NCBI GenBank assembly: GCA_043822065.1
Contig: JBDRCC010000015.1
Location: 1 to 12,176 of the forward strand
Reading direction: 5' to 3'
DNA from: an archaeon
GTDB lineage: Archaea; Undinarchaeota; CAZHTU01; JBDRCC01
DNA: 12,176 nucleotides
Shown here: positions 1 through 12,176 of the stretch, one piece after another
Layout of the letters: the number at the start of each line of letters is the position of its first letter
Position numbering within the stretch: position 1 is the first letter of the stretch
Notes under the pieces: generated by a model
What the model saw: the letters and a program-made list of their open reading frames with translations, nothing else
Databases searched by the model: none
What the model was told of the DNA's origin: nothing
Made by a program: the position numbers and the translations under genes

Positions 1-786
1 TACAGGGACTGCATCCGCATGGTGGTGGACAAGAACATGAACGAGGCTGGGATGCGGGACTATGCCTCGCCAAGCGAGCTTGCTTTTGTGTCGCCTGGCT
101 CGGATACGGACACCATTGGCGACCCCGACATGAACACGAAAAGATATATCCTTGACGGGCTGCATACAAGCTCGATTTACACAGTGTGCACGGAGGGGAC
201 TGGGAGCCCGAGCTACTGCGACATAGACATCGAGCTTGGGAGGGATGTCGGAAGAGTGGACGGGTCTGAGGTCATCGGCGGCATAAAGCTCATACAGGTT
301 GACGTGTCAGGGAGCTCGGCGGCAAAGATGTACGTTTATGTGAAGCCCAAGGGCAATTTGTGGAGCGAGGCAACCCTGGTTTATAGCGCTGCCAGCGCCA
401 CGGACGGAATCCACAAGGCAGACCTTGGCGACGGAAGTGTGGTGGGGAGCATACGGATACACGCTGAGTTCGCAGGCGCTGCTGCGGGCGAACAGCTGAA
501 AGTAGTAGAAGTGGACGCCTACAAGGACGCGTACCAGTATTATACCTGCGCAGGGGTGGCCACGTCTGATGACACCCAAAGCGCGCTCTATTCTGTTAAA
601 TCCCCCTTCCTGTCCGCGTATGGAGAGGGGAATTTTGTGATGGTGCTCGCCACAAGGGAAAACAAAGGGCTTCTCGCGGTGGGCAACGGCGCCATCCCTA
701 TAGACAGCCTGATAACGGCAGTCCCGGTCTTCAACAAGATGAACCCGAGCGACCCGATAATAGTCAAAATGGGGGTACGGACGTGA
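1..786 (+). CDS. Hypothetical secreted/surface protein, 5'-partial (reading frame open to the window edge; first in-window ATG at 19)
   Basis: Frame 1 is open from nt 1 to TGA at 784-786. There are no recognisable catalytic motifs. The protein is Gly/Ser/Asp-rich with a few Cys. Its stop overlaps the GTG start of the downstream TSP3-repeat gene (GTGA), which suggests translational coupling. The coding-like codon bias matches neighbouring genes. Confidence 0.5.
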   Translation, partial: YRDCIRMVVDKNMNEAGMRDYASPSELAFVSPGSDTDTIGDPDMNTKRYILDGLHTSSIYTVCTEGTGSPSYCDIDIELGRDVGRVDGSEVIGGIKLIQVDVSGSSAAKMYVYVKPKGNLWSEATLVYSAASATDGIHKADLGDGSVVGSIRIHAEFAGAAAGEQLKVVEVDAYKDAYQYYTCAGVATSDDTQSALYSVKSPFLSAYGEGNFVMVLATRENKGLLAVGNGAIPIDSLITAVPVFNKMNPSDPIIVKMGVRT

Positions 787-1877
787 GGCGCGGAGACGTC
801 GAGGTCTACAACCTCATACTCGTGATAGTCGTGATAATGGCTGCAGGCATGCTCTTCAAGTCATCTGCAACCCGCCAGGTCGAGTTTTTCAGCTTCTTCG
901 TCACCGACGAGTCAGTCGTGCAGATGTCGAGCATCGCGGCTGTGGACGTTGTGTACCTTCAGGACGCCTTCGACAAGTCTGTTGAGCTTGCTGAGGCCAA
1001 GATATCGGCAGGCGCCCCGTCGAACAAATTCTGCTGCTATGCTAACACCTATATGAACCTTGCGATAAAAGGGCGCGGGATGGAGAACCTGATGAACTGC
1101 GTGCCTGTAAGCGGAGCCCAGTCCAAATGCCTTTACACTACGGGGAAAGGAGTCACAGTGTCCGGGACCACAGCCAATTACTGCGATGGGACTGTAACCT
1201 GCACATATGAGGCGTATGACCGGGCGGCGATACTCCAGGATATAAAGCTTTATTCTGGGACAACGCTGGCACCTGCCTGCCCATATACTGAGTGCGACAC
1301 TGATGGGGACGGGTGCCTGGACAAGAACGAGGACTATGCTGACTATGACGATGACTATGTGCCGTCGATAATCGACTCCTGCCCTAAAGGTACCTGCATG
1401 GGAGGGGGGTACTTCTGCAACGAGACTACCTGCAGACCGCAGTCCTGCGGGCAGAGTGAGAAGAAATCCCCTGACTGCAGCGGATCCATACCGACATGCG
1501 TGGATCAGTGCGGCATCACCTCGATGCCCGGCGGGGCTGACAACGACGGGGACGGCTTCCATATCCAGGGGAACCTGGATTCTGACAAGGACTGCTTTGA
1601 CCTTGACTGCGGGGCGGACACGAACCGCGACGGCATAGTTGACATATGCCTTAACGGTGACCGGGATGGAGACGGAATTATAGATGGGGTTGACACCGAC
1701 GTGGATGGGGATAATGTGTTTAATGATTACGATAATTGCCCGTATACCTCAAACGCTGACCAGCTGGACACTGACAGCGACGGCAGAGGTAATGTTTGCG
1801 ACAACTGCCCTGCGGTCGCCAACGCAGACCAGGCGGATGCTGATGCAGACGGAGTCGGGGACGCGTGCGAGGTATAA
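783..1877 (+). CDS. Secreted or membrane-anchored Cys-rich protein with C-terminal thrombospondin type-3 (TSP3) calcium-binding repeats
   Basis: There is an N-terminal hydrophobic segment (LILVIVVIMAAGMLF) consistent with a signal peptide or anchor. The C-terminal ~150 aa hold repeated Asp-rich motifs such as DTDGDGCLD, DNDGDGF, DRDGDGIIDGVDTDVDGD and DNCPYTSNADQLDTDSDGRGNVCDNCPAVANADQADADADGVGDAC. These match the DxDxDGxxDxxDNCPxxxNxDQxDxDxDGxGDxCD TSP3 consensus. The GTG start at 783 overlaps the upstream stop by 4 nt. Confidence 0.7.
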   Translation: MRRGDVEVYNLILVIVVIMAAGMLFKSSATRQVEFFSFFVTDESVVQMSSIAAVDVVYLQDAFDKSVELAEAKISAGAPSNKFCCYANTYMNLAIKGRGMENLMNCVPVSGAQSKCLYTTGKGVTVSGTTANYCDGTVTCTYEAYDRAAILQDIKLYSGTTLAPACPYTECDTDGDGCLDKNEDYADYDDDYVPSIIDSCPKGTCMGGGYFCNETTCRPQSCGQSEKKSPDCSGSIPTCVDQCGITSMPGGADNDGDGFHIQGNLDSDKDCFDLDCGADTNRDGIVDICLNGDRDGDGIIDGVDTDVDGDNVFNDYDNCPYTSNADQLDTDSDGRGNVCDNCPAVANADQADADADGVGDACEV

Positions 1878-1980
1878 CCTCCGGCGGCGCCTCCGCCACC
1901 CCCAGGTTACGCCGTGGGTCCAGCGGTCACACCCAAATGGCGGAGAGATGGATCGCAGCCTTTTGCTTGGTAGCTGTAAT

Positions 1981-1990
1981 ATTTATAATG
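1981..1990 (+). promoter_or_regulatory. TATA-box-like element (atttataatg) about 26 nt upstream of the SPFH ATG at 2012; probable leaderless promoter
   Basis: An AT-rich octamer sits in an otherwise GC-rich intergenic region. Spacing to the ATG at 2012 matches the archaeal TATA-to-TSS distance. The same geometry recurs upstream of four other genes in the window. Confidence 0.35.
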
Positions 1991-2011
1991 TAGTTGTACC
2001 ATAGTTACAGC

Positions 2012-2779
2012 ATGCCGGCAGGATATGTTGTAGTACTAGCTTTCGTAATCGCGCTTCTGGCGGTTGCGTTCAAGATAAAGGACTATCTAGTAGAGTTCAA
2101 GGAGTACGAAAGGGCGGTGGTCTTCCGCTTCGGCAGGTTCAACCGGGTAGCCGGCCCGGGATGGGTCCTCATCCTGCCAGTCATCGAGAAGTACACCAAA
2201 TACGACCTCAGGACGCACACAGTCGACGTCCCGCCCCAGATGGTAATCACCAAGGACGGCATCGAGCTGAGGATTGACGCAGTTGTTTATATCCGTGTCA
2301 TAGACCCGAAGAAGGCGGAATTGTTCGTTGAGGAGGACTACAGGTTTGCGGTCGAGGAGTTCATCAAGGGCAAGATAAGGAACATAATAGGCAGGATGGA
2401 GCTGAGCGACGTCTACGGCAGGATAACCGACCTGAACGAAATTCTCTGCGAGTCCGCAAGGAACATCTCCCAAAACTGGGGTGTCGAAATCGAGGACGTG
2501 GAGCTCCAGGGGGTTCAGCCGCCGGCTGACGTCGTCGACGCCCTGAAGGCGCAAGAGATTGCCGAGAGGCAGAAGCTCGCGGCGATAGAGCGGGCTGAGG
2601 CGCTCAAGATAAAGATTGACGCAATACAGAAGTCTGCGGGGCAGCTGAATGACAAGGCGCTCGCATACCTTTACATGCAGAGCCTTGAGAAGATTGCCGC
2701 TGGGCCTGCGAACAAGATAATATTCCCGCTTGAGTTCACAAAGCTCGCCGAGAGGCTGGTGTCTGGGAAAAAGGATTAA
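2012..2779 (+). CDS. SPFH/band-7 domain protein (stomatin/prohibitin family)
   Basis: There is an N-terminal TM helix (GYVVVLAFVIALLAVAF). After it comes the characteristic SPFH core: EYERAVVFRFGR...GPGWVLILPVIE...DLRTHTVDVPPQMVITKDGIELRIDAVVYIRVIDP. A C-terminal coiled-coil-like region is rich in AEALKIKIDAIQK. The six-frame track begins at TTG 1994. I prefer ATG 2012 because of the TATA box at -26 and the hydrophobic N-terminus that follows directly. Confidence 0.9.
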   Translation: MPAGYVVVLAFVIALLAVAFKIKDYLVEFKEYERAVVFRFGRFNRVAGPGWVLILPVIEKYTKYDLRTHTVDVPPQMVITKDGIELRIDAVVYIRVIDPKKAELFVEEDYRFAVEEFIKGKIRNIIGRMELSDVYGRITDLNEILCESARNISQNWGVEIEDVELQGVQPPADVVDALKAQEIAERQKLAAIERAEALKIKIDAIQKSAGQLNDKALAYLYMQSLEKIAAGPANKIIFPLEFTKLAERLVSGKKD

Positions 2780-2780
2780 G

Positions 2781-3815
2781 ATGGTATTTGAGAGCGTGCT
2801 TAGCCCTGAAACGGCGGAGAACAAGCCATATGACGCATTCATCCTGAGCTTCCTGCTTTCTACAATATCGATAATGCTGGCGTTCATCGTCTTCACCCCG
2901 TACATTGTGGTGAACACGGTGCTTTCAGCCTACACTATTTTTTTCATCGGGATCGTGCTGTTCATCGTCGAGGGGAAGCGGTCCTTTTCAAAGACGCTTT
3001 TCACGCTCACCCTGCTGGCGGTAGTCACGATAATATTCATAACAAACATACAGGGCAAGATACTCGCCCTCGACTATTCAGCATACGCGACATCGGTCTC
3101 GCTTTCGATGATATTCTTCACCTCGCTCGGGCTTGCGCCGCTCATGGTGAGGCTGCTCCAGGTAGAGGAGCGCAGGGACATTGAAGATCTTGAGGATACT
3201 TTCCTTGAGAGGCATTACCACGTGCTCCTGGCTTACGCCGCGCTGTTTGTTGGCGCAGTTTTCGCGTATTCGCTCTGGTTCACGATACTGCCGGAGTCGC
3301 TTGTGGAGACGATATTCAGCGAGCAGCTGAGCACGATAAGGTGGGTGTCCGGGCTGAGGATGGGCCTTACGGCGCAGGTAATCGGCGGGCAGAGCTTTGG
3401 GCTGATACTTAACAACAACCTGAAGATACTCGCAGTCTCGGCGCTGATGTCGTTTGCGCTTGGCTCGGGTGCGATATTCATACTCACCTGGAACGCGTCA
3501 GTGATAGCCGTCGCGATAGGCGACACCGCAAGGACCTTCATCTCGTATTATGCAGGGATGGGGCACTTCGCAGGGGTGGCCGCTTACTTCCATGCCCTCC
3601 CGATTTCGCTTTCGAGGCTGCTTTTCCACGGGAGCATAGAGATACTAGCCTACTTCATTGGAGGGCTCGCGGGCGGAATTCTGTCGGTGGCGGCGATCGC
3701 CCACGAGGGCGCAGCGATATGGCTTGTGATAAAGGATGCGACAAAGCTGCTTGCCTTTTCGGTTTTCCTGATAGTGGTTGCCGCAGCCATTGAGGCGGCG
3801 ATGATAGGGGTATGA
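2781..3815 (+). CDS. Polytopic membrane protein, DUF95/SpoIIM-like family (tentative)
   Basis: There are about 8 predicted TM segments. The motif LILNNNLKILAVSALMSFALGSGAIFILTWNASVIAVAIGD resembles the conserved NxLK...(about 23 aa)...NG/WN signature of stage II sporulation protein M / DUF95 proteins. I recalled this from memory and did not search it. The ATG at 2781 lies 2 nt after the SPFH stop, with AAGGA 5 nt upstream. The upstream in-frame extension from 2730 overlaps the SPFH gene, so I rejected it. Confidence 0.5.
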   Translation: MVFESVLSPETAENKPYDAFILSFLLSTISIMLAFIVFTPYIVVNTVLSAYTIFFIGIVLFIVEGKRSFSKTLFTLTLLAVVTIIFITNIQGKILALDYSAYATSVSLSMIFFTSLGLAPLMVRLLQVEERRDIEDLEDTFLERHYHVLLAYAALFVGAVFAYSLWFTILPESLVETIFSEQLSTIRWVSGLRMGLTAQVIGGQSFGLILNNNLKILAVSALMSFALGSGAIFILTWNASVIAVAIGDTARTFISYYAGMGHFAGVAAYFHALPISLSRLLFHGSIEILAYFIGGLAGGILSVAAIAHEGAAIWLVIKDATKLLAFSVFLIVVAAAIEAAMIGV

Positions 3816-4591
3816 CGAGGATAATAGGCATAACAAGCGGAAAGGGAGGCGTGGGGAAGACGACCACGACTGTGAACCTTGCAACCGCGCTGACCGCGCT
3901 CGACAAGAGCGTGATAATTGTCGACGCGAACCTGACCACCCCGAACATAGGGCTCCACTTGGGGATGCCGCTGTCCGGAGTTACGCTTCACGACGTCCTC
4001 GACGGGGATGCGTTCATAACCGAAGCCATAACGATACACCCCTCGACGGGAGTCAGGGTCGTGCCCGCCGGCCTGAACATAGACAACCTCAACAGGCTCA
4101 ACTACAACATGCTCGGGAGCACCATATTCGACCTGCTCGGATACGCGGACTTCATCCTTGTGGACTGCCCGGCCGGGCTTGACGTCGGCTCCCAGAAGGT
4201 AATACAGGCGTGCGAAGAGGTGCTGATAGTCACGAACCCCGAACTGCCCGCAGTCACGGACGCGCTCAAGGCGAAAAAGTTCGCCGAGACGAACGCGCAT
4301 GTCCTCGGCATAGTCCTGAACAAGGTGCGGCACGTCAAAAGCGAGATGACCGTGTCCGAAATAGAGCAGATTATCGAATCGCCCGTTGCAGTCATCGTGC
4401 CGCACGATGACAGGGTCCAGGAGTCAATATCAAAGAAAGTCCCCCTGCTTGAGCTTGCGCCGAACAGCCCGGCAAGCAAGGAGTGGAGGCGGCTTGCCCG
4501 CCTGATAGAGGGCTTAGAGTTTGAGGATGTCCTGCCGTCCGACATCGGCGGGATGAAACGGTTCTTTGCAAAGCTGTTCAGAAGGGGATAG
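3812..4591 (+). CDS. MinD/ParA-family P-loop ATPase (archaeal MinD-like) with C-terminal amphipathic membrane-targeting helix
   Basis: A deviant Walker A motif GKGGVGKTT sits at the N-terminus (IIGITSGKGGVGKTTTTVNLA). A Walker B-like VDCPAG is present. The C-terminus GGMKRFFAKLFRRG is a short basic amphipathic helix, as in bacterial MinD membrane-targeting sequences. The ATG overlaps the upstream stop (ATGA). Confidence 0.85.
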   Translation: MTRIIGITSGKGGVGKTTTTVNLATALTALDKSVIIVDANLTTPNIGLHLGMPLSGVTLHDVLDGDAFITEAITIHPSTGVRVVPAGLNIDNLNRLNYNMLGSTIFDLLGYADFILVDCPAGLDVGSQKVIQACEEVLIVTNPELPAVTDALKAKKFAETNAHVLGIVLNKVRHVKSEMTVSEIEQIIESPVAVIVPHDDRVQESISKKVPLLELAPNSPASKEWRRLARLIEGLEFEDVLPSDIGGMKRFFAKLFRRG

Positions 4592-6196
4592 TCAGTAAGC
4601 CAGCTCAAAAACGGCGACTGGGTATTCTATTCCAAGATTGTCAAGCACCTGCGGGTGTATCTCGCCGATTTTTCCATACATGTTTCCGGCTTTTATCTCA
4701 GCCACCCTCCCTGGGATGTAGGACTGGTCGTCCGCCGGGCTTATGGAGGAAATTTCCATGCCAAGCTCGTGCGCAAGGGACTCGGCGTAGGCGCGGATTG
4801 ACGTATAGCTTGCAAACTCCGAGGCGCACACCGCGGCAACCGCGCGCTTTGGCATTTCTTCTCCGAGGGACGCATAGCCAACCTCGAAGAACATCTGAGG
4901 CAGCTCGTAGCGGGAGTTTGTCTTGACTACTTCAAGGAGGTGCGGCAGGATGCTGCTCCTGAACTGGGTGAAGTCCGAAGTCCTCGGGTTTGAGATTACG
5001 ACCTCCGGCGCCTCGGGCTTTAGCATGCGCTGGAACTGCTTATCAGGATTCGACAGGTAAAAGGAGAAGCATTCGTAAAACCCAAATCCGGTCATGATTT
5101 CCCTAATCTTCGCGTTGAGCAGGCTTTCATCGGTCTGCCTGCCTGTTGTCGCAGTGTCTGAAATCTGCGGCTGGAAGCTTGCGTAGCCGTAGGCGATTGC
5201 AATCTCCTCGACCAAGTCCATGGGATGGAGGATGTCGGTCCTGTACGGCGGGATTTCAACGGATACCACTTTTGAGCCTGACGCGCCGAAGCGCATTTTC
5301 CTGAGCAGGCGGGAGATTTCTGCGCCTGTCAGCTCTATTCCAAGGAGGCTGTTGCAGTATGCCGGGTCAAGCCCCATCTTTCTTGTCTGCAGGAACGGCG
5401 TATATTCCTTTCCGACCTTGACGGACTCCACCTTGAATCCCCTGTCGAGGAATGATGCGCAGTAGATGTTAAGCGCCTGGTGCGCGGCACGCAGGTCCCA
5501 GCTGTCGATGTCCAAGAAGATTGTCTTAGTATCCTCCGTAACCTTCGAGTCCTCTGAGTTCACTATCGGCGGGAAGGAAAGGATGGTTCCCTTGCTGTCG
5601 ATTATTATCGGGTACTTCCTGTACGGCTTCAGCAGGTCAGCAAACTGCTGGCCCTTTGGGTGCTCCGCGAGAATCTCGCTTAGCGTCATTTTTCCCGACA
5701 TCCCAAGCGGGACAAAGGAGATTGAATCCGGGTCGACCGCCATGTACCTGAACGGCGGCTTTACCTTGTCCAAGTCGTGGAAGCCGCTCGCTAGCTTCTT
5801 CCTCCGCCTGCCCATGGTGTCGTTTATCTTCTCCTGGAACTGCATCATTGAAGCGACGACAGGGTCGGTGAGCTTGACATTTCGTATAACTGCGGCAAGG
5901 AAATGCGGGCGCACGTCCTTGACTGACTTGTCGACGGTGACCTCGACGTTTCCTTTTGGAATCTTGTACTGGACCGGGCCGGTTTCTACGTTCAGGAAAC
6001 CGGCAACCGCCCTTGCAAACCCCTCTATGGACAGCATGTCCGGGCGGTTTGGGAATATCTCAACAGTCAGGAGGTCCGGGGTCAGGTGCTCCACAGGAGT
6101 GCCTAAAAGTGGAAGAACGTCCTGGATGTCCTTGTCGGTCAGCTTCTTCCCGACCAGCTTTTCAAGGTCCTTCCTGCCGTACTCAAGGACTGCCAT
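4592..6196 (-). CDS. pheT: Phenylalanine--tRNA ligase beta subunit, archaeal/eukaryotic type
   Basis: The 534-aa product has the length and domain order of archaeal PheT: B3/B4-like and B5-like regions, then a C-terminal catalytic-like fold (…GKIGEIHPQVLDNLGIEYPVAVFELAY). It is convergent with minD, with no intergenic spacer. Confidence 0.88.
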   Translation of the reverse strand: MAVLEYGRKDLEKLVGKKLTDKDIQDVLPLLGTPVEHLTPDLLTVEIFPNRPDMLSIEGFARAVAGFLNVETGPVQYKIPKGNVEVTVDKSVKDVRPHFLAAVIRNVKLTDPVVASMMQFQEKINDTMGRRRKKLASGFHDLDKVKPPFRYMAVDPDSISFVPLGMSGKMTLSEILAEHPKGQQFADLLKPYRKYPIIIDSKGTILSFPPIVNSEDSKVTEDTKTIFLDIDSWDLRAAHQALNIYCASFLDRGFKVESVKVGKEYTPFLQTRKMGLDPAYCNSLLGIELTGAEISRLLRKMRFGASGSKVVSVEIPPYRTDILHPMDLVEEIAIAYGYASFQPQISDTATTGRQTDESLLNAKIREIMTGFGFYECFSFYLSNPDKQFQRMLKPEAPEVVISNPRTSDFTQFRSSILPHLLEVVKTNSRYELPQMFFEVGYASLGEEMPKRAVAAVCASEFASYTSIRAYAESLAHELGMEISSISPADDQSYIPGRVAEIKAGNMYGKIGEIHPQVLDNLGIEYPVAVFELAY

Positions 6197-6202
6197 AGGA
6201 AG

Positions 6203-6231
6203 TTATATGTAATACCTGTTTTTATATTATG
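6203..6231. promoter_or_regulatory. Bidirectional AT-rich promoter region with two TATA-like boxes (ttatatgtaata; tttttatattat) serving divergent pheT and the small ORF at 6234
   Basis: Each box is about 25-28 nt from the start codon of the gene it faces (6196 on the - strand, 6234 on the + strand). This is the same geometry seen at the other promoters in the window, consistent with leaderless transcripts. Confidence 0.35.
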
Positions 6232-6233
6232 TC

Positions 6234-6419
6234 ATGAAAAAGGAGCTGGAAGCATACGTATCCGGCAGCATGGTAATGCTGGTCTGGCAGGTAATCCTGC
6301 TGAAGATTTTCGGCATCGGCTGGACAGTAACAGGCACGATCGCGGTTGCGTCAGCCCTCCTCTTTTTCATAGTCTCGGTCCTGATTTTCGAGAGCAGGGA
6401 GCTGAAAGGCGGGGTTTAG
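6234..6419 (+). CDS. Small hypothetical membrane protein (61 aa, two predicted TM helices)
   Basis: An ATG-initiated ORF sits in the divergent intergenic region. It has two hydrophobic stretches (MVMLVWQVILLKIFGIGWTV; TIAVASALLFFIVSVLIF). A TATA-like box lies about 25 nt upstream. There is no homology evidence. Confidence 0.35.
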   Translation: MKKELEAYVSGSMVMLVWQVILLKIFGIGWTVTGTIAVASALLFFIVSVLIFESRELKGGV

Positions 6420-6431
6420 GCACGGCAGGGA

Positions 6432-6444
6432 AAAATATAAATTA
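6432..6444 (+). promoter_or_regulatory. TATA-like box (aaaatataaatta) about 28 nt upstream of the cdc48 ATG
   Basis: An AT-rich element lies in the 48-nt gap upstream of 6468. Its spacing implies a leaderless or very short-leader mRNA. Confidence 0.35.
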
Positions 6445-6467
6445 GGGTATAGGATTAAACGAAAAGG

Positions 6468-9143
6468 ATGGCAGACGACAAAGAAAACCCAACGATTGAG
6501 CTGAGGGTAGCCAAGGCAATGCCCGAGGATGCGGAGCGGGGCATAGTCAGGATAGACTCAAAGGCGACGAAGATGGTAGGCGTCGCGGTGGGGGACATAG
6601 TCGAGATAATCGGTGGAAGGACAACGGCCGCGATAGTCGAAAGGGCTTACCCAAGCGATGTTGGCCTTGGCGTCATAAGGATGGACGGGCTCATAAGGAA
6701 GAACGCGGAGACGGGCATAGGGGAAAGTGTCAAGGTCAAGAAAGCGGAAATCTTTGAAGCGAAAAAGGTGGTAATCGCACCGACACAGGAGCTCGGCGGG
6801 CAGCTAGTCGTCCAGGGGATTGAGCGGCTGCTTATCGGACGGCCTTTTGTCAAAGGGGACATACTCGCACCCATACAGAGGCGCGGCGGGGGCATAGACA
6901 TAAACAGCCTCTTCAGCGAGTCGTTCGGGCTGCCCATATTCGGCGGCGGAATTGGCGGAATAAAATTCGTAGTTGCAAGCACCCAGCCGAAGGGCGTGGT
7001 AATAGTCACTGACGTGACTGAGATTGAGGTCAGCCAGCAGGCTGCGGTTATAAAAGATGAGAAGCTCCCTGACGTAACTTACGAGGACATTGGCGGGCTG
7101 AGGGATGAGATAAAGAAAGTCCGCGAGATGATAGAGATACCACTCAAGCACCCAGAGGTATTCGAGAGGCTCGGCGTCGAGCCGCCGAAAGGCGTGCTTT
7201 TGTACGGCCCGCCTGGAACAGGAAAGACGCTTCTTGCGAAGGCGGTTGCAAACGAGACTAATGCCAACTTTATCCTCATAAATGGCCCGGAAATAATGTC
7301 GAAGTTCTACGGCGAGTCGGAGAAGCAGATAAGGGACATATTCGACAATGCGCAGAAGAATGCGCCGAGCATAATATTCATCGATGAGCTGGACTCAATC
7401 GCCCCGAAGAGGGAGGAGGTAACCGGTGAGGTCGAGAGGCGGGTTGTCGCCCAGCTGCTTTCCCTGATGGACGGCCTCCAAGCGAGGGGGCGGGTAATAG
7501 TCATAGGCGCGACGAACAGGCCGGAGGCGCTCGACGTTGCACTCAGGAGACCGGGGAGGTTTGACAGGGAGATAGAGATTGGCGTGCCAGACCGCGACGA
7601 CAGGAAAGAGGTTCTCCAGATACACACGAGGAGGATGCCGCTTGGTTGGGAACAAATCAAGACGTATGTAGCGCCATATCTATTAGAACTGCAAAAAATT
7701 TCGAGAATCGATGATAATACAATACATATCAGCGCTAAGATTGGCATTGACACAGATGGGTCTATGAAAATGCCAGGGGGAGATCTATTCTTTTATGCTA
7801 AAGATTTGAACGAAAAGTATTCTGCCATTGATAAGTATTCTACAACGGTTCCTAAGGAGGGTATATTAGAAGTGGGTAAATCAAAAAAACTCCCCCACGA
7901 GGACTATATTCGATTTAAAAATTCCCAGTTCACAGATGGAGAAACGTATGCAATCGACTATTGGATTAAAGCTAAACGCGGGGCGTCTATTATATTTGGT
8001 TGGGGCACTACATCTAGCTCGACCACGATAAGTATCGGTAATGAGATTGACCTCGACGCCCTTGCGGACATAACCTATGGGTATGTTGGTGCAGATCTGG
8101 CAGCGCTCACGAAAGAAGCCGCGATGGCGACGCTGAGACGGGTTATGGAGAAGGGCGAGTTCAAGCTCGACGAGAAGGGGGGAGCGATACCGCCGGAGAC
8201 CCTGAAGAAGCTAATAGTCGAAAAGAAGGACTTTGACGAAGGAAGGCGGCTTGTCGAGCCGTCAGCCATGAGGGAGGTCCTGTTCAGGAAGCCAACCACT
8301 ACCTGGGATGACATCGGTGGATTGGAAGAGGTCAAGGCCCAGCTCAAGGAGACTGTGGAATGGCCACTCGAGGATCCGGAGTCGTTCAAGAGGCTCGGGA
8401 TAAAGCCGCCGAAGGGCGTCCTGCTGTTCGGGCCGCCGGGGACGGGAAAGACGCTCCTTGCGAAGGCTGTCGCGAACGAAAGCGACGCAAACTTCATTTC
8501 AGTGAAAGGGCCTGAGCTCATCTCAAAGTGGGTAGGCGAGTCCGAGAAGCACGTCAGGCAGATATTCAAGAAGGCGCGGCAGGTTGCGCCCACGATAATA
8601 TTCTTCGACGAGCTGGACTCAATCGCCCCGAAGCGCGGCTCGGAGATTGGGGTTAAGGTCGGAGAGAGGATAGTCGACCAGCTGCTGACAGAGATGGACG
8701 GCATGGAGGAGCTTGAGGGAGTCATAGTCATAGGCGCGACAAACCGCCCGGACATAATAGACCCTGGGCTGCTGAGGCCGGGACGGTTTGACAGGCACAT
8801 ACTGACGCCAGTCCCGGACAAAGCTGGAAGGCTCAAGATATTTGAGGTGCACACCAAGAACATGCCGCTCGACAAGTCAGTCGGCCTGAAAAAGCTCGCG
8901 GATATGACTGACGGGTACGTCGGCGCTGACATTGAGGCGCTGTGCCGCGAGGCTGCGATGAACGCGTTAAGGATTGACAAGAAGGCAAACAAGGTCGACA
9001 TGAACGACTTTGAGGTCGCATTCACCCATGTCAACCCGACGATGACAGAGGGGATGAAGCACAATTATGAGGGCATACTTAAGGACTTCACGACCCGGGC
9101 AAGCATCAAACTAGATAAGGATGTAACCAGGTACTTAGGATAA
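6468..9143 (+). CDS. cdc48: CDC48/VCP/VAT-type double-ring AAA+ ATPase carrying an atypical ~132-aa in-frame insertion in the D1 lid subdomain
   Basis: The N-domain resembles Thermoplasma VAT ([22 protein letters not shown]). D1 has Walker [14 protein letters not shown], Walker B IIFIDELD and second region of homology (SRH) [26 protein letters not shown]2 has a second [21 protein letters not shown] and [21 protein letters not shown]. Between D1 ...IHTRRMPLG and [19 protein letters not shown] there are about 132 extra residues that the equivalent D2 segment ([28 protein letters not shown]) lacks. Confidence 0.9.
7647..8042 (+). other. In-frame, compositionally foreign (AT-rich) insertion within cdc48 D1 (approximately [14 protein letters not shown]...[15 protein letters not shown])
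   Basis: GC drops abruptly. A hand count gives about 32% over 7651-7700 against about 57% over 7611-7650. Codon choice shifts to AT3 codons (aaa, gat, tat, att, tct). There are no in-frame stops. No intein blocks are present: no N-terminal Cys/Ser, no terminal HN. The insert ends in a Ser/Thr-rich linker. The 9-mer ttggttggg occurs at the left junction (7642-7650) and again at 7996-8004. Confidence 0.7.
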
Positions 9144-9164
9144 TTCTTTTGGTCGAGCTTTCCG

Positions 9165-9184
9165 CGAAAAGCTTAAGCTTTTCG
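9165..9184. repeat. 20-nt perfect palindrome cgaaaagcttaagcttttcg (tandem AAGCTT hexamers) 21 nt downstream of the cdc48 stop; possible terminator hairpin or protein-binding dyad
   Basis: I verified by hand that the sequence equals its reverse complement. As a hairpin it would give an 8-bp stem with a ttaa loop, followed by a T4 run. Confidence 0.5.
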
Positions 9185-9190
9185 GAGCCC

Positions 9191-9209
9191 CAAAGAACAA
9201 GGTTCTTTG
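9191..9209 (+). terminator. Second small hairpin (caaagaac-aag-gttctttg), then T-rich tract, in the cdc48 3' region
   Basis: An 8-bp stem and 3-nt loop is followed by cggtctttcg. Together with the palindrome it may form a tandem termination region for cdc48. Confidence 0.25.
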
Positions 9210-9231
9210 CGGTCTTTCGAAGAAAAGGTCG

Positions 9232-9272
9232 CTGGACAAGGACGTAACTAGATACCTCGGCTGATTCTTAGA
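9232..9272 (+). repeat. Second copy of the cdc48 3' end (codons [10 protein letters not shown] + stop + ttctt), synonymously recoded relative to the in-frame copy at 9108-9148
   Basis: 9108-9148 reads ctagataaggatgtaaccaggtacttaggataattctt. 9232-9272 reads ctggacaaggacgtaactagatacctcggctgattctt. Both translate to [10 protein letters not shown]. All 9-10 nucleotide differences are synonymous, including stop taa versus tga. The 5 nt after the stop are identical. The second copy is in the +1 frame relative to cdc48 and has no in-frame start codon upstream. Confidence 0.6.
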
Positions 9273-9552
9273 AGAAATACACCATCAGGACGTAGAGCGC
9301 CAGCATTGCCGCGAGCACAATAGACATCGAGGTGACGGCGCGCATTATCGGCTCAACACCCTCAGGTGATGCAAGGATTAGGAGCATAAGGGAAAGAGTG
9401 ATGCCAAGCGCTATTCCGGAGACAAACTCCTGCGAAAGCTGGAGGATGCCCTCGCCGGTGTTGAAGTTGAACTGGAAGTATGCGACACTGACGGCAACCG
9501 CTATCAGGACTACTATGATTGCGCCGGTCTTTGCGTTTAGCTCGATTAGCAT
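9268..9552 (-). CDS. Small hypothetical membrane protein (94 aa, about 3 TM helices)
   Basis: A strong Shine-Dalgarno-like GGAGGT lies 9 nt upstream of the ATG on the - strand. The protein has hydrophobic stretches (GAIIVVLIAVAVSVAYF; IALGITLSLMLLILA; SIVLAAMLALYVLMVYFF). It ends 1 nt before the recoded cdc48-tail copy. Confidence 0.5.
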   Translation of the reverse strand: MLIELNAKTGAIIVVLIAVAVSVAYFQFNFNTGEGILQLSQEFVSGIALGITLSLMLLILASPEGVEPIMRAVTSMSIVLAAMLALYVLMVYFF

Positions 9553-9576
9553 ATCCTGCCTACCTCCGGTTTTTGC

Positions 9577-9603
9577 ATCAGCTTTTTTTGAAAAAGCTGA
9601 TTT
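9577..9603 (-). terminator. Hairpin (11-bp A/T-rich stem atcagcttttt / aaaaagctgat, 3-nt loop) between the map stop and the downstream small membrane gene; candidate terminator or attenuator
   Basis: A perfect inverted repeat lies 16 nt after the map stop (9617) and 27 nt before the next ATG (9552). Oligo-T runs sit within and next to the stem. Archaeal termination relies on T-tracts. Confidence 0.35.
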
Positions 9604-9616
9604 GCGTTTACCTCAA

Positions 9617-10528
9617 TCAGCATATCGTTACCTCAGGCTTGTCCTTCACAATCACGGTGTGCTCTGACTGCGAAACGACGCCCCTTTCCTTCTCTATTAA
9701 TATTGGGTACGAGTATAAAGCTTTTGCTTGGGTGAGCTGGTTAAGGGCGAGGTACTGGGTTAGCGGAGGGAGCTTAAGCCACCTGCTTGCAAAGGGAAGC
9801 TTATGGTAGCGCTCCTTCGCCAGCTTCAGTATCGTCTTTGCCTCGCGCATCCTGACCGGCTTGTCCGCGAGATAGCTGAATATCATTGACTCCGGTGCGT
9901 CCTTTATCATCCCCACGCCGTCAGTCGCGAACGGCTCGATTGCTATGACCATGCCCTCTTCGAGGACGAAGCTTCCGGACGGAACGTTGGGGATGTTTAC
10001 CCCGCCGTGAACCTTGTACTGGTCTAGGGTGTGGCCGGAGAGGTTCGAGACCGGCTTGAACCCGAAGGATTGTATTGTCTCCTGTATTTTTGCGCCGATG
10101 TCCTTGACGCAGGTTCCCGGAACGCACATCTTTGTCGCCTCGGCAAGCGCCTTTTCTGACGCCTTTATCAGGCCGGCGTGCTTCCCTGAAAAGTCAAGGC
10201 TGAACGCAGTGTCTGCGATGTAGCCATCTATGTGGGCGCCGATGTCGACCTTGAGCAGGTTTTCGCCGACGGTTAGCCTGTCGTTTGTTACAGGAGTGTA
10301 GTGGGCCGCAACCTCGTTGATGCCCAGGTTTATTGGGAAGGCAATCCCGGCGCCAAGGTCGCGAATCATCTTCTCGCCGTCGTTTGCTATGTCAAGCAGC
10401 CGTGAGTCTGCGGTAATCGTCTTCTTCAGGTGGTCGACAACCTTCTTTGCAATCCTGCCGGCGTCCCTATACTTCGTAAAGTTGGTCGGTTCGCCTTGCT
10501 GTCTCTTTCCAGTCGAATTTTCCTGCAT
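9617..10528 (-). CDS. map: Methionine aminopeptidase, type 2 (archaeal MetAP)
   Basis: The sequence aligns to archaeal MAP2. It has a YRDAGRIAKKV start region, FPINLGINEVAAHYTP (His in the conserved AHYTP motif), VDIGAHIDGYIADTA (metal-binding Asp pair), SGHTLDQYKVHGG, EPFATDG, and a C-terminal VSQSEHTVIV. An SD-like AGGAAAGG lies about 8 nt upstream. Confidence 0.9.
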   Translation of the reverse strand: MQENSTGKRQQGEPTNFTKYRDAGRIAKKVVDHLKKTITADSRLLDIANDGEKMIRDLGAGIAFPINLGINEVAAHYTPVTNDRLTVGENLLKVDIGAHIDGYIADTAFSLDFSGKHAGLIKASEKALAEATKMCVPGTCVKDIGAKIQETIQSFGFKPVSNLSGHTLDQYKVHGGVNIPNVPSGSFVLEEGMVIAIEPFATDGVGMIKDAPESMIFSYLADKPVRMREAKTILKLAKERYHKLPFASRWLKLPPLTQYLALNQLTQAKALYSYPILIEKERGVVSQSEHTVIVKDKPEVTIC

Positions 10529-11423
10529 ATTGCACGCCTTTCCTTGACAATTGCCCCTTTAGCTTGGGATCCTTTAGTAGTTTTTCTATCTGCGAGCGGA
10601 ACTCCTGCGGGGAGTCTGCAAACAATGCCCTTCCATCAGCAAGCTCCTTCGCCGCGCCCCTGGGGCGGCAGATTACGGGCAGGCCGCACGCCATCGCCTC
10701 TAAAATCGTGAGCCCGAAGCCCTCCCATTCCGAGGTCGAGATGAGGCAGTCTGCAGATTTCATATAGCTGTAAACCTGTTCAGGCGGAAGGGCTCCAAGC
10801 TTTATGCCGCCGAGCCGGCTTGCAAGCGGACCGCCCCCTATTATGTAGAAGTTGCAGTCCGGTGAGATTATATCCTGCAGGAAGCTGACCTTTTCCCTGA
10901 CAAGATTACCGACAAAGAGGACCGCCGGCATGCGTATCCGTATCGGCTTTGCCTTTCGGATTTCCGCTGCGTCGATGCCGTTCGGGATTACTTTGGCATG
11001 TAGCCCCCATTTTTTGAGCTCGTCCGCCAGGAACTGGCTGACCGCAATCACTTTTGCGCGCCTGCAGACTATTTTTTTGAGCTGGTTGAGCAGGCTGGCT
11101 TTCATGACGTCTGAGCCGTGGACTGTCAAAACGAGCTTTTTTCCTGTGAAGGCTGAGAGAAGCATTCCCAGAAAGCCGGCGGGGAGGATGAAATGGGCGT
11201 GTATTATGTCCGGCTTTTCCTTCCGGATGCAGTAAAGCCCGTAAAAAAAGCCGGCGATGGCGAATGACAGAGCGCGCAGGACTGGAATGTTTATTATGGG
11301 AACTGTATAGTCGCCGTCGGAGGCGTATGTAAAGGTAATAACATGGTTTTTTGAATATTTCTTAAGGTAGTGGACATGCCTTGCTATTCCCCCTGACAGC
11401 TTTCCTATTAGAAGAACTTTCAT
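10467..11423 (-). CDS. Glycosyltransferase family 4 (GT-B fold, retaining GT1-like)
   Basis: The C-terminal domain carries the E-x7-E signature EGFGLTILEAMACGLPVI. The N-terminal Rossmann-like domain reads MKVLLIGKLSGGIARHVHYL. The start overlaps the upstream ORF's stop (ATGA). The 3' end overlaps the map start by 62 nt. Confidence 0.85.
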   Translation of the reverse strand: MKVLLIGKLSGGIARHVHYLKKYSKNHVITFTYASDGDYTVPIINIPVLRALSFAIAGFFYGLYCIRKEKPDIIHAHFILPAGFLGMLLSAFTGKKLVLTVHGSDVMKASLLNQLKKIVCRRAKVIAVSQFLADELKKWGLHAKVIPNGIDAAEIRKAKPIRIRMPAVLFVGNLVREKVSFLQDIISPDCNFYIIGGGPLASRLGGIKLGALPPEQVYSYMKSADCLISTSEWEGFGLTILEAMACGLPVICRPRGAAKELADGRALFADSPQEFRSQIEKLLKDPKLKGQLSRKGVQYAGKFDWKETARRTDQLYEV

Positions 11424-12040
11424 GTTCTAAGCTTGAGGTTGTACAGCTCGGTAAACAGCTTTAGCCCGAGCTGGCAGGCTGCGGCGTCCAAGCCCTTCTG
11501 GTCGGCGCCCACGACGCGGTACTGGCCGTTTGCGGCACGGGTAACTTCCGTGGCATCGCCAAACTCGAGGCTTATTATCGGCACAGTTGGCGTGCCGTCA
11601 GAGAGGGAGACAACAACCGCCTTTCCGTCGCCGGTGCTGGAATAGGCAACGGTAGTAGGTATCCGTGAATAGGAGGTTATCCTGACAAGCTCGTAGACGG
11701 TAAGGCCGTACTCCATCGGGCCCACCGGGTCAAACATGACTATTGCCCTGTTGGCTTTGGACAGCTCTTTCACAATTTGCCCGTCTATTGGGACGCCGAC
11801 GCAGTCCGAGACAACCGACCTGAACCTGAACTGCTGGCCGTTCACCACAACGAAGTCCGAGTCTATCGGCTGTGCCGGGCTGTGGAAGATTAGAAACAGA
11901 GTAACTGCGAAGAACGCGAGTATGAATATCACGACGAATATGCTCCCCATCGACAGGTGGAGGATTCTTTCAGGCTTTTTGCCTTCTGCAGGGGGCGTAT
12001 GAGGCTGGGTTTTCCTTGCTTTTGGTTTTTTCTTGGGCAT
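11420..12040 (-). CDS. Hypothetical membrane-anchored protein (basic N-terminus, one TM, extracytoplasmic domain)
   Basis: MPKKKPKARKTQPHTPPAEGKKPERILHL is followed by a TM helix (IFVVIFILAFFAVTLFLIF) and an ~150-aa domain with no recognised motifs. The gene is translationally coupled to the GT4 gene. A TATA-like tatttaa lies about 25 nt upstream of the ATG on the - strand (12062-12069). Confidence 0.5.
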   Translation of the reverse strand: MPKKKPKARKTQPHTPPAEGKKPERILHLSMGSIFVVIFILAFFAVTLFLIFHSPAQPIDSDFVVVNGQQFRFRSVVSDCVGVPIDGQIVKELSKANRAIVMFDPVGPMEYGLTVYELVRITSYSRIPTTVAYSSTGDGKAVVVSLSDGTPTVPIISLEFGDATEVTRAANGQYRVVGADQKGLDAAACQLGLKLFTELYNLKLRT

Positions 12041-12105
12041 GGTGGGAAAAAGGATTTTGAGGTTAAATAGGTTTAGCTCCCGCTCATGATTTTAAAAAAA
12101 GTAAG

Positions 12106-12131
12106 AAAGAAGGGGGCGAACCCCCTTCTTT
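12106..12131 (-). terminator. GC-rich hairpin (aagaaggggg-cgaa-cccccttctt) followed on the - strand by a T7 tract; likely intrinsic-style terminator for a - strand gene lying beyond the window end
   Basis: A perfect 10-11-bp stem with a 4-nt loop. A7 at 12094-12100 on the + strand gives T7 immediately 3' of the hairpin for - strand transcripts. It sits just upstream of the promoter of gene 11420-12040. Confidence 0.5.
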
Positions 12132-12176
12132 TAGTCTAAAATTTATACCAGAGTCGGCGCGCTGCCAGCTGCCTTG

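Follow-up and report, generated by a model that had tools for sequence, protein, structure and literature searches.

Introduction

A deviant Walker A motif in the P-loop and a C-terminal amphipathic tail are established features of the MinD/ParA family of ATPases, and to our knowledge no polytopic SpoIIM-like protein has been described as a partner of one of these enzymes. The function of Haloferax volcanii MinD4 requires its membrane-targeting sequence (MTS; 10.1101/2020.04.03.021790), and division-site placement in Haloferax depends on the Dip/Arco GTPase oscillator, which is unrelated to MinD, the MinD paralogs themselves not positioning the divisome (PMC13228585; 10.64898/2026.07.23.738820). 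Among the stomatins, an adjacent NfeD gene accompanies only 229 of the 353 SPFH1 members, so that a stomatin without NfeD is a common occurrence (PMC2636767). [quoted passage not shown]

Here, we analyze a 12,176-nt contig from an archaeon (the whole stretch is referred to as the window), in which the operon layout of a stomatin, a SpoIIM family protein and an archaeal MinD is confirmed, and we ask how far this arrangement resembles the systems named above.

Results and Discussion

Gene Identities and Surroundings of the Cluster

The three family assignments of the initial annotation, together with the motifs on which they were based, proved correct when compared with Pfam, TIGR01969 and the invariant columns of our alignments (Table 1). 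In a PDB sequence search, the closest solved relatives of the SPFH protein are stomatin 16-mers (E ~4e-31), QmcA and PH1511, and its orthologs in the clade discussed below share 66-91% identity with it. The middle gene, which had been proposed to encode a DUF95/SpoIIM protein of ~345 aa, does belong to that family, scoring 29.5 bits against PF01944 (gathering cut-off 26.9), a model also matched by 88/88 aligned homologs (best E 8.2e-19); its measured length is one residue shorter. The third protein scores 231.2 bits against the archaeal model minD_arch (NCBIfam cut-off 201.75), and 127 bits against bacterial minD_bact, which is under the cut-off of that model. Its top PDB sequence match is A. 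fulgidus MinD-1 (1hyq, E 4e-48), the matches to this structure and to Pyrococcus MinD (1ion, 1g3q) ranging from E 1e-41 to 4e-48. No gene for MinC, MinE or another known activator was found in the window (12-kb contig) or in related loci, and Pfam identified no SpoIID or SpoIIP gene in the window.

Table 1. Features of the Gene Cluster and Their Positions in the Window
Feature	Positions	Strand	Basis or remark
Putative archaeal TATA box TTTATAA	1982..1988	+	23 nt upstream of SPFH ATG
Stomatin-type SPFH/Band_7 protein, 255 aa	2012..2779	+	Pfam PF01145, E 4.8e-39
N-terminal hydrophobic anchor of SPFH protein, residues ~4-26			hydropathy
SPFH domain, residues 30-198			
SpoIIM/DUF95 polytopic membrane protein (PF01944, arCOG01994-like), 344 aa	2781..3815	+	Pfam
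Clade-specific insertion, ~60 residues (roughly 39-100), two extra TM helices	2895..3080	+	alignment, hydropathy, AF2
NNLK (residues 212-215) and ILTWNAS (residues 234-240), family-invariant core of the SpoIIM-like protein	3414..3500	+	alignment
Archaeal-type MinD ATPase, 259 aa	3812..4591	+	TIGR01969
Deviant Walker A GKGGVGKTT, residues 10-18, signature lysine K11	3839..3865	+	translation
MinD C-terminal basic amphipathic helix MKRFFAKLFRRG, residues 248-259	4553..4588	+	candidate membrane-targeting sequence
pheT (PheRS beta subunit; context)	4592..6196	-	Pfam B5, tRNA_synthFbeta

The upstream neighbor of the SPFH gene encodes a TSP3-repeat protein, while on the other side MinD converges with pheT with zero intergenic bases, and the genes around the triad include the housekeeping genes pheT, CDC48 and MetAP (Pfam). 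These surroundings bear on whether the cluster could be an anti-phage defense or mobile element cassette, a reading that might draw on the occurrence of SPFH proteins and P-loop ATPases in some candidate defense systems, as well as on a weak match (E 2.4e-8) between a NUDIX protein encoded in related loci and the PADLOC candidate model PDC-S07. However, PADLOC returned no match for the SPFH or SpoIIM-like protein and only P-loop-level matches for MinD, the GC content across positions 2001-4500 (0.53-0.58) is not atypical of the contig (0.49-0.58), and neither integrase, repeats nor tRNA were found, with nothing returned for the window by either Rfam or a tRNA scan. Taking this together with the housekeeping flanks, we reject the defense reading as effectively refuted and extremely improbable.

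Gene Junctions and Putative Promoter

The SPFH/SpoIIM junction reads TAA-g-ATG, that is, a gap of 1 nt and not of 2 nt as first given, and the SpoIIM/MinD junction ATGA is the 4-nt overlap that had been described, such that the MinD start lies within the stop of the SpoIIM-like gene. With all three genes on the same strand, the operon-like coupling ascribed to the triad stands. An A/T-rich, TATA-like octamer lies at an equal distance from the ATG in five of the six clade loci compared (the window, L001, L003, L086 and L167), and is absent at the corresponding position in L166. Judged by sequence, this element is a putative promoter of the operon, and its distance from the SPFH ATG points to a leaderless or near-leaderless operon transcript. 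Thus, we infer that the triad is most likely expressed as a single leaderless transcript from a promoter upstream of the stomatin gene.

The tight spacing likewise implies co-transcription, yet it is typical of this contig and not special to the triad, because ~95% of the contig is coding and 4/8 same-strand junctions are of 1 nt or less. Furthermore, 4-nt overlaps at positions 783-786 and 11420-11423 join unrelated-looking gene pairs. Both the coding density and these overlaps favor an alternative account, in which three independent housekeeping membrane proteins have simply inherited their juxtaposition without any shared function, in a compacted genome that has undergone too few rearrangements within 2.6-3.3 kb to separate them. 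The evidence from other loci, considered below, falls on both sides of this account.

Conservation of the Cluster within One Clade

The order SPFH-(NUDIX)-SpoIIM-MinD, on a common strand, is found in seven distinct loci (the window, L166, L001, L003, L086, L167 and L168), which are phylogenetically non-independent, and a metagenome scan with the clade alignment contributed one of them, L086. Identity to the window across the clade loci amounts to 53-81% for SpoIIM, 58-79% for MinD and 46-50% for PheT. The expectation that the triad would co-occur in other genomes is therefore borne out by its recurrence but restricted to one narrow clade, and in 5/7 loci the SPFH and SpoIIM-like genes have a NUDIX gene inserted between them. 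The sub-lineage of the window is without this gene, and we found no remnant of it in the window. In L003, SPFH is followed by a 128-nt gap on its 3' side. We note that, in the species-representative genome collection, the clade appears only as L006, a 2.1-kb contig binned as Sulfurovum.

The flanks of the block vary considerably: four unrelated contexts can be told apart upstream and three classes downstream, and in several pairs of loci the triad block is the sole shared segment. That the block is intact while the flanks differ argues that it has been kept together and, with both flanks changing and PheT only distantly conserved at the identities given above, this speaks against mere inherited juxtaposition. 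So do L001, L003 and L086, which have lost their pheT neighbor yet retained the SpoIIM-MinD junction, and the start and stop codons, which overlap or nearly do so in most loci. The spacings between SpoIIM and MinD over the seven loci are -4, -4, +4, -1, +39, +38 and +237 nt, the largest of which belongs to L003, where MinD may have its own promoter.

Neighborhoods outside the Clade

Outside the clade, neither MinD nor SPFH adjoins the SpoIIM-like gene in any of 159 loci, and AglB/STT3 (oligosaccharyltransferase) lies directly downstream of it in 51 of 125 loci. SpoIIM and SPFH genes were similarly missing near more distant MinD orthologs (~50% identity, 0/3 loci), which retain a convergent pheT, and SpoIIM and MinD genes near more distant SPFH orthologs (55-58% identity, 0/3 loci), which sit near NUDIX/ThrRS. 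The initial annotation had made its proposal dependent on conservation of the triad in other genomes; these counts speak against a generally conserved module, and the triad looks as if older neighborhoods had been brought side by side within a single small DPANN-like lineage. The convergent MinD-pheT arrangement, on the other hand, also occurs in L167, L168, L169 and L170, in which PheT is 39-50% identical to that of the window, and pheT has been in synteny with MinD for longer than either SPFH or SpoIIM.

The lack of linkage outside the clade is in line with an inherited juxtaposition, as is the still wider conservation of the functionally meaningless MinD-pheT pair: since this synteny outlasts that of MinD and SpoIIM without any plausible function, inherited synteny alone can persist in these genomes. 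It is also the case that archaeal arCOG01994 genes mostly stand alone (PMC5898192), and that NfeD is missing beside one third of SPFH1 genes (PMC2636767). Weighing these points against the persistence of the block between changing flanks, we regard juxtaposition without shared function as possible, and deserving of serious attention, but on the doubtful side.

In the case of NfeD, Pfam detected no such gene adjoining SPFH in the window, the seven clade loci or the three more distant SPFH loci, and the small ORFs beside the more distant SPFH and MinD genes matched no Pfam family convincingly, NfeD included. The suggestion that the SpoIIM-like protein directly replaces NfeD as the partner of SPFH nevertheless had to be abandoned, because a NUDIX gene separates the two in most of the clade. 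The same separation, along with the gap in L003, tells against the three products forming one physical complex that substitutes for Min in division- or envelope-site placement, as first envisaged. Such a machine would be in keeping with three membrane-associated, co-oriented and probably co-transcribed gene products, with the presence of the triad in 7/7 clade loci, and with the conserved MTS. However, no other sampled lineage shows the linkage, the window has no MinC- or MinE-like gene, and the archaeal MinDs studied so far do not position the divisome, Haloferax relying on Dip/Arco and not on its MinD paralogs (PMC13228585; 10.64898/2026.07.23.738820). This last point makes a role as Min substitute in division-site placement less likely, and we consider the three-component machine as a whole to be highly unlikely.

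Conserved Elements of MinD and the SpoIIM-like Protein

The Walker A residues of MinD are invariant in 29 orthologs. In a sequence-level test, the hydrophobic moment of the C-terminal tail came to 0.85-0.98, and MKRFFAKLFRR carries a net charge of +4. The amphipathic pattern is kept in 12/12 clade orthologs, and 77% of 120 homologs have a hydrophobic moment of at least 0.6, compared to 14% of internal control windows, in agreement with the earlier expectation that orthologs would retain the helix. Bacterial MinD and H. volcanii MinD4 offer a precedent for such a tail, which would accordingly bind the membrane, and it is plausible that the window MinD acts as an ATP-dependent membrane switch.

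AF2 models the SpoIIM-like protein as all-helical (pLDDT 89.7), about 9-11 of the helices being of membrane length, and neither sequence nor fold searches returned a relative in the PDB. N212, N213, I234, L235, W237 and N238 are the invariant columns of the 88-sequence alignment, TWN corresponding to residues 236-238. The clade-specific insertion forms helices 42-64 and 69-94 in the AF2 model and is missing from the aligned homologs of Woese-, Nano- and Altiarchaeota; as its number of helices is even, the topology of the remaining protein would be kept. All insertion-bearing homologs with read loci are encoded upstream of MinD, the ORF downstream in L006 being ambiguous, and the two-helix insertion thus co-occurs with the MinD linkage. 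The clade protein also has a conserved acidic, putatively cytoplasmic helix (residues ~126-146).

Proposed Origin and Function

Starting from the observed gene identities, their coupling, their pattern of conservation and the conserved helix, we tentatively prefer to view the triad as a real, clade-restricted operon with one leaderless transcript, assembled from older neighborhoods, in which MinD works with the SpoIIM-like protein. We hold this view as a working hypothesis short of being probable, and what it says on co-transcription, on binding to the membrane and on contacts between the proteins is prediction. The older pieces would be an SPFH-(NUDIX) neighborhood, a SpoIIM-like gene that in other DPANN lineages adjoins the N-glycosylation enzyme AglB, and a MinD/pheT neighborhood. 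We hypothesize that ATP-bound MinD dimers dock at the cytoplasmic face of the membrane via the C-terminal amphipathic helix, and would there cooperate with the co-translated SpoIIM-like protein bearing two extra TM helices. The latter might recruit MinD, or MinD might govern where it is distributed, as part of a membrane- or envelope-remodeling task of the kind predicted for arCOG01994 (PMC5898192), with the co-expressed stomatin possibly forming an oligomeric membrane microdomain. A functional partnership between MinD and the SpoIIM-like protein is plausible. A bolder version, with the SpoIIM-like protein and its two additional helices as the dedicated partner, landmark or cargo of MinD, and the stomatin co-expressed, would make the cluster an undescribed archaeal system organizing envelope remodeling, glycosylation or episymbiont cell-cell contact sites; this we consider unlikely.

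If the pairing is functional, it would offer a first handle on the role of the ancient and widespread arCOG01994/SpoIIM family in archaea, a clue to the targets of short archaeal MinDs, given that division placement in Haloferax belongs to Dip/Arco, and a rare clue to membrane organization in DPANN. The present evidence amounts to a lineage-specific operon of three already-annotated families, and its practical value lies in a prioritized candidate pair for interaction tests. The adjacency of SpoIIM-like genes to AglB in other DPANN lineages is the more widespread signal, and may prove more informative about the function of the family.

Comparison with Known Systems

Like the proteins of the stomatin/NfeD operons (PH1511/PH1510 of P. 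horikoshii, QmcA/YbbJ of bacteria and the SPFH1 subfamily), the SPFH protein of the window is of stomatin type with an N-terminal anchor, whereas an OB-fold or ClpP-like NfeD gene adjoins SPFH in none of the loci examined here. The SpoIIM-like protein shares PF01944 and the NN.K...WN, HG..E core with B. subtilis SpoIIM, a component of the DMP engulfment complex, and with arCOG01994 (COG1300), and differs from the family in the extra two-helix insertion of the clade. The archaeal linkages of SpoIIM known to date are to arCOG02177/AliA, to which we add AglB in other DPANN; MinD is not among them.

With bacterial MinCDE and other members of the ParA/MinD family (FlhG, MipZ, BcsQ and ParC), the window MinD has in common the deviant Walker A and an MTS-like tail. 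The deviant Walker A also unites it with the archaeal MinD subfamily (TIGR01969), which includes H. volcanii MinD4 and MinD2 as well as the MinDs with structures from P. furiosus, P. horikoshii and A. fulgidus, and for which it scores over the cut-off. [quoted passage not shown] Finally, Nussbaum et al. reported MinD from Euryarchaeota only, whereas the window MinD comes from a DPANN-like MAG.

Identity and Arrangement of the Three Genes

The families that the initial annotation had assigned to the three genes of the triad are correct. The window spans an entire 12,176-nt contig of an archaeal MAG, for which NCBI already lists the three products as SPFH domain-containing protein, stage II sporulation protein M and cell division ATPase MinD. 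The first product matches SPFH/Band_7 (Pfam, E 4.8e-39) and carries a single N-terminal hydrophobic anchor, and its top solved relatives in the PDB are stomatin cage structures, QmcA and Pyrococcus PH1511, such that we consider it stomatin-type. The DUF95/SpoIIM identity proposed for the second product holds, as it scores 29.5 bits for SpoIIM (PF01944) against a Pfam gathering score of 26.9, and all 88 of its 88 aligned homologs match this family (best E 8.2e-19). The motif previously picked out in this protein is likewise borne out, with NNLK and TWN invariant across the 88-sequence alignment, and an alignment-based AlphaFold2 model is confident and all helical (pLDDT 89.7, pTM 0.89). The third product reaches 231 bits on TIGR01969 (cutoff 201.75), has A. 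fulgidus MinD-1 as its top PDB match, contains the expected deviant Walker A motif GKGGVGKTT and ends in MKRFFAKLFRRG. Judged by sequence, the nearest named relatives of the three proteins (Diapherotrites and Micrarchaeota for SPFH; Woese-, Nano- and Altiarchaeota for the SpoIIM-like protein; Undinarchaeales and Aenigmarchaeota for MinD) point to a DPANN-like archaeon.

Coordinates of the triad and of related genes at comparison loci (L numbers) from other genomes and metagenomes
Feature	Locus	Position	Orientation	Basis
SPFH/Band_7 protein (gene 1)	window	2012-2779	co-oriented with genes 2, 3	ORF listing, translation
SpoIIM-like protein, 344 aa (gene 2)	window	2781-3815	co-oriented with genes 1, 3	ORF listing, translation
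Archaeal-type MinD (gene 3)	window	3812-4591	co-oriented with genes 1, 2	ORF listing, translation
Small NUDIX hydrolase, between SPFH and SpoIIM-like	L001	5642-6034		
Same	L003	5621-6019		
Same	L086	1061-1453		
Same	L167	3530-3904		
Same	L168	93-464		
Same	L006	27-359		
NUDIX near second-tier SPFH	L172	7472-7900		
SpoIIM-like, then STT3/AglB	L005	6001-9676		
Same	L009	2279-5758		
Same	L067	7015-10462		

The genes are tightly coupled, as initially described, with an ATGA overlap between the second and third, although the gap at the first junction (TAA-g-ATG) is 1 nt and not 2 nt. Positions 1982-1988, 23 nt 5' of the first ATG, form a TTTATAA box, and a TATA-like box is found at an equal distance from the start in five of six related loci, which suggests, at the sequence level, a single leaderless transcript beginning at the stomatin gene. 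However, since coding sequence takes up ~95% of the contig and half of the junctions between same-strand genes measure ≤1 nt, close spacing alone does not mark out the triad.

Conservation of the Gene Block

All close homologs of the SpoIIM-like protein (52-80% identity) share an insertion of ~60 residues, which places two helices behind the first transmembrane helix and is missing from more distant homologs in the alignment, and every readable insertion-bearing locus has a common gene order. This order is SPFH-SpoIIM-MinD in the window and L166, and SPFH-NUDIX-SpoIIM-MinD in L001, L003, L086, L167 and L168. The NUDIX gene overlaps the SpoIIM-like start by 11-34 nt in the first four of these and stops 26 nt short of it in L168; neither the gene nor a remnant was found in the window or L166. 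In L003, a 237-nt SpoIIM-MinD spacer (7048-7284) holds several hairpin-like repeats built of G-runs and C-runs (ggggg...ccccc) and, ahead of MinD, a stretch rich in A/T, suggesting a terminator or repeat element plus a separate putative MinD promoter in that genome.

The clade formed by these seven loci is divergent (MinD 58-79% identical to the window protein, PheT 46-50% where present), with four unrelated upstream contexts and three classes of downstream flank: pheT (window, L167, L168), a second class that L001 and L086 have in common, and one seen in L003. That the block is unbroken despite rearranged flanks on both sides is the chief argument for selection on co-expression. Taking this together with the co-occurrence of insertion and linkage, we tentatively favor, at somewhat short of even confidence, a genuine functional link that mainly joins MinD to the insertion-bearing SpoIIM-like protein, the stomatin being co-expressed; a true machine of all three proteins is improbable.

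The MinD C-terminal helix, on whose retention in orthologs the proposed module had been made to depend, is kept: all 12 clade orthologs have C-terminal motifs such as LKRLFKRLFK and LKRFLRKILK, and more distant orthologs have VVRILRKLFG or FFSRILDWLRGK. Among 120 MinD homologs, 77% reach a hydrophobic moment of at least 0.6 over a 10-residue stretch inside the last 18 residues (internal control windows, 14%), and 82% of tails are net positive. Membrane-targeting sequences (MTS) are a conserved feature of bacterial and archaeal MinD.

Neighborhoods outside the Clade

Searching 159 further SpoIIM-like loci (genomes and metagenomes) with the window's SPFH and MinD, we found neither adjacent to the SpoIIM-like gene in any of them. 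The triad thus recurs in clade loci but not in this wider set, and the "module" is a lineage-specific operon. A weak ParA-like gene lies 6 kb off in one locus, and seven (L051, L103, L105, L118, L126, L138, L145) have a non-adjacent SPFH gene (27-33% identical) located 3-6 kb 3' of the SpoIIM-like gene and on the opposite strand, which may be mere shared synteny of related genomes. An STT3/AglB oligosaccharyltransferase gene lies directly 3' of the SpoIIM-like gene, on the same strand, in 51 of the 125 loci with sufficient downstream sequence (Pfam upheld this identity in six of six checked), and a GT4-family AglH-like gene takes its place in another. The loci with this pairing are of Woese-, Nano- and Pacearchaeota type. 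The link of SpoIIM-like proteins with N-glycosylation is far more widespread than that with MinD.

Some Pace-/Woesearchaeota loci carry a tandem pair of SpoIIM-like paralogs (L011 6749-8747; L044 2314-4111). The 2.1-kb contig L006 (1-2132), assigned by binning to a Sulfurovum MAG, bears an archaeal NUDIX-SpoIIM-like pair followed by an 85-aa ORF, its start identical to clade MinD (MTRIIGITSGKGGVGKTT) and the rest ArsA/Get3-like, and an unassigned 125-aa ORF on the opposite strand; it is probably mis-binned and possibly chimeric.

In the window, MinD and pheT converge with no base between them (4589-4594), and the convergent arrangement is also present in L167, L168 and, with MinD ~50% identical, in L169 and L170 (pheT-pheS), where only small ORFs of no known family lie 5' of MinD; the L171 ortholog is located among ribosomal protein genes. 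This synteny is therefore older than that of MinD with SpoIIM or SPFH. Downstream of SPFH orthologs 55-58% identical (L172-L174) come small ORFs, including a NUDIX gene at one locus, and then ThrRS, with no SpoIIM, MinD or Pfam-recognizable NfeD nearby. In the simplest history, an SPFH-(NUDIX) neighborhood, a SpoIIM-like gene and the MinD/pheT neighborhood are older pieces that were brought together in one lineage, the window's sub-lineage then lacking NUDIX.

Inherited juxtaposition within a compact genome is the main rival, and a realistic if less favored explanation: the linkage is not seen elsewhere, the seven clade loci are phylogenetically non-independent, and MinD-pheT synteny is conserved more widely yet without functional meaning.

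Other Genes in the Window

Upstream of the triad, two overlapping genes (19-786 and 783-1877) have no homolog in the flanks of related loci; one encodes a 255-aa product with no family match, and the other a 364-aa protein, rich in Cys and Asp, that contains thrombospondin type 3 repeats and is probably located at the surface. A 37-nt A/T-rich spacer (6197-6233) with TATA-like boxes in both directions separates pheT from a divergent gene for a 61-aa membrane protein, and the pheT-small ORF-CDC48 order is common to the window and L168. The CDC48/VAT homolog (6468-9143, 891 aa) has an insertion of ~130-150 residues (roughly 7650-8050) between the D1 ATPase core and lid domain, with no Pfam match and a coincident GC dip to 0.49.

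Comparison with Known Systems

What is new here is just a gene-order variant in an uncultured clade, and a specialist would find the rest unsurprising. arCOG01994/SpoIIM is ancestral in archaea, with mostly stand-alone genes, sometimes beside arCOG02177 (Makarova et al., PMC5898192), now named AliA (PMC12462473); that 2015 analysis predicted a role in membrane remodeling, reported no link to MinD or stomatin, and does not mention an AglB neighborhood. The absence of NfeD does not by itself make the SpoIIM-like protein its stand-in: NfeD shares an operon with 229 of 353 SPFH1 genes (Hinderhofer et al., PMC2636767), and NfeD-less stomatins are therefore common and imply no replacement partner. 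A defense-system role for the triad found no PADLOC support.

The idea of a Min substitute is weakened as well. In H. volcanii, none of the four MinDs affects division-site placement, the targets of MinD4 and MinD2 being the motility machinery and cell shape, and MinD4 function depends on its MTS (10.1101/2020.04.03.021790), while two 2026 preprints credit divisome positioning to the GTPase oscillator Dip/Arco (PMC13228585; 10.64898/2026.07.23.738820). MinD may still position or regulate some other membrane complex.

Follow-up and report, generated by a model that had tools for sequence, protein, structure and literature searches.

Cdc48/VAT is a core proteostasis motor whose choice of substrates is normally made via separate cofactors that bind its N-domain, and we know of only a few such cofactors in DPANN archaea. 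Extra segments in the lids of related AAA+ motors have been described in Rix7, in D2 of p97 and in ClpB, and the D1 insertion of Rix7 clashes with the down position of the p97 NTD (PMC6355894). The M domain of ClpB/Hsp104 and the insertions that follow alpha7 in Rix7/NVL (D1) and p97 (D2) are helical, are conserved across their families, lie after alpha7 or within the lid, and have demonstrated regulatory or structural roles. Inteins are a different kind of addition: they are borne by the Cdc48 homologues P0028, P0030 and P0070 (PF14890, PF14528) as large in-frame foreign insertions, which contain Hint and LAGLIDADG domains and are removed by splicing. No publication was found on inserts in the loop of DPANN Cdc48 that is considered here.

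We analysed a 12,176-nt contig (the whole stretch, hereafter the window), on which a complete cdc48 gene contains an in-frame segment of 133 codons. Unlike the ClpB, Rix7 and p97 insertions, this segment is a predicted beta-domain that follows alpha5 and occurs in one genome, and unlike the Cdc48 inteins it has neither their domains nor their terminal residues. A ClpB/Hsp104-type M domain was rejected as an analogy, since both lie in the D1 lid but the segment is all-beta rather than coiled-coil and sits after alpha5 instead of at the M-domain position. We consider it probable that a complete all-beta (Ig-like) domain of about 125 aa, with its only homologue in a virus- or MGE-like gene block, was recently captured in frame into a permissive D1 lid loop of the chromosomal cdc48, adjoining the N-D1 interface, and is kept in the protein. 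The gene and its parts are as follows.

6468..9143, + strand: complete cdc48/VAT gene encoding 891 aa, including the in-frame insert (ORF list and translation)
6498..7040, + strand: N-domain, CDC48_N (aa 11-94) and CDC48_2 (aa 118-191) (Pfam)
7194..7583, + strand: D1 AAA core, aa 243-372, with Walker A GPPGTGKT, Walker B DELD and arginine fingers R361/R364 (Pfam AAA and alignments)
7593..7643, + strand: D1 lid helix alpha5, ending in HTRRMPL (AF2 model, helix 376-387)
7644..8042, + strand: inserted segment, aa 393-525, 133 aa, predicted all-beta (GC 0.39, GC3 0.37-0.38)
8043..8252, + strand: rest of the D1 lid, alpha6-alpha8, aa 526-595 (AF2 helices 529-535, 541-561, 576-581 and 586-595; alignment)
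8862..8903, + strand: D2 counterpart of the alpha5-alpha6 loop, without an insertion (translation and alignment)

The product is identical to NCBI MFH1786591.1 and matches TIGR01243 (CDC48) across aa 10-870 with 1047 bits (cut-off 802.65). Its Pfam content comprises CDC48_N (PF02359), CDC48_2 (PF02933), two AAA (PF00004) and two AAA_lid_3 (PF17862) domains. The first-pass annotation, which was made from the letters alone, had described an intact ORF that at 891 aa exceeds the canonical length, and on both counts we agree: the gene is complete and scores above the family cut-off, and most of the 120 relatives listed have ~730-780 aa. The catalytic columns are invariant in alignments of 17 and 73 homologues, both in D1 (G247-T254, D306/E307, N350, R361/R364) and in D2 (G655-T662, D714/E715, N759, R770/R773), and the Walker A/B, sensor-1, arginine-finger and pore-region columns are all retained. 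The genes downstream of cdc48 are syntenic with an Undinarchaeota locus (L001), in which the orthologue occupies the same position, and the flanks of the insert share 84% identity with the orthologue and are free of frameshifts. The host, a DPANN archaeon related to Undinarchaeota, has a Cdc48 with an intact ATPase core.

The insert separates helices alpha5 and alpha6 of the D1 lid and is bounded by IHTRRMPL (to 7643) and EIDLDALAD (from 8043). It had been placed at 7647-8042 (W394..N525), which is right to within one codon, the alignment giving 7644-8042. Relative to the closest homologue, whose site reads MPL-NKD-VDL, the net gain is 130 aa. The equivalent loop of D2 had been described as free of any insertion, and our alignment likewise shows none at 8862-8903.

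The composition of the segment sets it apart from the rest of the contig. GC in 120-nt windows is 0.35-0.40 within the insert versus 0.52-0.67 in the flanks, and the insert is the sole GC dip of the contig, with every other 300-nt window at 0.45 or above. GC3 is 0.37-0.38, compared with 0.70 for the rest of cdc48. As a background we took the remaining coding sequence of the contig in 444 sliding windows of 130 codons, which gave a minimum GC3 of 0.585, a mean of 0.713 and a standard deviation of 0.046 (insert z = -7.3), so that sliding GC and GC3 confirm the previously reported drop in GC and switch to A/T-ending codons. The left boundary is abrupt (GC3 falls from 0.7 to 0.2 in ~10 codons) and the right boundary is more gradual. 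The segment is free of stops in the host frame only; each of the other five frames contains 3-15, and a stop-free outcome was obtained in only 5e-5 of shuffled insert sequences.

A single direct repeat is associated with the insert:

7642..7650, + strand: 9-nt direct repeat TTGGTTGGG, copy 1, at the left junction (L-G-W); the window has 2 copies versus 0.11 expected
7996..8004, + strand: TTGGTTGGG copy 2, located 354 nt (118 codons) 3' of copy 1, in the domain's conserved F-G-W-G motif

Copy 2 lies 38 nt inside the right boundary. We rejected a target-site duplication because this copy sits inside the conserved GWG motif; the repeat could reflect chance or microhomology.

MAG assemblies do include chimeras, and the segment might be an assembly or binning artefact in which ~390 nt of low-GC sequence from another organism were joined into the cdc48 contig. 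The compositional switch is abrupt, and the allele has been seen once (cluster size 1, one 12,176-nt contig, one MAG). An artefact, however, would require two junctions that rejoin the same codon position and add exactly 133 stop-free in-frame codons, with the 5e-5 chance given above, and a segment whose ends happen to coincide with the limits of one complete protein domain. The junctions also have no sequence of k-mer length in common, the longest repeat being 9 nt. We therefore regard this explanation as improbable.

We consider it still less credible, and hardly to be expected, that the segment is removed before maturation to yield a canonical Cdc48 of ~760 aa, whether as an intein, a bulge-helix-bulge (BHB) intron, a group I/II intron or through bypass between the copies of TTGGTTGGG. 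Such a reading could appeal to the inteins of P0028, P0030 and P0070 and to the 9-nt repeat, which permits an in-frame skip of 354 nt. Inteins begin with C, S or T and end in H-N, followed by C, S or T. The insert starts with G393-W394 and ends with G524-N525, followed by E526, and no Hint/intein Pfam family matches it at E<=1; an intein is ruled out by the absent Hint match and the wrong terminal residues. The BHB candidate was rejected as well, as the best junction score of 13/16 is at or below the 13-16 of random site pairs. No Rfam family matched 7644-8042 at E<=1, which leads us to reject a group I/II intron or other RNA family, and the RNA fold z-score of the segment is -0.5. Openness in the host frame would be needless in an intron, yet the segment is open. 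The translational bypasses known to us span only tens of nucleotides. An IS or MITE was rejected too, there being no terminal inverted repeats and no flanking target-site duplication. The earlier statements that intein hallmarks are missing and that the segment will not splice out are both upheld by these negative intein, intron and RNA-family tests, and the segment is presumably translated within Cdc48 and not removed. Because transposon and intron signatures are absent, we favour illegitimate recombination as the likely route by which the domain was copied into cdc48.

An exhaustive phmmer search with the insert against 1.84 billion (1.84e9) proteins identified a single true homologue, P0121 (E 1e-17), encoded on NCBI contig JACGGR010001194.1 (GCA_041694085.1).

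7674..8018, + strand: part of the insert homologous to aa 40-153 of P0121 (BLASTP pairwise E 5e-25, 42/115 identical, 37%)

The match covers almost the whole insert, and the motifs GGDL-FY and GWGT are common to both sequences. P0121 has 983 aa and consists of a signal peptide, then the homologous domain as the first of its ectodomain, and C-terminal TM segments, i.e. it is membrane-anchored. The domain is thus extracytoplasmic and N-terminal in a giant protein, whereas in the window it lies inside a cytosolic ATPase, without the signal peptide that precedes it in P0121. The gene block around P0121 has 34% GC and comprises co-directional ORFans, a P-loop ATPase and small TM proteins; it also encodes proteins of 973 aa and 1609 aa, the latter with a Chlorovirus glycoprotein repeat. 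There was no PHROG or IMG/VR match for the contig of P0121, and no tRNA was found on L002. In appearance the block resembles a virus or mobile element, and a donor of this type would fit; since the insert has only one homologue, the argument for a virus or MGE origin derives from the gene content of this one uncharacterised contig. P0121 itself is not the donor, given a GC3 of ~0.14 in the homologue versus 0.37 in the insert.

The family formed by P0121 and the insert has no name and is represented by no model in Pfam, NCBIfam or PHROG, and the insert gave no match in PHROGs or NCBIfam or with a PDB sequence profile. Two other proteins from the exhaustive search (P0122 and P0123) proved to be low-complexity repeat proteins and were discarded. 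A lone metagenome match (L003) was judged spurious, as it is a pattern-forced 33 aa in a short ORF overlapped by a longer antisense ORF. IMG/VR scans with the insert alignment, P0121 and the L002 ATPase gave no confirmed relative, a scan of species-representative genomes with the insert alignment gave no match, and 50,697 phage records yielded no tblastn match to either the insert or the L002 ATPase. Word-index protein searches, run with the insert as well as with the alignment of the two sequences, returned nothing, but these are weak negatives since they missed even the query's own protein. A profile search of the window, of L001, L002 and L004 and of 28 other loop inserts detected no further copy of the domain.

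The model of the insert is all-beta with 9 strands (pLDDT 63, moderate confidence), although in the full-length AF2 model the insert has a pLDDT below 50. Its nearest structural matches are Ig-like pilin/adhesin folds. No BFVD structure matched in Foldseek at E<=0.001 (TM<=0.5). The first-pass annotation had guessed at a Laminin-G/ConA-like beta-sandwich; the all-beta prediction agrees with the broad class. ConA-like folds were not among the structural matches of this moderate-confidence model, and the insert has no Pfam or NCBIfam match to a Laminin_G/ConA-like sequence family. The proposal that the Ser/Thr-rich tail is a flexible linker has to be given up: GWGT-S is conserved with P0121 and TTISI is the predicted last beta-strand. 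The tail is part of the domain.

The site is empty in the closest relatives. P0002, which is 84% identical and comes from a syntenic Undinarchaeota genome, lacks the insert, and all of the nearest relatives (P0002-P0007, 69-84% identity) have a canonical loop of 13-14 residues. The insert is absent from every other protein among 8000 scored relatives. We infer that the acquisition is recent because third-position composition is unadjusted to the host and the site of the nearest relative is empty. The empty site in a syntenic relative and a homologue in a foreign low-GC context support the original suggestion of a recent horizontal acquisition into the D1 lid.

The loop itself is used repeatedly. 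Unrelated inserts occur at the D1 alpha5-alpha6 loop in 28 of 80 species-representative DPANN Cdc48 genes and in 9 of 74 sampled relatives, and Thermoplasma VAT has five additional residues there. The DPANN variants resemble the window in that the insertion point is the same, immediately behind HT[RK]xMP[LI], the AAA core is intact and the inserts measure 70-200 aa; examples (loci L006-L085) include P0081, P0096 and P0108 (837 aa), P0035 (936 aa) and P0117 (955 aa). Their inserts, which are helical and rich in K and E, fall into several mutually unrelated families and are closer to host GC3, whereas that of the window is beta-rich, compositionally foreign and unique, with a homologue outside Cdc48. 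As many DPANN Cdc48 proteins carry unrelated inserts at this loop, it appears to be structurally permissive. Aligning the orthologues, as had been proposed, shows that the window's insert has no counterpart while the site is recurrently occupied in DPANN. An insertion here is accordingly less unusual than had been supposed, although the other inserts are helical, unrelated to that of the window and nearer to host composition.

This recurrent use also bears on whether the insert is an old endogenous expansion of the loop, comparable to the helical inserts that Woesearchaeota and Nanoarchaeota carry, with a low GC that reflects amino-acid composition or local selection. In its favour, the loop is occupied in the 28 of 80 genomes mentioned, and the GC3 of some helical inserts elsewhere is up to 0.22 below that of the rest of their own host gene. 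GC3, however, is largely independent of amino-acid content, and the window's GC3 deficit of -0.33 exceeds those of all 27 control inserts, being the most extreme yet only ~3 sd out. An expansion of this kind is also difficult to reconcile with the canonical loops of P0002-P0007, with a beta-rich rather than K/E-rich helical insert, with a bona fide homologue outside Cdc48, or with the failure of the insert's profile to match any other loop insert. We judge it very unlikely, and a recent capture remains our preferred reading.

The insert starts four residues after R389, which aligns with N387 of human p97 (offset from the p97 chains). N387 is a residue of the NTD-D1 interface, at which single substitutions perturb p97 (PMC5102582). 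With the segment kept in the protein, each hexamer would therefore show six extra beta-sandwich domains at the periphery of the D1 ring. This proximity to the interface is one reason to ask whether the insertion is disruptive, leaving a decaying or compromised cdc48 that is tolerated through a second paralogue or because selection is weak where DPANN populations are small. Several Cdc48 paralogues are often present in archaea. Against this, the ORF is complete and keeps all of the invariant catalytic columns, the gene remains at the syntenic position of the L001 orthologue, its flanks are 84% identical and without frameshifts, and in other lineages the loop tolerates inserts of up to ~200 aa. 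We consider disruption unlikely. The captured domain would perhaps most likely be a tolerated peripheral module, and the adaptor or decoy roles suggested in the first-pass annotation are speculative. If it does have an effect, an added protein-binding surface is plausible, as is a steric disfavouring of the N-domain's coplanar 'down' position.

A more far-reaching proposal is that the alpha5-alpha6 loop of DPANN Cdc48 might act as an evolvable 'adaptor socket' for lineage-specific modules, that of the window being a receptor-like Ig-fold from a virus or MGE surface glycoprotein which would serve as a built-in recognition domain. We regard this proposal as speculative and rather doubtful. If it were true, the domain could bring viral or partner proteins to the motor to be unfolded, or act as their mimic; rather than a passive passenger, it would then represent an interface of the host with a virus or a symbiont. 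The variable loop of archaeal Cdc48 may in turn tune N-domain dynamics or partner binding. Should the recent capture be upheld, this gene would provide a case of domain capture caught in the act in an essential AAA+ unfoldase, with the empty site still present in a close relative, and thus a natural experiment on how new domains enter essential machines and on the tolerance of the D1 rim.

The Cdc48/VAT protein of the window is encoded by one long ORF, and the full CDC48/VAT ATPase is recognizable in it, with a TIGR01243 score of 1047 bits (cut-off 803) and Pfam matches to CDC48_N, CDC48_2, two AAA modules and AAA_lid_3. Its sequence is identical to NCBI MFH1786591.1, a MAG-derived CDC48 family AAA ATPase. 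Most Cdc48 relatives (best 120) are ~730-780 aa long, and the extra length in the window is a single block of 133 codons (net gain over the nearest homologue, +130 aa): the stretch ending IHTRRMPL stops at 7643, and the downstream lid sequence resumes at 8043.

6468-9143, + strand: cdc48/VAT ORF, 891 aa
7644-8042, within that ORF: insert in the D1 lid, aa 393-525

The first-pass annotation had placed a foreign domain at 7647-8042, which is correct to within one codon, and had rightly described the counterpart loop in D2 (8862-8903) as insert-free. The remaining genes of the window are housekeeping genes, including those for PheRS beta, a MinD/ParA-like ATPase and an SPFH protein. A 364-aa ORF at 783-1877 (+) carries thrombospondin type 3 repeats (PF02412, E 4e-11) and probably encodes a calcium-binding surface protein, unrelated to the insert.

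The foreign composition that had been proposed for the insert is borne out by sliding-window GC and GC3, and it is the only such break in the contig. In 120-nt windows the insert has a GC of 0.35-0.40 and the adjoining sequence 0.52-0.67, and GC falls below 0.45 in no other 300-nt window across the contig. The GC3 of the insert is 0.37-0.38, compared with 0.70 for the rest of cdc48 and 0.61-0.77 for the other ten ORFs; set against 444 sliding 130-codon windows covering all other coding sequence (minimum 0.585, mean 0.713, sd 0.046), this gives z = -7.3. The sharp compositional boundary initially described holds for the left edge, which is abrupt, but the GC3 profile is softer at the right edge. 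The genome of the window is far GC-richer than that of its closest relative, at Undinarchaeota locus L001 (54% vs 45% overall, at 84% protein identity; cdc48 GC3 0.70 vs 0.40), in which an insert GC3 of 0.37 would pass as native.

The insert is coding sequence read in the host frame: it contains no stops in that frame and 3-15 in each of the five others, and shuffling produced a stop-free host frame at a frequency of just 5e-5. The allele is known from a single MAG contig and might be an assembly chimera, but this is improbable, as a chimera would need two junctions, a preserved frame and exact coverage of one domain.

An intein is ruled out by the termini of the insert (G-W...G-N followed by E, vs C/S/T...H-N followed by C/S/T in inteins) and by the lack of any Hint/intein Pfam match even at E<=1, in agreement with the first-pass annotation, which had seen no intein hallmarks. 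The same search recovered true inteins (Intein_splicing plus LAGLIDADG_3) in the DPANN Cdc48 homologues P0028, P0030 and P0070 (1198-1290 aa). No Rfam family matched the insert, its RNA fold z-score was -0.5, and the best bulge-helix-bulge (BHB)-like junction pairing was 13/16, no better than the lowest scores of random site pairs (13-16). Judged from sequence, none of the mechanisms tested (intein, RNA family, BHB) would splice the insert out. We found no terminal inverted repeats of a mobile element at the insert ends. A 9-nt exact direct repeat, TTGGTTGGG, occurs at the left junction (7642-7650) and at 7996-8004 (2 copies, 0.11 expected); recombination between these copies, 354 nt apart, would remove 118 codons in frame. 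Since the downstream copy is part of the coding sequence for FGWG, a motif conserved in the domain itself, the repeat does not represent duplicated flanking sequence; it could reflect chance or microhomology used in integration.

In an exhaustive phmmer search of 1.84 billion representative proteins, the insert had three matches. Two of these, P0122 and P0123, are low-complexity repeats and were rejected. The third, the 983-aa protein P0121, is a true homologue (E 1e-17 in the database search, 5e-25 pairwise), sharing 37% identity across 115 aa (insert residues 11-125 of 133) and the motifs GGDL-FY and GWGT. The domain lies at P0121 residues 38-154, immediately after an N-terminal signal peptide; the remainder of P0121 has many N-x-S/T motifs, with hydrophobic segments at the end. 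Its gene is found on a 28-kb NCBI contig (JACGGR010001194.1, assembly GCA_041694085.1; locus L002, GC 0.34).

L002, 1-18091: ORFan block around the P0121 gene, co-directional, tightly packed, with no family assignment, 34% GC

This block encodes several small membrane proteins, a P-loop ATPase (341 aa) and giant, glycoprotein-like proteins of 973, 983 and 1609 aa, the last with a Chlorovirus glycoprotein repeat (33 bits). Our reading of the block as an uncharacterised virus or mobile element of archaea is drawn from its gene content, because searches of PHROGs, IMG/VR and GenBank phages gave no match. The GC3 of P0121, ~0.14, shows that it is related to the source of the insert without being that source, a putative virus or mobile genetic element.

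The nearest Cdc48 homologue, P0002 (760 aa, Candidatus Undinarchaeota), is 84% identical and reads MPL-NKD-VDL at the insert position. Its locus, L001, shares with the window the downstream order of a 94-aa ORF, an M24 peptidase (303 aa) and a GT4 glycosyltransferase (318 aa); the window cdc48 is therefore the chromosomal orthologue. The peptidase and glycosyltransferase ORFs overlap by 62 nt at both loci (9617-10528 (-)/10467-11423 (-) in the window; 3265-4176/4115-5071 in L001); the overlap may be a conserved one, or the peptidase may in fact start further downstream. The loop is also canonical in the next relatives, P0003-P0007, and the insert is absent from all the others of the 8000 proteins scored. 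The insertion thus post-dates the split from the 84%-identical relative, and the empty site and unadjusted GC3 point to a recent event.

AlphaFold2 predicted nine beta-strands and no helices for the insert as a single sequence (pLDDT 63, pTM 0.60). The Ser/Thr-rich tail, previously read as a flexible linker, forms the last predicted strand (TTISI) and so belongs to the domain. In the full-length model the N-domain, D1 and D2 were well predicted (most blocks pLDDT 80-93), whereas residues 408-525 fell below 50, and the model therefore gives no orientation for the insert, which it places between D1 lid helices alpha5 (aa 376-387) and alpha6 (aa 529-535; nomenclature of PMC6355894). Alignment of the insert-deleted D1 to PDB chains sets R389 opposite human p97 N387, which pairs with R155 at the NTD-D1 interface and, when mutated, shifts the N-domain up/down equilibrium (PMC5102582). 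As the insert begins four residues after R389, it would lie on the D1 outer rim beside the N-domain.

Among 74 sampled relatives, the alpha5-alpha6 loop has the canonical 13-14-residue spacing in 62, 10 additional residues in two and 61 to 198 in nine; it carries +5 residues in Thermoplasma VAT. Inserts of +68 to +195 residues were present in 28/80 species-representative genomes, in a set whose retrieval favoured full-length matches. These other inserts are K/E-rich, helical and of several unrelated families, none matching the window insert; they resemble an add-on of the ClpB M-domain type and occur, at ~70-200 aa, in many Woesearchaeota, Nanoarchaeota and Pacearchaeota genomes.

Equivalent to window 7644, example loci (among L006-L085): L033, L040, L026, L014, L007, L006
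Equivalent to window 7644, proteins: P0021, P0031, P0033, P0035, P0081, P0096, P0104, P0108, P0117

Their GC3 offsets from the host gene range from -0.22 to +0.21 (mean -0.03, sd 0.10), and that of the window insert (-0.33) is the most extreme, about 3 sd out. An insert at this position is nothing unusual in a DPANN Cdc48, but its content and origin set the one in the window apart. We found no paper describing DPANN Cdc48 alpha5-alpha6 loop inserts. Separately, P0008 (850 aa) has a ~96-aa insert after D2 lid helix alpha7 (about window 8960 equivalent), the same position as the post-alpha7 insertions of p97 and Rix7.

In conclusion, we established the presence of an insert that keeps the host reading frame, is foreign in composition, is homologous to P0121 and lacks splicing signatures, at a site that is empty in the nearest relative and in a loop that is reused elsewhere. 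These observations suggest that a whole foreign beta-sandwich ectodomain was recently captured in frame, possibly through illegitimate recombination, in an insertion-tolerant loop of this essential unfoldase. The domain would be translated within Cdc48 and displayed on the D1 rim, and may influence how the N-domain docks or how partners bind. Insertions in the lids of AAA+ rings have precedents in ClpB (M-domain), Rix7 (after alpha7) and p97 (D2) (PMC6355894). The window adds an example, as a single observation, of recent domain capture, and directs attention to an unstudied variable loop of DPANN Cdc48.

Follow-up and report, generated by a model that had tools for sequence, protein, structure and literature searches.

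Silent-only duplication of the cdc48 3' end in an Undinarchaeota contig and its probable origin by displacement of the native gene tail

In this Undinarchaeota contig, the last ten codons and stop of cdc48 occur a second time a short distance downstream of the gene, and the two copies differ at silent positions only. With a probability of about 0.58, the downstream copy (copy 2) is the displaced native tail of the gene, and the copy fused to the gene (copy 1) together with the spacer behind it (9111-9231) is an imported patch. This reading starts from what is observed: the tail is duplicated within sharp limits, the copies differ only silently, relatives have a single tail, and codon usage gives the pair a polarity. 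A recombination scar of this type is already known from other organisms.

The repeated tail of cdc48

The window analyzed here is an entire metagenome-assembled contig of 12,176 bp with a GC content of 0.54. The following features bear on the repeat.

6468-9143, plus strand: cdc48, encoding a CDC48-family AAA ATPase of 891 aa (ORF list and translation)
7638-8048, plus strand: AT-rich in-frame insert of about 131-137 codons in the D1 domain of cdc48 (GC 0.39, GC3 0.37)
9111-9148, plus strand: copy 1, the gene tail (10 codons, TAA and TTCTT), in the cdc48 frame, found by repeat detection
9149-9231, plus strand: spacer of 83 nt (GC 0.48), unrelated to cdc48
9165-9184, no strand assigned: perfect 20-nt palindrome (CGAAAAGCTT/AAGCTTTTCG) inside the spacer
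9188-9212, no strand assigned: second hairpin inside the spacer, with 11-nt arms 91% complementary and a 3-nt loop
9232-9269, plus strand: copy 2, the tail duplicate (10 codons, TGA and TTCTT), in the +1 frame, out of the cdc48 frame
9268-9552, minus strand: convergent gene for a 94-aa membrane protein, 57% identical to the syntenic ORF of the related locus L001

Copy 1 reads CTA GAT AAG GAT GTA ACC AGG TAC TTA GGA TAA followed by TTCTT, and copy 2 reads CTG GAC AAG GAC GTA ACT AGA TAC CTC GGC TGA followed by TTCTT; both encode an identical 10-residue peptide and stop, containing DVTRYLG-stop. The duplication had been described in an earlier note on this DNA as a 41-nt unit with an offset of 124 nt. 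It was confirmed in the sequence with other dimensions, namely a direct repeat unit of 38 nt (33 coding and 5), a start-to-start offset of 121 nt and a gap of 83 nt. The copies are identical at 29 of 38 nt (76%), with a divergence of ~27% over the coding part. The nine differing positions (9113, 9116, 9122, 9128, 9131, 9135, 9137, 9140 and 9142 in copy 1 numbering) comprise seven third positions, one first position of a leucine codon (TTA/CTC) and the second base of the stop (TAA/TGA). As the note had stated, every one of the nine differences is silent; when nine random substitutions were simulated, none of 300,000 trials gave silent changes only, and the analytic estimate is ~2e-6. A degenerate pattern for DVTRYLG-stop had exactly two matches in the window versus none in 200 shuffles, and a chance origin of the silent-only repeat is excluded.

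The limits of the repeat are sharp. Ungapped identity drops at once beyond the 38-nt unit, including the 60 nt before each copy, and the longest exact runs common to both copies are ATTCTT (6 nt), AAGGA and GTAAC (5 nt each); runs of this length are too short to identify a crossover core, and an older core may have diverged. Translation of the spacer revealed no similarity to nine Cdc48 C-terminal regions (shuffle p 0.21-0.95), nor did the 31 codons before copy 2. A homology extending upstream of copy 2, suggested by eye (KKRS vs KTRS, and AF.E), was rejected by the shuffle tests (p 0.21-0.95). Simple tandem duplication by slippage or unequal crossover was likewise rejected, the 83 nt before each copy not being homologous at the DNA or protein level. 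The presence of TTCTT after both stops requires either a T-rich coincidence or a role for microhomology.

The copies agree in only 3 of 10 sense codons, compared to a fraction of 0.41 between this genome and L001. The divergence of the copies at about this level argues that it is old, as expected for separate lineages.

The protein encoded by cdc48 in the window is 100% identical to the NCBI protein 'MAG: CDC48 family AAA ATPase [archaeon]', and an exact look-up found no other contig carrying it. Its nearest relative in the databases searched is an Undinarchaeota Cdc48 with 83% identity; a search with the last 130 aa retrieved no closer relatives, only fragments of <=67% identity. A C-terminus of the form Y-[LIMF]-G is kept across DPANN Cdc48 proteins, and the window tail ends R-Y-L-G. 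The C-terminal tails of archaeal Cdc48 proteins are required for proteasome activation, and the canonical HbYX motif consists of a hydrophobic residue, a penultimate Tyr or Phe and any residue last (PMC3493965). The window Cdc48 departs from this canonical arrangement, with its Tyr third from the end. The conservation of YLG and the proteasome role of archaeal Cdc48 tails would explain the strong protein-level constraint on the tails of both lineages.

Related loci and the polarity of codon usage

Six cdc48 loci of related Undinarchaeota (L001, L002, L004, L009, L011 and L012; the proteins of L003 and L005 duplicate those of L002 and L004) each have one tail, and the 600 nt downstream of it encode no further peptide resembling the tail. 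The earlier note had anticipated a single tail in related genomes, ending at the position of copy 2, and had named two copies with the second drifting as the finding that would count against it; the relatives have one, and synteny with L001 agrees with the position. In L001, the closest of these relatives, the order is cdc48, 21 nt, the convergent 94-aa gene, an M24 peptidase and a glycosyltransferase (the glycosyltransferase ORF of the window was identified by synteny only and lies outside the ten ORFs scanned against Pfam). The 94-aa protein and its counterpart in L001 are of equal length and colinear end to end. The distance from cdc48 to this gene is 124 nt in the window versus 21 nt in L001, ~100 nt longer. 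Measured to the stop of the 94-aa gene, the stop of copy 2 lies 3 nt away and that of copy 1 lies 124 nt away; the stop codon of the 94-aa gene (9268-9270) overlaps the final 2 nt of the TTCTT of copy 2.

In L011 (sample ERZ24794666), a 5'-truncated cdc48 3' fragment of ~195 codons lies beside the usual downstream neighbor, which hints at recurrent displacement of the tail.

Codon usage separates the two copies. The codon log-likelihood ratio of copy 1 (window vs L001 usage) is -6.0, within the lowest 0.2% of host 10-codon windows and ordinary for L001, a relative with 45% GC, whereas that of copy 2 is +0.5, within the host range at the 19th percentile. The AT-rich character that the note had assigned to the codons of copy 1 is thereby borne out, and its description of copy 2 as host-preferred is reduced to host-compatible: the codons of copy 2 are compatible with the host, not diagnostic of it, and the polarity rests on 10 codons. 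A change-point in codon usage coincides with the left edge of the repeat (codons 878-882), which supports the recombination breakpoint proposed earlier for the end of the gene; the preceding ten codons have a strong host character (ratio +5.4). The GC3 of copy 1 is 4/11 (0.36). The ends of the other genes on the contig are not AT-rich, and GC3 is 0.61-0.77 in all genes on either side, the only deviating segments being the D1 insert (0.37) and copy 1. The 121 nt of the putative patch (copy 1 plus spacer, 9111-9231) have a GC content of 0.44 versus 0.54 for the contig.

A probable displaced native tail and competing explanations

If the tail was displaced, copy 2 (9232-9264 plus TTCTT) would be the original end of cdc48, stranded and untranslated beside its old downstream neighbor, and the ancestral junction would have joined ...ATCAAA directly to CTGGACAAG. 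The 121-nt stretch (9111-9231) would have entered, by copying or recombination, from a lower-GC related archaeon's cdc48 locus, or alternatively from an element carrying such a cdc48 fragment, bringing with it the last ten codons of the donor, a stop and 83 nt of T-rich, hairpin-bearing 3' flank. The left junction may have been guided by homology at approximately codon 882, by which the reading frame and the protein would have been preserved; the right junction would be an illegitimate or site-specific join onto native sequence at the same codon, and the native tail would thus have been displaced, not deleted. The differences would be silent only because each tail evolved as a working gene end, in separate lineages, under selection for ...RYLG, and the relic copy 2 would be too young for decay. 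From the observations above we infer that the patch is foreign, in which direction the event ran, how the pieces were joined and that it is recent. That the downstream copy is ancestral and the fused tail stems from a lower-GC donor had been one of two explanations offered in the earlier note, and it is now favored, although indirectly, by the position of copy 2, as in L001, the outlying codons of copy 1 and the change-point.

The spacer begins with a T-rich stretch, TTCTTTTGG, read from 9144, and the T-rich flanks 3' of the cdc48 stop in relatives resemble this 3' flank of copy 1; we infer that the spacer is the donor's 3' flank of cdc48. Searches for the donor of 9111-9231 found none: the spacer had no match in related loci, viral contigs, plasmids or phages, no further copy of it occurs in the window, and BLAST of 9100-9280 against plasmids and phages returned nothing meaningful. 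Nor was a strain lacking the patch found, the databases searched holding no genome with >83% protein identity. In collections with almost no Undinarchaeota, the degenerate tail pattern gave one chance match among genome contigs, three matches among metagenome contigs, of which only L009 is a true cdc48 tail, and none among viral contigs. A degenerate tail-plus-flank pattern gave 15 matches in viral contigs, all of them chance and rejected, and two other spacer strings gave none there. The only exact match to the palindrome in viral contigs, L010, has unrelated flanks and was dismissed as a donor, being a chance match.

The spacer has no Pfam or protein match, and a promoter and terminator scan detected nothing in it. 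An Rfam scan produced two sub-threshold matches only, none in 9100-9280, and the RNA folding z-score is about -1.8 on both strands; a structured RNA in the repeat region was rejected on these grounds. A transposable element or MITE was also rejected, as there are no terminal inverted repeats at the spacer ends (by inspection) and no copies elsewhere in the window or related loci; furthermore, the target-site duplication of a MITE, identical at birth and then drifting, would not differ at silent sites only.

The polarity of the event may be the reverse, with copy 1 native and the spacer plus copy 2 (9149-9269) imported at the TTCTT microhomology after the stop, which we regard as unlikely. Copy 1 is nearer to the L001 tail than copy 2 (29/33 vs 24/33 nt), the TTCTT at both ends would provide a natural junction microhomology, and no stop interrupts the copy-2 frame in the spacer. 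Copy 1 also looks like a plain ortholog, as would be expected if it were native, its GGA TAA ending being common to three relatives (L001, L002 and L004). With respect to codons, copy 1 shares 6/10 with L001 against a mean of 4.1, a value that is reached by 21% of windows; similarity to L001 is therefore not significant as a test of polarity. Against reversal, it is the codons of copy 1 that fall in the 0.2% tail of the host and those of copy 2 that fit it, and an imported piece of a foreign cdc48 should encode the ...PTM..YE.IL.DF... region, which the spacer does not, its GC3 in the copy-2 frame being 0.45. Moreover, an insertion past the stop does not explain why exactly 10 codons should match.

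It is also quite improbable that the repeat arose within the lineage with no foreign DNA, either from a tandem cdc48 paralog since mostly deleted or from an old local duplication with both tails maintained. Selected paralogs would likewise diverge at silent sites only, and at synonymous sites the copies are as far apart as this genome is from L001. However, no tandem cdc48 genes occur in the relatives examined, the history requires two events and a long wait, and it leaves unexplained both the non-host codons of the retained tail and the change-point at the edge of the repeat.

An assembly artefact, in which the contig joins the gene ends of two co-occurring strains, appears decidedly improbable. 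Such an origin is suggested by the metagenomic assembly of the whole contig, the record of its Cdc48 protein from one contig only and the occurrence of two compositionally odd patches in one gene. But the exact stretch shared by the copies is <=6 nt, and hence no k-mer could loop an assembler between them; the frame and stop are intact, and real reads must contain the join between spacer and copy 2, so that a truncated tail beside the 94-aa gene is real regardless.

Programmed +1 frameshifting at a stop codon is familiar from prfB and antizyme, and a +1 shift at GGA-UAA-U, or other recoding, could produce a minor Cdc48 isoform with 41 extra residues (NSFGRAF...) that ends in the same docking tail, both copies then being selected in place. 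This is very unlikely. Copy 2 is out of frame, as noted earlier, and its +1 frame is open from 9139, after the TAG at 9136-9138, to the TGA at 9262-9264; the rare codons TTA GGA precede the stop of copy 1 and hairpins follow it, resembling the stop, open +1 frame and downstream secondary structure of prfB and antizyme. Unlike these, there is no known shift-prone context, conservation in relatives or coding signature here. Another of the three plus-strand frames is equally open through the spacer, and the openness of the +1 frame thus carries no weight; the frame contains no ATG, GTG or TTG back to the stop at 9136, in agreement with the note, and no ORF with a start codon lies between the copies. 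The GC3 of the spacer in the copy-2 frame is 0.45 versus 0.70 for the host (p = 0.003). An exhaustive HMMER search with the 41-aa peptide ending in copy 2 found 0 matches in 1.84 billion representatives, and it has no Pfam match; copy 2 as the end of a recognizable protein was rejected accordingly, and the missed overlapping gene that the note had considered did not materialize. The extension is found in no relative, and translation of copy 2 leaves the foreign codons of copy 1 unexplained. In its favor, docking would be expected only of a product that keeps this C-terminal tail (PMC3493965).

The deliberate recoding that the earlier note gave as its second explanation would imply an engineered construct and can be set aside as scarcely credible: synonymous recoding and two adjacent HindIII sites in the spacer (AAGCTTAAGCTT) superficially resemble cloning, but the AAGCTT pair is merely the center of the 20-nt palindrome, no vector, plasmid or phage record is similar, and the contig is an environmental metagenome-assembled fragment of an uncultured DPANN archaeon.

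Comparison with known systems

The closest parallel to a displaced cdc48 tail is found in Escherichia coli, where prophage e14 carries a substitute 3' end of icd and the native fragment, icdC, is left at the prophage's opposite end (PMC13626634); the icd and icdC ends differ mostly by synonymous changes (PMC13626634; Hill et al. 1989 cited therein). As with e14 (and phage 21), the 3' end here is present twice in direct orientation, diverged mainly synonymously and with the protein preserved. The gene-fused copy in that system comes from the incoming DNA, to which the foreign composition of copy 1 would correspond, and the native fragment is untranslated on the far side, where the displaced copy adjoins the native flank, as copy 2 does at 3 nt from the convergent gene. 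The differences are those of scale and machinery: 83 nt separate the copies instead of a prophage of ~15 kb, 10 codons are duplicated instead of ~50, an identical crossover core of >6 nt is absent and the host belongs to the DPANN archaea. Between the copies or elsewhere on this contig, there is no integrase or other gene of a mobile element (Pfam scan of the ten main ORFs).

A process described for naturally transformable bacteria is homology-facilitated illegitimate recombination, or synthesis-dependent repair that uses a diverged template and is aborted. One end is set by homology and the other is illegitimate, producing a short foreign patch with duplication or deletion of resident sequence. 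The cdc48 locus is similar in that its putative patch lacks element genes and has its two junctions at one and the same native coordinate; a copy divergence of ~27% over the coding part, however, is high for a homology anchor. To our knowledge, this process is undocumented for DPANN archaea.

Archaeal integrative elements and casposons insert at the 3' ends of tRNA genes or aEF-2, where the gene is rebuilt from sequence that the element carries or that is duplicated, and direct repeats are left behind. In contrast to the situation here, where repeats that are 76% identical flank 83 nt, those repeats (att cores and target-site duplications) are identical or near-identical at the nucleotide level and flank kilobases of element. 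It is possible, although doubtful, that a small Undinarchaeota element bearing its own recoded gene tail repeatedly uses the 3' end of cdc48 for attachment or recombination, in which case the 83-nt hairpin-bearing spacer would be a remnant or minimal form of that element.

No new mechanism or class of element is involved in a displaced native tail; its value would be that of a worked example and of a marker by which the donor lineage or element could be traced. If this reading is true, an exchange of DNA between diverged DPANN archaea left a clean and datable scar within an essential gene: the C-terminal tail was replaced, the protein did not change, and the original tail can still be read alongside. 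It would also show that silent-only divergence in a non-coding duplicate is possible without selection on the duplicate and, with the low-GC D1 insert, would mark the cdc48 of this lineage as a recombination mosaic. The mosaic character suggested in the earlier note gains support from the D1 insert and copy 1 as the only low-GC3 segments of the contig.

The D1 insert is absent from the closest relatives. It has no Pfam match, and its single-sequence AlphaFold model (pLDDT 52) was too poor for use. With a GC3 similar to that of copy 1, it forms a second low-GC patch in cdc48.

A duplicated 3' end of cdc48

The window comprises one complete contig of 12,176 bp from an uncultured archaeon. The cdc48 product of the window is identical to the NCBI entry 'MAG: CDC48 family AAA ATPase [archaeon]'; its nearest relative is an Undinarchaeota protein of 83% identity, and the protein collection contained no genome closer than this value. 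The end of the gene recurs downstream as a direct repeat, and the following features are concerned.

6468-9143, + strand: cdc48 CDS, CDC48 family AAA ATPase
9111-9148, + strand: copy 1, ten codons, TAA and TTCTT, the end of cdc48
9149-9231: spacer, 83 nt, GC 0.48
9165-9184: perfect palindrome of 20 nt within the spacer
9188-9212: 11-bp hairpin within the spacer
9232-9269, + strand: copy 2, ten codons, TGA and TTCTT, same peptide as copy 1

The duplicated tail was confirmed as a real observation. An earlier note had described a repeated unit of 41 nt at an offset of 124 nt; the repeat itself was recovered, with a unit of 38 nt (29/38 identical) and a start-to-start distance of 121 nt. As that note also held, the same peptide is encoded twice with synonymous differences only, and no in-frame start codon precedes copy 2 back to the TAG at 9136-9138. 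All nine differences are silent: seven fall at third positions, one at the first position of a Leu codon and the ninth at the second base of the stop codon. Nine random substitutions gave an all-silent outcome in 0 of 300,000 trials (analytic estimate, ~2e-6), and a degenerate DVTRYLG-stop pattern matched the window exactly twice and none of 200 shuffles. Outside the 38 nt, ungapped identity between the repeat units drops at once. Decayed Cdc48 residues upstream of copy 2, suspected by eye, found no support in a shuffle test, in which the 31 codons upstream of copy 2 matched nine Cdc48 C-terminal regions no better than shuffles did (p 0.21-0.95).

The ...[RK]Y[LIMF]G C-terminus is conserved across the recovered DPANN Cdc48 proteins, and ...DKDVTRYLG is specific to a small clade that includes the window genome. 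Activation of the 20S proteasome by archaeal Cdc48 requires the C-terminal tail of the ATPase (PMC3493965). Orthologous tails evolving apart under C-terminal constraint will differ at silent sites only. With its Tyr third from the end, the window tail is not a canonical HbYX motif; within the same list of Cdc48 proteins (P0001-P0060), Methanomicrobia and Thermococci-type members have G-I-Y-G ends, with the penultimate Tyr of canonical HbYX, and DPANN-type members have [RK]-Y-[LIMF]-G ends, with Tyr third from the end.

Synteny, codon usage and the polarity of the repeat

Related loci were taken from five proteins sharing the ...DKDVTRYLG tail and from one locus found by pattern scan (L001, L002/L003, L004/L005, L009, L011 and L012). 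Each of the six carries exactly one tail, as the earlier note had expected of related genomes, and at these loci the 600 nt downstream of cdc48 encode no second tail-like peptide, whichever frame is read. The closest, L001, is syntenic with the window in the order small ORF, cdc48, convergent 94-aa ORF, M24 peptidase and glycosyltransferase; window ORF 9268-9552 is 57% identical to the L001 94-aa protein, equal to it in length and colinear to the last residue. The stops of cdc48 and the 94-aa gene are 21 nt apart in L001, and in the window the stop of the 94-aa gene lies 3 nt from that of copy 2 and 124 nt from that of copy 1; the window therefore holds one additional 121-nt period. The gene body runs into copy 1, and the native downstream neighbour is contiguous with copy 2.

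Because structure alone cannot tell which copy is the newcomer, polarity was assessed from codon usage. Synonymous codon tables were compiled for window genes (the D1 insert, an AT-rich segment within cdc48, and the tail excluded) and for genes of L001 (GC 0.45, cdc48 GC3 0.40), and the log-likelihood ratio of window versus L001 usage was calculated over 10-codon windows. Copy 1 scored -6.0, a ratio as low in only 0.2% of host-gene windows and ordinary for L001-type genes; copy 2 scored +0.5 (19th percentile among host windows), and the ten codons preceding copy 1 were strongly host-like at +5.4. Among the codons of copy 1 are TTA and CTA, which make up 2% and 6% of host Leu codons, and GAT, present twice (18%). 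Each of the other eleven genes has 5-9 G/C-ending codons among its final 11, and thus AT-rich gene ends are no habit of this genome. The most negative suffix of cdc48 starts at codons 878-882, the left edge of the repeat. Every gene on either side of the junction has a GC3 of 0.61-0.77, the only deviant segments being the D1 insert (0.37) and copy 1 (0.36); the GC of copy 1 plus spacer (the patch, 9111-9231) is 0.44 against 0.54 for the contig.

With a probability of roughly 0.58, the best supported reading is that the downstream copy is ancestral and that the tail now fused to the gene came from a lower-GC donor. This was the first interpretation offered in the earlier note; synteny and codon usage favour it, and its basis is synteny with one relative, single tails at six loci and a usage contrast over ten codons. 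The opposite polarity, with copy 1 native and copy 2 imported, draws on the closer match of the L001 tail to copy 1 (29/33 nt) than to copy 2 (24/33) and on the GGA TAA ending that copy 1 has in common with three relatives, but it is contradicted by codon usage, and the conserved Cdc48 sequence that it predicts in the spacer is not there.

The two copies have the same codon at only three of ten sense positions, compared with 0.41 gene-wide between the window genome and L001. Such low identity indicates that the divergence is old, as expected of tails from different lineages; a duplication made recently at the locus would not look like this. Of 99 possible single changes in the tail 23 are silent, so that about three quarters of the substitutions in a freely drifting relic would alter the peptide; copy 2 has no peptide-altering change and would therefore have become non-coding only a short time ago. 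The composition of copy 1 and of the D1 insert, still unameliorated, also points toward recency.

Proposed origin and alternatives

On the favoured reading, the repeat would be a known type of recombination scar, met here in an unusual host. The two patch junctions map to one native coordinate, the Lys881/Leu882 boundary, an outcome that either of two candidate processes would give. One would be site-specific integration, with crossover at the 5' edge of the duplicated stretch. In the other, following a break near codon 882, the left end would prime on a diverged cdc48 template and copy the donor tail together with 83 nt of the T-rich donor sequence 3' of it, after which end-joining would link it to the opposite side of the break. 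The sequence after copy 1, TTCTTTTGG, is similar to T-rich stretches 3' of cdc48 in relatives, which fits a contiguous donor piece comprising, putatively, the end of the gene and a terminator.

The e14 prophage in icd of E. coli offers the best-documented precedent: it brings a substitute icd 3' end and leaves the native fragment, icdC, at its far end, the two versions of the gene end differing mainly by synonymous changes (PMC13626634). Unlike e14/icd, the window copies are separated by just 83 nt, lack an identical core of more than 6 nt, and have no integrase on their contig. No donor of the patch was found in two large nucleotide scans, which recovered almost no Undinarchaeota, and scans of viral contigs were negative or gave chance matches only.

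Another idea, attractive in that an extended isoform would require identical terminal residues, is that a +1 shift at GGA-UAA-U leads to translation of copy 2. However, another frame across the spacer is just as open, GC3 in the shifted frame is 0.45 (p = 0.003 versus host usage), a search of 1.84 billion representatives gave no homologue of the 41-aa product, and the extension is absent from all relatives examined. A tandem cdc48 paralog followed by deletion finds no support in relatives and leaves unexplained why the retained tail has foreign codons. Nor, on sequence grounds, should an assembly chimera be able to produce the structure, as the two copies have no k-mer in common and the junction of spacer and copy 2 must be present in reads. 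The deliberate recoding also entertained in the earlier note was not borne out, an engineered construct being excluded by environmental provenance and by searches that matched no plasmid or phage.

Other features of the locus

The D1 insert (7638-8048, + strand) is an in-frame, AT-rich segment of ~131-137 codons after ...IHTRRMPL in the D1 domain, with GC 0.39 and GC3 0.37 against ~0.7 in the remaining cdc48. The closest relatives are without it, and unrelated inserts, variable in length, occupy exactly this site in numerous other DPANN Cdc48 proteins. It had no Pfam match and a homologue search found none; a single-sequence AlphaFold model predicts a beta-rich fold at low confidence (pLDDT 52).

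L011 (ENA ERZ24794666 NODE_633588; 1,819 nt, ~3x coverage) holds at 1-814 a 5'-truncated cdc48 3' fragment of ~195 in-frame codons that starts AVRKIFKRARQVAP..., ends with the tail and stop, and is separated by 79 nt from its usual neighbour, the convergent gene for the M24 peptidase. It is preceded by an AT-rich stretch and by the beginning of an unrelated, divergent gene (MAVEYSVETCNQLAQRF...) that is cut off at the contig edge; the fragment may be a larger-scale instance of a displaced cdc48 3' end. In L004, a TnpB-like gene (2280-3536, - strand; OrfB_IS605 and Cas12f1-like TNB domains) has pheT on one side and, on the other, the small ORF that precedes cdc48, and hence mobile-element activity occurs at the cdc48 locus in this clade.

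The spacer between the copies had no Rfam match, its fold statistics are unremarkable, and no further copies were found in the rest of the window or in related loci. On the other side of the 94-aa gene, between its start and the stop of the M24 peptidase gene, a 64-nt intergenic spacer (9553-9616) holds a perfect 11-bp hairpin, ATCAGCTTTTT-TTG-AAAAAGCTGAT, at 9577-9601. These two genes are only 1 nt apart in L001, and thus both spacers beside the 94-aa gene are expanded in the window; both contain hairpins with an AAAAGCT/AGCTTTT motif. Another perfect 11-bp hairpin, AAAGAAGGGGG ... CCCCCTTCTTT, with a 4-nt loop, occupies 12106-12131 in the low-GC contig end, past the start of the last gene. 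In their listed or called coordinates, the M24 peptidase and glycosyltransferase ORFs overlap by 62 nt in both the window (10467-10528) and L001 (4115-4176) and by 41 nt in L002 and L004; the overlap looks conserved, or else reflects a shared mis-called start.
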